Numbered from the stretch's first letter, positions 1 through 64,000 are shown. The stretch is 64,000 bases of DNA from an uncultured Alphaproteobacteria bacterium (GCA_902537325.1 CACBAT010000002.1:24610-88609); one strand, 5' to 3'. Notes: generated from the letters alone by a model not told the origin. Made by a program: numbers and translations.

Positions 1-1
1 C

Positions 2-547
2 AGCAGATACAGTTTAGTTAATGCAAAAAAGTTATATGCTAAAAATTTTTTTGAACCATATGCAGAACCAGAAATAAGTTTTAGAATTAAAGAAGATATA
101 GATATCTCAAAAGCACCCTACTCTATAGACGATATAGATTTATTATTAGACGGATTAGTATGCTCAATTGAAATAAATGATTTTAGATTTGCAAAACCAT
201 TACCCGAAATTGGCGCAAGGAATGTCATCTCAACAAATGGAGCATCTGAATTTTGGTTACGTAATGAAAAAATATATAATATTAATGATGTCAATCTCGA
301 TGATCTTGAAGTTACTTTAATTATAGATAACAAAATAATGGACTCAGGAAATACAAAAAATGTTTTAAATAATCCTTTAAATGCTGCTTTATGGTTAATC
401 AATAATCTTGCAAAAAAAGGTGAGACATTACTCAAAGGTCAATTTATTTCTTCTGGCTCATGTACAAAACCGTCAAAAATTTACTCTGGAAACCATATAA
501 AAGCTCAATTTGAGCAATTAGAAAATATTGAATTTCAATTTATTTAA
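2..547 (+). CDS. 2-keto-4-pentenoate hydratase / hydratase-decarboxylase family protein, C-terminal part (5' end outside window)
   Basis: Frame 2 is open from the window edge to TAA at 545-547; the track shows it only from the internal Met at 338. C-terminal NPLNAALWLINNLAKKGETLLKGQFISSGSCT resembles the MhpD/HpcG-type hydratase C-terminus. Confidence 0.55.
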   Translation, partial: SRYSLVNAKKLYAKNFFEPYAEPEISFRIKEDIDISKAPYSIDDIDLLLDGLVCSIEINDFRFAKPLPEIGARNVISTNGASEFWLRNEKIYNINDVNLDDLEVTLIIDNKIMDSGNTKNVLNNPLNAALWLINNLAKKGETLLKGQFISSGSCTKPSKIYSGNHIKAQFEQLENIEFQFI

Positions 548-561
548 ATTATTTTTCTATT

Positions 562-924
562 ATGGCTACTAAAGTTTATTTTAATAATTCATGCAGCATT
601 TGTAGGTTTGAAATAAATCATTACAAAAAACTAGATAATAATCTTGAATGGATTGATATAAGTACTGAGAAAAAATCAAAGGAAGATACCGCCAAAAATG
701 CTAAAGAATTATTAAGGCGTTTACACACTGTTAAAAATAACAAGGTTTATAGTGGGGTCGATGCATTTATTGAGATGTGGTCAGAAATACCACGATATAG
801 TTTTTTGGCTAAAATAATAAGAAAACCTCTGATTTATCAAGTTTCTTGGTTTTTATATGAAGTTTTTGCCCTAATTCTATTTTACAAAAACAAGAATCAA
901 CTAAATAAAATAGAAAGAATTTAA
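562..924 (+). CDS. DCC-family thiol-disulfide oxidoreductase (DUF393)
   Basis: N-terminal VYFNNSCSICRFE CxxC motif and 120-aa size are typical of DCC/DUF393 proteins. Starts 14 nt after the upstream stop. Confidence 0.7.
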   Translation: MATKVYFNNSCSICRFEINHYKKLDNNLEWIDISTEKKSKEDTAKNAKELLRRLHTVKNNKVYSGVDAFIEMWSEIPRYSFLAKIIRKPLIYQVSWFLYEVFALILFYKNKNQLNKIERI

Positions 925-1311
925 ATGAATAATTATTTTGAGCTACTAGAGAAAATAGTACTGTCTGTACTTATTGTTTGTACAATCTTAGCGATTGGAA
1001 TGGAAATACAAGGTATGATTGCAGTTTACAAAGTCACACTTGCAGACATTCTTTTGCTGTTTATTTACATTGAAATTATTGGAATGATTAAAGAATACTG
1101 GGTCTCTAAAATGATAAGAATGAGTTATCCGCTTTTCATTGCAATGACAGCTCTAGCCAGAATGATAATTATGCAAAGAAAAGATGTGGATCCATCAGCT
1201 TATGTGTATGAGTCTGTAGCAATATTAATATTAGCAATAGCAATTGTGGTACTAAGAGTTCGTCACATGGAAATACTTAATAGACGCTCTAAAAAATTAC
1301 CTGACGATTAA
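925..1311 (+). CDS. PsiE-family small membrane protein
   Basis: ATG directly follows the upstream TAA. About 4 hydrophobic helices. LFIYIEIIGMIKEYW...FIAMTALARMIIM parallels the E. coli PsiE core as I recall it. Confidence 0.55.
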   Translation: MNNYFELLEKIVLSVLIVCTILAIGMEIQGMIAVYKVTLADILLLFIYIEIIGMIKEYWVSKMIRMSYPLFIAMTALARMIIMQRKDVDPSAYVYESVAILILAIAIVVLRVRHMEILNRRSKKLPDD

Positions 1312-1322
1312 TATATACTAAA

Positions 1323-2501
1323 ATGTTTAAATCAAATATCAGCTTTGCTGAAGAGCAATTCCTATCTTATTTGCATAAAACAGGAAAATATTATGAAGCA
1401 AATAGAAATTACAGTGAAGACAGTTCAAATAATAACACTACGTCTCAATTATCTCCCTTCATAAGATACAGGCTAATTTCTGAAGAACAAATTCTGCAAA
1501 AAGTATTAAAAAAATATGAACTTAGAGAATGCGAAAAATTTATCCAAGAAATTTATTGGAGAACTTATTGGAAAGGTTGGCTTGAACATAGACCATCAGT
1601 CTATTCTGATTATTTAGAAGATAGAAATAAATTAATTGAACAATTTTCTAATAAAAAATTTTATTTAAATGCAATTTCTGGAAATACTAATCTCTCTTTT
1701 TTTAATAATTGGATAATTAATCTAAAAGAAAATGGGTACTTGCACAATCATGTAAGAATGTGGTTTGCCTCAATTTGGATTTTTACTCTTAATTTACCTT
1801 GGCAACTTGGTGCAGATTTTTTTATGCAACATTTATTGGATGGCGATCCAGCTTCTAATACATTATCTTGGAGATGGGTTGCCGGTATACAGACTAAGGG
1901 TAAAAATTATTTGGCAAGAAAAAGTAATATAGAAAAATATAGTAATATTAAAATATCAGGTAATGAAATTTTAAATGAAAATGCTTATCCTTTAATTGAA
2001 GAAAAAATTTATAATGTAAATGAACTACACTTAAATTCTGATTATAATTTAGAGGAAATAAAATATATTTTAATACCAACTGATGAATTAAATATTCTAA
2101 AAGATTTAAATCATAAAAAAGTAAATGTTTTTACAGGTTTACCACTAGAAGATTATAATGATCATAATTTCTCTGAAAAAATAATTAAACATATAAGAGA
2201 CATTTGTATTTCATGTTTTAATGATGATGATTTTTATAAAAATATTAAAATTGATATTGAATTTGAAAATTATTATGAAGATTTAGATAAATGGATAAAA
2301 AAATTTCAAATTCAAGAAATATATTTACCCTATGTTACTAAAGGAAATTGGAAAAAAATTTATAAAAAAATAATTACAAAATATCCATCAGTTAATTTTA
2401 TAATTTTTAATAGAAAATATGATGTTAATAGTTGGATTTTTTCAAAAAAAGGTTATTTCAAATTTAAACAAAATATTCCAAATCTGATAACAAAAATTTA
2501 A
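1323..2501 (+). CDS. photolyase/cryptochrome FAD-binding-domain protein with atypical domain order
   Basis: Ordered photolyase FAD-domain motifs: TSQLSPFIRYRLIS, EIYWRTYW, YLHNHVRMWFAS, LLDGDPASNTLSWRWVAG, all within residues ~40-200. The C-terminal ~190 aa is uncharacterised. Confidence 0.7.
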   Translation: MFKSNISFAEEQFLSYLHKTGKYYEANRNYSEDSSNNNTTSQLSPFIRYRLISEEQILQKVLKKYELRECEKFIQEIYWRTYWKGWLEHRPSVYSDYLEDRNKLIEQFSNKKFYLNAISGNTNLSFFNNWIINLKENGYLHNHVRMWFASIWIFTLNLPWQLGADFFMQHLLDGDPASNTLSWRWVAGIQTKGKNYLARKSNIEKYSNIKISGNEILNENAYPLIEEKIYNVNELHLNSDYNLEEIKYILIPTDELNILKDLNHKKVNVFTGLPLEDYNDHNFSEKIIKHIRDICISCFNDDDFYKNIKIDIEFENYYEDLDKWIKKFQIQEIYLPYVTKGNWKKIYKKIITKYPSVNFIIFNRKYDVNSWIFSKKGYFKFKQNIPNLITKI

Positions 2502-2504
2502 ATT

Positions 2505-3449
2505 ATGAAGAATATACTTGAGATAAATAATGTAACTAAATTTTATAAAAATTCAGTTAAAGCACTAGAAAATGTAAATCTCAATATTAAAGAAGGAGAA
2601 ATATTTGCTCTACTTGGACCAAATGGTGCAGGAAAATCGACACTAATAAACTCAATTTGTGGAATAGTAAATTTCAATAAAGGAACAATAAAAATTAATA
2701 ATATGGATATTGTTAAAAATTATCGAACTACTAGAAAAATAACAGGCATTGTTCCTCAAGAATTAAATCTTGAATCTTTTGAAACTGTCTGGAACAATGT
2801 TAATTATTCTAGAGGTCTTTTTGGTAAGAAACCTAATCACAACTATATAGAAAAGCTTTTAAAACAACTATCCTTATGGGATAAAAAAGATAATAAAATT
2901 AAAGAACTATCGGGTGGAATGAAAAGAAGGGTTCTGATAGCTAAAGCTTTATCTCACCAACCTAAATTATTATTTTTAGATGAACCAACAGCTAGTGTGG
3001 ATGTGGAATTACGCAAAGATATGTGGGATGTTGTTAAAAAATTAAATAAAGATGGAGTAACAATTATTTTAACAACACATTATATTGAAGAAGCGGAAGA
3101 GTTAAGTGATAGAGTGGCAGTTATAAACGATGGTAAAATAATTTTAGTGGATGATAAAGATAAATTAATTAAAAAACTTGGAGAAAAAACAATTAAAATT
3201 GAATTATTTGAATCTGTAGAAAATATAAATGGTAATTTATCAAAATATAATTTTACTTTAGATCAAACAAATAAAATAATCTCACATACCTATAATTTAA
3301 ACTCAAACACAACTGATATTACTGAATTATTAAATGATGTAAAAAAAGATGGTTATAAAATAAAAGACATTAATACTGAGCAAAGCTCACTTGAAGAGAT
3401 TTTTATTAAACTTATACAGGAAAATAATAATGAATTGGTACGGAATTAA
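2505..3449 (+). CDS. ABC transporter ATP-binding protein (ABC-2 / YadG-like)
   Basis: Walker A GPNGAGKST, signature LSGGMKRR, Walker B LLFLDEPT, H-loop TTHY. Confidence 0.9.
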   Translation: MKNILEINNVTKFYKNSVKALENVNLNIKEGEIFALLGPNGAGKSTLINSICGIVNFNKGTIKINNMDIVKNYRTTRKITGIVPQELNLESFETVWNNVNYSRGLFGKKPNHNYIEKLLKQLSLWDKKDNKIKELSGGMKRRVLIAKALSHQPKLLFLDEPTASVDVELRKDMWDVVKKLNKDGVTIILTTHYIEEAEELSDRVAVINDGKIILVDDKDKLIKKLGEKTIKIELFESVENINGNLSKYNFTLDQTNKIISHTYNLNSNTTDITELLNDVKKDGYKIKDINTEQSSLEEIFIKLIQENNNELVRN

Positions 3450-4191
3450 AGCAATATATATTCATGAAATGGAAAGGTTTAGAAGAACCTTATTCCAAAG
3501 TCTTGCCTCACCAATAATTACAACTTCACTTTACTTTGTAGTTTTTGGTTCAGCGATAGGATCGAGAATAACAGAGATAGATGGAATAAATTACGGTTCT
3601 TATATTGTGCCAGGTATGATTATGTTAACTATCCTAACTCAATCAATTTCTAATGCTTCTTTTGCTTTTTATTTCCCAAGATTTACAAATACCATATATG
3701 AAATACTTGCAGCACCGTTATCTTCGTTTGAGATAGTGCTTGGTTTTGTAGGAGCCGCAGCATCCAAATCATTAATAATTGGATGTGTGATTATATTAAC
3801 TGCTAATTTTTTTGTAGATGTAAGAATAGATCACCCTCTTCTAATGATGTTTTTTTTAATACTGACATCTATTACTTTTGCTTTATTTGGTTTTATAATT
3901 GGAATGTATGCAGAAGGTTTTGAAGGATTACAGATTATTCCAATTTTGGTAATAACACCATTAGTTTTCTTGGGAGGAAGTTTCTACTCTATTAATATGC
4001 TGCCAGAATTTTGGCAGAAAATATCATTACTTAATCCAGTTTTATATTTAATAAGTGGTTTCAGGTATAGTTTTTATGAAGTTTCTGATGTTTCACTATT
4101 TACAAGTACATTAACAATCCTAACAATTTTAATTGGATGCATTTTATTTATTACATATACATTTTCAAAAGGATATAGAATTAAAGATTAA
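3430..4191 (+). CDS. ABC-2 type transporter permease (YadH-like)
   Basis: Multiple hydrophobic spans. The track start at 3391 is a TTG inside the ATPase gene. The ATG at 3430 (MNWYGIKAIY...) gives a 20-nt overlap typical of ABC-2 pairs. Confidence 0.85.
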   Translation: MNWYGIKAIYIHEMERFRRTLFQSLASPIITTSLYFVVFGSAIGSRITEIDGINYGSYIVPGMIMLTILTQSISNASFAFYFPRFTNTIYEILAAPLSSFEIVLGFVGAAASKSLIIGCVIILTANFFVDVRIDHPLLMMFFLILTSITFALFGFIIGMYAEGFEGLQIIPILVITPLVFLGGSFYSINMLPEFWQKISLLNPVLYLISGFRYSFYEVSDVSLFTSTLTILTILIGCILFITYTFSKGYRIKD

Positions 4192-4986
4192 ATGATCGAT
4201 AAAAAAATAAGTAATGAATTTCAAAATAATGGAGTTGTATTACTAAAAAAAATTATTGATCAAAAATGGATTGAAGAATTAAGAAAAGGTATTGAGTATA
4301 ATTTTCAAAACCCAAGTAAATATAAATGTGTTTATGAAGAAGTAAATAATAAAGAAGTATTTTATGATGATTATTGTAATTGGCAAAAAATAAAAGAGTA
4401 TAAAAATTTTATTTTTAATTCTAATATTGCGAAAATTGCTGGCTCATTAATGAAATCTAAAAAAGTAAATTTATTCCACGAGCATGTTTTAATAAAAGAA
4501 AAAGGGTCAAAAAAAAGAACTCCGTGGCATCAAGATCAAGGATATTACTGCGTACAAGGAAGAGATAATGTAAGTATTTGGATACCACTTGATAAAATTG
4601 ATATTAATTCATCAATGGAATTCATACTAGGATCACATAAATGGAATAAAATATTTTTACCTACAAAATTTAAAGGTTATGATTATGATCATAAAGATAA
4701 AGAATTTGAAAAAATTCCAGATATTGAAAATAATAGAAAAGATTATAAAATTATATCCTATGAATGTGAGCTAGGAGATGCCATTGCATTTAACTATGCA
4801 ACAATTCATGCTGCATATGGGAATAATTCAAATAATAGAAGAAGAGCTTTTTCAGTTAGATTTACTGGTGATGACGCGAGATATATTAAGAGGAAAGGTG
4901 AAATGTCTCCCCCATTTCCAAATATTAATCTAAAAAATAATGAAGTTTTAGATAGTGAAACTTTTCCTGTCTTAATTTCTTCTTAA
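4192..4986 (+). CDS. phytanoyl-CoA dioxygenase (PhyH) family Fe(II)/2-oxoglutarate oxygenase
   Basis: PWHQDQGYY (HxD) and a distal TIHAAYGN His, with RRAFSVRF as the likely 2OG-binding Arg. ATG abuts the upstream TAA. Confidence 0.75.
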   Translation: MIDKKISNEFQNNGVVLLKKIIDQKWIEELRKGIEYNFQNPSKYKCVYEEVNNKEVFYDDYCNWQKIKEYKNFIFNSNIAKIAGSLMKSKKVNLFHEHVLIKEKGSKKRTPWHQDQGYYCVQGRDNVSIWIPLDKIDINSSMEFILGSHKWNKIFLPTKFKGYDYDHKDKEFEKIPDIENNRKDYKIISYECELGDAIAFNYATIHAAYGNNSNNRRRAFSVRFTGDDARYIKRKGEMSPPFPNINLKNNEVLDSETFPVLISS

Positions 4987-5808
4987 GAAATATATTAAAG
5001 GAAGAGCAGTTGCATACATTATTAGACTATATATTGCTGCAGGTATTAAATAAACCGTACTTGCAAAGAAAGTGTTAGCTACTACAATTGCTAAAGTTCC
5101 ATTTTGTAGCCCAACTTCCATCAACCAACATCTGAATGTTTCTTTCGAGGATTTAAAAGTATTAGACAATAAATAAACAATGATCATCATTATAATGTTT
5201 AAAAATAACATAACCAAACCTGCTTGCGCAAAGTAAGTAATAACATTTTCTCTTTGAGATAATATTGCTCCAATAAGAACTAAAACAAATAAAATTATTG
5301 ATATATTTTTTGCTATTTTTTCAAATGAAGATAGTACTCCACTTAATAATACTCCAACGATAACTGGTATTGTAACAATTAAAAACATTTGTGATGCAAC
5401 ACTAAATAACGACTGTCCCTCATTAATAGTACCCATGTCAAGAACACTTAATGATATCATTAATATTAATGGAACTGTAATTACACATAAAATACTGTTT
5501 ATTGCCGTTAAAGATATTGAAAGAGCAATATTTCCTTTTGCAAATGATGTTAAAACATTACTAGTTACACCGCCAGGTGCAGCTGCAAGAATCATAACTC
5601 CAATTGCTAACTCAGGAGATAAGGGCCAAAACATAACGATTATTAATGCAACTATTGGAAGAACAATAATTTGAAAAAATAATCCAATAATAAAATCTCT
5701 TGGTTTAAAAAAAACTCTAGTAAAATCACTTAGACTTAATCCTAAGCCCAATGAAAACATAATGAATGCTAGAGATAAAGGCAATATTACGTCAGTTACA
5801 ATACCCAT
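4972..5808 (-). CDS. bile acid:Na+ symporter (BASS) family transporter
   Basis: Polytopic membrane protein with the AAAPGGVTSNVLT motif characteristic of BASS/SBF transporters. Confidence 0.8.
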   Translation of the reverse strand: MGIVTDVILPLSLAFIMFSLGLGLSLSDFTRVFFKPRDFIIGLFFQIIVLPIVALIIVMFWPLSPELAIGVMILAAAPGGVTSNVLTSFAKGNIALSISLTAINSILCVITVPLILMISLSVLDMGTINEGQSLFSVASQMFLIVTIPVIVGVLLSGVLSSFEKIAKNISIILFVLVLIGAILSQRENVITYFAQAGLVMLFLNIIMMIIVYLLSNTFKSSKETFRCWLMEVGLQNGTLAIVVANTFFASTVYLIPAAIYSLIMYATALPLIYFLRRN

Positions 5809-5854
5809 ATTTTTTATTTAACATTTGTTTGCTTATAAAAAAATATAAAATTAT

Positions 5855-6250
5855 TTAGATTTTTGATAATTGTAATTTTTCAAGCATATCAACAGGCATT
5901 TTTACGATTTTACCTTTACCATTCACAGGTGTGATTAAAATCTTCGAATCAATTAATAAATCTTTTTCTCTAATTATAGACTGATGAAATATTATTTTTA
6001 CTTTTGATATTTCATATATTTTTGTTTCTACATCTAACATATCTTCAAAATATGCAGGTAATTTGTAGTCTATATCGATATGCTTGACTACAAAGTAAAA
6101 ATTAAGTGATTGGAGTAAGTTTTGATGATTATAACCTAATTTATATAAGAATTCTGACCTACTTCTTTCTAAATATTTTAAATAATTTGAATGATAAACT
6201 CTACCTGACGCATCAGTATCTTCATAGTAAACTTTAATTTTATAATTCAT
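5855..6250 (-). CDS. YbgC/FadM-type acyl-CoA thioesterase (4HBT fold)
   Basis: N-terminal VYYEDTDASGRVYHSNYLKYLERSRSEFL is the hallmark of YbgC-type hotdog thioesterases. Confidence 0.8.
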   Translation of the reverse strand: MNYKIKVYYEDTDASGRVYHSNYLKYLERSRSEFLYKLGYNHQNLLQSLNFYFVVKHIDIDYKLPAYFEDMLDVETKIYEISKVKIIFHQSIIREKDLLIDSKILITPVNGKGKIVKMPVDMLEKLQLSKI

Positions 6251-7364
6251 AATATTGATTTAGATAATTTTTTGACATTTCTGAAAGATAAAATCCGATA
6301 CCTATTGATGAATTTAATAATAGATTGCCATCTTTTATTTTTACAGAAGGTTTTAGCATATCAGTTCTGAGTGCATTTTCGTTAATATCATATTCTAAAA
6401 AACCACTTTGATTAATTGCAGACATTAAATGTGCTGAAGTAACTAAACCCACAGCACCACCTAAATAATGTAGATATAATTTATCAGAAACTATTTTATC
6501 TTTTAAACTTATTATTTGAGAAATACCTCCATACCTAGCAATATCTGGTTGTAAAAATTTAATTGAAGTATCATCATTTAATTTAACAAAGTTATTTATT
6601 TGAGTAATATTTTCACCAAAGGCTAAATTTTTATGATTATTTATTAAATTAATAATTTCATTTAATGAATTATCAGCGCTAATTGGCTCTTCTAACCAAC
6701 AATATCTGAACTTATTTAGAGCATTAATTTTTGATTTAACTTCATCTAGTTTCCAAGCTTGATTTACATCAAGCATATAATCTTCAGAATCATTTAGAAT
6801 TTTTTCAATTGATGCTATACTTGAAATATCATCATTTAAATCATATCCAATTTTAATTTTAAATTTTTTAATTCCTAAATTTCTTGCTTCATTTATTCTT
6901 TCTTTATGTTCGTCTCTATTAATACCGCTAGCATAAACTTGAATCTTATCTGAAGAATTACTATTAATTAATTTGTTTAAAGGTATTTTTTTATTTTTTG
7001 AAAATAAATCCCAACAAGCACAATCTATTCCGGAAATAATATTACTAAAAGCTCCATAATCACCACTTTGAATTTTTATTGAATTAAATTTTTCATAAAA
7101 AAAATCATAAGGAGCACTCGGCTTTTCAAAATCAAAATTTTTAAGTAAATTTGCAAAATAATCCTTAAAAATTTCAAATCTATATCTACCAGCATGATTT
7201 GGGAAATTACACCATATTTCCCCAAATCCACTATTGTCATTTTGATCAATTAACTCAACTATTAACGATGATCTAAAAGTCATTCTGCCAAATGAAGATA
7301 AAACTGGATTTTTATTCCTATACTTAAATAAATGAATTTTGATTTTATTTACTGTAATCATCAA
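6240..7364 (-). CDS. mandelate racemase / muconate lactonizing enzyme family (enolase superfamily) protein
   Basis: FKIKIG, LDVNQAW, WLEEP and AFGE segments match the metal-ligand strands of the MR/MLE barrel. Overlaps the thioesterase gene by 11 nt. Confidence 0.75.
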   Translation of the reverse strand: MMITVNKIKIHLFKYRNKNPVLSSFGRMTFRSSLIVELIDQNDNSGFGEIWCNFPNHAGRYRFEIFKDYFANLLKNFDFEKPSAPYDFFYEKFNSIKIQSGDYGAFSNIISGIDCACWDLFSKNKKIPLNKLINSNSSDKIQVYASGINRDEHKERINEARNLGIKKFKIKIGYDLNDDISSIASIEKILNDSEDYMLDVNQAWKLDEVKSKINALNKFRYCWLEEPISADNSLNEIINLINNHKNLAFGENITQINNFVKLNDDTSIKFLQPDIARYGGISQIISLKDKIVSDKLYLHYLGGAVGLVTSAHLMSAINQSGFLEYDINENALRTDMLKPSVKIKDGNLLLNSSIGIGFYLSEMSKNYLNQYYEL

Positions 7365-7498
7365 ATTAGCAAACCATATATTGATTATCTTTTATCTACA
7401 TAAACTATCAATAATTGACATAATTAAAATCATAAATTTTAAAGAGAAATCCTCGTTACATTGAAAAAAATGCAATAATCACTAAATAGCATTACGAA

Positions 7499-8074
7499 AT
7501 GACTGATTATTTAGACTCAATAATTGAAAGAGATCCAGCTGCAAGAAGCAAGCTAAGTATCGTACTTACATACCCAGGAGTGAAGTCTGTTTTCTTTCAT
7601 AGAATAGCAAACAATCTTTGGAATTTAAATCTTTACACTCTAGCAAGAATAGTTTCCCAATTTAGTCGTTTTTTAACAGGAATTGAAATTCATCCAGCGG
7701 CTAAAATAGGTAAAAATTTATTTATTGATCATGGTATGGGAACTGTAATTGGGGAAACAAGTGTAATTGGAGATAATGTTACTTTATATCATGGTGTTAC
7801 ACTTGGAGGAATTAGCCCAGCAGAAAATTCCAATGATCAAAGAAATACAAAAAGACATCCAACAATTGAAGATAATGTAATCATAGGATGTGGAGCAAGT
7901 ATTCTTGGCCCAATTAATATTGGGAGTTGTGCAAGAGTTGGGGCTAATACAGTTGTATTAAAAGATGTTCCTCCCTATGCAACAATGGTAGGTAATCCAG
8001 TTAAAAATATTAATATTAATAAGGATACTTCATTTAATCCTTATGGTGTAAGAGATATTGATGATAACAAATAA
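7499..8074 (+). CDS. cysE: serine O-acetyltransferase
   Basis: [14 protein letters not shown] and [29 protein letters not shown] hexapeptide-repeat core typical of CysE. Confidence 0.9.
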
Positions 8075-9059
8075 TGTTACTCAATTAATTGGTAACACCC
8101 CCCTAATAAAATTAAAATACCCTTCAGAGATTTCAGGTTGCGAAATATACGGCAAAGCTGAATTTATGAATCCAGCTGGTTCAGTGAAAGATAGAACAGC
8201 ACTTGGTATTATCGAGGATGCAGAAGAAAAAAAATTATTGGAACCAGGTGGAACTGTTGTTGAAGGCACTTTTGGAAACACAGGAATAGGCTTAGCGTTA
8301 GTTTGTAATGCAAAAAATTATAATTTAGAAATTGTAATGCCTAACATAACCGTTCAATCTAAAAGAGATATACTCAAAAATATGGGAGCAAAACTTCATT
8401 TAGTTGATGCAAAACCATATTCTGATCCTGGAAATTATCAAAAAGTCTCAAAGCAATTAGCTAAGGATATTGAAAAACAAACAGGTAAAAAAACTTTTTG
8501 GGCTGGTCAATTTGAAAATTTAGCTAACTACAAATTTCATGAAAAAACAACATCTGCAGAAATTTTTAAACAAACGGATGGTAAAATAGATGGTTTCACA
8601 TGTGCAATTGGAACTGGAGGAACTTTAACAGGTGTTAGTGTTGGGCTGAAATCAAAAAATAAAGAAATAATTATCGCTTGTACAGATTCACAAGGATCAT
8701 CAATGTTTAATTATTTTACTAATGGTAAACCAGAAAAAAAAGGTGAAGAATCTATCACAGAGGGCATCGGACAGGCTAGAATAACAAAAAATTTAGAAAA
8801 CTGTCTTGTAGACCAATCATTTTTTGTAACTGATAAAGAATGTATGGAAATGTTATTTAAAATTATGAAAACAGATGGATTATTTCTAGGATTAAGTTCT
8901 GGGGTAAATATATGTGGTGCAGTAAAACTGGCAAAATCGTTGGGTAATGGTAAAAAAATTGTAACAATACTTTGTGATGATGCAAATAAGTATTATGATA
9001 AAATGTTTAATAAAGAATACTTATTATCCAAAAATTTACCTTATGCCGACTGGATGTGA
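8058..9059 (+). CDS. cystathionine beta-synthase-like / cysteine synthase family PLP enzyme (no Bateman domains)
   Basis: PLP-Lys motif GSVKDR, FGNTG, GTGGT. The EGIG segment is closer to CBS than to CysK. Overlaps cysE by 17 nt. Confidence 0.85.
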
Positions 9060-10222
9060 ACGTGAATACTAAAGATAAAAAGTTTAATTCTAAAGTAATT
9101 CATTCAGGTCATGGTGCTGATGAAACTACAGGTGCAGTAATGCCCCCTATACATCTTTCATCAACTTTTAAGCAAAATTCTCCTGGTGACTTTACTTATG
9201 AATATGCAAGAACAGGAAACCCGACAAGAGATATATTAGAAAAGTTATTAGTTGAATTGGAAGATGGTAAATTTGCTTATGCTTTTAGTTCAGGTATGGC
9301 TGCAATTTCTGCATTATCAGATGCTTTAGGTAAAAATTATTCAATTATTTGTAGCGATGATGTTTATGGTGGCACAAGAAGAATATTTGATAAAATTAAA
9401 ACAGTAAATCAAGATGTAGAAGTAACATATGCCGATCTTAGTAAAGAAAATAATTGGCAAGGTCATCTAAAAGAAAATACAAAAATGATTTGGGTTGAGA
9501 CACCCTCTAATCCATTACTAAAAATTATAGATATAAAAAAAATTAGAGAAAGCTTAAAAGATGATAATATCATTATAGTCTGTGATAATACTTTTGCATC
9601 ACCCTACAATCAGCAACCAATAAATAATGGGGCTGATGTTGTTATACATTCCTCAACCAAATATCTTGGAGGTCATTCAGATATAATTGGAGGTGCACTA
9701 ATTATAAATGATAATAAAATTTTAGCTGATAAAATTAAATATATCCAAAATGCAGTTGGTGCTGTTCCCAGCCCTTTCGATTGTTATTTACTTATTCGAT
9801 CAATTAAGACACTTGCTGTAAGAATGGAGAGGCACAATAATAATGCCTTAGAAATTGCTAATTATTTATTAAAACATCCTAAAATAAATAACGTTTTTTA
9901 TCCTGGATTAGAAAATAACCCAAGTTATGAAATTGCAAAAAAACAAATGACTGGATTTGGTGGAATATTATCAATTGAATTAATGGGCGATATTAATTCA
10001 GCAAAAAAATTTCTAGAAACAATTCAAATATTTACACTAGCAGAAAGTTTGGGTGGAGTTGAAAGTTTAATTGAGCATCCAGCTATAATGACACATGCAT
10101 CCATTGACAAAAAAATTAGAGATGAATTAGGAATTTCTGATACCCTAATCAGACTTTCAATTGGAATTGAAGATATTTCAGACTTAAAGAAGTCTTTAGA
10201 TGATGCTCTAAAAAATATTTAA
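9056..10222 (+). CDS. cystathionine gamma-lyase / gamma-synthase family PLP enzyme
   Basis: Cys/Met-metabolism PLP family: HSSTKYLGGHSD (PLP Lys), YARTGNPTR, AESLGGVESL. GTG start overlaps the upstream TGA. Confidence 0.85.
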   Translation: MNVNTKDKKFNSKVIHSGHGADETTGAVMPPIHLSSTFKQNSPGDFTYEYARTGNPTRDILEKLLVELEDGKFAYAFSSGMAAISALSDALGKNYSIICSDDVYGGTRRIFDKIKTVNQDVEVTYADLSKENNWQGHLKENTKMIWVETPSNPLLKIIDIKKIRESLKDDNIIIVCDNTFASPYNQQPINNGADVVIHSSTKYLGGHSDIIGGALIINDNKILADKIKYIQNAVGAVPSPFDCYLLIRSIKTLAVRMERHNNNALEIANYLLKHPKINNVFYPGLENNPSYEIAKKQMTGFGGILSIELMGDINSAKKFLETIQIFTLAESLGGVESLIEHPAIMTHASIDKKIRDELGISDTLIRLSIGIEDISDLKKSLDDALKNI

Positions 10223-10587
10223 ATTATTTTTTTCAAATCTGGAGGTGAATAATTAGGACCCTTCATAACTTTACCAAATTCATTATAAATTGGCTTACCT
10301 TCCTCTGAAAGTTTACTCATGTTACTACGATGAACTTCGTTAAAACATTTATCTAGGTCTATACCAAAAGCAGCACCCGCACCGTATGTTACAACTAAAA
10401 TATCAGTTAATGCATCAGCAACTTCAACAATATCATTATCATTAATTGCATCTTTTAATTCATTAAATTCTTCATCAATCAATTTTTTTCTTAATTCAAC
10501 AATTTTATTTTCTGGAAATTCAGCACTATTTTTTACTTCTTGACCAAAAGTTGTCATAAATTCTTTTACTTTTTCAAAATTTGTCAT
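10219..10587 (-). CDS. MazG-like all-alpha nucleoside triphosphate pyrophosphohydrolase
   Basis: LIDEEFNELKDAI and EVADALTDIL (ExxE...ExxD) metal-binding helices. The track start at 10599 is TTG; the ATG at 10587 is preceded by GGGAGA. Confidence 0.65.
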   Translation of the reverse strand: MTNFEKVKEFMTTFGQEVKNSAEFPENKIVELRKKLIDEEFNELKDAINDNDIVEVADALTDILVVTYGAGAAFGIDLDKCFNEVHRSNMSKLSEEGKPIYNEFGKVMKGPNYSPPDLKKII

Positions 10588-10605
10588 TTTATCTCCCAAT
10601 AATAT

Positions 10606-11634
10606 TTATTTATAAAAAATATCGTTGTAAGTCACAACTATAAAGAGAAAAGATATTATTGTTATCCCCACAGCCAAATAAACTCTTGTAATAAACTCAG
10701 GAAGAGAGTTCGAAAAAATTCTTCTAATAATAAAATACATTATATGACCACCATCTAAAAGAGGAATAGGAAGCAAATTAAATAAGCCTACAAATAAAGA
10801 AATTATTATAAATAAAAAAAGTACTCCCCTTACTTGATCAAGCATCATTTGATCTGCATTTTTTACAATTCCTATAGGTCCGGCTAACTGATCTCCTAAT
10901 GTATTTTCTTTATATGATTGTTGAAGAAAAGAAAAAGAGGCTACATAGTATGTCGGAATGAATAAAGAAGAATTTTTAATTGAATCAATTAAATTATATT
11001 TATCAATAATAGGATTTTGAGGTGAAGATATGCCAATAATATATCGATTTAATTCAGAATTAAATTTTAGATCAAAGTTTTTTTCAATTATCTGATTATT
11101 TCTTTCAATTAAAATATTAATACTTGGGTTATTGCCAATCGCTTTTGGTATATCAGAAAACTCTTCAATACTAATATTGTTTATCTCTAGTATTTTATCA
11201 CCTTCTCTAAGATCATTTTCAAAAGCAGATGAATTTTCACTGACTGATCCAATAATTGGCATTAAACTAACAATTCCAAAAAAGAAAAATATGCAGAATA
11301 GAGCGAACCATGCACTAAAAATATTAAAAACACTTCCTGCTAAAAGAACCAATATTTTTTGAAAAAGTGTAAGAGATTGAAAGGATCCCTCCTCATCATT
11401 AGAGTTTGGTGAAAATATATTATCAAGTCCTTTGATTTTTACATATCCACCTAATGGAATAGGAGATAATTTCCATGTAGTGCCATTTTTATCAGTAAAT
11501 TTTAAAAGTGGTTTGCCAAACCCAATTGAGAAATCAGTAACTTCAGCTTTAAAACATCTCGCAACTATATAATGTCCGTATTCATGGATTGCGACCAAGA
11601 CTAAAAAAACTAAAATAAGATTAATATAAATCAT
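10606..11634 (-). CDS. rseP: RIP metalloprotease RseP (site-2 protease, M50)
   Basis: HEYGHY zinc motif in TM1, central PDZ-like segment, NLLPIPLLDGGH second motif. Confidence 0.85.
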   Translation of the reverse strand: MIYINLILVFLVLVAIHEYGHYIVARCFKAEVTDFSIGFGKPLLKFTDKNGTTWKLSPIPLGGYVKIKGLDNIFSPNSNDEEGSFQSLTLFQKILVLLAGSVFNIFSAWFALFCIFFFFGIVSLMPIIGSVSENSSAFENDLREGDKILEINNISIEEFSDIPKAIGNNPSINILIERNNQIIEKNFDLKFNSELNRYIIGISSPQNPIIDKYNLIDSIKNSSLFIPTYYVASFSFLQQSYKENTLGDQLAGPIGIVKNADQMMLDQVRGVLFLFIIISLFVGLFNLLPIPLLDGGHIMYFIIRRIFSNSLPEFITRVYLAVGITIISFLFIVVTYNDIFYK

Positions 11635-11677
11635 AGTTGTTATTAAATTAGTGTTTTAATTTATTGATATATAGTAT

Positions 11678-14530
11678 TTATCCAGTTTTAGCCTCTTCGT
11701 ATTCATCTATTGGAGGACAAACACAAAATAAATTTCTATCTCCATATACATTATCAATTCTACTAACTGGACTCCAGTATTTATTATTAATTAAATAAGC
11801 ATGAGGGTAAGCAGCTTCTTTACGTGTATATTTATGATCCCAATTGTCAGAAGATACCTCTTCTATGGTATGTGGAGCATTTTTAATAGGATTATCTACT
11901 TTATCAAATTTACCATCTCTAATCATATTAATTTCATTATGAATAGAAATCATCGCTTCACAAAATCTATCTAGCTCCTCTTTTGATTCACTTTCAGTGG
12001 GCTCAATCATCAAAGTGCCTGGAACTGGAAAAGACATTGTGGGAGCATGAAATCCATAATCAATTAGTCTTTTAGCAATATCTTCATCTGAAATATTTAA
12101 TTCTTGTTTAAACGGCCTGATATCAATAATAAATTCATGTGCTACCATATTATTCTTACCAGTATATAAAATAGGGTAATAATTTTTTAATCTTTCTTTA
12201 ATATAATTAGCATTTAATATTGCTACTTGAGTTGCTAATTTTAAACCATCGTCACCCATCATAGAAATATAAGAATATGAAATAGGTAAAATAGATGCAC
12301 TGCCCCAAGGCGCTGCTGAAACTGCCTCCTGATTGGTTAAACCTATTTCATTTTTAAAAATAGGATGCCCAGGTGCAAAATCTGCTAAATGTTTTTTTAA
12401 TCCTATAGCCCCAACTCCAGGTCCACCTCCTCCATGAGGTATGCAAAATGTCTTATGGAGATTCATATGGCATACATCAGGTCCAAATTTACCTGGTTTA
12501 GCTACCCCAACCATTGCATTATAATTAGCGCCATCTAGATAAACTTGCCCACCAGCATCATGAATTTTTTTACAAATCTCAACAATACTTTCTTCGAATA
12601 CACCATGTGTTGATGGATAAGTAATCATTAAAGCAGACAGTCTATCACCTGCCTCTTCTATTTTTTTATCTAAGTGAGTTAAATCTACATTACCTTTGTC
12701 ATCACAGTTTACAATTAAAATATCCATACCGCACATCTGTGCACTGGCTGGATTAGTTCCATGAGCACTTTTAGGAATTATACAAATATTTCTTTTAGTA
12801 TCTGAATTTTTCTCATGATATTTTTGTATAGCTAATAAACCAGCAAACTCACCTTGTGCTCCTGCATTAGGTTGGAGTGAAACTGCATCAAAACCAGTAA
12901 TATCTTTTAACATCGATATTAATTCACTCATCATTTCATTATATCCCTCACGTTGATGGGGCTCTAAGAATGGATGCGCATTTGAAAAACCTGGTAAAGT
13001 AATTGGAAGCATTTCTGATGCTGCATTTAATTTCATAGTACAAGATCCAAGAGGTATCATTGATCTATTTAAAGCAACGTCTTTATTTTCTAATTTTTTT
13101 AAATATCTCATCATTTCTGTTTCAGAATGATAGATATTAAATACAGGATGAGTTAATATTTTGTCTTTTCTATCTAAATCACTTTTGAAAATCGAATCTT
13201 CAATTTTACTTTCAATTTCTTCTGCGTATATTTCATTATTGTTTTCATTAAAAAATTTAATTAAATTATCTACATCTTGTAGTGATGTAGTTTCATCTAA
13301 GGAAATAGAAAAATGATCATCATTTACAAATCTAAAATTTATACCATTGTCTATAGATTTATTTACCCAGTATTTAGATTTTGTATCTTTTATTAATAAG
13401 GTATCAAAATAATTTATTGATTTTACTTCAAAATTTAATATTTCTAATGATTTCTTTAGATATCTAGACTTATAATGAATGTCCTCAGCAATATTTTTTA
13501 ATCTAATTGGACCATGATATATTGCATATGAAGCAGATATAATTGCTAATAAGGCCTGTGCAGTACATATATTACTTGTAGCTTTTTCCCTTCTAATGTG
13601 TTGCTCACGCGTTTGAAGAGCCATTCTGTAAGATCTTTTATTATTTCGATCAACTGATACACCAATTAGTCTTCCAGGTATCATTCTTTTATATTCATCT
13701 AATGTTGCAAAATATGCTGCGTGTGGACCTCCTAGACCCATTGGAACTCCAAACCTTTGAGTACTTCCAATAACTATATCAGCTCCAAAATCTTTTGGTG
13801 ATTTCATAACTACCAAGCTCATTATATCTGCTGCTATGATTGATAACGCATCGTGAGATTTATTTATATTTATTAAATCGCTGAGATTAGCAATTTCTCC
13901 ATATGTATCTGGATTTTGAATTAAGCAACCAAATGTATCGTCATCTGGATTATCAAAAATAATTTTTATACCTAAGGGTTTAGCTCTTGTTTTTAAGACA
14001 GATAGTGTTTGTGGATGACATTTATTTTGCACACAAAAAGTAAACTTTGCACTTTTTTTAATTTTAAAAGCCATCATCATAGCCTCAGCTGCCGCAGTAC
14101 TTTCATCAAGTAAAGATGCATTTGCAATATCCATTCCAGTCAAATCAATTATCATTTGTTGAAAATTCATTAACATTTCCAACCTGCCCTGACTTACTTC
14201 TGGTTGATAAGGTGTGTAAGCAGTATACCATCCCGGATTTTCAAGAATATTTCTTAAAATAACGCTAGGAGTAATAGTATTATAATAACCCATTCCAATA
14301 TAAGTTTTTTTGAAATTATTTTTCAAAGATAAAAGTTGAGTATTAATTTTATTAAACTCCTCAGACATACCAGGTCTAAATTTAAGTTTATCTTTAAAAA
14401 TGATATGATTAGGTACAGTTTTTTCAATTAATTCATCTAATGAAGAGCAATTTATTAATTTGAGCATTTCTCCAATATCTTCATTTCTAGGCCCTATATG
14501 TCTGCTAACAAATTTATCTATTTCAATCAT
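11678..14530 (-). CDS. gcvP: glycine dehydrogenase (decarboxylating), single-chain P protein
   Basis: 950-aa protein with the full-length GcvP pattern, e.g. YTPYQPEVSQGRLE and HLNLHKTFCIPHGGGGPG (PLP Lys). Confidence 0.95.
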   Translation of the reverse strand: MIEIDKFVSRHIGPRNEDIGEMLKLINCSSLDELIEKTVPNHIIFKDKLKFRPGMSEEFNKINTQLLSLKNNFKKTYIGMGYYNTITPSVILRNILENPGWYTAYTPYQPEVSQGRLEMLMNFQQMIIDLTGMDIANASLLDESTAAAEAMMMAFKIKKSAKFTFCVQNKCHPQTLSVLKTRAKPLGIKIIFDNPDDDTFGCLIQNPDTYGEIANLSDLININKSHDALSIIAADIMSLVVMKSPKDFGADIVIGSTQRFGVPMGLGGPHAAYFATLDEYKRMIPGRLIGVSVDRNNKRSYRMALQTREQHIRREKATSNICTAQALLAIISASYAIYHGPIRLKNIAEDIHYKSRYLKKSLEILNFEVKSINYFDTLLIKDTKSKYWVNKSIDNGINFRFVNDDHFSISLDETTSLQDVDNLIKFFNENNNEIYAEEIESKIEDSIFKSDLDRKDKILTHPVFNIYHSETEMMRYLKKLENKDVALNRSMIPLGSCTMKLNAASEMLPITLPGFSNAHPFLEPHQREGYNEMMSELISMLKDITGFDAVSLQPNAGAQGEFAGLLAIQKYHEKNSDTKRNICIIPKSAHGTNPASAQMCGMDILIVNCDDKGNVDLTHLDKKIEEAGDRLSALMITYPSTHGVFEESIVEICKKIHDAGGQVYLDGANYNAMVGVAKPGKFGPDVCHMNLHKTFCIPHGGGGPGVGAIGLKKHLADFAPGHPIFKNEIGLTNQEAVSAAPWGSASILPISYSYISMMGDDGLKLATQVAILNANYIKERLKNYYPILYTGKNNMVAHEFIIDIRPFKQELNISDEDIAKRLIDYGFHAPTMSFPVPGTLMIEPTESESKEELDRFCEAMISIHNEINMIRDGKFDKVDNPIKNAPHTIEEVSSDNWDHKYTRKEAAYPHAYLINNKYWSPVSRIDNVYGDRNLFCVCPPIDEYEEAKTG

Positions 14531-14902
14531 CTATTGTTCCAAAAATTGTTTATACTCATCTTCTGACATAAGTTCAGAATATTGATTTGAATCAGAAATT
14601 TTCATTTTAAAAATCCATCCCTCGTTTTCTGCATCTTGATTAATAATAGCAGCGTCATTTTCTAAATTCTTATTAACTTCAATTATTTCACCATCAATTG
14701 GAGCATAAATATCAGAAGCTGCCTTTACAGATTCAACGACGCATATTTCATCTTTTGCTTTAACCGAGTTTCCAACTGATGGTAATTCAATAAATACAAT
14801 ATCGCCAAGAGATTCTTGGGCATGATTGCTAATACCAATTGTGGCAATTTCATTTTCAATTGAAACCCATTCATGATCTTTTGTGTATTTTTTTTCACTC
14901 AT
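14531..14902 (-). CDS. gcvH: glycine cleavage system H protein
   Basis: YTKDHEWV and lipoyl-lysine motif VESVKAASD. The ATG at 14902 is preceded by GGGAG; the track start at 14914 is an extension. Confidence 0.95.
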   Translation of the reverse strand: MSEKKYTKDHEWVSIENEIATIGISNHAQESLGDIVFIELPSVGNSVKAKDEICVVESVKAASDIYAPIDGEIIEVNKNLENDAAIINQDAENEGWIFKMKISDSNQYSELMSEDEYKQFLEQ

Positions 14903-16019
14903 ATACGCTCCCATTTTTTTTATAATTTTTTTTTACAAAAGGTAGATTGTTTATTTTTACTAATTCTAATTTTTTTCTAATTTCACAAAAAATTGGATTA
15001 TCAGTATTAAATTCAGATTTTATGTAACCGATAGCAATAGATTTGTTAAGATTAGGAGAGAAACATCCACTTGTAATTTTGCCAATTTCATTATTATTAT
15101 TATCGAATAACGTCATTCCATCTCTTAGCATTGATTTATTGGTTGAAATTAAACCTATTTTTTTATTAGATAATTTATTTTTTAATTGATCAGATAAAAT
15201 CTTATTTCCATTTAAATTTTTGTCTTCTAATCTTTCTTTATCTAGTGCCCATGATAAACCAGCTTCAATTGGAGTAATATTTTCATTTAATTCATGACCA
15301 TATAAACTTAATCCAGCCTCAAGCCTCAATGAATCTCTAGAACCTAAACCACAAAGCATTGTATTTTCATTTTTAAGTAAATCAGTAATTAAATTTTCTG
15401 CACTTTCATTTGGAATAGAAAGTTCAAAACCATCTTCACCAGTATAACCTGATCTACTTACTATTATTTCATTGCTATCGTATTTACTTATTAAAATATC
15501 AAAAAAATTCATATTATTTGGAATATCAATAATATTTTTTAAAACATTAATAGAGTCAGGTCCCTGAATCGCGAATAAACAATTTTTGTTATAAATTTTT
15601 TCTGCATTAGGAGCACAAGAAATAAATATTTCTTCGTCTTCTTTTTTTCGAGATGCATTATAAACAATATACAAATATGACTTATCTTTAATATCAATAT
15701 TTGAAATAATTAGATCATCAATAACACCTCCATCTTTATTGAGCAAAAATGAATAATGCGATCTATTTTTAATTAATTTTTTTAATTGTAATGGAATATA
15801 TTTTTCTAATTTATGTAAATACGTTTCATTATTTTCAATTAAAATTTGCCCCATATGACTAACATCAAAAATACCAGAGTGGTTTCTGACATTTTTGTGT
15901 TCATTAATTATTCCAGTTTTATAATTAATAGGCATGTTAAAACCTGCAAATGGCAATATCTTTGCACCATTATTTTGATGAAAATTTTTCAGCGGAATGT
16001 CTAATGGTAACTGGTTCAA
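14895..16019 (-). CDS. gcvT: aminomethyltransferase, glycine cleavage T protein
   Basis: NGAKILPFAGFNMPINY, GIFDVSHMG and SRSGYTGEDGFE motifs. Starts with TTG 7 nt after GGAG; the next in-frame Met would delete conserved N-terminal residues. Confidence 0.95.
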   Translation of the reverse strand: MNQLPLDIPLKNFHQNNGAKILPFAGFNMPINYKTGIINEHKNVRNHSGIFDVSHMGQILIENNETYLHKLEKYIPLQLKKLIKNRSHYSFLLNKDGGVIDDLIISNIDIKDKSYLYIVYNASRKKEDEEIFISCAPNAEKIYNKNCLFAIQGPDSINVLKNIIDIPNNMNFFDILISKYDSNEIIVSRSGYTGEDGFELSIPNESAENLITDLLKNENTMLCGLGSRDSLRLEAGLSLYGHELNENITPIEAGLSWALDKERLEDKNLNGNKILSDQLKNKLSNKKIGLISTNKSMLRDGMTLFDNNNNEIGKITSGCFSPNLNKSIAIGYIKSEFNTDNPIFCEIRKKLELVKINNLPFVKKNYKKNGSVYE

Positions 16020-16034
16020 ATAAATACTCCAAGC

Positions 16035-16180
16035 TACCCCTCTGTCTTTTTACCTGAGAGCTTTTCACCTTCGGTAGAGCTAAATGCTCTTTTCCAGAGT
16101 TTTTTTTTAACGGTCCATTGTGCCTGAGAGTTTCCGGGTCGTTGCTCCTTCGGCTCTGAAATTTCAGTATCTCCCGTTAA
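16035..16180 (-). promoter_or_regulatory. tandem glycine riboswitch (two aptamers) in the gcvT leader
   Basis: Minus strand aptamer 1: GGGAGA...GCCGAAGGAGCAA...CUCUCAGGCACAAUGGACCG. Aptamer 2: CUCUGGAAAAG...ACCGAAGGUGAAA...CUCUCAGGUAAAAAGACAGAG. Both match the glycine-aptamer core. Confidence 0.85.
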
Positions 16181-16212
16181 TTATTTTTATACTTATTTTT
16201 ATAATTTAACAA

Positions 16213-16785
16213 TTAATTTAAAGGAATTTTATTATCAATTTTTGATTTTTGATAAATTTGTGACATTTTTTGGTACTCTTCTTTGATCTGATATATTTTA
16301 TCTGATAATGAGCCCTCTATACCTAATCTTTTAATTTCCGATAAAATTGAGAAACTCTCCCAATAATCATTATTAATATTATATTTACCATCTTTGATTT
16401 TAAATACTTCTGTCAAAATTTTAAGATCGTGTGGAATATGAAAACCTTCTTTTGTATCGGTATAGGAAAAAAAATAGTAAAAATTGTCAAATCCAGCCCA
16501 GGTTATGGCTGATAAACACATAGAACAAGGCTGATGTGTACTTATGAAGTAATAATCTTTTGTATTAAACAGTTTTTTTTCAAATAAATTAAAAAGAGTT
16601 GAAATTTCTCCATGAAATAAAGGGTTTTTGATTTCCTGGTTTGTACCAAGACAAACAAGACTTAGGTCAGATTTTTTAACAATAAATCCACCAAATATTT
16701 TATTTCCTTCATTAATTGAAATTTTTGTTAATGGGATTAGATCATCTAAAATAATATCTAAGATTCTTTCATAATTTGTTATCAT
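16213..16785 (-). CDS. CMP/dCMP-type zinc deaminase family protein (guanine/nucleoside deaminase-like)
   Basis: Zinc-binding HGE (LFHGEISTL) and PCSMCLSAI (PCxxC) motifs of the cytidine deaminase-like fold. Confidence 0.75.
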   Translation of the reverse strand: MITNYERILDIILDDLIPLTKISINEGNKIFGGFIVKKSDLSLVCLGTNQEIKNPLFHGEISTLFNLFEKKLFNTKDYYFISTHQPCSMCLSAITWAGFDNFYYFFSYTDTKEGFHIPHDLKILTEVFKIKDGKYNINNDYWESFSILSEIKRLGIEGSLSDKIYQIKEEYQKMSQIYQKSKIDNKIPLN

Positions 16786-16829
16786 TATGAAATGTCTGAT
16801 ACTTTATTTATTAGATTTGTCCATCAAAC

Positions 16830-16860
16830 AAAAAAAAAGGACCCAGCAAGCTAGGTCCCT
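16830..16860 (-). terminator. intrinsic terminator inside the deaminase 5' leader (minus-strand specific)
   Basis: Minus strand GGACCUAG-CUUG-CUGGGUCC gives an 8-bp stem including one U-G wobble, followed by U9. On the plus strand the wobble becomes a C-A mismatch and only 4 U follow. Confidence 0.6.
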
Positions 16861-17065
16861 TTTGTGTATCGTGCATTTCCTCCCGATACAATTTAATAAT
16901 CGTTTCCTTTTATTAAATTGATTATCACCTTTGCGTGTAATAATTAAATATAATTTATCTATTTGTTATTTATCAATCAATAAAAAAATGTATTTTTAAA
17001 AGTAAATAATCTTTTTTTGTTGATATGTTTGTTAATAAAATGTGCAAAATTAAATTTGATTAAAA

Positions 17066-18172
17066 ATGAGTAAAAATTCAAAACTTAATGTCTTAGGAGT
17101 TATGACAGGCACATCAATGGATGGCGTTGATATAAGTTTGATTAATACAAATGGGACTGACTTTGTAAAAATTAAATGTGAAAAATCATATAAATTTGAT
17201 AAAAATTATCAAAATACACTAAACAATCTAATATTAAATAAACCAAAAACTAATAATAAAATTAAAGAATATTTTTTAAAAAAAGATGATTTCGTTACAG
17301 ATATTTTAGAAAAAAAAATAATTTTATTTCTAAAACAAAAAAAAATTAATAAAAAAAATATCGATTTAATATCAATTAGTGGACAGACTGTTTACCACGA
17401 CCCATCGAATAAAATATCTATACAATTAGGAAATGGAAACAAAATTGCAAAAAATCTTAAAGTTAAAACTATAAGTAATTTAAGAGATAATGATATTAAA
17501 AATGGTGGTCAAGGAGCACCAATTGGATCATATTATCATAAGTTTTTAATACAAAAATTTAAGGAAAAAGCGATTATAGTAAATCTTGGAGGTATAGCAA
17601 ATTTTTCAACTGTAGTTTCAAGAACATTATTATCATCGGATATAGGGCCAGCAAATTGCTTAAGTGATGATCTTTGCAATTATTTTTTTAAAAAAAAATT
17701 TGATAATGATGGAAATTATGCAAGAAAAGGTAAGATTGATAATAAATTAATCGAAAAATTCAAAAAAGATAAATTCTTTAAGAAAAAGTTCCCAAAATCA
17801 TTAGATAGAAATTATTTTAGAAATTATTTTAATAAGCTTATTAAATTGAACAAATATGATGCGTTAATGACTGCTAACTACATGACTTACATTGGGTTTA
17901 AAGAATTATTAAAAAATAAAAAATTTAAGATTGAAAGAATTTTACTTACTGGAGGAGGAAGAAAAAATAAATTACTCAAAGAAATATTAATGAATAAACT
18001 TAATAAAAAAATTGAACTTATTGATAAATATAAAATAAATGGTGATTTAGTAGAAGCTCAAATGTTTGCGTATATTGGCATGAGATCATTTAAAAATTTA
18101 GAAATAAGTAATAAAAATACTACAGGTGTGAAAAAAAATTTAAGTGGTGGTATTTTATATTTTCCAGATTAA
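17066..18172 (+). CDS. anmK: anhydro-N-acetylmuramic acid kinase
   Basis: N-terminal GVMTGTSMDGVD, GGQGAPIG and LTGGGRKN motifs typical of AnmK. Confidence 0.85.
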   Translation: MSKNSKLNVLGVMTGTSMDGVDISLINTNGTDFVKIKCEKSYKFDKNYQNTLNNLILNKPKTNNKIKEYFLKKDDFVTDILEKKIILFLKQKKINKKNIDLISISGQTVYHDPSNKISIQLGNGNKIAKNLKVKTISNLRDNDIKNGGQGAPIGSYYHKFLIQKFKEKAIIVNLGGIANFSTVVSRTLLSSDIGPANCLSDDLCNYFFKKKFDNDGNYARKGKIDNKLIEKFKKDKFFKKKFPKSLDRNYFRNYFNKLIKLNKYDALMTANYMTYIGFKELLKNKKFKIERILLTGGGRKNKLLKEILMNKLNKKIELIDKYKINGDLVEAQMFAYIGMRSFKNLEISNKNTTGVKKNLSGGILYFPD

Positions 18173-19140
18173 TTAGTTAAATCTGACCATGTTTTTTTAT
18201 CAATATTTGAGCCACACAATATCACCATTGTATTTTTGCCAATAAGCTTATTATTGATTTTATATTTTAAAGCAGCGAGTCCAGCAACACACGCGGGCTC
18301 AAGAAATAACTTAAATTTTTTATAACAAAAAACCATAAATTTTTTCATTTCATCATCAGAAACAGTTACCATTTCATCAATTACTTCTTTTGCTACATCA
18401 AAAGAATATTGCATATGTAAAGGTGCTGAAAGACTGTCAGCAATACTATTTACATTAATATTATTTAGTGGTTTGTTAGCTCTTAAACTTTGATTTAAAC
18501 CATTAGCATTTTCAGGTTCAACGCCAATAATTTTAATCTTAGGATAAAATTGTTTTATATACGATGAAACACCACTTATTAATCCCCCTCCTCCAACTGA
18601 AATTAGTAAATTGTCAATTTTAGTATTAATTAATTTTAAATATTCTACAATTTCTAATCCCAAGGTAGCACTACCTTGTAATGTCAATGGGCCGTCAAAA
18701 GGGTGAATAAAATAGTAACCTTCATTTTTAGCATTTTCAGCATCAAGAAAGGCTTGTTTTGGGTTTGTAAAAATAATGTTAGCACCATAATTTTTACAAG
18801 TTTGAACTCTATATTTATTTGCACTTTCGTATAAGAAAATTTTATTTTTCAGTTTAAATTGATTAGCCACAAATGAAGCAGCGATCGCATGATTTCCAGC
18901 ACTAACTGCTGTAATTCCTTTATTAAATTTATTATGATCTTGAGAAATTATATTATTAATAGCACCTCTTGCCTTAAATGAACCAGATTTTTGTAAAAAT
19001 TCGCATTTAAAAAATAAATTAGTAGAAAAATAATTATCAATATCATCAGGACACTTTAAAAAAGGGGTTTGATTAATAAATGGTCTAATTTTTTTATAAA
19101 TTCTACTAATATTATCGACAGATAAATCTTTAGGTATCAA
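18169..19140 (-). CDS. PLP-dependent threonine/serine dehydratase family protein (no ACT domain)
   Basis: PLP-Lys motif SGSFKARGA, SAGNHA and GGGGLISG glycine loop of fold-type II dehydratases. Confidence 0.8.
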   Translation of the reverse strand: MIPKDLSVDNISRIYKKIRPFINQTPFLKCPDDIDNYFSTNLFFKCEFLQKSGSFKARGAINNIISQDHNKFNKGITAVSAGNHAIAASFVANQFKLKNKIFLYESANKYRVQTCKNYGANIIFTNPKQAFLDAENAKNEGYYFIHPFDGPLTLQGSATLGLEIVEYLKLINTKIDNLLISVGGGGLISGVSSYIKQFYPKIKIIGVEPENANGLNQSLRANKPLNNINVNSIADSLSAPLHMQYSFDVAKEVIDEMVTVSDDEMKKFMVFCYKKFKLFLEPACVAGLAALKYKINNKLIGKNTMVILCGSNIDKKTWSDLTN

Positions 19141-19880
19141 GAAATTCCTCTAATTTCTTTAATTTTATCGTAAGCAATATTAATAGCCGCTAATTCTTTA
19201 TTAGATTGTTTAATAAATTCTTTAGGCATACCTTTGGCAATTAAATTATCTGGGTGATGTTCTTTATTTAATTTTATCCATTTTTTTCTTATTTCATTAT
19301 CAGTGCTCGATCTATTAACACCCAATATTTTGTAAGGGTCAGATTCACTGTTTTTTAAATTTGATTGGAAAATTCTTTGGAAATCTTTTTCACTAAATTT
19401 AAATGATTTAGAAATTGATCTTAAAAAATCTATTTCGCTAAGAGATACCTTTCCATCAGATGCAGCAATATAAAATAAATTATTTAATAATTCTTCCAAT
19501 AAAATTTTATTAGCTGAAAATAAATCACCTACTTGATTTGCTATTTGTTTATAGCCATACGTATCTTTTTTTGCTTCATTGAAAATTTTTGCAACTTTAG
19601 GAATTTCAGATTTTGGAACTTTAAATTTTTCTTTAAATGCCCTGATTTCATCATCTGATACAATGCCATCTGATTTAGCTAATTTTGCAGCTAAAATAAT
19701 AAAACTTAATGTGAAAATTTGTTGTTTTTGATTATTATTTATTCGATTGAAGTTAAATGATGATTTTGATTTAGATCTTCTGTCAAAAGCACCGCCAGCC
19801 ATTACACCTATGATAGCACCTATAGGTCCGCCTAAAGCAAATCCTGCTGCTCCGCCTATAACTCTTCCCCAAATACTCAT
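19137..19880 (-). CDS. djlA: DjlA-type co-chaperone (Gly-rich TM, TerB-like domain, C-terminal J domain)
   Basis: N-terminal GGAAGFALGGPIGAIIG helix and C-terminal J domain DPYKILGV...HHPDN. Confidence 0.75.
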   Translation of the reverse strand: MSIWGRVIGGAAGFALGGPIGAIIGVMAGGAFDRRSKSKSSFNFNRINNNQKQQIFTLSFIILAAKLAKSDGIVSDDEIRAFKEKFKVPKSEIPKVAKIFNEAKKDTYGYKQIANQVGDLFSANKILLEELLNNLFYIAASDGKVSLSEIDFLRSISKSFKFSEKDFQRIFQSNLKNSESDPYKILGVNRSSTDNEIRKKWIKLNKEHHPDNLIAKGMPKEFIKQSNKELAAINIAYDKIKEIRGIS

Positions 19881-20125
19881 TTTAAAGATTCAATTATACT
19901 TTTTAATTCATTTATCTCATTTTGCGAAATTTTATTGTCTTGATTCAGATCTATAATTTGAAAGAGTAGATTTAATGATTGTTCAATTTCTTCATAGGAA
20001 ATAACTCCATCATTATTTAAATCAACAAAATTAAAGTACATCTCTTCTTCTTCATTCAATTCAGAAGAATATACAATCGAGGAATATAAAAGTAAAAATG
20101 AAAAAAATATTTTTATCCAAACCAT
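19877..20125 (-). CDS. secreted two-EF-hand calcium-binding mini-protein
   Basis: Signal-peptide-like N-terminus. Two canonical 12-residue loops, DLNNDGVISYEE and DLNQDNKISQNE. Overlaps both neighbours. Confidence 0.7.
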   Translation of the reverse strand: MVWIKIFFSFLLLYSSIVYSSELNEEEEMYFNFVDLNNDGVISYEEIEQSLNLLFQIIDLNQDNKISQNEINELKSIIESLK

Positions 20126-20340
20126 CTATACATTCCTATAATACCTGCACCAGCGTAAAAAAATTGTAAAAACAATATTCCATTGTGTTTTAATTTATAA
20201 GCCCAGATTCCAATTAACACTGCTGATAGAAATAATAATGAAAAGCCAATAAATTCTAATCCAATGTTAAATGCAACTAGTAGGGAATAAAGGATGGCTG
20301 TAGTTACGCCAATCCATTCTAAAAGTTTGTTTGAATTCAA
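20113..20340 (-). CDS. small 3-TM membrane protein, PnuC-repeat-like
   Basis: Three hydrophobic helices in 75 aa. LEWIG...LQFFYAGAGIIGMYRW recalls the PnuC repeat. The only available start is TTG with no SD, so the call is tentative. Confidence 0.45.
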   Translation of the reverse strand: MNSNKLLEWIGVTTAILYSLLVAFNIGLEFIGFSLLFLSAVLIGIWAYKLKHNGILFLQFFYAGAGIIGMYRWFG

Positions 20341-20347
20341 TTAAATA

Positions 20348-20551
20348 TTATTTTTTCTTAATATTAATAGCGTTTTCTTTTCCACGGTTTTCACCGATTT
20401 CAAATTCAACTGGCATACCTTCTTCTAAAGTATCAATACCAGCAGCTTCTAAAGCTGAAACATGAAGAAAAACATCTTTTCCTCCATCATCATTTTCTAT
20501 AAATCCATAACCTTTGGTCGGATTAAACCATTTAATTTTACCACTTGGCAT
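20348..20551 (-). CDS. cold-shock protein (CspA family)
   Basis: [15 protein letters not shown] (RNP1) and DVFLHVSAL (RNP2). AAGGAG SD lies upstream. Confidence 0.95.
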
Positions 20552-20677
20552 ATTTTATTCTCCTTATTTTTTTTTGGGGGATTAAATTTATTTAACTTAT
20601 ATAAATATTGTATATTGATTAATTTAATACATTAAATAACTAATAAGAAATTAATTTCAACAATTTTTTTTATTTTT

Positions 20678-21508
20678 ATGCTTAGCTATAAACACGGATA
20701 TCATGCTGGAAATCATGCAAATGTTATGAAACACATTATAATGCTTTACTTATATAATATTGAAAAAAAAGTAAATAATTCAATAAGTTATATTGATACT
20801 CATTCTGGTAATGGAATTTATAAATATATATCAAAATATATGGATAAAAATAAAGAGTATAAAGAAGGAATTAAAAAGATACAAAATTATAAAGGTAATA
20901 ATATTTTAATTAAAAATTATCTTTCAACTATTTCTAAAATTACTGGAAAAAATAATTTTTATCCTGGATCACCTATATTTATTTCATCCATAGCCAATGA
21001 AAAAGATAAATTATTTTTTTGTGAATTACACAATAATGAATATGAATTATTAAAAAAAAACTTAAACAAATATACCAATGCTAAAATTTTAAATGCTGAT
21101 GGATTTAACTTTATTTTTAATAAAGTTAGTAAAGAGAAGAATTATTTTGTATTTATAGATCCATCATATGAAATAAAGGATGATTTTGAAAAAGTAGAAG
21201 AGATACTAAATAATGTTGATAATTTATTTTCAAATTCCAAAATCATAATATGGTATCCAGTTTTGAATATTTTGGAAAATGACTCCTTTATTCAGAATAT
21301 TAGAAAAAAAGGTATAAGTAATATTATCAATGTTGAAGTTCCTATTATGAAATATGGAGAGAATGTTGGAATGCAAGGAAGTGGCTTATTATTAATAAAT
21401 TTTTCAAATAGATCTATAATGAAAAACCTCAAAGAGGTAATGCATGAAATTCAAGATATTTTAAAACAAGAGGAAAATAGTACTAGGTTTAAATTAAGAT
21501 ATTTATAA
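20678..21508 (+). CDS. rlmJ: 23S rRNA (adenine2030-N6)-methyltransferase RlmJ (DUF519)
   Basis: N-terminal SYKHGYHAGNHANVMKH and the FIDPSYE motif match RlmJ. Confidence 0.8.
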   Translation: MLSYKHGYHAGNHANVMKHIIMLYLYNIEKKVNNSISYIDTHSGNGIYKYISKYMDKNKEYKEGIKKIQNYKGNNILIKNYLSTISKITGKNNFYPGSPIFISSIANEKDKLFFCELHNNEYELLKKNLNKYTNAKILNADGFNFIFNKVSKEKNYFVFIDPSYEIKDDFEKVEEILNNVDNLFSNSKIIIWYPVLNILENDSFIQNIRKKGISNIINVEVPIMKYGENVGMQGSGLLLINFSNRSIMKNLKEVMHEIQDILKQEENSTRFKLRYL

Positions 21509-21510
21509 AT

Positions 21511-22884
21511 ATGAAAAAAATTAATTTACTTGATGAAGATATCTATAAGTTATTTATAAAAATTGCTTTGCCAGCCTCAATTGGAACTATATTTAACAAT
21601 CTCTATTCTTTAGTTGATACTATTTTTGCAGGTAGAATGATTTCTGAAACTGCTTTAGCAGCTATTGGTCAAACATTTCCTGTATATTTTATAATTATTG
21701 CACTTGGAATAGGGCTGAGCATAGCTACAACAAGTAATGTTGCTAATTCTTTAGGAGAAAAAAATATTAAAAAAGCAAGTCATGCATTTTCACAATCTTT
21801 TGTTGTAACAATTTTAGTAGGCTTAGGTATAACTATTTTTGGACTTTATTTTGGGAACATAATTTTAGAATCCATAAATGATGACCCAGAAACCCTTAAA
21901 CTTTCATCATTGTATATGAACGTAATTTATTTAGGATCAGTCATAATTCTTTTACTCATGGTATGTAATTCTTGTTTATCAGCTCAAGGAGATACTAAAA
22001 GTTATAGAAATGTTTTAATTTTTAGTTTTTTTCTTAATATAATTTTAAATCCAATATTAATTACAGGAAAAATAATTAATTTTGAATTATTTATTCCAAT
22101 GGGTATAACTGGAATAGCAATAGCTACCATACTGTCTCAAATAATTGGTCTGTTATATTTATTATATAAAATTTATAAAACAGAGATTTTTGAAAACTTT
22201 AAAAATAATTATTTAATTCCTAAATTAAGTTTAATTAAGGAAATTTCATTTCAGGCTATTCCAGCGGCATTAGGATTGATGATGATTGCTCTCGGATCAT
22301 ATATATTGTTATTTTTTGTCAGTCGTTTTGGTAATGATGCAATTGCAGGTTTCTCCTCAGCTGGAAGATACGAACAACTGCTTTTCTTACCCTTGTTAGG
22401 ATTAAGTACAGCAGTAACCGCAATTGTGGGTCAAAATTTTGGTGCAAAAAACTATGAAAGAATTTTAGAAACTTACAACAAAGCTATGATTACTGGTGTA
22501 ATAATATTAACTATAGCAGGATTAATTTTATTTATAACTGCAGAAGATTCAATGAGATTATTTACTGATGATAAAGAAGTAATTTACTATGGATCGATAT
22601 ATCTTAAAATATACGCACTTGGTTTTCCTGCTTTTCCATTCTTCTTTATTTCTAATGCTTCATTCCAAGGGCTAAAAAAAGCAATAATAGTAATGTATAT
22701 GGCCATACTTAGGTTTGTATTAGTGCCTATAATTGTAATATTATTTGTGAATAATTTTATAGAAGAAAACTACATCTATATGTTTATTGGGTTAACTCTT
22801 GTTCATTGGATAATTGGTATCTTATATTATTTTTATTCTTCGAATAAAATTCGAAATATTCAAAGAAGCTATACTACACCTTGA
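21511..22884 (+). CDS. MATE family efflux transporter
   Basis: 457 aa with about 12 TM helices. N-terminal LALPASIGTIFNNLYSLVDTIFAG pattern typical of MATE/NorM. Confidence 0.85.
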   Translation: MKKINLLDEDIYKLFIKIALPASIGTIFNNLYSLVDTIFAGRMISETALAAIGQTFPVYFIIIALGIGLSIATTSNVANSLGEKNIKKASHAFSQSFVVTILVGLGITIFGLYFGNIILESINDDPETLKLSSLYMNVIYLGSVIILLLMVCNSCLSAQGDTKSYRNVLIFSFFLNIILNPILITGKIINFELFIPMGITGIAIATILSQIIGLLYLLYKIYKTEIFENFKNNYLIPKLSLIKEISFQAIPAALGLMMIALGSYILLFFVSRFGNDAIAGFSSAGRYEQLLFLPLLGLSTAVTAIVGQNFGAKNYERILETYNKAMITGVIILTIAGLILFITAEDSMRLFTDDKEVIYYGSIYLKIYALGFPAFPFFFISNASFQGLKKAIIVMYMAILRFVLVPIIVILFVNNFIEENYIYMFIGLTLVHWIIGILYYFYSSNKIRNIQRSYTTP

Positions 22885-23495
22885 AGATTTGGAACAAATA
22901 AAACATCATCATATTCTTCAGAAATAATTTTATTATTATGTTTTATATATTTTACAAGTATTTGCTTGTTATTTTTAACAATAGGACAAACAATAATTCC
23001 TTCATTTTTAATTTGAGAAAAAATTTCATTATTTATTTTTTTTGATGCTGCTGTAAATATTATTCTATCAAAAGGTATTTGTTCAATCCAACCATTATTA
23101 CCATCATCGTATTTTGAAACGATATTAGTTAATTTTAATTTCTCAAAAATATTATTAGAACCTTCATGTAAATTTTTAATTCTTTCAATAGTGTATACAC
23201 GCCTTGCCAAGATTGATAATACAGCACACTGATATCCACTACCAGTGCCTATTTCTAATACCTTGTGGTTACTTTTAACATCAAGTAATTCAGTCATCCT
23301 TGCTACAACGTAGGGCTGACTAATTGTTTGATTATTTTCAATTGGTAAAGCTATATTTTCATAAGCTTGATTTCTATAAGCTTCACTAATAAACTTTTCT
23401 CTTGGAATTTTTTCTATTGCAGAGAGAACTTCAGCATTACTAATACCTGACTCTCGTAACTCGAGTATCAATCTTATTTTCCTTACATCAAGCAC
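22869..23495 (-). CDS. pcm: protein-L-isoaspartate O-methyltransferase
   Basis: TISQPYVVARMTELL and SAM motif VLEIGTGSGYQ. GTG start overlaps the serS TAG. Confidence 0.9.
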   Translation of the reverse strand: MLDVRKIRLILELRESGISNAEVLSAIEKIPREKFISEAYRNQAYENIALPIENNQTISQPYVVARMTELLDVKSNHKVLEIGTGSGYQCAVLSILARRVYTIERIKNLHEGSNNIFEKLKLTNIVSKYDDGNNGWIEQIPFDRIIFTAASKKINNEIFSQIKNEGIIVCPIVKNNKQILVKYIKHNNKIISEEYDDVLFVPNLQGVV

Positions 23496-24757
23496 TAGAC
23501 AAGAGTATCAGAATTATTGAAATATTTTTTCAAAACTTCTGGAATTTTAATATTTCCATCTTTCATTTGATAATTTTCAAGAATAGCAATTAGTGTTCTT
23601 CCTACTGCTAACCCGGATCCATTAAGTGTATGAACAAAAATATTTTTATTTTCTAATTTATATCTTGTATTCATTCTTCTAGCTTGAAAATCATTACAAT
23701 TTGAGCAGCTTGAAATTTCTCTATAAGTATTTTCACCGGGGAGCCACACTTCAATATCGTATGTTTTTGATGCTGAAAAGCCCATATCACCAGTACACAA
23801 AGTCATAATCCTATAATGAATATTTAAATCTTGAAGAATACTCTCAGCACTTTCAAGCATTCTTTCTAATTCATCTTGTGAATGCTGCGGCTCAACTATT
23901 GAAACTAATTCAACTTTAGTAAATTGATGCTGTCTTAACATACCACGAGTATCCTTACCAGCAGCACCAGCCTCTGATCTAAAACATGGAGTATAAGAAG
24001 TTACTCTCATGGGTAATTGATTTTGGTTAAGTATTTCCTCTCTAACCATGTTTGTTAAAGGAACTTCAGCAGTTGGTATTAACCAATGATTTTCCCCAGC
24101 AGTAAATAAATCTTCACCAAATTTAGGTAATTGCCCTGTTCCAAAAAGAGCAGAATCTTTAACCAAAAAAGGTAAATTATATTCAATATAACCATTTTCA
24201 TTTGTATGCTTATCTAACATAAAATTTGCTATTGCTCTTTCCAACTTAGAAAGTTGATTTTTTAATAAAACAAATCTAGACCCTGATAATTTAGATGCAG
24301 TTTCAAAATTCATTAAACCTAAATTTTCCCCTAATTCAAAATGAGTTTTAGGATTAAAATCAAATCCTGGTTTTTCACCCCATTCTCTATATTTTGTATT
24401 GTCTGCTTCATTGCTTCCTATAGGTACAGTCTTATCAGCTATATTTGGCAGTCTTGAGAGGATAGTTTTTAGCTCCTCGTCTTTAATAGTCTCAAGTTCC
24501 TTTAAATTATTAATTTTATTTTTAATTTCATCAACTTTACTCATTTCTGATGAAGCATCTTTATTTTCACTTTTAAGTTTACCAATATTTTTAGAAATAG
24601 AGTTTCTTTCTGCTAAAAGGTTCTGAAGAACAGTCTGAGTTTCTCTTTTAACTTTATCTAGTTCTAATATTTTTTTTGATATTGGATTCTCACCTCTTTG
24701 TTTCATATAATTATCAAACTCTGTTGGATTTTCTCTGATAAAATTAATATTATGCAT
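23495..24757 (-). CDS. serS: seryl-tRNA synthetase
   Basis: Coiled-coil N-terminus plus class II motifs (FRSEAGAAGKDTRGMLRQHQF, GSGLAVGRT). Confidence 0.95.
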   Translation of the reverse strand: MHNINFIRENPTEFDNYMKQRGENPISKKILELDKVKRETQTVLQNLLAERNSISKNIGKLKSENKDASSEMSKVDEIKNKINNLKELETIKDEELKTILSRLPNIADKTVPIGSNEADNTKYREWGEKPGFDFNPKTHFELGENLGLMNFETASKLSGSRFVLLKNQLSKLERAIANFMLDKHTNENGYIEYNLPFLVKDSALFGTGQLPKFGEDLFTAGENHWLIPTAEVPLTNMVREEILNQNQLPMRVTSYTPCFRSEAGAAGKDTRGMLRQHQFTKVELVSIVEPQHSQDELERMLESAESILQDLNIHYRIMTLCTGDMGFSASKTYDIEVWLPGENTYREISSCSNCNDFQARRMNTRYKLENKNIFVHTLNGSGLAVGRTLIAILENYQMKDGNIKIPEVLKKYFNNSDTLV

Positions 24758-25512
24758 TACTTATCTTTATTTTTTTGTATTAGTTTTGCAATATAAATTG
24801 AAACTTCGTATAAAAATATAATTGGCAGAGCTAAACTTATTTGACTAAATGGATCAGGTGGAGTTAAGAATGCTGCCGATAAAAATGCTAATACAATTGC
24901 ATATTTTCTAAATTTTTTAAGTGATTCATAAGTAACCATCCCTACTCTTGCCATTAAAGATAAAACAACAGGAAGCTGAAAAGCTAAACCAAAAGCAAAA
25001 ATAAATCGCATCATAAGGGATAAATATTCTCCCATCTTAGCTTCTAATCGAATAGGAACTCCACTAGAGCCAAGGTTTTGATAAGATAGGAAAAAAGACC
25101 ATGCCAATGGAGCAATAATATAATAAACCATTGATCCACCTGCGAAAAATAAAATTGGTGTCGCAACTAAATAGGGTAAAAAAGCTCTCTTTTCCTTTTT
25201 GTATAATCCTGGTGCAATAAATCTCCATATTTGTATTGCAATTAATGGGAATGAAAAAAATAAAGCAAAGAAAAAAGCTATTTTTAATTCTGTAAAAAAA
25301 GCTTCTTGTAAAGCTGTATAAATAAAACCTTGACCTTTATCTTTATCAAATAGTTCTACTAGAGGACTGGCTAAAAAGGCAAATAATTCATCTGCAAAGT
25401 AAAAACAAACAATAAAGATTAATAAAATATATAAAAAACTCCATAGTAGTCTTTTTCGTAACTCGGTGAGATGCCCTATTAGAGACATTTCTTCAAATTT
25501 TTCTTCAGACAT
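24757..25512 (-). CDS. tatC: twin-arginine translocase subunit TatC
   Basis: MSLIGHLTELRKRL start and 6-TM pattern with LTPPDPFSQ. TAATG overlap with serS. Confidence 0.95.
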   Translation of the reverse strand: MSEEKFEEMSLIGHLTELRKRLLWSFLYILLIFIVCFYFADELFAFLASPLVELFDKDKGQGFIYTALQEAFFTELKIAFFFALFFSFPLIAIQIWRFIAPGLYKKEKRAFLPYLVATPILFFAGGSMVYYIIAPLAWSFFLSYQNLGSSGVPIRLEAKMGEYLSLMMRFIFAFGLAFQLPVVLSLMARVGMVTYESLKKFRKYAIVLAFLSAAFLTPPDPFSQISLALPIIFLYEVSIYIAKLIQKNKDK

Positions 25513-25527
25513 TACAAAAATAATAAA

Positions 25528-25842
25528 TTAATTTTTTTTTGAAAATTCATTCTCGGTCATTTTCACTGTTTCTTGAACTTCTTTAATCTCGTTTTCAAAA
25601 TTTTTTTTGATATTAATGCCGTCTTTTATTTTTTTTACCTCTTTGACTGATTTAGCTAATTCTTTAATTTCTTCCTCCTCAGCAATTTCATTTATAGATG
25701 ACTTAAATTCAGAAGACATTTTTTTAATATATTTAGTAAAAGATCCAACTTGTTTAATGAATTTTGGAAGATCTTTTGGGCCAATAACAACAACAACTAT
25801 TATCCCAATTAAGAAAATTTCACTCCAACCAAAAGTAAACAT
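25528..25842 (-). CDS. tatB: twin-arginine translocase subunit TatB
   Basis: FGWSEIFLIGIIVVVVIGPKDLP N-terminal TM/hinge, followed by a charged amphipathic tail. Confidence 0.8.
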   Translation of the reverse strand: MFTFGWSEIFLIGIIVVVVIGPKDLPKFIKQVGSFTKYIKKMSSEFKSSINEIAEEEEIKELAKSVKEVKKIKDGINIKKNFENEIKEVQETVKMTENEFSKKN

Positions 25843-25847
25843 TATAT

Positions 25848-26033
25848 TTACTTTTCTTCGTCGTTTTTATTCTCTAAATTTTTATCTTCTTTTTTTTCTT
25901 CGTCAGACATTCCTCTCTTGAATGATTTGATTCCTTTTGCCATATCACCCATAAGTTGAGGTATTTTACCTCTACCGAAAAGAAGTAGAACAATAACGAG
26001 TACAATTAATAATTGCCAAATACTAGGTGTCAT
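25848..26033 (-). CDS. tatA: twin-arginine translocase subunit TatA
   Basis: [22 protein letters not shown]-hinge motif, 61 aa. Confidence 0.85.
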
Positions 26034-26083
26034 AAGAGGCTTATACGGAAACTATAGGAAAAAAACAAGAAGTAATAAGTTAA

Positions 26084-26719
26084 CTAAGTATTTTGAATAA
26101 AATCATCAATATTATTTTCATCATCCTGTTCTAAATTATCATTACTTTGTAAATTTTCATCATTTTTAGCAAGATCACTTATAGTTGCAATCGCAGCACG
26201 TTTATCTAGAAAACCACTTGCCTTTAGCTCTTCTTTATTGGGTAAATCGGATAAACTATTCAATCCAAAATGTTCAACAAACAAATCTGTGGTAGACCAT
26301 AAAGTAGGTTTACCAGGTATACTTTTTCTACCTGAAGGACGTATCCATCCGATTTCCATCAAATGATCTAGAGAGCCTCTACCCATTTGAACACCTCTAA
26401 TATTTTCAATTTCTGATCTTGTTATTGGTTGTTGGTAAGCAATTATAGATAATGTTTCTAATGCTGCTCTTGATAATTTTCTTTTCTGTGTTTTAAAAAT
26501 AATTAATTCATCACCGAGATCTTCAGCAGTTCTAAAAGACCATTTGTTGCCAGTTTTGATTAAATTAATACCTCTATTTTTATAAAAATCTTTAATTTCA
26601 AGTAATAGCTTAGTTATTTTATTTTTATCTTTAATTTTTTCTTTTAAATCATTTTCATCAAGTGGCTCCCCTGATGCAAATAATATTGCTTCTAAAATTT
26701 TAATATCTTTATTATTCAT
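26084..26719 (-). CDS. scpB: segregation and condensation protein B
   Basis: ILEAILFASGEPL, ETLSIIAYQQPITRSEIE and RGV motifs of ScpB. Confidence 0.9.
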   Translation of the reverse strand: MNNKDIKILEAILFASGEPLDENDLKEKIKDKNKITKLLLEIKDFYKNRGINLIKTGNKWSFRTAEDLGDELIIFKTQKRKLSRAALETLSIIAYQQPITRSEIENIRGVQMGRGSLDHLMEIGWIRPSGRKSIPGKPTLWSTTDLFVEHFGLNSLSDLPNKEELKASGFLDKRAAIATISDLAKNDENLQSNDNLEQDDENNIDDFIQNT

Positions 26720-27479
26720 TTTGATTAAATTTTATATAAATATTCCCAAAACTTTCATCTTGTTTTAAATCAATAAAGCCATTTTTTGATAATTCTAAAG
26801 AAGCAACAAAGTTAGATGAGATAATTGATTTATTAATTGTTTTATTAGCTTTAATTAAATTTGGAAGTATATTTAAAAAATTAGTCCATTCTGTAATATT
26901 TCCAAAAATACCTTTTAATCTTTTAACAGCTTGATCAACTGAATAAAGTTCTGAATACTGAATAGTTAATTGTTTTACCTGTTCATTCGATTTAAGTATT
27001 TGACTATATGATTTTAGTAAATCATATAAATTAGAAGTATAATTTATATTATATTTAACTTTGAGACCTTCAGATGACCCACCATAAAAAACATCTCTGT
27101 TAACAAGAGGTCTTGAATAAATAATTTTAGAAATATTTTGAAAAGCCTCTAGTCTCTGTAATTGATATTTTAAAGCCTCTTCTAATTCATAGGCTGTATA
27201 TTCATCAGTTTTTTCTTCTTTTGGCAATAGCAATCTTGATTTCAAATACGTTAGCCATGCTGCCATCACTAAATAATCTGCTGCTATTTCAATATGAATA
27301 TTTCTATATTGATTAATAAAATTAATATATTGATCAGCTAATTCGGATATAGATATATCAGATAAATCAACCTTCTGAGATCTAGCCAAGACCAACAAAA
27401 GGTCTATGGGACCCTCAAAATTATCTAATAATAGGTTAAATTGACCTTCTTTTATTTCTGAATCTGTAACATTTAACAC
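26712..27479 (-). CDS. scpA: segregation and condensation protein A (kleisin)
   Basis: NFEGPIDLLLVLARSQKVDLSDISI and AADYLVMAAWLTYLKSRLLLP motifs. GTG start. Confidence 0.9.
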   Translation of the reverse strand: MLNVTDSEIKEGQFNLLLDNFEGPIDLLLVLARSQKVDLSDISISELADQYINFINQYRNIHIEIAADYLVMAAWLTYLKSRLLLPKEEKTDEYTAYELEEALKYQLQRLEAFQNISKIIYSRPLVNRDVFYGGSSEGLKVKYNINYTSNLYDLLKSYSQILKSNEQVKQLTIQYSELYSVDQAVKRLKGIFGNITEWTNFLNILPNLIKANKTINKSIISSNFVASLELSKNGFIDLKQDESFGNIYIKFNQNE

Positions 27480-27518
27480 AATTTTTTATATAAAATTATT
27501 GAGATTCTCTCAATATTA

Positions 27519-28031
27519 TTAATTTTGTAAATTAAGTATTGTACAACTTTTAACAATAGTAAATAAATCACAAGCTTTAAAGGCATTAATCTTAGAAATA
27601 TAATTTTTATAGGTAATAAAATATTGAGTACCTAATTCAGTTTTTTTATAAAAAACAAAAATATCTTCATGATCTATAATTTCTTTTTTATTTTCTAATA
27701 AATTGTTTAAGAATTTATTAATATTTTCAAAATTATCATTGCTATATAATTGAATTGTGAAATCAAGTTCGTCAATATTTTTAAAATCAAAATCATTAAT
27801 TTCATTATCTATGTTATTTAAACTTTTCTTGTCTAAATAATCCACAACCTCACCTTCTTTATTAGTAGGAATAATAAAATAACTATGAGTAAATTTAGGA
27901 ATGATAAAATACTCCCTATTACTAAAATAATAAAATGAGATAAGATAAAGAATAATAATAAATAGCAATAATAATAAAGAATATTTTAAAATATAATTAT
28001 TTTTTCTTTTAAAAATAATTCTTTTAATCAT
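27519..28031 (-). CDS. membrane-anchored SPOR-domain-like protein
   Basis: Single N-terminal TM. The C-terminal FTIQLYSNDNFENINKFLNNL...YFITYKNYISKINAFKACDLF fits the SPOR beta-alpha-beta-beta-alpha pattern. Sits at the argS-scpA position where alphaproteobacteria carry a SPOR protein. Confidence 0.45.
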   Translation of the reverse strand: MIKRIIFKRKNNYILKYSLLLLLFIIILYLISFYYFSNREYFIIPKFTHSYFIIPTNKEGEVVDYLDKKSLNNIDNEINDFDFKNIDELDFTIQLYSNDNFENINKFLNNLLENKKEIIDHEDIFVFYKKTELGTQYFITYKNYISKINAFKACDLFTIVKSCTILNLQN

Positions 28032-29761
28032 TACATTGTTTCAGGTGCTCTTATATCAATAATTGAAAATATATCTTTTAAAACAACTCTAAATGACTCC
28101 AACCAAAATATTTTTGAAATTGTCTTTTCTGCATTTTTTTCATCTATAAAACGAAGTGATTCATTATCTTTACCTTTATTCCAAATTGAATGGAAATCAG
28201 AGGATATTTCTTCTAAGTAATTGATTAGTCTATGTGGTTCATTATAATATGATGATTGATATAACAGATAAGGATAACAAATTAACTTTTTGATTAATTT
28301 TACCTCCTCATCAGATAGATTTTGTATTGCAGAAAAATTATAATCATTTTTAATTTTTATGTCTAATTCGTTTGCTTTATTAATTACTGATGAAGCTCTA
28401 GCATATGCATATTGACAGTAAAAAACTTTATTATCTTTATTTTTTTCGACAACAGCATCTAAATCAAAGTCAATTGCAGTCTCATTTTTAGTAGAAATCA
28501 TGTAGTACCTTATAGGATCTTTTCCAACCTTAGAATGAACATTAGCTAAAGTCACAAAATTTCCAGATCTTTTTGACATTTTAATTTTTTGTTTATTTTG
28601 AATTAAACTTACAATCTGACAAGTTAAAACATTTAAATAAGTTTCATCATCTTTGATAGCTTTAATTAACGAATTCATTCTTGGGATATAGCCAATATGA
28701 TCAGATCCCCAAATATTTACTAATTTATCAAAATTTCGTTTACATTTATCTAAATGATATGCTGCATCATTAGCAAAATATGTCCATTCACCATTTGATT
28801 TTTTTAATGCTCGATCTTCATTGTCTAATAATTTAGATGATCTAAATAATAATTGCTCTCTTGGCTCCCAATCAGAATTATCACCTTTTGGCTTTTCTAA
28901 AATACCTTCATATAGTAATTTTTTTTCATCTAAAATTGAAAAAAGTTCATCAATAATTTTACTTTTTTCTATTTCAGTTTCGTGAGTAAATTTATCAAAT
29001 CTTATATTTATTAATTCTAAATCTGATTTTATGCGTGAAAGTATATTTTTTAATGCAAAATTTTTAAAATATTGAACAGTTTGTTCTTGATGAAAGTTTA
29101 ACCACTTATCACCATCTTCAATTTTAATTTTTTTTGCAATATCTATTAGGTATTCACCAGGATACTCATCTTCTTCTAATTCAATTTTTTTATCAAATAA
29201 TTGTAAATATCGTTTCAAAAGAGAGTTTGATAATTTATCAATCTGAGAACCTGCATCATTTACGTAATACTCTCTGGTAACATCAAAACCTGTTTTAGTG
29301 TAAAGAGAGCTTAATACATCTCCAAATACAGCACCTCTTATATGGGCTATATGCAATGGTCCAGTTGGATTAGCTGAAACAAATTCAACATTTATTTTTT
29401 TTCCTACACCATAATTAATATAATTTAAAAAATTTTTACTGTAAATTTCCTTTAAACTTCTTAATACAAAATTATCTTTGAGAAAAAAATTTATAAAACC
29501 ATTTTTTGAAACCACAAAATGATCGATAAATTCAATCGATTTAATTCTCTCATTTAATTCTTTTTCAATATTAAAATCTTCATTAATAATTTTTCTTTTA
29601 ACTATTAAATAAAAGTTCGTCGCTAAATCACCTTGTTTATTATTTGAAGAATAATCAATGCTAATCTGTTTTTTATTTATTGGAGATATGAATTTATTAC
29701 TTTCTAAAAAATCTGTGAAATCAAATAAAAAATCTGAAAGGTCTTTAATAAAATTATTCAC
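28031..29761 (-). CDS. argS: arginyl-tRNA synthetase
   Basis: Class I signature ANPTGPLHIAHIRG (HIGH) and the MSKRSG (KMSKS-like) loop. Confidence 0.95.
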   Translation of the reverse strand: MNNFIKDLSDFLFDFTDFLESNKFISPINKKQISIDYSSNNKQGDLATNFYLIVKRKIINEDFNIEKELNERIKSIEFIDHFVVSKNGFINFFLKDNFVLRSLKEIYSKNFLNYINYGVGKKINVEFVSANPTGPLHIAHIRGAVFGDVLSSLYTKTGFDVTREYYVNDAGSQIDKLSNSLLKRYLQLFDKKIELEEDEYPGEYLIDIAKKIKIEDGDKWLNFHQEQTVQYFKNFALKNILSRIKSDLELINIRFDKFTHETEIEKSKIIDELFSILDEKKLLYEGILEKPKGDNSDWEPREQLLFRSSKLLDNEDRALKKSNGEWTYFANDAAYHLDKCKRNFDKLVNIWGSDHIGYIPRMNSLIKAIKDDETYLNVLTCQIVSLIQNKQKIKMSKRSGNFVTLANVHSKVGKDPIRYYMISTKNETAIDFDLDAVVEKNKDNKVFYCQYAYARASSVINKANELDIKIKNDYNFSAIQNLSDEEVKLIKKLICYPYLLYQSSYYNEPHRLINYLEEISSDFHSIWNKGKDNESLRFIDEKNAEKTISKIFWLESFRVVLKDIFSIIDIRAPETM

Positions 29762-30872
29762 TAATCTCCTTGTATAAATTTAGAGCAAATCTATCGGTCA
29801 TTCCTGAAATATAATCACAAATTAATCTTTCAATTTCGATATTTTGATTTCTCCAATCTATAGGTAGTTTATTATTATTTTTTACGAAATAAGTAAACAA
29901 AGTAGATATAACCTTTTTTGAATACTGTCTTTTATCTGATAAATGACTATGATTATAAACTCTTTCGAACAAAAATTTTTTAATTATGTCACAATTTTTC
30001 TTCATTTCATTTGAAAATGAAACAATAAAATTATTATTTTTATGAATAGCATCAATAGAATTGATATTATTTTTAATTAAATTTTTTTTTGTAGTCTCAA
30101 ATATATCATTTATCATATTAGATATGGAATTTCTTAAAACTTGATACACGAGAAGTTTATTCGGAATATCTTTATAGTGATCTCTTAAATCAATTATAAT
30201 TTTTTCAAAAAAACTTAACTCAGCAATATCATCTAATGATATTAAATTTGCTCTAATGGCATCCTCTACATCGTGATTATTATAAGCAATATCATCAGAT
30301 ATGCTTGCTATCTGTGATTCTAAATATGGTTGATCAGTTAAATTTAGATTGTGTAATTTTGAATAATTGTCTAAGTGATAAGATAAATAACCTCTCAAAA
30401 TTCCATTATGTTTTATTATTCCCTCTAAACTTTCCCATGTTAGATTTAATCCATCAAAATCAGGGTGTCTTTTTTCAATAAATGTTAAAACTCTTAAAGT
30501 TTGATCATTATGATTAAAACCTCCAAACTTTTTCATTGAATTATCAAGAGCATCTTCCCCAATATGACCAAAAGGAGGATGGCCTAAATCATGTGCGAGA
30601 GCAACTGTTTCACCTAGATCTTCATCTAATTCAAGTAATCTGCAAATTGATCTTGATATTTGGGCAACTTCCAAAGAATGAGTTAGTCTAGTCCTAAAAT
30701 AATCACTCTCACTTTCAATAAAAACTTGGGTTTTATGTTTTAATTTTCTAAAAGAATTAGAGTGAATAACTCTAGCTCTATCTCTTTCAAATGGATTTCT
30801 TAAATCATCATCTAGCTCATTATATAATCTTCCATTAGAATTATCTGGATTGGCAGCTAAATGTTTGAACAT
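29754..30872 (-). CDS. dGTPase-like HD-domain triphosphohydrolase
   Basis: RTRLTHSLEVAQI and HDLGHPPFGH HD motifs, C-terminal DYISGMTDRFA. Confidence 0.9.
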   Translation of the reverse strand: MFKHLAANPDNSNGRLYNELDDDLRNPFERDRARVIHSNSFRKLKHKTQVFIESESDYFRTRLTHSLEVAQISRSICRLLELDEDLGETVALAHDLGHPPFGHIGEDALDNSMKKFGGFNHNDQTLRVLTFIEKRHPDFDGLNLTWESLEGIIKHNGILRGYLSYHLDNYSKLHNLNLTDQPYLESQIASISDDIAYNNHDVEDAIRANLISLDDIAELSFFEKIIIDLRDHYKDIPNKLLVYQVLRNSISNMINDIFETTKKNLIKNNINSIDAIHKNNNFIVSFSNEMKKNCDIIKKFLFERVYNHSHLSDKRQYSKKVISTLFTYFVKNNNKLPIDWRNQNIEIERLICDYISGMTDRFALNLYKEISE

Positions 30873-30926
30873 AAGAAAATTTATATTATAGTTGTAAAAA
30901 AATAACTAATAACAATATTTAGATAA

Positions 30927-31253
30927 ATGGACAATATAATTGAAGTAACTGAAAGTGCTCAGAATCATATTAACAAGATACTTGTTTCTGAAAAATCTAA
31001 ATATTTCAGAATTACTGTATTAGGTGGTGGTTGTGCTGGATTTCAATATAAATTTGATTTTTCAGATAAACCAAATGAAGATGATTTAATCTTTAATTAT
31101 AAAAATTCTGATGTATTGATTGATAAAACTTCAATTGAATTAATAAAAGGATCGAAAATTGATTATGTTAATGAATTGATTGGATCATCATTTAAAATTT
31201 CTAATCCACTAGCATCTTCATCATGTGGGTGTGGAACTTCTTTTTCAATATAA
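30927..31253 (+). CDS. erpA: iron-sulfur cluster insertion protein (ErpA/IscA, HesB family)
   Basis: GGGCAGFQY and C-terminal SSCGCGTSF cysteine ligands. Confidence 0.9.
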   Translation: MDNIIEVTESAQNHINKILVSEKSKYFRITVLGGGCAGFQYKFDFSDKPNEDDLIFNYKNSDVLIDKTSIELIKGSKIDYVNELIGSSFKISNPLASSSCGCGTSFSI

Positions 31254-32039
31254 ATGAAAATTACAACCTGGAATGTAAATTCAGTCAATGCAAGAATAGA
31301 ACATTTGATAAAATTTATAAAAAAAGATCAATCAGATTTGTATTTAATTCAAGAATTAAAATGTACAAACGAAAGTTTTCCTAAAGAAGAATTAGAAAAT
31401 ATTAATTATAAATGTTATGTAAATGGGCAAAAAGCATGGAATGGCGTAGCGATAATCAGCAAAGAGAGTATTGAAATTTCAAATTTAAATATTCCTAATT
31501 ACCAAGATATAAATTCTAGATTTATTGAAACAGAAATATCTTTAAAAAATATAAAAAATAAAATTAAATTAATAAATATTTATCTTCCAAACGGCAACCC
31601 TATTGAAACAGAAAAATTTGATTACAAAATTGATTGGATGATAAATTTTAATAAATACATAAAAGAATTAATTGATAATAATCAACCAATTATTATAGGC
31701 GGAGATTTTAATGTCATACCAAGAGATGAAGACGTTTATTCACCAGAAAATTTTAAAAATGATGCCTGTGCTCATCCATTAACAAGAGAAAAATTTAGAT
31801 ATCTTTTAAATTTAGGTTTTGTTGATACAGTTAAATACTTTGTTGATGGAAATACAAACTGGACTTTTTGGGGTTACAGAGGAGGAAATTGGCAAAAAGG
31901 TAATGGTCTTAGAATTGATCATTTTCTTACTACGCCAGAAGTAACTGATTTAATTAAGTCAGTTAACGTTAATCGTGAACCAAGAGGATGGGAAAAGGCT
32001 TCTGATCATACACCAGTCACGATTGAATTAGTTAATTAA
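31254..32039 (+). CDS. xthA: exodeoxyribonuclease III
   Basis: KITTWNVNS, LIQELK, GDFNV and SDHTPV motifs of the EEP nuclease family. Confidence 0.9.
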   Translation: MKITTWNVNSVNARIEHLIKFIKKDQSDLYLIQELKCTNESFPKEELENINYKCYVNGQKAWNGVAIISKESIEISNLNIPNYQDINSRFIETEISLKNIKNKIKLINIYLPNGNPIETEKFDYKIDWMINFNKYIKELIDNNQPIIIGGDFNVIPRDEDVYSPENFKNDACAHPLTREKFRYLLNLGFVDTVKYFVDGNTNWTFWGYRGGNWQKGNGLRIDHFLTTPEVTDLIKSVNVNREPRGWEKASDHTPVTIELVN

Positions 32040-32041
32040 TA

Positions 32042-33772
32042 TTAAATATCAGCGTATGTATGTGTTTCGTCTTTTGCTCCCGGTTGAGTAACAGCACCTT
32101 CGTAAGCTGGCCCAACAGTTTGAGAATATTTCCATATAGATCCAGAATTATGATTAGTTTTTCTTGGCTTCCAATCTTTTTTTCTTTTTTCTATTTCTTG
32201 ATCTGAAAGCGTAACGTTGATTTCGCCTTTAACAGCATCTATAATAATCTCATCGCCATCTTTTAGTAAACCTATCATACCTCCTACAGCTGCTTCCGGT
32301 CCTACATGACCAATACAAAATCCTCTTGTGCCGCCTGAAAACCTTCCATCTGTAATTAATGCAACAGTTTCACCTAATCCTTGCCCATATATTGCTCCTG
32401 TTGTTGAAAGCATTTCACGCATACCAGGTCCTCCCTTAGGGCCTTCATATCTAATTATTACCGCATCTCCTGCTTTAATTTCGTTTTTTAAAACTGCAGT
32501 TAAAGCATCTTCTTCTGAGTCAAAACATTTGGCTTTTCCTTTAAAAGTTAAATTTTTCAAACCTGCTATTTTTGATATACATCCATCTGGAGCAAGATTA
32601 CCCCACAGTCCTACGACTGAACTATTTTCACTAATTGGATTATCACATTTATAAACAACATCTTGATTTGTAGGGAATATTACTTCTTTATGATTTTCAG
32701 CTATTGTTTTTCCTGTAACAGTCATGCAGTCTCCGTTTATATAACCACCATCTAATAAAGATTTAATAACAATTGGCACACCTCCTACATCATATAAATC
32801 TTTAGCAACGTACTTTCCGCCAGGTTGCATATCTCCGATATAAGGAGTTGAATTATAAATTTCTACAACATCTCTTAATGTAAATTTTAAACCTGCTTCA
32901 TTAGCTATTGCAGGAAGATGGAGTGCTGCATTAGTTGAACCTCCAGTAGCTGCAACTACTCTTGCCGCGTTTATTAATGAATCAATAGTTACTATATCTC
33001 TTGGTCTTATATTTTTTTCTAATAAATTCATTATAGCTTTGCCACTCTTTTCACCATAAGCTTTTCTTTCTTCAGTATTTACTGCCGGTGGCATAGCCGA
33101 ATTTGTTAGAGCTAAACCAACTGCTTCAGAAATACATGCCATTGTATTTGCTGTAAACTGACCTCCACACGATCCAGCAGATGGGCAAGCAACTTGTTCA
33201 ATATCCTTTAAATCTTGATCTGAAATAGTTCCAGCGGCATGTTTTCCTACTGCTTCAAAAACATCAATGACAGTAACATCTTTACCCTTGTATTTTCCTG
33301 GTAAGATTGAACCTCCATAAATGAATACAGATGGAACATTTAATCTAACCATAGCCATCATTAAACCTGGCAAAGATTTATCACAGCCAGCAAGTCCAAC
33401 TATTGCATCATAACAGTGACCTCTCACAGATAATTCAATGGAGTCTGCAATAACCTCTCTACTAATAAGAGAGGATTTCATTGCCTCATGACCCATAGCA
33501 ATTCCATCTGTTACTGTTATAGTTGTAAATTCTCTTGGTGTTCCTCCAGCATCTTTGACACCTGTCTTCACATGTTGCGCTTGATCCTGCAGTGTAATGT
33601 TGCAAGGAGCTGATTCATTCCAGGTGCTAACAACTCCAACAAATGGTTGATAAATTTCATGTTCTTTCAATCCCATAGCATAATAGTAAGATCTATGAGG
33701 CGCACTTTTAGGCCCTACACTAACATATCTACTAGGTAGATTAGATTTTCTATTTGAACCCTTATTTTCCAT
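32042..33772 (-). CDS. ilvD: dihydroxy-acid dehydratase
   Basis: GCDKSLPG and [11 protein letters not shown] signatures, 576 aa. Confidence 0.95.
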
Positions 33773-33773
33773 T

Positions 33774-36401
33774 CTATTTGATAGTATTTATTATTTGATC
33801 AATTTTTTCAATAGAAGATTTATAATTATTTGCCTCATTTTTAAATTTATTAATAATTTCTTCTGAAGCTTTATTCATGAAGTTATCATTTTTTAATTTG
33901 TCATTAACTTTATTAAATTTTTCTTGCTCAACTTGTTTTTTCTTATTTAATTTTTTTAATTCTGCTTCTGAGTCAATAATACCATCTAATGGGATTAAAA
34001 CTGATAATGATGTTAATACAATTAAAGCTGAATTCTTATTAGGTTGAATTTTATCAAAACTAATATCTTTAGTTTTTAAAAAATTACTAATTTCATTTTT
34101 ATATGCAATTAGAAAATTATTAAGTTCTTCATTTTTTGCTTCTATGGAGATATTAATTAATTGTTTGTAGGGTATATTTAGTTCTGATCTCAAATTTCTT
34201 ATAGATGTTATGAATTCAATAAATATTTCGAAGTTTTTTTTAGAATTATTAAAAGAATTATTTGTTGAATAATTTTGAAAAACTTGGTTCATTAAATATG
34301 ACTTATCGTCAACTAAAGATCTCCATAATTTTTCACTTATAAATGGCATAATGGGATGTATGATCTTTAAAACTTGAATAAATGTCCATCCAGAAACTTT
34401 TTTAATTTCATCAGCAAATTTTTCATTTTCAAAATTTTGTTTAATAATTTCAATGTACCAATCACAATAAGTATGCCATACAAAATGATAAATTTTATTG
34501 GCTATTTCATGAAACAAATACTTTTTAGTTAATTGATCAAGTTGAGTGTTCAAATCATTCAATTCTTTTATTATCCATTTGTTTGCATCAAAAATAATTG
34601 TATCAATTGTAATATCATCTATAAATATTGAATTATTCAATTGTAAAAATTTTCCAGCATTCCAAATTTTATTTGTGAATGATTTATATCCTTTAACTCT
34701 AGATTCAGATAATTTTACATCTCGTCCAGGATTTAATAGTGCTGTTAATGTAAATCTTAATGTATCAGCGCCATATTTATCTAATAGCTCTAAAGGATCA
34801 ATTATGTTCCCTTTTGATTTAGACATTTTTTGTCCTTTTTCATCACGTATTAATGGATGAATATAAATATCTTTAAATGGAGTTTCCTTCATAAAATAAG
34901 AACCCATCATCATCATCCGCGCAACCCAAAAAAATATTATATCAAAACCAGTAACCAAAACATTGCCGGGATAAAATTTATCTAACTCATAAGTTTTATT
35001 TGGCCAATCTAAAGTAGAAAATGTCCATAGAGCAGAAGAAAACCAAGTATCTAGAACGTCTTCATCCTGTCTAAGCTCAACATCCTTTCCATAAAATTCT
35101 TTTGCTTGATTTTGTGCCTCTTCTAGAGTTTCATTAACAAAATATTTATTATCAGGACCATACCATGCAGGAATTTGATGCCCCCACCATAACTGTCTTG
35201 AAATACACCACGGTTGAATATTTTCCATCCAATTATAAAATGTATTTTCCCATTGTTTGGGAATAAATTTAGAACTATTATCTCTAACAGCTGATATTGG
35301 ATCAACTGATAATTTTTTTGCATCACAAAACCATTGGTCTGTCAGCCATGGCTCAATAACAACACCAGATCTATCGCCATATGGTATAACCATTTGCTGT
35401 TTTTCTTCTTTAATGAATAAATTCATTTCATTTAATTTTTTTAAAATTAGTTTTCTTGCTTCAAATCGATCTAAATTTTGAAATTCTTCAGGCACATTTG
35501 AGTTTAGTTTAGCATTTTCATCAAAAATATTAATAAATTCTAAATCATGTCTCTTTCCTACTTCAAAATCATTAAAGTCATGTGCAGGTGTAATTTTTAC
35601 AGCTCCAGAACCTTTTTCAGGATCTGCATATTCATCAGCAATGATTGGTATTTTCTTATTTGAAATTGGTAAGTTACAAAATTTGCCAATTAGATTTTTA
35701 TATTTTTCATCATCTGGATGAACGGCGACTGCTGTATCACCTAACATTGTCTCAGGTCTTGTTGTTGCAACAATGATATGATTATTTTCATCTATAGGAT
35801 ATTTAATATGCCATAAACTTCCTTCAGTATCTCTTTGCTCTACTTCTAGATCAGAAATAGCTGTTAAAAGTTTTGGGTCCCAATTCACCAATCTCTTATC
35901 TTTATAAATAATTCCATCATTAAATAAATTAACAAAAACTTTCTTAACTGCATTAGAAAGCCCTTCATCCATAGTAAATCTCTCTCTTGACCAATCTGCA
36001 GAAGCACCAAGTCTTCTTAATTGATTACTTATTTGACCACCCGACTCTTTTTTCCATTCCCATACTTTTTCAATAAACTTTTCTCTACCTAAAGATCGTC
36101 GATCTAAGTTTGACTCACTTAATTTTCTTTCAACGACCATCTGAGTAGCTATTCCTGCATGATCTGTCCCTGCTTGCCACAATACTTCCATTCCCTTCAT
36201 TCTATGGTATCTGATTAATATATCTTGAATTGTGAAGGTTAAAGCATGACCCATATGTAAGCTGCCAGTAACATTAGGTGGTGGCATCATTATAGAATAA
36301 GGCTCACCTCCTTTTTGTGGTTTAAAACAATTTGATTGCTCCCATTGAGAATAAAGTTTTTTTTCATCTTTTAAATAATCAAAAAATTTATCAAGTTGCA
36401 T
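33774..36401 (-). CDS. valS: valyl-tRNA synthetase
   Basis: [15 protein letters not shown] (HIGH), KMSKSKGN and a C-terminal coiled coil. Confidence 0.95.
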
Positions 36402-36406
36402 CGTAA

Positions 36407-36691
36407 CTATTTTGAATCGAAATAATTTTTTAGTAATTTAGGGATTTTCTCATCAAGTATTTTTTCAATTTTATTTTCTACAAGATAGGAGAGTTTATGG
36501 TCTATAATATCATTAATTTCATTATTTATATCTTCGTTTTTTTTAAGTAAATTTATTGTACCATCACTATTAACCTTTTGATTAAGTATTAAAATATCAG
36601 ATGAAGAATGTTTATTTGAATCGTTTTTATCATCTTCAAGTGCTCTTCTTATGATTTCAAGAGATTCATTGATAGAGTTTTTTGTATTCAT
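36407..36691 (-). CDS. minimal PopZ/DUF2497-like protein
   Basis: SLEIIRRALEDD resembles the PopZ N-terminal EEILASIRRIISEDD, and C-terminal ILDEKIPKLLKNYF resembles EWLDQNLPRIVE. Lies between valS and tolC, as popZ does in other alphaproteobacteria (recalled). Confidence 0.5.
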   Translation of the reverse strand: MNTKNSINESLEIIRRALEDDKNDSNKHSSSDILILNQKVNSDGTINLLKKNEDINNEINDIIDHKLSYLVENKIEKILDEKIPKLLKNYFDSK

Positions 36692-36728
36692 ATAGATATT
36701 ATAAATGTTTAATTAAATTAATAAAACT

Positions 36729-38015
36729 CTAATTATAACTAGGAAGATACTCCTCAAATAATTTAATAAGTGAACCATCTAAAGCTAGTAAATTGAAATA
36801 ATTAATCAGATAGTTTTTATTTGCATTAAAATACTCGACATATACATTTAAAAGATTAGTTTCTGCTTCTATTAAATCAGTGATAGATTTTGTCCCAAGG
36901 TTGTATTCCTCCTGAGTACTTTCTAGAAGAGTATTTGCATATTCTATAGTTAATAAAGATGTATTTAAATTTGATTTACTAACTAAATAGTTTTTATAAT
37001 AGTTCGATACCTCGATATTTAGACTTTCTTTAAGATCCTCTAATTCAATTTCAGTTTGTAAGATTTGAGAATTTATTTTTCTAATATCTGATTTATCAAT
37101 GTTTTGCTGAAATATAGGGATTGTTAAAGTTAAGCCTATTGATGCATTGGTATTTTCAGTTCCAGCATCTATTCGAGAACCATCCGAATACTCAGTTGAA
37201 GCTGTTATATCTAAAGTAGGTCTATTAGAACCTTTTTCTTTTAAAAGATCAAGTTCTTTAATTTTAATATTATTTTGAGCAATTAAAATATTAAAATTAT
37301 TGTTATAAACTTCAGAAAGTATGTTATCAAAATTAATATCATCTTCTATATTTACATAATCTTCTAAATTAACAGCTTCTTTACCAACAATTGATTTAAA
37401 TGTTTTTAAGCTAACTTTATAATTTTGTTCAGCTGAAAAAAGATTTGTTTCAGCAATTGAAAAAGCACTCTCAGCATTTTTCAGTTCTGTTATAGTTGAT
37501 GATCCTAATTCATATTTTAATTTTACTTCCTCTAAAAATCTAGCAACGGAGTCAAAATTCTTTTTAGAAGCCTCTAATGATTTTTCATAATTTATTACGG
37601 TTAAATAACCTTCTACAGCTTTTAACGATAGATCTTGAACTGTTTTATAAAAGTTTATTACTGCATTTTCGTAAATAATTTTTGATCTTTCAATTTCTAA
37701 ATTTTTTTCACCACCATTATAAAGATTTTGAGTAATACTAATTTTATACTTATCTGTAAAAGTTTCTGGTGTTGTTTCTTTACCTAAAGAAGATGTGGTG
37801 TCATTATTACTATATGATCCAGAAATAGTTCCTGTAACAGTTGGAAGTTTTTTACCTACAGCTACCTCTATTGTTTCTTTACTTTCATTTAGTTTTTCAA
37901 AAGCAATTTTTACCTTCAAATTATTAACAATTGTACTTTTTACAGAATCATCAATTGATAGAGCAAATATAGATTTTGAGTAAATAAATATTAATAATAA
38001 AAAAAACAGTCTCAT
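36729..38015 (-). CDS. tolC: TolC-family outer-membrane efflux protein
   Basis: Signal peptide and two repeated coiled-coil/beta halves, 428 aa, with repeated OEP-type patterns. Confidence 0.85.
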   Translation of the reverse strand: MRLFFLLLIFIYSKSIFALSIDDSVKSTIVNNLKVKIAFEKLNESKETIEVAVGKKLPTVTGTISGSYSNNDTTSSLGKETTPETFTDKYKISITQNLYNGGEKNLEIERSKIIYENAVINFYKTVQDLSLKAVEGYLTVINYEKSLEASKKNFDSVARFLEEVKLKYELGSSTITELKNAESAFSIAETNLFSAEQNYKVSLKTFKSIVGKEAVNLEDYVNIEDDINFDNILSEVYNNNFNILIAQNNIKIKELDLLKEKGSNRPTLDITASTEYSDGSRIDAGTENTNASIGLTLTIPIFQQNIDKSDIRKINSQILQTEIELEDLKESLNIEVSNYYKNYLVSKSNLNTSLLTIEYANTLLESTQEEYNLGTKSITDLIEAETNLLNVYVEYFNANKNYLINYFNLLALDGSLIKLFEEYLPSYN

Positions 38016-38675
38016 TTAAAATTTAAAATCCTCATAATCTTCTTGAATTTGATAAGTACTCATTACATCAAATAAATACTCAGATGAATATAAATCTTCA
38101 TTTCTTATTATTTTGTAAGCTTTGCCCAAATTATCATATATTTTTTTAATATATATTAACCTTCCTCCATTTATTGTAAGTTGCTTCTTTAACTTATCAG
38201 TTATTTTAAATATAGGTCCGTCAATAATAATTAAATTAAATGGTGCTCTATCAGACAATCCATCTAATAAATTATGATTAAATAAACTAATATTAGTATT
38301 ATCAGTATTGTTAATATTATGTTCTAATAATTTAAATAGTTCTCTATTTTCTTCCACAACATGAAGTTCTTTACATAATGAGCTAATTAGAGAAGAAAAA
38401 TAGCCCGTTAAACCACCTATATGTAATACCTTATCATTAGGTAAAATTTTCGAATATTTTATAATTTGAGCAAGGTGTAAATTTTTAAGATATCCTCTTT
38501 TCTCAGTTATATCTAAATTATTATCTAGGTAACAATTCTTACCTAAGCTGACATCCAAATAATTTTCTTTAGGAGTATTTTCAAATATTTCTAAAATATT
38601 TTCTTCATTGATTTTGTTTGGTCTTAATTGATTAACAACCATATTTTTTCTTGCAATTTCAAATGTTTCACTCAT
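38016..38675 (-). CDS. Pcm-like SAM-dependent methyltransferase (second protein-L-isoaspartate O-methyltransferase family member)
   Basis: MVVNQLRPN start and VLHIGGLTGYFSSL SAM-binding motif. Abuts the tolC start codon, as in other alphaproteobacteria. Confidence 0.7.
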   Translation of the reverse strand: MSETFEIARKNMVVNQLRPNKINEENILEIFENTPKENYLDVSLGKNCYLDNNLDITEKRGYLKNLHLAQIIKYSKILPNDKVLHIGGLTGYFSSLISSLCKELHVVEENRELFKLLEHNINNTDNTNISLFNHNLLDGLSDRAPFNLIIIDGPIFKITDKLKKQLTINGGRLIYIKKIYDNLGKAYKIIRNEDLYSSEYLFDVMSTYQIQEDYEDFKF

Positions 38676-38799
38676 TTCTTAAAGGATGCTTTATATAAAC
38701 CTGTTATATAATCAATTATTTAAATTATATTATTAATCTTTAGAATTTTTTTTCATTAATTGACTAGAAATAATATAGTGATAATTGTCATTTTTTTTA

Positions 38800-38873
38800 G
38801 GCTCGGTGGCAGAGTGGTGATGTAGGGGCCTGCAAAGCCTTGCACAGCGGTTCGATTCCGCTCCGAGCCTCCA
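38800..38873 (+). tRNA. tRNA-Cys (GCA)
   Basis: Hand-folded cloverleaf: acceptor GGCUCGG/CCGAGCC, anticodon loop CUGCAAA, T-arm AGCGG-UUCGAUU-CCGCU, encoded CCA. Confidence 0.9.
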
Positions 38874-38920
38874 AATTTTTCTTGTTTTTTAATTTTTTTT
38901 TATTATCAACAAAATTGTGT

Positions 38921-38995
38921 TCCTCGGTAGCTCAGTGGTAGAGCAATCGGCTGTTAACCGATCGGTCGCTGGTTCGAGCCCGGCCCGGGGAGCCA
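38921..38995 (+). tRNA. tRNA-Asn (GUU)
   Basis: Acceptor UCCUCGG/CCGGGGA (one U-G), D-arm GCUC-AGUGGUA-GAGC, anticodon loop CUGUUAA, T-arm GCUGG-UUCGAGC-CCGGC, encoded CCA. Confidence 0.9.
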
Positions 38996-39001
38996 TTTTA
39001 T

Positions 39002-40306
39002 CTAAGCTTTAACTTCCACCAATTCTTCAAAACGTGTTGTGTAACATGGGGATACGTTTTTTCTTTTCATCTTCCATATTTTTTCTATACCTTCAGAAGC
39101 TATCTTTAAGGTTGAACTTCCATATCTAGAATTAATATTATCAATAGTATTCATTATTCTATCTGATACATCACGGTCATAATCAAGTAATCCTCTAGTT
39201 ACATTTTGTCTGCTAAGGTCGTATAATATAATGCCAGCTTTTTTATAGCGAAATCCTGGTCGATATATTTTTCTAATTCCTTCAAGAGCTCTTTTAACAA
39301 TTTTTATGCTATTATTTGTTGGAAAAGGTAAGTGAAGTTTTATTGAATTTGAATATTGTTTCTCTCTTCTATTAAAATGATTAGTTAAAACAAAAACACT
39401 CATTGATTCAGCTACTAACCCCTCTTCCCTTATCTTCTCTGATACTCTTGATCCATAAGTTGATATTGATTCCTCCAAATCAAATAATTTTTCTATTGGC
39501 TGACTAAATGATCTTGAAACACAACAACTTTGTTTATCACTTGGAACCAAATCAAGTTCTAAACACGATACACTATTTAATTCTAGGTATGTCTTCTCTC
39601 CTACTACACCCATATTTTTTCTTATCCATCCTCTGTCCATTTCTGAAAATTGATAAGCATTATGAATATTATATTTTTTCAGGAAAAGAGATAATCTTCT
39701 TCCAATGCCCCATACTTCTTCAATAGATGTGAATTCTAATGCTTTTTTTATTTCTATTTTATTTTTTAGTATGCACACACCTTTATAGTCTGATTGTTTT
39801 TTTGCTAGATGATTAGCTATTTTGGATAGTGTTTTTGTTGGCCCCACTCCAATACTAACTGGAATACCAACCCACCTCTTAATTGTTTGCCTAATATGTC
39901 TGCAATAAGTGTTTAGCTCATAGTTTTCAAAACCATTTAAACCAAGAAATGCTTCATCTATAGAGTAGATTTCTACCTCTGAAGAGAAACTTGATAAAGT
40001 CTCCATTACTCTCTGAGAAATATCACCATACAAAGAATAATTAGATGAAAAAACTTTAACATCATTTTTTTCAATAATATTTTTTGCTTTAAAATAAGGT
40101 TCACCCATTTTTATCCCTAATTTTTTTGCTTCTTTTGATCGTGCAATGATACAACCATCATTATTGGAAAGTACGACAATTGGTTTTCCTATAAGTTTTG
40201 GATTAAATATTCTTTCACATGACGCATAAAAATTATTGCAATCTATCAATGCTATAGATTGATTTACTGAGTTATGATTTCTTCTAAGTAGTTTTGTGTA
40301 TGACAT
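39002..40306 (-). CDS. umuC: DNA polymerase V catalytic subunit UmuC (Y-family)
   Basis: IALIDCNNFYASCE, SIDEAFL and GIGRR motifs of Y-family polymerases. Overlaps umuD by 23 nt. Confidence 0.9.
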   Translation of the reverse strand: MSYTKLLRRNHNSVNQSIALIDCNNFYASCERIFNPKLIGKPIVVLSNNDGCIIARSKEAKKLGIKMGEPYFKAKNIIEKNDVKVFSSNYSLYGDISQRVMETLSSFSSEVEIYSIDEAFLGLNGFENYELNTYCRHIRQTIKRWVGIPVSIGVGPTKTLSKIANHLAKKQSDYKGVCILKNKIEIKKALEFTSIEEVWGIGRRLSLFLKKYNIHNAYQFSEMDRGWIRKNMGVVGEKTYLELNSVSCLELDLVPSDKQSCCVSRSFSQPIEKLFDLEESISTYGSRVSEKIREEGLVAESMSVFVLTNHFNRREKQYSNSIKLHLPFPTNNSIKIVKRALEGIRKIYRPGFRYKKAGIILYDLSRQNVTRGLLDYDRDVSDRIMNTIDNINSRYGSSTLKIASEGIEKIWKMKRKNVSPCYTTRFEELVEVKA

Positions 40307-40721
40307 ATGTTACTACCCCCCATATAAAACACTCCATTTCTTCTTTAACTTGAATACTAGGATACTCACTATTGGCAGAAATTAAAAATAGTGACTGATC
40401 TTTCTTTTTCAGTTTTTTAACTGTTAGGTCACCAAAGATGGAAGCTATAACAATATTGTCGTTACGAGGTGTGATACTTCTATCAACAATAAGTAAATCA
40501 CCTGATAATATGCCTGCGTCAGTCATAGAAGGGCCATTAGCTTTAACGATATAGGTTGCTGTTGGACGTTGAACCAAATATTCATTAAGATCAAGTTTGT
40601 TTTCCATATAATCAGTAGCTGGAGATGGAAAACCTGCAGATACTGTATCAAGAAAATAAGGTGTTATTTGATCTCCTTTGGATTCAGCTTTAAATATTAA
40701 GTTTTCTATTTTTTTAGACAT
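40284..40721 (-). CDS. umuD: UmuD, S24 LexA-like self-cleaving peptidase
   Basis: Putative Ala-Gly cleavage site in VSAGFPSPA, Ser nucleophile in GPSM, Lys in TVKKL. Confidence 0.85.
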   Translation of the reverse strand: MSKKIENLIFKAESKGDQITPYFLDTVSAGFPSPATDYMENKLDLNEYLVQRPTATYIVKANGPSMTDAGILSGDLLIVDRSITPRNDNIVIASIFGDLTVKKLKKKDQSLFLISANSEYPSIQVKEEMECFIWGVVTYVIHKTT

Positions 40722-40783
40722 AATATTAGAAAAAATATTTAAATAATTGATAAATAATAATTATATTATTTATAAAATTATTT

Positions 40784-40798
40784 GTTCTATTTTTGTTC
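40784..40798 (-). promoter_or_regulatory. alphaproteobacterial-type LexA operator (SOS box) GTTC-N7-GTTC
   Basis: Exact GTTCtatttttGTTC (GAAC-N7-GAAC on the umuD strand) 63-77 nt upstream of the umuD ATG, immediately downstream of a candidate -10. Confidence 0.7.
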
Positions 40799-40799
40799 T

Positions 40800-40827
40800 A
40801 ATTTATCCAGAATGAGAAAAAAGTCAA
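40800..40827 (-). promoter_or_regulatory. candidate sigma70 promoter of umuDC
   Basis: Minus strand TTGACT, 16 nt, TAAATT. The SOS box begins 2 nt after the -10. AT-rich background makes chance matches likely. Confidence 0.4.
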
Positions 40828-40860
40828 TATAATATTTTTAAAATACTGTTAAAAAACGCT

Positions 40861-41562
40861 ATGACTAAATTATTCGAAGATGATGCATACCTTAAAGAAT
40901 TTAAAGCAAAAATTATAGGTATTGTGAAAGAAGAAAATCGTATTGAGTTAGATAAGACAGCATTTTATGCAAAAAGTGGAGGTCAACCGGGAGACACAGG
41001 TGCAATAGAAGCTGAAAATATAAAAATACAAGTTTTAGATACTATTAAAGAAAATAATAAAATAATAAATATTGTAGATGATCTCAAAGATCTTGAAGAG
41101 AATACTGAAATAATTGGAAAAATAAATTGGGATTTACGATACAAGCATATGAGAATGCATACTGCACTGCACTTGTTGTGTTCTATAGTCCCTTTAGGAG
41201 TAACTGGTGGTCAAATTGGTTATGAAAGAAGTCGATTAGATTTTAATGATCCAGATAAACAAATAAATAAAGAAGAATTGGAAGAAAAAATAAATTTGTT
41301 GGTTGAAGATAATCATACCGTTACTAGTGAAGTAATTGAAAGTAGTATATTGGAAGAAAAACCTGAGCTAGTCAGAACTATGTCAGTAAAACCTCCGCAA
41401 GTAGATGGTAAAATAAGATTAATTAGAATTGGTGATGTTGATTTACAACCTTGTGGTGGTACACATGTGAAATCAACTAATGAGATTGGTAAAATTCAAA
41501 TCGGCAAAATAGAAAACAAAGGTAAAATGAATAGAAGAGTTAATTTATTGTTATCTTCTTAA
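40861..41562 (+). CDS. alaX: alanyl-tRNA editing protein AlaX (free-standing editing/SAD domain)
   Basis: Zinc/editing motifs HTALHLL and CGGTHV. The N-terminal beta-barrel-like region carries GGQPGDTG. Confidence 0.85.
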   Translation: MTKLFEDDAYLKEFKAKIIGIVKEENRIELDKTAFYAKSGGQPGDTGAIEAENIKIQVLDTIKENNKIINIVDDLKDLEENTEIIGKINWDLRYKHMRMHTALHLLCSIVPLGVTGGQIGYERSRLDFNDPDKQINKEELEEKINLLVEDNHTVTSEVIESSILEEKPELVRTMSVKPPQVDGKIRLIRIGDVDLQPCGGTHVKSTNEIGKIQIGKIENKGKMNRRVNLLLSS

Positions 41563-41563
41563 A

Positions 41564-42307
41564 TTACTGATGAAGAATTTGACTTAAGAATAACTTTGTA
41601 CGATCACTCTCTGGATTATTGAAAAACTTATCTGGGCTAGCTTCCTCAACAATTTTACCTTCATCCATAAACACCATTCTATCAGCAACTGTTTTAGCAA
41701 AACCCATTTCGTGAGTAACAACAATCATAGTCATTCCACCGTTTGCCAAATCAACCATAACATCTAAAACTTCTTTAATCATTTCAGGATCAAGAGCTGA
41801 AGTTGGTTCATCAAAAAGCATGATGTTAGGATTCATTGCAAGAGATCTAGCAATTGCTACTCTTTGTTGTTGACCACCAGATAATTGACCGGGGTACTTG
41901 TTGGCTTGTTCAGGAATTTTTACTATTTCTAACTGTCTCATAGCCAGTTCCTCTGCTTCCGCCTTTGGCATTTTTTTAACCCAAATTGGGGCCAGTGTTA
42001 TATTTTCTTTTACAGATAAATGAGGGAATAAATTAAATTGCTGGAATACCATTCCAACTTCTTTTCTAACATTATCAATATTTTTTAAATTTCCTGTTAA
42101 CTCAATTCCATCAACAACAATTGAACCTTCTTGGTGCTCTTCCAATCTATTAATACATCTGATCATTGTGGATTTACCAGAACCAGAAGGACCACAAACT
42201 ACAATTCTTTCTTTCTTCTTAACTTCAAGATTTACATCTTGTAATACATGAAAGTCTCCAAACCACTTGTTAACATTTTTTAATGAAATTATAGATTCTT
42301 CACTCAT
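41564..42307 (-). CDS. aapP: general L-amino-acid ABC transporter ATP-binding protein
   Basis: [22 protein letters not shown] and [11 protein letters not shown]. Polar-amino-acid (PAAT) type, last gene of aapJQMP order. Confidence 0.9.
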
Positions 42308-42308
42308 T

Positions 42309-43442
42309 TTAATCAGCCCCCATATTAATACCTGTTTTTAATTTCTTTTCCAAATACAAACTGTATCTAGACATTCCAAATGTGAATATAAAAAATACCA
42401 AGCTAACGAAAAAGTAAATTTCATAAGATAAGCCTAACCAATTAGTATCTGCTAAAGTACCCCTTCCAATACCTAATAAATCTAATATTCCTACAATTAT
42501 AACTAAAGTTGTGTCCTTAAATAAACCTATAGATGTGTTGACAATTGGGGGTATAGAAATTCTAATAGCTTGAGGAAGAATAATTAATAAATTCATTCTC
42601 CAATAAGACATCCCAAGTGATTTAGCAGCTTCATATTGACCAGGGGGTATAGCCTGTAGTCCTCCTCTTATAACTTCTGCCATATATGCTGATTGAAATA
42701 GTGTAACAGCAACAAGAACCCTTATTAAACCATCCATATCTATTCCTTCAGGTAAAAATAAAGGCAGCATTACCATTCCAAAGAACAATAAAGTTATAAG
42801 AGGAACACCTCTAATAAACTCTATAAACAATGTGCACATCATACTTATAACTGGTAATTTAGATCTTCGGCCCAACGCCAACATAATTCCAATAGGAAAA
42901 GCTAATGCAATTCCAGTACAGCCTAAGACTAGTGTTACAAGAAGCCCCCCCCATTTGTTAGTAGAGACTTCTGTAAAACCCAATCCACCATTAAGTAAAA
43001 AATATGCTATTACAGGAAAGATATATGTAAAATATAAGAAATACTTTCTGTATGGAAGTTTAGCATACAAAAGAGGTAGAAGCGCTAAAGCTAACATAAC
43101 ATACGCGACATTTACTCTCCAAACCTCAGCCTTTGGATAAAAACCATAAATAAATTGATAAAACCTTACATATATAACTGCCCAACAAGCTCCGCCATTT
43201 TCAGGATCTAAATTTCGTGAACACATTTCTTGGTTAGTAATTTGTTCACCAAGATAATTATATTTGAAGTCAGCTGAAAATATTGTCCAATCTAAAATCC
43301 AAGGAATAAACTGATACAAACAATAAATAACAAATAAAGTTATTAATGAGTTTGTCCAATTGAAGAATAAATTTATTCTTAACCAACCAATAATACCTGT
43401 TGTTGCTACTGGTGGTTTTCTAACTTCATTCATTTCGTTCAT
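42309..43442 (-). CDS. aapM: general L-amino-acid ABC transporter permease
   Basis: 377-aa polytopic protein with the EAA-loop-like [23 protein letters not shown]. Confidence 0.85.
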
Positions 43443-44605
43443 TACTTTTCCTTAAATTGTATACTTCTATTATAAATGTTCATAAAGAAAGATATTGTCA
43501 GACTAATTGACAAATAAGTTGCCATAACAATTGCCATACATTCAATAGCTTGACCAGTTTGATTTAAACTTATTCCTCCAAAACCATGAACAAGGTCAGC
43601 ATATCCGACAGCGATTCCTAAAGAAGAATTTTTAGTTAAGTTTAGATACTGACTTGTTAGTGGAGGGACAATCACTCTAAGAGCTTGGGGTATAATGATT
43701 AGTCTCATTATCCATGTTTGTTTTAAGCCTATTGCAGCAGATGCCTCTCTTTGTCCTTTTGAGACAGACATTATTCCTGCTCTAACAATTTCAGAAATAA
43801 AGGCTGCAGTATAAATTGATAATGCTAAAAACATTGCTATGAATTCGGGTCTAATAACTAGACCACCTTTAAAGTTAAAGCCTTTTAATTCTGGATGCTC
43901 AAAAGACAAAGGTGAACCAAGAATAAAAAATAAAATTAATGGAACAATAAATATTAATCCGATTGAACTTGAGAATACTGGGAATTGTTGACCTGTCTTA
44001 TCTTGTCTTTTTTTTGCCCATCTATTTATTAAGAAACTTGAAATTAAAGCTAATACAATTGCAATTAATACATATGAAAATCCACTTTCAAATATTGGTC
44101 TTGGAGAATACAATCCTCTGTTTGAAATATAAAATACATCAAGAACTTGTAATGATTGCTTAACACGAGGAAGTTGAATTAAAATACTATACCATAAAAT
44201 TATTTGGAGAAGTAAGGGTACATTTCTTGAAAATTCAACGTATATATAAACTAGTCGACTTAATAACCAATTTGAAGATAGCCTTACTATGCCCAATATA
44301 AAACCTAAAATTGTTGCAGCTATACAACCTGTAATTGATACCAAAAGAGTATTTAAGACTCCAACAAAATAAACTTTTAAATGTGTATCGGTTGATTTAA
44401 ATTCTAAGAAGGGTGAAAAACTTATATCAAACCCAGCTGGATTTTGAAGAAAACTCCAACCAGTTGCAATATTTCTTTTTTCTAAGTTGTAAGAAGTTGT
44501 ACTTATTACAAAAAATAAACCTAGGGCAAATAAACCTACAACTAAAGTTTGGAAAAAAATGGATCTAAATTTTTCATCAGAAAAAAAACCTAAGTTAGAT
44601 CGCAT
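43442..44605 (-). CDS. aapQ: general L-amino-acid ABC transporter permease
   Basis: EAA-loop REASAAIGLKQTWIMRLIIIPQA. The track start at 44620 is a TTG within the terminator U-tract; the ATG at 44605 (MRSNLGFF) is preferred. Confidence 0.85.
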   Translation of the reverse strand: MRSNLGFFSDEKFRSIFFQTLVVGLFALGLFFVISTTSYNLEKRNIATGWSFLQNPAGFDISFSPFLEFKSTDTHLKVYFVGVLNTLLVSITGCIAATILGFILGIVRLSSNWLLSRLVYIYVEFSRNVPLLLQIILWYSILIQLPRVKQSLQVLDVFYISNRGLYSPRPIFESGFSYVLIAIVLALISSFLINRWAKKRQDKTGQQFPVFSSSIGLIFIVPLILFFILGSPLSFEHPELKGFNFKGGLVIRPEFIAMFLALSIYTAAFISEIVRAGIMSVSKGQREASAAIGLKQTWIMRLIIIPQALRVIVPPLTSQYLNLTKNSSLGIAVGYADLVHGFGGISLNQTGQAIECMAIVMATYLSISLTISFFMNIYNRSIQFKEK

Positions 44606-44618
44606 CGCTAGAATATAC

Positions 44619-44650
44619 AAAAAAAATGGGGGGTTTAAAACCCCCCGTTT
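44619..44650 (-). terminator. intra-operon intrinsic terminator/attenuator between aapJ and aapQ
   Basis: Minus strand GGGGGG-UUUUAAA-CCCCCC followed by AUUUUUUUU. The only G/C run in this AT-rich neighbourhood. Confidence 0.7.
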
Positions 44651-44666
44651 TGAATTTAATTAAGAT

Positions 44667-45671
44667 TTATCTGAATGGAGGTGCGTATAAAATACCACCT
44701 TGAGTCCATAGAGCATTTAAACCTCTTGCAATTTCTAGAGGTGTGTCTGGACCTACGTTTGCTTCGTAAGATTCAGAGTAGTTACCAATTTGTTTGATAA
44801 TTTGGTAAGCCCAATCATTACTTAGCTCAAGCATTTCTCCATAGTTACCTTCAACACCAAGAAGTCTTAGTACTTCAGGAACATTAGAGCTCGTTTGAGC
44901 ATCAACGTTTTCAGATGTAATACCTAGTTCTTCGGCAATAATCATTGCATTTAAAGACCAACGAACTACGTCACCCCACTGGTGATCACCATGTCTTACA
45001 AGTGGACCAAGTGGTTCTTTTGAAATAATTTCTGGTAAAACAACCCATTTATCTGGATTAGAAGCAGCAGCTCTTGTTGAAGAAAGACCTGAAGCGTCAG
45101 TTGTGTATACATCACATCTTCCAGCAAATAAGTTTTCTTTACCTTCATCATTAGTTTCAATTGGAAGTGCTTCGTAGCTAATTCCATTTAATCTAAAGAA
45201 GTCAGCAAGGTTCAACTCTGTAGTAGTACCAGTTTGGATACATACAGTAGCACCATCAAGCTCAGTTGCACTTGATACACCAAGAGCAGATGGAACCATG
45301 AAACCTTGTCCATCGTAGAAGTTTACACCTACAAACTCAAAACCAAGATTAACATCACGGCTAATTGTCCAAGTTGTATTTCTCGCTAACATATCAACTT
45401 CACCAGAAGCTAATGTTGGAAAACGAGATTTACCAGTAGTCGTAATAAATTCTACTTTTGAACGGTCTCCAAAAACAGCTACAGCAACTGCACGACACAT
45501 ATCTGCATCAAGACCAGCCCATTCGCCGCTATCATCTGGAGCAGCAAAACCAGCAAGACCAGTTGTTACTCCACATTTTAGAAAACCTCTATTTTTAACA
45601 TCATCAAGAGTTCCAGCATGTGCTGAAAAAGCAAAAGCTACAACTGCAAAGATAGATAATAGTTTTTTCAT
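44667..45671 (-). CDS. aapJ: general L-amino-acid ABC transporter periplasmic substrate-binding protein
   Basis: Signal peptide MKKLLSIFAVVAFAFSAHA, family-3 SBP pattern, strong AAGGGAGA SD. Visibly less AT-rich than its neighbours. Confidence 0.85.
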   Translation of the reverse strand: MKKLLSIFAVVAFAFSAHAGTLDDVKNRGFLKCGVTTGLAGFAAPDDSGEWAGLDADMCRAVAVAVFGDRSKVEFITTTGKSRFPTLASGEVDMLARNTTWTISRDVNLGFEFVGVNFYDGQGFMVPSALGVSSATELDGATVCIQTGTTTELNLADFFRLNGISYEALPIETNDEGKENLFAGRCDVYTTDASGLSSTRAAASNPDKWVVLPEIISKEPLGPLVRHGDHQWGDVVRWSLNAMIIAEELGITSENVDAQTSSNVPEVLRLLGVEGNYGEMLELSNDWAYQIIKQIGNYSESYEANVGPDTPLEIARGLNALWTQGGILYAPPFR

Positions 45672-45831
45672 ATTATTTTCTCCCTTAAATAATTATTTAA
45701 ATATCTTTTTTCAAAGATTGCTTCCCTATAACAAATTAATAAGTTAATCCCAATAATAGATTTGTTAAGCTTAAAATTGCCTACTACAATTTGTGTATAA
45801 AGATTTTAGCTTATACAACATTTAGTTGTTT

Positions 45832-46992
45832 ATGAAAATAAAAACAAAATTAACAAAAATAGGTAGAAATCCTCTTAAACAAAAAGGGTTTATTAACCCT
45901 GGTACCTATAAAGGTTCTACAATGATCTTTAATACATATAAAGATTACTTAAACGATATTAAAAATTTTGATGATAGAACAACATATTATGGAATAAATA
46001 AAAATCCATTTCATAAACAGTTAGAAGACAGTATTTCTTTTTTATATAACTGCAATGATACAGTATTATCACCATCAGGATTAGCCTCTATAGTTATTCC
46101 TTTTTTTACCTTTTTAAAATCTGGTGATGAAGTTTTAATAAATGATAGCGTTTATAGTCCTACTAGAACTTTTTGTGAAAACATCCTCAAACAATATAAT
46201 GTTAAAATAAAATATTTTCATCCGACAAAAAATATTAATAATTTTCAGAAATTAATTAACAGTAAAACAAAGCTAATCTATTTAGAATCACCAGGAACAG
46301 CAACTTTTGATATTATTGATATACCTTTGATTACAAAAATTGCTAAAAAAAATAAAATACCAACTGTTATGGATAATACTTGGGCCTCACCTTTATTTTG
46401 TAATCCAATTAAATTAGGTATTGATATTATTATAGATGCAGGAACTAAATATATAAATGGTCACTCGGATGTATTAATTGGTTTCGTTTCGTCGAATAAA
46501 AAATATTCCAAAAAAATAAGATCATCTTCAAAAACTTTAGGAATATGTCCTGGTTCAGAAGAAGTTTATTTAGCAATTAGAGGATTACCAACACTTGAAA
46601 TTCGAATGAGAGAAATTGAAAAAAATGCAATGATAATGGCAAAATATTTATTGGAACATCATCTTGTATCTGATGTTTTCCATCCAGCATTACCGCATAC
46701 AAAAAATCATAAAATATGGAAAAGAGATTTCTCTGGTAGTACAGGCTTATTTTCATTTATGCTGAAAAAGAAATATTCAAACAATCAAATTGAAAAATTT
46801 TTTAATAAACTGAAAATATTCAAATTGGGATACAGCTGGGGTGGATTTGATAGTCTCATAACCTTTCCTCCATTAGATAAAAGAGAGTTTAAAAATACAA
46901 ATACTGGGACTTTAATTAGATTGTATTGTGGATTGGAAGACATTGATGATCAAATAAAAGATATTAAAAATGCATTAAAAATTTTAAATTAA
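45832..46992 (+). CDS. metC: cystathionine beta-lyase family PLP enzyme
   Basis: Cys/Met PLP family with GTKYINGHSD (PLP Lys) and GYSWGGFDSL. The track start at 45826 is TTG; the ATG is at 45832. Confidence 0.8.
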   Translation: MKIKTKLTKIGRNPLKQKGFINPGTYKGSTMIFNTYKDYLNDIKNFDDRTTYYGINKNPFHKQLEDSISFLYNCNDTVLSPSGLASIVIPFFTFLKSGDEVLINDSVYSPTRTFCENILKQYNVKIKYFHPTKNINNFQKLINSKTKLIYLESPGTATFDIIDIPLITKIAKKNKIPTVMDNTWASPLFCNPIKLGIDIIIDAGTKYINGHSDVLIGFVSSNKKYSKKIRSSSKTLGICPGSEEVYLAIRGLPTLEIRMREIEKNAMIMAKYLLEHHLVSDVFHPALPHTKNHKIWKRDFSGSTGLFSFMLKKKYSNNQIEKFFNKLKIFKLGYSWGGFDSLITFPPLDKREFKNTNTGTLIRLYCGLEDIDDQIKDIKNALKILN

Positions 46993-47727
46993 ATGGATTT
47001 ATACTTTTATTTTTTTGCATCATTAGGAGTTTTTGTATTTGGTTTATCTAAAGGTGGTGTACCTGGACCAATAGCAATGTTAGCTGTTCCTGTTATGTCA
47101 TTTGCAATGAGTCCTTTACAAGCTGCTGGTATTTTGTTGCCACTTTTAATAATAATGGATTTTTCAGCAATCTATTTGTATTGGAAAAAGTGGATAAATA
47201 GTATTTTAAAAATTATAATCCCTGCATCTATAATTGGTATTTTATTTGGAACTTTAACCTTTGAGTTTACGAATGAAGATCAAATAAGAATAATGGTTGG
47301 TGTTATATCAATTATTTTTGTTCTAGTTTCATTTATTCAGAAAAATAATTATTTGCTTAAACCGACCATATTTAAAGGTTACTTTTGGTCGTCTGTTGCT
47401 GGATATACTAGTTTTTTAATACATGCAGGAAATCCACCTATTAACTTTTATATGCTTCCTCTAAAGTTAGACAAAATTTCATTTATTGGAACAATGACAT
47501 TGGCATTTATGGTTATAAATCTTGTCAAATTAGTTCCATATTATTATGTTGGATTATTAGCACCTTCAAATCTGATAATTTCTCTCTATTTACTTCCACT
47601 AGCTTTTATTAGTGTTTTAATTGGTTACTTTGTGCAAAAAATAATTCCAGAAAAATTATTTTTTAATATTGTTTATGTTTTGCTTTTTTTGAGTGGATGT
47701 AAATTAATATACGATGGAGTAATTTAA
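46993..47727 (+). CDS. TauE/SafE (DUF81) family anion exporter
   Basis: 244 aa with about 7-8 TM helices and the Gly-rich GLSKGGVPG N-terminal helix typical of DUF81. ATG abuts the metC TAA. Confidence 0.75.
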   Translation: MDLYFYFFASLGVFVFGLSKGGVPGPIAMLAVPVMSFAMSPLQAAGILLPLLIIMDFSAIYLYWKKWINSILKIIIPASIIGILFGTLTFEFTNEDQIRIMVGVISIIFVLVSFIQKNNYLLKPTIFKGYFWSSVAGYTSFLIHAGNPPINFYMLPLKLDKISFIGTMTLAFMVINLVKLVPYYYVGLLAPSNLIISLYLLPLAFISVLIGYFVQKIIPEKLFFNIVYVLLFLSGCKLIYDGVI

Positions 47728-47740
47728 ATTAAATAGATAG

Positions 47741-48157
47741 CTAAATTTTTGTTTTATAATCAGCTCTTTTAGTTTTTCTAAGCCCAAAGGGACCAGGAAT
47801 AAATAATGTCATTGTATTTGTATTTGGTTTTAAATCAACTCTATGTAAATGATCAGCTGATCTAAAACCAATGTAACCTGGTGGTCTCCAAAATTTACCT
47901 TTATTAGTAGTTTCCCAATAACCACCTTTTAAAATAATTGTTATATAAGGACATAGATGGTTATGAACTCCTTCACCATGATCATCATCTAACATTTTAT
48001 GAATTAAGATATTAAATGGAAACCATTTGGGTCTTTTTCTAAATAACAAATAATATCTCTCCATCCATGGTTTGGCCTTATGAAATTCTGGATGCGAAGG
48101 ACCTCTGTCCAATACAATTTTTTTTCTTCCTAATTTTTCAAGTATTTTTAAAATCAT
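47741..48157 (-). CDS. hypothetical protein with cupin-like His cluster
   Basis: ATGA overlap with the upstream gene. GEGVHNHLCPYITIILKGGYWE...HLHRV is reminiscent of a cupin metal motif. I recognise no family. Confidence 0.5.
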   Translation of the reverse strand: MILKILEKLGRKKIVLDRGPSHPEFHKAKPWMERYYLLFRKRPKWFPFNILIHKMLDDDHGEGVHNHLCPYITIILKGGYWETTNKGKFWRPPGYIGFRSADHLHRVDLKPNTNTMTLFIPGPFGLRKTKRADYKTKI

Positions 48158-48684
48158 ATTTTTAATTGAGGATATAAATCAGAAAATAATTTAGCTCCTT
48201 TTGAACAATTATCAATCCAATCATTATTTGAATTTTCATTTGCATAATCAGAAATATATTTAAAACATTTAAATCTAATATTATGTAATTTGCATACTTT
48301 AGCAAAAGAGTAAGCTTCCATATCAACAATATCACAATCTATTTCTACTGATGATTGAACAAAACTATCTCCTGATGCACATATATACCCCTCATTAGAA
48401 TATGTAATTTTTGATATTGGATCAAAAGGAGTTTCCCCTAATTTAAAGTTCATTAGACCTCTTGCATCCATATCTCTTTGAACAAACTTCGTGCATTCTA
48501 CTAATCCTGATAAGTTTTGCTTTGTTGAACCAGCTGTTCCATAATTGATTATTTCATTAGGTTGAAATTTTGAAATTAATTCCATAATTTTGATTGTAGC
48601 ATTAATCTTTCCCACACCTGAATAGTGGAAATCTTTAAGATTTGGAGTTTCTTCTTTAAGTGCTGCAATAAAAATTTGTCCCAT
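48154..48684 (-). CDS. truncated MTA/SAH-nucleosidase (Pfs/MtnN)-like nucleoside phosphorylase-family protein
   Basis: Aligns by eye to E. coli Pfs: IFIAALKEE, SGVGKINAT, IINYGTAGS, ASGDSFV, VDMEAYSFAKVC...ISDYAN. About 50 aa shorter and lacks the N-terminal beta-hairpin. Confidence 0.7.
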   Translation of the reverse strand: MGQIFIAALKEETPNLKDFHYSGVGKINATIKIMELISKFQPNEIINYGTAGSTKQNLSGLVECTKFVQRDMDARGLMNFKLGETPFDPISKITYSNEGYICASGDSFVQSSVEIDCDIVDMEAYSFAKVCKLHNIRFKCFKYISDYANENSNNDWIDNCSKGAKLFSDLYPQLKI

Positions 48685-49514
48685 TAATTTGGGCCAATTT
48701 GTTTTATAATTTTTTTTGTAACTTTTGTTAAATCTTTAATCGTAGGTTTTAGTAATTGCAATCTGTCATAAGTTTTAGGATTATTTTTGAGATTTTTTCT
48801 CAAAGCTTCCCCAAATGTCATTCTAATTTCAGTGCCAATATTTAGTTTTGCTACTTTTGTTTTTCTTGCTAGTTTTTTTCTTTGCTCTACTGGAATGCCG
48901 CTACTACCATGAAGAACTAAAGGGATTTTTGTTTTTGCTTCAATTAAATTAATTTTGTTGAAATCAATACTCGCTTTTTTTGAAGTCTGTAAATGTGTAT
49001 TACCAACGGATATTGCCATTGCATCAATATTACTTTTGTTTGCAAAAGTTACTGCATCTTCAATATTAGTACCTTCTGAAATTTTACCATTATCATAACC
49101 TACAAAACCTATTTCTCCCTCAATAGAAATATTATATTTGTGAGCTCTTGAAGCAATTTTCTTACTAATTTTTATATTTTCTTTTAAAGTTAATTTAGAA
49201 CCATCAAACATTACAGATGTAAAGCCACTATCAATCCCCTCATAACATTCATCTAGAGTGTATCCATGATCAACATGACAACAAATGTTCGTTTTTGTTT
49301 GACTCGCTAAGTATCTAAACATTTTTCCTAATATTGGAATTGGCGTGTGCGCTCTGCATGAAGGACCAGCTTGTAATATAATTGGAATTCCAGTTTCATC
49401 AGCGGCTTGCGTAAAAGCTAAGGCGTCATCCCAGCCTAGTACAACTAAACCTGCTACTGCATAATTATTTTTATTTGCATCATTTAAAATTTTTTTTAAA
49501 TTTACTGCTGTCAT
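48684..49514 (-). CDS. class II ketose-bisphosphate aldolase family (IolJ-like)
   Basis: YAVAGLVV, HVDHG, SVMFDGS and IPLVLHGSSGIP match the class II FBA/tagatose-bisphosphate/IolJ TIM-barrel family. Confidence 0.8.
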   Translation of the reverse strand: MTAVNLKKILNDANKNNYAVAGLVVLGWDDALAFTQAADETGIPIILQAGPSCRAHTPIPILGKMFRYLASQTKTNICCHVDHGYTLDECYEGIDSGFTSVMFDGSKLTLKENIKISKKIASRAHKYNISIEGEIGFVGYDNGKISEGTNIEDAVTFANKSNIDAMAISVGNTHLQTSKKASIDFNKINLIEAKTKIPLVLHGSSGIPVEQRKKLARKTKVAKLNIGTEIRMTFGEALRKNLKNNPKTYDRLQLLKPTIKDLTKVTKKIIKQIGPN

Positions 49515-50357
49515 TTACTTATATTTAGCAATCATATCCTTAATTCCTGGAATTGTTTCTACTTGATATGCGTGCTCAGGTTGAAAAAATTGGACAAGAG
49601 ATCTTTGAGACAGTCCTCCAAGAATTGTAAAATAATACATCTCATACCCAGGTGCTACAACACATGGATGATAGCCTGTTCTAATCATAATGGTCGATCC
49701 ATCAATTATATGTTCAGCTTTACCAACTTTATCATCAACTTGTTGAAACATCTGAAAACCAAATCCATTATTAGGTTTAAATCTGTAATTATATGTTTCA
49801 TCATGTCTAGTTTCATCAGGTAGACGATCTGTATCATGTTTATGCGGTGGAAACCCCGACCAACCTCCCTGACCTACAGTATAAAGTTCATTACAAAGCA
49901 ATCTTCCAACTTTATCATGATGCTTAGCACCTAAAATATGTTTAATTTTTCTATGAGTTTTTGTATCATCTGAGCCGTACTGTACTAAATCAATTTCATT
50001 TGTTCGAACAGCAAATGGTTCAAGAGTTTTATCATACTTTGCACCTGCAATAAAAATTTCTGAATTATCTACTAAAGATGTAAATTGAGCTTTTGTATTA
50101 GACGGAACATAAACACCTTCTGGCTCTCCATCCCACACATCAACTGTTCTAGTGCCCAATGACTCAACTTTTATTCCTTCAATTTCTACATTAATTGTTC
50201 CAGTAGCAGGTACTATACATGTTTCATAACCAGGAGTTTGATACTCAAAAGATTGATCTTTATTTAATTTTACTATGTTAAAATAATTTAAAGGAACTCT
50301 ACTGTCTTCAATATCTACAATTGGCTTGTTTTTATTATCAAATGGCGGAATATGCAT
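49515..50357 (-). CDS. iolB: 5-deoxy-glucuronate isomerase (IolB family cupin)
   Basis: GGWSGFPPHKHD...LPDET..ETYNYRF...GFGFQ...GYHPCVVAPGYEMYYF parallels B. subtilis IolB. The ATG at 50357 follows AAGGAGAA; the track start at 50381 is an extension. Confidence 0.85.
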   Translation of the reverse strand: MHIPPFDNKNKPIVDIEDSRVPLNYFNIVKLNKDQSFEYQTPGYETCIVPATGTINVEIEGIKVESLGTRTVDVWDGEPEGVYVPSNTKAQFTSLVDNSEIFIAGAKYDKTLEPFAVRTNEIDLVQYGSDDTKTHRKIKHILGAKHHDKVGRLLCNELYTVGQGGWSGFPPHKHDTDRLPDETRHDETYNYRFKPNNGFGFQMFQQVDDKVGKAEHIIDGSTIMIRTGYHPCVVAPGYEMYYFTILGGLSQRSLVQFFQPEHAYQVETIPGIKDMIAKYK

Positions 50358-50358
50358 A

Positions 50359-51345
50359 TTATTCTCCTTCATTAATTTCATTATATTTCATAAATTCTGA
50401 AATTTCATTTAAATTTGGCATTGCTGGAGCACAACCAACTTTTGTTACTACAATAGCTGCTGCGGCTGAACCTATCTCTATAGATTTTTCTAAATCATTA
50501 GCCTTTAACATTGATCCTATTAATGATCCCATAAATGCATCCCCAGCTCCAGTTGGTTTCAAAGGTTTTACAGGAAATATTCCTTTTTTTATCTCTTTAT
50601 TCATTGCAAAGGTAATAGAACCTTTTTCACCTTTTTTATAAATAATTAAGCTTACATTTTTCGCTAATTGTTTAGCATGATCCAAACCATTATTGTAATC
50701 ACCAGCTAATACTCCAAACTCATCATCGTTGCCAATTACACCACTACATTTACTTGATGCTAAATTATAAACTTCTTTTGCTTTATTTGATGATTCCCAA
50801 GTATATGGTCTATAATCAATATCCATAATTACAGGGATATTATTTTTATTTGCTATATCTAAAGCATATAAAGTAGCACTCCTTGAAGGTTCAGCTGCTA
50901 GAGAAGTCCCAGTAATTAATAGACAATCAAAGTTTTGTATATTAGCGTTTTCAATATCATCATTATTTAAAAATAAATCAGAAGCTTTATGTCTGTAAAT
51001 AATTGATTGATGATCTTTAATTGTGGTTTCTACTATAGCAAATGAAATTCTTGTTTCATTTTTTTCAAATTTTACTAATTTATTCTTAACACCATAATGA
51101 TTTAGCTGATTAATTGCAAATCTGCCTAAAGCATCGTCAGAGACTCTTGTGAGTAAGTTACAATTACCTCCAAATAGAGTTAATTGAACACCCATATTTG
51201 CAGAAGATCCTCCCAGATGAGTAACAAAGGATTTGGCATTTTCAGTTTTTGTTCCTGGTGGATCAGGGTATATATCTACTCCTGCTCTACCTATAAGTAA
51301 AAAATTATTTTTTTGAATTTTAGAGATTAAAAATTCAAATGACAT
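50359..51345 (-). CDS. iolC: PfkB-family sugar kinase, 5-dehydro-2-deoxygluconokinase (IolC)-like
   Basis: GRAGVDIYPD N-terminus, GGSSAN and TGAGDAF (PfkB signature 2). Operon context with iolB. Confidence 0.75.
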   Translation of the reverse strand: MSFEFLISKIQKNNFLLIGRAGVDIYPDPPGTKTENAKSFVTHLGGSSANMGVQLTLFGGNCNLLTRVSDDALGRFAINQLNHYGVKNKLVKFEKNETRISFAIVETTIKDHQSIIYRHKASDLFLNNDDIENANIQNFDCLLITGTSLAAEPSRSATLYALDIANKNNIPVIMDIDYRPYTWESSNKAKEVYNLASSKCSGVIGNDDEFGVLAGDYNNGLDHAKQLAKNVSLIIYKKGEKGSITFAMNKEIKKGIFPVKPLKPTGAGDAFMGSLIGSMLKANDLEKSIEIGSAAAAIVVTKVGCAPAMPNLNEISEFMKYNEINEGE

Positions 51346-51348
51346 AAA

Positions 51349-51690
51349 TTATTTATTCTTCATATCAATAAAATCAGCTTTATATTCAAAAGGATCAATT
51401 GCATCAATACAACCAATATTTACTGCACCACCATTTGGATCACTTCTTCTATTATGATGAGTATAAATGCCACAAATTTTACAAAAGAAATGTTCAGCTA
51501 TCATTGTGTTAAATTTATATGAAGTTAAATATTCTTTTCCTTTTATAATTGATAAAGATTCCTTAGATATCATTGCCATTTTAGCATTTTTTCTTTTACA
51601 AATTGAGCAATTACATTGTTTAATAATATCAAGATCATTATTAACTTTTAATTCTACTGCACCGCAATGACATTTAACATTATGTATCAT
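51349..51690 (-). CDS. GFA/CENP-V family zinc-binding protein
   Basis: CHCG...CNCSICKRK...FCKICG cysteine pattern of the glutathione-dependent formaldehyde-activating enzyme-like fold. Confidence 0.8.
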   Translation of the reverse strand: MIHNVKCHCGAVELKVNNDLDIIKQCNCSICKRKNAKMAMISKESLSIIKGKEYLTSYKFNTMIAEHFFCKICGIYTHHNRRSDPNGGAVNIGCIDAIDPFEYKADFIDMKNK

Positions 51691-51706
51691 AGAGCTCCTT
51701 ATTCAT

Positions 51707-51782
51707 TGGCGCGCCCGAAATGATTCGAACATTTGACCTACCGCTTAGAAGGCGGTTGCTCTATCCACTGAGCTACGGGCGC
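51707..51782 (-). tRNA. tRNA-Arg (UCU)
   Basis: Reverse complement folds as acceptor GCGCCCG/CGGGCGC, D-arm GCUC-AGUGGAUA-GAGC, anticodon loop CUUCUAA, T-arm AAAUG-UUCGAAU-CAUUU, encoded CCA. Confidence 0.9.
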
Positions 51783-51829
51783 ATAATTTTCATTTATCAT
51801 AGTCTAAAAAATAAGGAAAGATATTATGC

Positions 51830-52135
51830 TTAATGTGTCCAAGGCTCTTTTCTATTTGTATCGAAATTTGAAGCATAACTTTTAGGCTTAATTTTTCTTT
51901 GCTTTGGTTCTTCGACAAAATATTGATAATTATTATTTTTTGCCCATTCAATGGCTTGTTCTTTAGTATCAAAAAAAAGTTTAATCTGAGATTTGGTATC
52001 TAATGAACTATTCCATCCCATTAAAGAATCTTTTACTTTTTCTACTTCAGAAATATATTCCGCTAACCACAATTTAGTTTTTTTAAAACCTGACTGCATA
52101 GAAGTTTTTGAAGGTTTATAAATTTTTATAGTCAT
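51830..52135 (-). CDS. ETC complex I subunit conserved-region protein (NDUFS4-like)
   Basis: IYKPSKTSMQSG...LMGWNSSLDT...EQAIEWAKNNNYQY...EPWTH matches the bacterial NDUFS4-like family pattern. Confidence 0.8.
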   Translation of the reverse strand: MTIKIYKPSKTSMQSGFKKTKLWLAEYISEVEKVKDSLMGWNSSLDTKSQIKLFFDTKEQAIEWAKNNNYQYFVEEPKQRKIKPKSYASNFDTNRKEPWTH

Positions 52136-53910
52136 TAGATTGCTGTTTCAAAATATTTATCATTATAATCATTATAGTATTTTCCACCAGATCTTATGTT
52201 TTGACAAAGAAGTTCTGTTTCACCTAATAATTTAGTTAAAAAAAAGTTACCAGTTTCAATTTTAGATTTATAAAAACTTTCATCATTCTTTTCTAATTTT
52301 ACTAATGAAATTTCTATATAGTGTAACCAAATATAACCTAGAGAAATCAAAGATGATAAATTTAAAAATTCTACAGCATGAGAATTAATCTCATTTTCAT
52401 CATTTAACGATTTAATATATTCAAAAATACTTTTGTAAGAATCATATGAAGGCATAAATAAATCAATATATTTTTTCATATTTTGATTATTAGAAATTTT
52501 AACTTGATAATTATCAATCATAGTAAAAAATTCATTAAATAATGCACCATTATCAGTTTGTAATTTTCTTCCTATCAAATCTAGAGCTTGAATACCGTTT
52601 GTTCCTTCATAGATTGTTGTAATTCTTGCATCTCTTACTAATTGTTCCATTCCATGATCAGTAATGAAACCATGACCTCCATAGATTTGCATAGCTCGAT
52701 TTGTATTTTCTACAGATTTATCTGAAGCATACGATTTAATAATTGGCGTCATGAGTGCTATAAAATTTTCTGATAATTTCTTTTCTTTATCATCTGAAGA
52801 ATTTTCAATATTATCAAAGTGATTTCCAGCCAATAAAGTTAAACCTCTAACTGCTTCATTAATGGATTTTATATACAACAAGTTTTTTCTTATTTCAGGA
52901 TGAACAATTATAGGATCAGCTACCTGATTGCTGGAAGATAATTTTCCTTGTAAACGCTCTTTCGAATAATAAAGTGCTGATTGATAAGCAGTTTCTGATA
53001 AACCTAAGCCTTGTATGCCTACAAACAAACGAGCTCCATTCATCATTATAAACATCGCTCTCATTCCTTTATTAATATCGCCTACTAGCCAGCCCTTAGC
53101 TTCATTGTAATGCATGACACAGGTTGGACTAGCATGAATACCCATCTTCTTTTCTATTGATCCACATTCAACTTTATTTTTATCAACAAAATCACCACTT
53201 TCATTTGGTAAAAATTTAGGAACCAAGAATAAACTTATACCTTTTATACCAGGGGGCGCATTTGGTGTTCTTGCTAGTACTAAATGAATAATGTTATCAC
53301 TTAGATCATGCTCTCCACAGGTAATGAAAATTTTGGTACCAGTAATGCTATAACTTCCATCATCTAATGGTGTTGCCATTGTTTTACTTAATCCAAGATC
53401 TGTTCCACATTGAGGTTCAGTTAAATTCATTGTTCCTGTCCACTTACCACTAGTTAAATTTGGCAAATAAATATTTTTCAAATCTTCATTAGCACTCTTT
53501 TCAATTGCATCGATTGCATTTGCTGTAAGACCTGGGTAAAGACCAAATGACATATTAGTAGAGCTTATCATTTCATCTAAAATCATATTCATAATATAAG
53601 GTAGGTTTTGACCACCAAATTCTTCTTTTACTTTCAGTCCCTGCCAGCCATTTTCAGAAAAAGTTTTATAAGCTTCTTTAAATCCTTTTGGTGCAGTCAC
53701 AACTCCATTATTAAAAGAACATCCTTCACTATCTCCACTTTGATTAAGCGGGAGTAAGGTTTCTTCACATAGTTTTGCTGCTTCTTCAATAATAAGCATT
53801 AGATCGCTTGTTTCTAAATCTAATTTTTTTAATGTTTGACTTTCCTTAAGATTTAAAAAATCTTCAATTAGAAATTTAAACTCACGTAGTGGTGTTTTAT
53901 AAATTTGCAT
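52135..53910 (-). CDS. long-form acyl-CoA dehydrogenase with C-terminal extension
   Basis: LTEPQCGTDLG, QIYGGHGF and IYEGTNGIQALDL ACAD motifs, plus a ~150-aa helical C-terminal domain. Confidence 0.85.
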   Translation of the reverse strand: MQIYKTPLREFKFLIEDFLNLKESQTLKKLDLETSDLMLIIEEAAKLCEETLLPLNQSGDSEGCSFNNGVVTAPKGFKEAYKTFSENGWQGLKVKEEFGGQNLPYIMNMILDEMISSTNMSFGLYPGLTANAIDAIEKSANEDLKNIYLPNLTSGKWTGTMNLTEPQCGTDLGLSKTMATPLDDGSYSITGTKIFITCGEHDLSDNIIHLVLARTPNAPPGIKGISLFLVPKFLPNESGDFVDKNKVECGSIEKKMGIHASPTCVMHYNEAKGWLVGDINKGMRAMFIMMNGARLFVGIQGLGLSETAYQSALYYSKERLQGKLSSSNQVADPIIVHPEIRKNLLYIKSINEAVRGLTLLAGNHFDNIENSSDDKEKKLSENFIALMTPIIKSYASDKSVENTNRAMQIYGGHGFITDHGMEQLVRDARITTIYEGTNGIQALDLIGRKLQTDNGALFNEFFTMIDNYQVKISNNQNMKKYIDLFMPSYDSYKSIFEYIKSLNDENEINSHAVEFLNLSSLISLGYIWLHYIEISLVKLEKNDESFYKSKIETGNFFLTKLLGETELLCQNIRSGGKYYNDYNDKYFETAI

Positions 53911-53915
53911 GATAT

Positions 53916-55055
53916 TTAATTAATATTTTCTAACACAGTTGCAATACCTTGACCTAAACCTATACATTGTGTCGCTAATCCATACTTTTTATTATTATTT
54001 TGTAATAAAGTTGCAACTTTACCAGTAATCCTTGCTCCAGTAGCACCTAAAGGGTGGCCTAATGCTATTGCTCCACCATGTATATTTACTTTATTTATGT
54101 CCATCTTTAATTCTTTAATACATGCTAAAGATTGAGAAGCAAATGCCTCATTTAGTTCCACAATATCAATATCGGAAATAGATAAATTAGCTCTTTTTAA
54201 AGCTTTTTTAGATGCATTAATTGGGCCAAGACCCATTAACTCTGGTGGACAACCAACTACGGCTGTAGATTTAATACGAGCTAAAATATTTAGATTATTT
54301 TTTTTTGCATATTCTTCCTCACAAACAATTACTGCTGATGCTCCATCTGTTAATGGTGAGGCTGTACCAGCTGTAACTGTTCCATTTTCATCAAAAGCAA
54401 GTTTTAACCCATCTAAAATTTCATGTGAGGTGTTAGCTCGAATGCCACCATCTTTATTAATTTTCTCATCATTATTTGTGATAGAAACTATTTCATTGTC
54501 GAACATATTTGATTCTCTAGCTAAATTAGCTTTGTAATGGCTGCTAATAGCAAATTCTTGTTGTTCTTTTCGAGAAATATTAAATTTTTTTGCAACATTT
54601 TCAGCTGTAATACCCATAGACATATATACATTTGGATTATCTTTATTTAATTGAGGATGAGGATCGTATGTTAATCCATTCATAGGTATAAATGTCATAC
54701 TTTCTACACCACAACATAAAAAAACGTCTCCAGAGTTAATTGCAATCGCACCAGTTGCATCATGAATAGCTTGCATTGAAGAACCGCACCATCTGTTGAC
54801 TGTCATACCTGCTACATGTTCTGGCATATCTGTCATGAAAGAAACAATTTTAGCAATATTATTACCTTGTGCTCCTTCAGGATACGCACAGCCAGTAATA
54901 ATGTCCTCTATGTCGTTTTTATTAATTTGAATTTGATTAAGTAATTGATTTATTGTTTGTGATAAAATGTCTTCTGGTCTTATATTAGCCATTTCACCTT
55001 TACGAGCAAAGGTGAAGGGCGATCTTTTGTAACCTATAATAACTGCATTTCTCAT
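53916..55055 (-). CDS. acetyl-CoA acetyltransferase / 3-ketoacyl-CoA thiolase
   Basis: Active-site NRWCGSSMQA, NEAFA, GGAIALGHPLGATG and CIGLGQG. Confidence 0.9.
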   Translation of the reverse strand: MRNAVIIGYKRSPFTFARKGEMANIRPEDILSQTINQLLNQIQINKNDIEDIITGCAYPEGAQGNNIAKIVSFMTDMPEHVAGMTVNRWCGSSMQAIHDATGAIAINSGDVFLCCGVESMTFIPMNGLTYDPHPQLNKDNPNVYMSMGITAENVAKKFNISRKEQQEFAISSHYKANLARESNMFDNEIVSITNNDEKINKDGGIRANTSHEILDGLKLAFDENGTVTAGTASPLTDGASAVIVCEEEYAKKNNLNILARIKSTAVVGCPPELMGLGPINASKKALKRANLSISDIDIVELNEAFASQSLACIKELKMDINKVNIHGGAIALGHPLGATGARITGKVATLLQNNNKKYGLATQCIGLGQGIATVLENIN

Positions 55056-55571
55056 TTAAAACTCCATTAAAGAATGTATTTCAATTCCTTTTTCAATTAG
55101 TTTTTTATCACCACTTAAATCTGGTAAATTTATTATAAAACCTGCACCAACAATATTTTTGTCTTCAAACTTTTTAATTAACTCTACTGCTGCAAGTGCA
55201 GTTCCGCCTGTTGCTAAAAGATCATCAATAATTAGTAAATCTTTATGACCATCTAAGGCATCTGTATGAATATGCATTTCAGTTGATCCATACTCTAAGT
55301 CGTATGAGGTTTTGAAAGTATTAAATGGAAGTTTATGAGGTTTTCTCAAAGGAACAAATGCTGCATTTAAAAAATAAGCTATTGCACCTGCCATAATAAA
55401 TCCACGTGATTCTATGCTTAAAACTGCATCTATTTTTTTATTTTGCCATGGTTTTACCATGTCATCAATGACTTTTTTAAAGTGTCCTGCATTTTGCAAC
55501 AATGTTGTAATATCTCTGAATTGAATTCCTTTAACAGGATAATCAGCAATTGTTCGAACGTATTCTTTCAT
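55056..55571 (-). CDS. apt: adenine phosphoribosyltransferase
   Basis: YPVKGIQFRDIT and the PRPP loop LIIDDLLATGGT. Confidence 0.9.
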   Translation of the reverse strand: MKEYVRTIADYPVKGIQFRDITTLLQNAGHFKKVIDDMVKPWQNKKIDAVLSIESRGFIMAGAIAYFLNAAFVPLRKPHKLPFNTFKTSYDLEYGSTEMHIHTDALDGHKDLLIIDDLLATGGTALAAVELIKKFEDKNIVGAGFIINLPDLSGDKKLIEKGIEIHSLMEF

Positions 55572-56131
55572 TAGGTTTTTTCAATGTCTTTTATATCAAA
55601 TAAAGTAACAGGTGCAAAATTTGAAGAACAATCGTATGTTTTAGTATAAGGGAATTTTAAAAATGATTTTGAGATTTGATTTCTAACACCTAATTTCTTT
55701 TCAAAGTGATTTATCAATAATTTATTTGGGTTTGCATGTGGTGCAAGATTACGAATATATTTAATTGTATTTTCAATATTAGTTTTGTTTTCTCTACAAA
55801 GTAAATAAGTAGCTGTTGCCATTGATCTTGAGACACCACACCAACAATGAATAACAATATCTTCATCATAAGCATATGTGGAAGTAAAATTAGCTATTGA
55901 ATTTACATGCTCTTCCGCAGGTAGAATTTGTGGTATTTCATCAGTATTCAATCGAAATATTTTATTATTGCTACTAATTTCAATAATATCGTCAAATCCT
56001 AACTTTAAATGATTTTTTACTCCCTTGGGTGTTTCTGGTGCATATCCTGGATCAATTACTGATACAAGATATTTGGGCTGTATGCTTTCACACACATTAG
56101 GTAAATCATTAAGAGAACAAACAATTATCAT
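55571..56131 (-). CDS. Cys-based (CX5R) protein-tyrosine/dual-specificity phosphatase-like protein
   Basis: HCWCGVSRS contains the C-X5-R P-loop signature, 186 aa. Confidence 0.6.
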   Translation of the reverse strand: MIIVCSLNDLPNVCESIQPKYLVSVIDPGYAPETPKGVKNHLKLGFDDIIEISSNNKIFRLNTDEIPQILPAEEHVNSIANFTSTYAYDEDIVIHCWCGVSRSMATATYLLCRENKTNIENTIKYIRNLAPHANPNKLLINHFEKKLGVRNQISKSFLKFPYTKTYDCSSNFAPVTLFDIKDIEKT

Positions 56132-56156
56132 AAAAAAAGGGTGGTATAAACCACCC
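56132..56156 (-). terminator. intrinsic terminator after the SBP gene
   Basis: Minus strand GGGUGG-UUUAUA-CCACCC followed by U7, 24 nt after the SBP stop. Confidence 0.7.
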
Positions 56157-56179
56157 TTAATAAAAGTAAAATAATTAAA

Positions 56180-57514
56180 CTACTCTGCAGTTGCATCTGC
56201 TAATATTGCATTAGCATCTTCATTTAATTGATTTAATGTTGAAATGATATCATCACCATTAATGATTGCTGCATAAGCTTTTTCAACCTCACCTCTGACT
56301 GAATAATAGCCAGGAACAGAAGGCTCACCTTTTCCGTATTGAACCATTTTTAATGATTTATCATATTGAGGTAATTCAGCTCTTTTTTCAGCAATTAATG
56401 GATGATCTGCAGAAGAGGTTCTAACAAAACCATATCCACTTTCAGTTGACCAAACTGCTGAGTTCTCAGTATTAGAAATGTATTTCATCCACTGATATGC
56501 TGCTACCATTCTATTAGCATCACCTGAATTTCCCATAATTAAACCACCGCCATATAAGTTTAGCACTGGTTCACTAGTGGTGTATGATAATGGAGCTACA
56601 TCCCAATTACCATTGTAACCCTCTTCAATGGCTTTCTGGAAATAAGTGATACCAGAAGTAGATCCTGCAGCAAATAAAACAGAACCTTGTCCTAAGTATT
56701 GCTGGTCAGTGTATTTACCTCTTGCAACTATTGCGCATCCTTTATTAGCCATTCCTTGAATGAATTCCATAGCTTCAATGGCTTTTGGGCTATTATAAAT
56801 ATACTGACCATTATCATAGTCAAATACATCACCTCCATGCGCAAATACCCATGCTGCAAAGTTACTTGCATCTGTATCTATTTCATATCCATAACTTGGA
56901 ACATCTTCACCCATCTTACCGCTATAATCTTGATTTGTTGCAGCACATGCTGCTTCCGCAAAATCAGCAGGAGTTTTAGGAGCATCTAAACCTAGTTCCT
57001 TTAACCAATCTGCATTGTAATAAAGGATCTCTATTGATTTTCCAACTTCATGTAATAGCTTTGGATTTCCATCAAAATATGGTGAAAAGCCAACAGTCCA
57101 GTTTGCACCCCAATCTGCTATATCATCTTGAGAAACACCCCATTTTTTACTATTTGCTAAAATATTTTGATCAATTGAAGCACCAATTAAGTACATATCT
57201 GCAGCAGCATTACCATAACCTCTTGCAACATCTGCTATATCTTTTGTTCCTGCAGCAGACATCATAGCAGATTGAACTTTTCCATAATGCCCTTTGTGAA
57301 CAACATTAACTTTTATTCCTGTTTCAGCTTCAAATCTTTCAGCTCTTGCCATCATTGCATCTAATCTTTCATCTGAATATTGAACCCAGAATTCAACAGT
57401 TTGACCTGAAGGATCTGCATTTTCAATATCTTGTGCAGTAATTGCGAATGATTGCGAGGAGATAAAAAATAAAGAAGCTAAGAAGAAATTTAAAATATAT
57501 TTATAAAATTTCAT
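56180..57514 (-). CDS. ABC transporter substrate-binding protein (family 1, carbohydrate/CUT1-like)
   Basis: Signal peptide. Large Trp/Tyr/Gly-rich SBP. Sits with MalF/MalG-type permeases. ATG at 57514 after GGGGTGA; the track start at 57520 is GTG. Confidence 0.8.
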   Translation of the reverse strand: MKFYKYILNFFLASLFFISSQSFAITAQDIENADPSGQTVEFWVQYSDERLDAMMARAERFEAETGIKVNVVHKGHYGKVQSAMMSAAGTKDIADVARGYGNAAADMYLIGASIDQNILANSKKWGVSQDDIADWGANWTVGFSPYFDGNPKLLHEVGKSIEILYYNADWLKELGLDAPKTPADFAEAACAATNQDYSGKMGEDVPSYGYEIDTDASNFAAWVFAHGGDVFDYDNGQYIYNSPKAIEAMEFIQGMANKGCAIVARGKYTDQQYLGQGSVLFAAGSTSGITYFQKAIEEGYNGNWDVAPLSYTTSEPVLNLYGGGLIMGNSGDANRMVAAYQWMKYISNTENSAVWSTESGYGFVRTSSADHPLIAEKRAELPQYDKSLKMVQYGKGEPSVPGYYSVRGEVEKAYAAIINGDDIISTLNQLNEDANAILADATAE

Positions 57515-57584
57515 AATCACCCCGTAAAAAATATTAATTAATATAGAGGTAAAATTAAAGTTTTGTTACAAAAAATTTACTGAT

Positions 57585-58430
57585 TTATTCTTTTAATCCA
57601 AAGTTTGATATACTTTCTATGAATAACTTCTGAGTAAAAAAGTATAATACTAAAATTGGAAAAATTGCAATTAAGCAAGCAGCCATCAATAAATTAAAAT
57701 TAGGTCCCACTTCTCTCACAAAACTATAGATAGAAACTGTTACAGGATACCAATCATCTCTAGTCAATATAAGCAAAGGCCAAGCAAAACTATTCCACGC
57801 TATAATAAAAGTAAATAAAGAGACTGTCACAATAATAGGTTTGCTCATTGGGATTACTACCTTGAGTAAAAAATTTAAATGAGAAGATCCATCAAGCCTT
57901 GCAGCATCCCAAAGCTCATTTGGTATCTTTTTAAAATATTGTCTTAATAAGAAAATTACAAATATATTTCCCATAAATGGAACTGTTAAACCTTGAAGAC
58001 TATTCATCCAAGAAGGTCCAAATGGCAATGGAATAATTTCCCCTCTAATAATTAATAAATGAGGTAATAATGTAATGATTTCAGGAATCATTAATGAAAG
58101 TAACAACATGTAGAATATGATATTTTTAAATGGGAATTCTATTTTAGCAAAAGAGTATGCTGCTGGAATACTAGTTAATAAAACACCAATGACAATTATT
58201 GAACTAATTATTAAACTATTAAATGTATAACGTTGGAATCTATTAGATGTCCAAACTTCATAATAATTTTCAAACATCAGTTTTTTTGGAAATAAATATT
58301 GATTTGATGCTTCTCCAGCTGTCATCAATGATGTGGATATCATGTAAAAAAATGGGTAAATTGAAATAATAAAAACTATTAATAAAATTAAATAAGGTAT
58401 CCTTGTCTCAGCATTAATAATTCTAGTCAT
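57585..58430 (-). CDS. ABC transporter permease (MalG/UgpE-like)
   Basis: Six TM helices. EAA loop DAARLDGSSHLNFLLKVVIPMSKP. Confidence 0.85.
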   Translation of the reverse strand: MTRIINAETRIPYLILLIVFIISIYPFFYMISTSLMTAGEASNQYLFPKKLMFENYYEVWTSNRFQRYTFNSLIISSIIVIGVLLTSIPAAYSFAKIEFPFKNIIFYMLLLSLMIPEIITLLPHLLIIRGEIIPLPFGPSWMNSLQGLTVPFMGNIFVIFLLRQYFKKIPNELWDAARLDGSSHLNFLLKVVIPMSKPIIVTVSLFTFIIAWNSFAWPLLILTRDDWYPVTVSIYSFVREVGPNFNLLMAACLIAIFPILVLYFFTQKLFIESISNFGLKE

Positions 58431-59547
58431 AACTTAACCTTTTTCTAAAAATTACATATTGCGATATTGCTAAAATATTTAGAAGTATAAATAAAATTAC
58501 TCCTTCAGCTGCAGCATAACCATATTTCACCCTACCCCAAAAATGATCAAAAATTTCTATTGTAACAACATCCATTGTATCTCCAGCAGAAGAAGTTTGC
58601 ATAACAAAAATACTATTGAAAGCTTGAAAGGTATTTATAAAACCAGTCAACATTAGAAAAAATATAATAGGCATTAATAGTGGTATGGTAATTTTAATAA
58701 ATGTTTGCCATCTACTAGCTCCTTCTGCTTTTGCAGCCTCATATAAATCAGAGGGTATAATTGATAAACCTGCGAGTAAAATTATTGCATAGTAGCCAGT
58801 ATAAGACCATATTCCATATATGATTGATGACATTAGAGCTAAACTTGGTCCTGCTAGCAGACCTTCTATTTTGATACCAAATAAAACTTCGGTAATAGGT
58901 CTTTTATCAAATAACCACATTTGAGGTTCAAAACCAAATATTCCTATTAGTTGATTTAAAAAAGAATTTTCAGCTTTACCAAATATTAAAAAAAATACTG
59001 CAGCACCCATTACTGCTGGAGTAATGTAAGGAAATAATAAAATCATTTGAAAGAATTGTTTTCCAGCTAATTTTTGGTACAAAGCAAATGCTATTATTAA
59101 TCCTAGTCCAACCTCAAAAATTATAGTGAAAAACGAATAATAAAAAGTATAAATAAGAGAGTAAAGATAGTCTTCATCACCTGTTAAAAGCATTTTTTCC
59201 CAGTTGATATTAATTAATATTATTCCAATAATTAATATTGCTATAGATAAAAATGCTAAATAGATTTTATTTTTTACTTTATTTTTAAATTCACTCCACA
59301 ATCCATAACTCAATATCAATAATAATAATCCTAAAACAAATAACCAAAAAGCTGGTATGTCTCCAAGTATTCTTTGGTAATTCTCAAATCCTAAAAATCT
59401 CCCTTTAAAAACTTTCCATTTGTGTACACTCATGTACATTCCAAAAAAAACAGGAAAAATTCCAAATAGACTAATTATTAAAACAGCAGGAAGAATTAAT
59501 AGATATCCTGTAAGTTTTTCTGAATGATTTAATAAGAATTTATTCAT
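58423..59547 (-). CDS. ABC transporter permease (MalF/UgpA-like)
   Basis: EAA loop YEAAKAEGASRWQTFIKITIPLLMP. Overlaps the downstream permease by 8 nt. Confidence 0.85.
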   Translation of the reverse strand: MNKFLLNHSEKLTGYLLILPAVLIISLFGIFPVFFGMYMSVHKWKVFKGRFLGFENYQRILGDIPAFWLFVLGLLLLILSYGLWSEFKNKVKNKIYLAFLSIAILIIGIILININWEKMLLTGDEDYLYSLIYTFYYSFFTIIFEVGLGLIIAFALYQKLAGKQFFQMILLFPYITPAVMGAAVFFLIFGKAENSFLNQLIGIFGFEPQMWLFDKRPITEVLFGIKIEGLLAGPSLALMSSIIYGIWSYTGYYAIILLAGLSIIPSDLYEAAKAEGASRWQTFIKITIPLLMPIIFFLMLTGFINTFQAFNSIFVMQTSSAGDTMDVVTIEIFDHFWGRVKYGYAAAEGVILFILLNILAISQYVIFRKRLSYD

Positions 59548-60298
59548 TAATTTTTATAAGATCACCTTTATTTATTTTACCATCATTTAAAGGATCTAAA
59601 TATATTCCTAAATTTATATGGTTGTATATTTTTTTTAGATTAAAAGGAATATTAAGATTTATATCAGAAGTTTTGGGTTTTATATTGGTTGCTGAACATC
59701 TGGGAATTTCTTTAATTATTTTAAATTTTAAACCATTAATTGATAAAACTTTACCTATCAACTTCCTTTCTTCCCATTTATCTAAATCTTCTACATATAT
59801 ATTTCCTCTAAAACGCTCATATTCAATTTTATGATTAGAGAGGTTTTCAAAATCTTGAATGCTATTTAAATTTATTAATGATATTGATTTATTTGGCATT
59901 GTATCAAAAAAAGGATTCATACTATCTTTTAATAAATTAATATTATTTATATTTGGTAAAATATCCTCAAGTTTACTACATAAGATATTTACTTCATGTT
60001 GATTATCAATATCTGTTTTTAAAATTATTTTATTTTCAAATTCTAGTATTAAAAAATTATCTTCTAATAAAAAATTATATTGATTTAATTCAGGATATTT
60101 TTTTAATGATAAGAATTTATAAATTTCTCTTTTTAAAGGGTCATTTTTTACTAATTCTATATCTTTAAAATTAAGATTATTAGTGAAAGCAAATATTCGA
60201 TCATTTTTTATACCAATATTTTTAATTATTTCTAAAGTATCTACATTATTGAAAGAAAGAGATTTTACAGGTGAAAAATATAGGTTTTTAATTTTCAC
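59540..60298 (-). CDS. MOSC domain-containing protein
   Basis: N-terminal beta-barrel start IKNLYFSPVKSL, RFRGNIYV and the conserved Cys in IPRCSATN. Confidence 0.7.
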   Translation of the reverse strand: MKIKNLYFSPVKSLSFNNVDTLEIIKNIGIKNDRIFAFTNNLNFKDIELVKNDPLKREIYKFLSLKKYPELNQYNFLLEDNFLILEFENKIILKTDIDNQHEVNILCSKLEDILPNINNINLLKDSMNPFFDTMPNKSISLINLNSIQDFENLSNHKIEYERFRGNIYVEDLDKWEERKLIGKVLSINGLKFKIIKEIPRCSATNIKPKTSDINLNIPFNLKKIYNHINLGIYLDPLNDGKINKGDLIKINE

Positions 60299-60310
60299 TT
60301 ATATTAGCAT

Positions 60311-61009
60311 TTAAGTTTTTTTTAAAAAATACTGATCTAAAAATGAATCTAACCAATTTGATATATTTTTATTATATTTGTAACGATAATAAAGTTGAAC
60401 AAATATATTTTGAGCACCTTTGACGAATAATTTTTTAGGATTTTTTAATAATACCAAATACAACCATCTTATATGAAGTTTAAAATTTACTTCTGGATGA
60501 AATTGGAGCGCATAACAATTTTGATATTTAAAGGCTTGATTATTAAAAATATCACCCCTTGCTAATAACTCACAGCCTGTAGGAAGGGAAAATCCTTCAG
60601 AATGGAATTGAAAAAAAATCTTTTGAGAATTAAAAAGATTTTTTGCATTTTCAGTTGGTTCAATTTTATAAAAACCAATTTCTGAAAGCCCGTCTTTATT
60701 AGTTGTTATTTCTGAACCTAAACATTTAGCTAATAACTGTGCGCCAAAACAAATTCCAAGATAAGGAATGTCAGTTTTTATAACTTTATTTATCCATTCT
60801 AATTCTTTATTTATATATTCATCTTCATCGTTTATGCTTCCTGGTGCACCAAATACAACTATAGCTGAGTATTGTTTAATATTTAAAGGAAGTTCTTCTC
60901 CCAAAGGCGGTCTACATATTTCAGCAACATATCCCCTATCTCTAAATTTATTTCCTACATCTCCTGGAACCGAAGTTTTTTGATGTAATACAAACAAAAC
61001 CTTATTCAT
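60311..61009 (-). CDS. class I glutamine amidotransferase-like protein
   Basis: Nucleophile elbow LGICFGAQLL and QFHPE His/Glu segment. Confidence 0.8.
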   Translation of the reverse strand: MNKVLFVLHQKTSVPGDVGNKFRDRGYVAEICRPPLGEELPLNIKQYSAIVVFGAPGSINDEDEYINKELEWINKVIKTDIPYLGICFGAQLLAKCLGSEITTNKDGLSEIGFYKIEPTENAKNLFNSQKIFFQFHSEGFSLPTGCELLARGDIFNNQAFKYQNCYALQFHPEVNFKLHIRWLYLVLLKNPKKLFVKGAQNIFVQLYYRYKYNKNISNWLDSFLDQYFLKKT

Positions 61010-61099
61010 ACTAAATTATTAATAATAGATATTTTATTAATATGAAAATATTATTTCATAAAAATTATAACTATTTTCTATATTAATCTAGGTTGATAC

Positions 61100-61510
61100 T
61101 TATGTGACAAAATAATCAATATCTAAGATCTTTATGTAAAACATAAGAGTAAAATAACCAAAATTCATCATTACAACAAAACTAATAAGCATATTGATCG
61201 ATTTAGGGAGTGAATTTCCTAAAAAATCATCCCAAAAAACCTTTTCTAAATATAGAGCTAATTCAAAGTATATAAGTGTAATGATTGAAGCATTGAAGAT
61301 TATTAAAGAAGTCAATCCATTAAGACTCAATAAATAATTAATAAAAATTAATATCAAAGAAGAAAAAGAATAAATAAATAAATTTAATAAGGTTTTTTTA
61401 TTTTTTGAAAATTTTTTGAAAAAAATAATGTATCTTGTGTTTAAAAATAACGAAATCAATATCGAGCTAAAAAAAGAAATAATTAATATTTTTGTTATTT
61501 GATATTCCAT
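61100..61510 (-). CDS. hypothetical membrane protein
   Basis: 136 aa with about 4 hydrophobic helices. I recognise no motif. Supported only by ORF length and hydrophobic periodicity. Confidence 0.4.
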   Translation of the reverse strand: MEYQITKILIISFFSSILISLFLNTRYIIFFKKFSKNKKTLLNLFIYSFSSLILIFINYLLSLNGLTSLIIFNASIITLIYFELALYLEKVFWDDFLGNSLPKSINMLISFVVMMNFGYFTLMFYIKILDIDYFVT

Positions 61511-61559
61511 TTATATGTATTTTTTATATAACTAAAAAATATATAAGAAAAATAAGAAA

Positions 61560-62330
61560 ATGAAATTTGATAATGAAACTAGTATTATTCAACAAAAAAT
61601 AGCGAATGGTTATGCTGGAGTTTCACGAAGATTAGCTATTGTAAATGCCTTAAATTTAGAGACTAATGAAACTGTTATTGATATTGGATGTGGCGGTGGT
61701 CATTTAGTCGAAGAAATTTCATTATCTGTTGGAGAGCAAGGTAAAGTAATAGGAATTGATCCAAGTCAAGATCAATTAGATGTTGCAAGCAATAAATGTA
61801 AAGATCAAAATAATGTTGAACTTATTTGTACGACTGCTGATGATATCAATATAGATGATTCTTCATGTGATAAAATTACAGCTACACAAACATTAGAATA
61901 TATCGAAGATATAGATACATCCTTAAAGGAAATAAAAAGAATTTCTAAAATTAATTCTAAATTTGTTAATGTCTCAATTCTTTGGGACTATTTTAGATTT
62001 TATGGACCAGAAAAAGAAATTAATGATCTCATTCATGAAGCATTTAGAGCACATTGTTTTCACCAAATGCTTCCACTTGATTTAATTGGTAAGTTAAAAA
62101 AACTTGGATATAAAAATATAAGTTCTCAAAATTTATCGTATTTAATTACAAATAGAGATAATAATTCACCTGCAGTTTTTTATGAAACTATGTTAAGTAA
62201 GTTTGCTTTAAGCCAAGGTGTTTCAGAAGACAAAGTAGATGATTGGAGAAAACAATTAATTGAATCTGAAAAGGTAGGTAATTTTGGATTTACAAGTTTT
62301 CCAGTATTAACTGCAGCATATTTAGGTTAA
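61560..62330 (+). CDS. class I SAM-dependent methyltransferase
   Basis: Motif I VIDIGCGGG, followed by an acidic loop and the motif II/III spacing typical of UbiE/COQ5-like enzymes. Confidence 0.8.
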   Translation: MKFDNETSIIQQKIANGYAGVSRRLAIVNALNLETNETVIDIGCGGGHLVEEISLSVGEQGKVIGIDPSQDQLDVASNKCKDQNNVELICTTADDINIDDSSCDKITATQTLEYIEDIDTSLKEIKRISKINSKFVNVSILWDYFRFYGPEKEINDLIHEAFRAHCFHQMLPLDLIGKLKKLGYKNISSQNLSYLITNRDNNSPAVFYETMLSKFALSQGVSEDKVDDWRKQLIESEKVGNFGFTSFPVLTAAYLG

Positions 62331-62338
62331 TTTTAAAA

Positions 62339-62794
62339 ATGAAATTAAAAGTTTACTTATCAGGTGAAATTCATACTAATTGGCGAGATGAGATTATAGA
62401 TAAATGTAAATCTAAGAATTTAGAAATAGAATTTTCAAGCCCAACTACCAATCATGAATTATCAGATGATGTTGGTGTAAAAATACTTGGTGATGAAGAA
62501 AAAAAATTTTGGCACGATAACAAAGGAGCCAAAATAAATGCTATACGAACTAGAAATTCGATTGAAAAAGCAGATATAGTTGTAGTTCGTTTTGGTGAGA
62601 AATATAAACAATGGAATGCTGCTTTTGATGCAGGTTATGCATCAGCCTTGAACAAATCTCTCATAATAATGCATAGTGATGAACATCAACATGCTTTAAA
62701 AGAAGTAGATGCAGCAGCACTTGCTGTTACAAAAAACGTTGATGAGATTGTAAATATATTACAGTATTCTGTTAAAGGATCATTAGAGTTTTAA
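62339..62794 (+). CDS. YtoQ family protein (nucleoside 2-deoxyribosyltransferase-like fold)
   Basis: N-terminal KVYLSGEIHTNWRDEI matches the YtoQ family start as I recall it, 151 aa. Confidence 0.65.
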   Translation: MKLKVYLSGEIHTNWRDEIIDKCKSKNLEIEFSSPTTNHELSDDVGVKILGDEEKKFWHDNKGAKINAIRTRNSIEKADIVVVRFGEKYKQWNAAFDAGYASALNKSLIIMHSDEHQHALKEVDAAALAVTKNVDEIVNILQYSVKGSLEF

Positions 62795-64000
62795 TTATTT
62801 ACCAAAAATTCCTAATTTAACACCGTAGTCAACAGCTATTCCATAATCAGGATCATCATCACTATCAACTATCAATTGACCTGTTTTTCTTAAAAGGCTG
62901 TGGCAATCCTTCGTAAGACGTCTTAACTTTACTTGTTTGCCTAATTTGGAATATCTTTCTGCAATATCTTCAATTGCTTTTAAAGCAGATTGATCAATAA
63001 CTTTTGAATTAGCAAAATCTATTATTACTAAATTAGGATCTTCGGCAGGTTTAAAAATTTCTAAAAAACTATTAGTTGAGCTAAAAAAAAGAGGTCCTTC
63101 AATTTCATATACCTTAGCACCCTTTTCTGTTCTCGATTGTCTTTCAATTGCTCTAATTCTTGAAGCAGATTTCCAAGCAAATACTAACGCATTAATTATA
63201 ACGCCAGCAACTACAGCAACAGCTAAATCTTCTAATACAGTTATTAAGGTAACTAAAACAATTACCAATGCATCCGAACGAGGAACAACAAATAATAATT
63301 TTAGTGAATTCCAAGCAAATGTTCCAATTACGACCATAAACATAACCCCTACTAATGATGCAATAGGAATAAGTTCAATTAAATTTGAAGTATAAAGAAT
63401 GAAAATTAGTAAAAAAATTGCTGCTGATATACCAGCAATTCTTGTTCTACCTCCAGATTTTACATTTATCATCGATTGTCCAATCATAGCGCAACCACCC
63501 ATACCACCAAAAAAGCCTGTGATACCATTAGCAACACCTTGCGCTAAACATTCTTGTCTTGTCCCACCCTTTTTGTTTGTTATTTCTCCTACTAGATTAA
63601 GAGTTAGAAGACTTTCAATTAATCCAATAGCTGCCAAAATAATTGCATAAGGAAAAATAATGAAAAAAGTATCTAAATTAAGTGGAACTGTTGGAATAGA
63701 AAAATTTGGAAGCCCTCCTGCTACACTTGCTAAATCCCCTACTCTTGGAACAGGTAAATCTAAAAGTAAAACTAGAAAAGTAACAAGAAGAATTGCAGCT
63801 AATGTAGATGGTATGAATTTAGTAACCCTTGGTAAGTACCATATGATTAACATGGTTAAGAAAACTAATACTAAAGAATATGTAAGCACTTCCCCTGACA
63901 TCCATGTAAATGTTCCATCAAAGTTATATATTTGAAATTGATGTAATTGGGATAAACCAATTACTATAGCTAAACCGTTTACAAAACCTAGCATTACAGG
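62795..64000 (-). CDS. SulP-family anion transporter with C-terminal STAS domain (N-terminus outside window)
   Basis: The frame stays open past the track Met at 63994 to the window edge. TM-rich core (GFFGGMGGCAMIGQSMINV) and a C-terminal STAS-like domain (VYEIEGPLFFSS...VIIDFANSKVIDQSAL). Confidence 0.85.
   Translation of the reverse strand, partial: PVMLGFVNGLAIVIGLSQLHQFQIYNFDGTFTWMSGEVLTYSLVLVFLTMLIIWYLPRVTKFIPSTLAAILLVTFLVLLLDLPVPRVGDLASVAGGLPNFSIPTVPLNLDTFFIIFPYAIILAAIGLIESLLTLNLVGEITNKKGGTRQECLAQGVANGITGFFGGMGGCAMIGQSMINVKSGGRTRIAGISAAIFLLIFILYTSNLIELIPIASLVGVMFMVVIGTFAWNSLKLLFVVPRSDALVIVLVTLITVLEDLAVAVVAGVIINALVFAWKSASRIRAIERQSRTEKGAKVYEIEGPLFFSSTNSFLEIFKPAEDPNLVIIDFANSKVIDQSALKAIEDIAERYSKLGKQVKLRRLTKDCHSLLRKTGQLIVDSDDDPDYGIAVDYGVKLGIFGK

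Follow-up and report, generated by a model that had tools for sequence, protein, structure and literature searches.

Weinberg et al. reportedly described IMES-4 RNA in Nature in 2009 on the basis of marine metagenomes, and in the same year Shi et al. are said to have seen it in marine metatranscriptomes as well. It is reported to be an abundant RNA in marine metatranscriptomes; to our knowledge, it had no cultured host when it was described, and we know of no function for it. Among the heterotrophic bacteria of the ocean, those of the SAR11 type are the most abundant. Among the small RNAs with which IMES-4 can be compared, CsrB carries many GGA motifs, and GcvB is encoded beside glycine-cleavage regulation. 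Here we report an IMES-4 RNA gene (16944-16830, minus strand), which encodes a ~115-nt small RNA of SAR11-type marine Alphaproteobacteria, together with the promoter, terminator and genomic neighbourhood that accompany it in its relatives.

The window, by which we mean the whole 64-kb stretch of DNA that was analysed, comes from an uncultured Alphaproteobacteria bacterium, has a GC content of 28% and is 95-99.7% identical over ~8 kb to several IMES-4-bearing single-cell genomes. When the whole window was scanned with Rfam 15, as the earlier note on this DNA had asked, the IMES-4 RNA motif (RF02037, Rfam type 'Gene') was matched over its full length (model positions 1-80, all that it has) by 16944-16865 of the minus strand, with E 2.6e-15 and a score of 98.5 bits, where the gathering score is 48. 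All three consecutive hairpins, with their conserved loops CACGCAAAGG, GGAAAC and GGGAGGAAAUG, lie within this interval, and the minimum-free-energy (MFE) fold gives the same three. The hairpins, the conserved loops, the marine origin and the AT-richness are those of RF02037, the score is twice the gathering score, and in the RNA itself we found no difference. IMES-4 is an already catalogued family, and the RNA of the window is a member of it by every feature compared here. Beyond the Rfam model lie a conserved promoter, a terminator with an invariant apex and a fixed locus (anmK / (EamA) / IMES-4 / deaminase / glycine riboswitch / gcvTHP); this context, together with the host range, may be new relative to the model. 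No second copy was found in the 64-kb window with search filters off, and a permissive cmscan of 15900-17200 (E <=10) returned, besides IMES-4, only the glycine riboswitch and weak matches to sRNA families, which we regard as noise and which fall mostly on the terminator. A phage origin of IMES-4 was rejected, as the loop pattern is absent from viral contigs.

The gap that holds the RNA (16786-17065) is flanked by the deaminase ORF on the minus strand and by a divergent AnmK ORF on the plus strand (17066-18172, 368 aa, Pfam PF03702, E 1.2e-65). The Pfam domains PF00383 and PF03702 on the flanking ORFs bear out the earlier note, which had placed the gap between a deaminase and anmK. Within it, that note had described a 7-bp hairpin, UGUAUCG...CGAUACA (16890-16865), with the loop GGAGGAAAUGCA, followed by a terminator. 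Both are present, but they are the last third of IMES-4: the hairpin is P3 of a three-hairpin motif, and the element does not start there, as P1 and P2 lie upstream and had been missed. With the promoter region included, the extent is corrected to 16988-16830. Of the two functions considered at the time, an orphan sRNA of ~115 nt with its own promoter holds, but as a member of a known family, whereas a riboswitch or attenuator does not, given that there is no aptamer match, no antiterminator and a variable downstream gene. The features of the locus are collected in Table 1.

Table 1. Coordinates of the IMES-4 gene and the adjoining deaminase gene in the window, in order of transcription.
Feature	Position	Strand	Basis
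T-run (T7), possible UP-like element	16982..16988	minus	sequence; T-run at -44..-39 from P1 first base kept in 26 upstream lineages
-35 box TTGATT	16975..16980	minus	sequence; TTGaT at -36..-31 kept in 26 lineages
-10 box TAAATT, 17-nt spacer from -35 box	16952..16957	minus	sequence; TAnnTT at -13..-8 conserved
P1 hairpin, 8 bp, loop ACGCAAAG	16921..16944	minus	RF02037 positions 1-24; 98.8% of cells paired; 4/8 pairs change on both sides
P2 hairpin, 13 bp, GAAA tetraloop closed by G-C	16890..16919	minus	RF02037 positions 26-55; 11/13 pairs change on both sides
P3 hairpin, 6 bp, loop GGAGGAAAUGCA, one trailing A	16865..16889	minus	RF02037 positions 56-80; 99.7% of cells paired; 4/6 pairs change on both sides
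Intrinsic terminator, fourth hairpin: 13-pair stem, CUUG loop, U9 tail	16830..16863	minus	consensus scan; outside Rfam model
44-nt spacer, U-tract to deaminase ATG	16786..16829	minus	sequence; 14-53 nt in most lineages
CDA-fold deaminase gene, 190 aa, syntenic partner	16213..16785	minus	PF00383, E 2.9e-10

IMES-4 has a number of features in common with known regulatory RNAs. With the CsrB/RsmZ sponges it shares serial hairpins with GGA purine loops (P2 G-GAAA-C; P3 GGGAGGA), a stand-alone gene, an intrinsic terminator and, in some genomes, tandem duplicates. Unlike them, it is poor in GGA motifs, with two or three, a low number for this class (the P2 cap has one GGA, the P3 loop has two, and the P1 loop has AAAGG only), and the loop contexts fit the A(N)GGA hexaloop consensus poorly. 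We speak of a resemblance to CsrB/RsmZ only, and membership is not claimed. A tblastn search with E. coli CsrA, confined to the 64-kb window, gave no significant match (E 0.17). Hfq-type sRNAs are likewise ~100 nt long, are transcribed from a promoter of their own, end in a U-rich tail behind a GC-rich hairpin and have conserved single-stranded segments; in IMES-4 the terminator and a tail of U7-10 are present, and no credible target was found within the 64-kb window. The analogy with GcvB is a loose one, in that IMES-4 also adjoins gcv genes, but it has no similarity to GcvB in sequence or structure, and no GcvB match was found in Rfam. Finally, as in terminating riboswitches and attenuators, a conserved structured RNA is followed by an intrinsic terminator just before a same-strand metabolic gene; unlike these, IMES-4 has no junctioned aptamer and no antiterminator, a minority of lineages have a variable or oppositely oriented gene downstream of it, and its terminator is conserved in sequence.

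Relatives were collected in two ways. One genome per species was scanned for the exact pattern of P1 loop, gap and P3 loop, leaving the stems free, which gave 86 loci. Eight of these were discarded as chance matches in unrelated GC-rich taxa (L007, L030, L035, L046, L066, L073, L075, L082), and the remaining 78 are true and all come from marine single-cell or metagenome-assembled genomes. By title, the 78 bearers are uncultured Alphaproteobacteria, Pelagibacteraceae/Pelagibacterales (SAR11), HIMB59-LRMED and MarineAlpha5, with no cultured strain named. As the loop-matching pattern forces identical loops, a second set was selected via the neighbouring deaminase, independently of the RNA: a deaminase profile (A2, members 53-75% identical to the window protein) was run against metagenome contigs, and the resulting 80 loci were searched with a covariance model (R1) built from the RNA alignment A1 described below. 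IMES-4 was found at 40 marine metagenome loci, with 38 full-length copies. Every AT-rich deaminase locus with sufficient upstream DNA carries IMES-4, whereas 34 loci at 34-67% GC (within L116-L166) are deaminase homologues of other taxa that have neither IMES-4 nor gcvT. The latter homologues are 48-58% identical and come from apparently unrelated bacteria of varied environments. Throughout, IMES-4 is present as a single copy per genome, except for two tandem pairs (L004, L077).

Judging by a published gene table (PMC2704228), HTCC1062 seems to have neither IMES-4 nor the deaminase, the glycine riboswitch following directly after a membrane-protein gene. Our literature search, which did not reach the original description (Weinberg et al. 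2009), found no mention of IMES-4. That all bearers in the genome scan are uncultured, and that HTCC1062 apparently lacks IMES-4, may explain the absence of functional work in the literature searched.

The structure of the RNA is well supported by its relatives. In the window, the MFE fold of the minus strand consists of exactly four clean hairpins (-34.8 kcal/mol, z = -6.0), compared with -21.6 kcal/mol (z = -3.2) for the plus strand, in agreement with the strand specificity claimed for the element. An alignment of 52 distinct RNA sequences of 110-117 nt (A1) has a four-helix structure of 36 pairs, in which 94.7% of cells form standard pairs, compared with 32-44% when the partners are slid by 1-3 columns. 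Compensatory changes in relatives, which had been proposed as a check on the hairpins, are contributed by each of the four helices (P1, P2, P3 and the terminator): 25 of the 36 pairs change on both sides, and the observed values were reached in 0 of 500 shuffles. Two positions below the P2 cap are unpaired in the window's clade, and the ACAAAAG segment after P3 is an A-rich stretch ahead of the terminator.

Near-invariance of the loops extends to the 38 full-length copies of the protein-selected set. The P1 loop is CACGCAAAGG there, with CACGUCAAAAGG in two copies, and GGAAAC, the P3 core GGAGGAAA and the terminator apex are kept, GGAGGAAA being invariant. Two further uses of the loops were considered and rejected. 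Kissing between GCA of the P1 loop and UGC of the P3 loop would involve 3 bp only, and variants with CACGUCAAAAGG (L119, L127) or with UGU (L005 type) are uncompensated. A small peptide starting at the AUG of the P3 loop would have 21 codons in the window, but the frame is not conserved: many relatives have MHDT-stop instead, and the clade of L005, L013 and L084 has MS-stop.

Upstream of P1, 70 nt could be aligned for 26 distinct lineages with no gaps, and positions are given relative to the first base of P1. The promoter proposed in the earlier note (TTGATT-17-TAAATT, 16980-16952) is in the sequence and consists of exactly the boxes that are conserved in these 26 lineages; the tandem copies in L004 and L077 have TTGATA or TTGATG at the same -35 position in both copies. 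The T-run further upstream may serve as an UP element. P1 begins ~7-8 nt past the -10 box, and the distance between promoter and P1 is fixed across lineages. From sigma-70-type boxes at such a fixed spacing, we predict that transcription starts at ~16944-16945, on the first base of P1. Together, the conserved promoter, the U-tract of 7-10 and the constant length indicate that IMES-4 is a promoter-to-terminator unit with predicted ends.

The terminator had been described as GGACCUAG-CUUG-CUGGGUCC followed by U9 and ending at 16830. It is present as described, and our scan lengthens its stem to 13 pairs (16863-16834). It is the sole terminator-like site in 15900-17300, where shuffles give 0.3, and the hairpin by itself has a predicted energy of ~ -15 kcal/mol. 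In A1, changes on both sides affect 6 of its 9 core pairs; 49 of the 52 variants have the same apex, CUAG-CUUG-CUGG with the U.G wobble, the lower stem covaries, and the U-tract has 7-10 U across variants. Conservation of the apex equals that of the IMES-4 loops, so that it would be useful to lengthen the Rfam model by ~35 nt.

An attenuator would combine this terminator with a mutually exclusive antiterminator, and in 83 variants no competing fold is predicted. Forbidding the terminator costs a mean of 15.1 kcal/mol in these variants (range 8.8-17.1), and the 5' half of the terminator is mostly free in the nascent transcript (mean pairing probability 0.26). The antiterminator that had been suggested, a pairing of GGAGGA with UCCUUU, falls away on comparison: most lineages outside the window's clade read GGGUCUUUU instead of GGGUCCUUU, so that UCUUUU stands in place of UCCUUU and the pairing is not conserved.

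We then considered the relationship of IMES-4 to the gene next door. The deaminase, which among solved structures is closest to guanine deaminase (1wkq, E 2.5e-9), starts at 16785, 44 nt past the terminator, as had been claimed. In an attenuator, a constant 5'-leader placement on the same strand would be expected; the deaminase is directly downstream of IMES-4 on the same strand in 69 of 77 genome copies only, and the downstream gene is replaced or absent in four genomes. In two of these (L021, L040), an FKBP-like gene stands in place of the deaminase and IMES-4 is kept. The swap is exactly at the start codon, with the usual spacer before the ATG retained, and the gene encodes a 240-aa secreted FKBP-like protein (identity by eye). 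In the other two (L004, L077), the deaminase is absent. Here IMES-4 is present as two tandem copies, both with -35/-10 boxes and a terminator of their own, and after them come a promoter-like site and the gcvT glycine riboswitch. These tandem copies (L004 3256-3586, L077 1889-2216) are ~218 nt apart, and three of the four (both in L004 and the first in L077) have a variant terminator of the GACCUAG-CAA-UAGGUC type and variant P2/P3 stems.

Elsewhere, a gene on the opposite strand separates the two. Of the 77 genome copies, 3 (L049, L056, L083) have a PBP_like_2 gene in between, as do 7 of 40 metagenome loci, i.e., an opposite-strand gene intervenes in ~4-18% of lineages, and in those lineages the deaminase must have its own promoter. 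The insertions of this solute-binding protein gene are found at L049, L056, L083, L115, L123, L124, L130, L148, L151 and L161. As the PBP_like_2 stop codon abuts the U-tract of IMES-4, the terminator may act bidirectionally there. Overall, we conclude that IMES-4 is its own gene, whereas a role as leader or riboswitch of the deaminase is not supported, and the deaminase is best described as a syntenic partner of IMES-4. The short spacer from U-tract to ATG nevertheless leaves leak-through from the IMES-4 promoter conceivable.

The surroundings of the gene contain further elements of interest. A glycine riboswitch lies ~600 nt from IMES-4 on the same strand. It is a tandem riboswitch (16038-16189, minus) directly before gcvT (14895-16019), which is followed by gcvH and gcvP, and it scores 61.4 bits with RF00504 against a gathering score of 32 and 75.8 bits with the two-aptamer model glycine-GGAnGA, under the gathering score of 110 of that model. 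As the riboswitch starts ~23 nt after the deaminase stop codon, either its promoter is inside the deaminase gene or the two are co-transcribed. As to CsrA, Hfq and similar proteins, the window holds only a cold-shock-domain (CspA-like) gene (tblastn E 4e-15), at 20396-20545 (minus) and so ~3.5 kb away from IMES-4; Csp proteins have been proposed as RNA-binding regulators in Pelagibacter (PMC2864753). The Rfam scan also gave three tRNA genes, at 38800-38870 (+), 38921-38992 (+) and 51710-51782 (-), and the promoter scan a promoter-like site at 16255-16226, inside the deaminase gene.

Based on our findings, we consider it probable that IMES-4 is a free-standing, stable RNA gene that runs from promoter to terminator and whose loops face a conserved partner. 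A sigma-70-type promoter would start the transcript at the first base of P1, and the transcript would fold into P1, P2, P3 and the terminator and end at this strong intrinsic terminator, which has no predicted competitor. The RNA would then act as a free-standing and stable molecule and not as a leader, with the near-invariant purine-rich loops (ACGCAAAG, G-GAAA-C and GGAGGAAAUGCA) and the invariant terminator apex as its putative working surfaces. The loop GGAGGAAAUGCA can be seen as resembling a Shine-Dalgarno sequence closely followed by AUG. The partner would most likely be a protein, which is bound or titrated, or alternatively a C/U-rich RNA. That the loops stay constant while the adjacent deaminases diverge to ~55% identity argues for a protein or ribosomal partner, or for many targets, and we weakly favour protein binding or titration over base-pairing. 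The nearness to the deaminase would be inherited synteny, with at most some leak-through that aids transcription of the deaminase.

It should be noted that several points count against this explanation. Both ends of IMES-4 and its abundance are predictions from sequence, and the RNA lies directly upstream of a same-strand deaminase in the large majority of its genome copies (the 69 of 77 given above), with a spacer of 14-53 nt that leaves little room for an independent deaminase promoter. Moreover, the co-occurrence of the two at every testable AT-rich locus, and their joint absence from HTCC1062 as far as the table goes (PMC2704228), would also be expected of a functional cis link.

The main rival takes up these points and is possible, though we think it rather unlikely. 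It holds that IMES-4 has a dual use, being a stable sRNA from whose promoter the deaminase, too, is mainly or solely transcribed in lineages of the adjacent type, including the window; a fixed fraction of read-through at the terminator would yield deaminase mRNA and link expression of the deaminase to transcription of IMES-4, with no sensing of a ligand. This would account for the short distance from U-tract to ATG (14-53 nt in most lineages), for the result of the promoter scan, which found no promoter-like site in the spacer (16786-16829), for the constant company of IMES-4 and deaminase at testable AT-rich loci, and for the two genomes with an FKBP-like gene, which keep the same spacer before a different gene in the manner of an expression cassette. 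However, read-through would have to pass a strong terminator with a 13-pair stem, U7-10 and no alternative fold predicted, and the PBP-interrupted lineages require a separate deaminase promoter. Weak promoters are also easily overlooked in AT-rich sequence: TTTGAT-16-TAAAGT, which overlaps the U-tract in the window, was read by eye and is below the scan threshold.

A similarly doubtful alternative is that IMES-4 is a base-pairing sRNA in which the loop GGGAGGAAAUG and/or ACGCAAAG serves as the seed for C/U-rich mRNA sites elsewhere in the genome, assisted by an RNA chaperone on the A-rich spacer and the U-tail. The gene has its own promoter and an intrinsic terminator that ends in a long U-tail and is preceded by ACAAAAG, and its unpaired segments are invariant, a build that is typical of such sRNAs. 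A duplex scan of the translation-start regions in the window for a partner RNA gave nothing credible, however: among the 67 start regions, drawn from 64 kb of genome, there was one outlier (-19.9 kcal/mol), and this best RNAduplex match was judged to be due to chance, as it draws on bases of the P3 stem and falls within coding sequence. We likewise rejected a pairing between the P3 loop and the CAUUUC that shortly precedes the deaminase ATG, since it would comprise 6 bp only and is absent in other lineages.

We regard as very unlikely a reading in which IMES-4 is a decoy of a translation-start site that titrates a translational regulator or 30S. The titrating would be done by the invariant P3 loop, in which GGAGG is followed by AAAUG, together with the GGAAA and AAAGG loops. 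In a variant of this reading, the RNA, a leaky terminator and the spacer would form a portable expression cassette that expresses whichever gene sits behind it, whether the deaminase or the FKBP-like gene. Shine-Dalgarno use in the window appears to be very low, with GGAGG at 0 of 67 and GGAG at 5 of 67 gene starts within -20..-4, these starts being crude (the first start codon of the longest ORF). Should IMES-4 prove to be such a decoy, it would imply global post-transcriptional control in SAR11-type cells with a streamlined, Shine-Dalgarno-poor genome.

Least likely of all, and in our view highly improbable, is cis-regulation, by which the three hairpins would sense a metabolite, a protein or temperature and switch the deaminase, and perhaps the gcv genes, via the terminator: the leader-like position (adjacent upstream on the same strand in 69 of 77 copies), the conservation of the loops as if for a binding site and a 7-bp pairing of AAAAGGA in P2 with UCCUUUU on the 3' side of the terminator, possible in the window's clade, would fit it, but no riboswitch family in Rfam 15 matches the IMES-4 region even at E <=10, the RNA consists of simple hairpins one after the other and lacks a multi-helix junction, no antiterminator that could compete energetically is predicted, the alternative pairings are weaker in lineages with GGGUCUUUU in the terminator, expression platforms do not usually keep the sequence of the terminator apex as IMES-4 does, some loci (3/77 and 7/40) have the intervening opposite-strand gene, and IMES-4 persists in genomes that lack the deaminase there, in two of them as tandem copies that each have a promoter.

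A catalogued RNA family accounts for the gap, and in this respect the finding is an ordinary one. Its value lies in the context that it gives to an orphan RNA of SAR11-type bacteria, as a single-copy promoter-to-terminator unit that resides at a fixed locus beside the glycine-cleavage genes.
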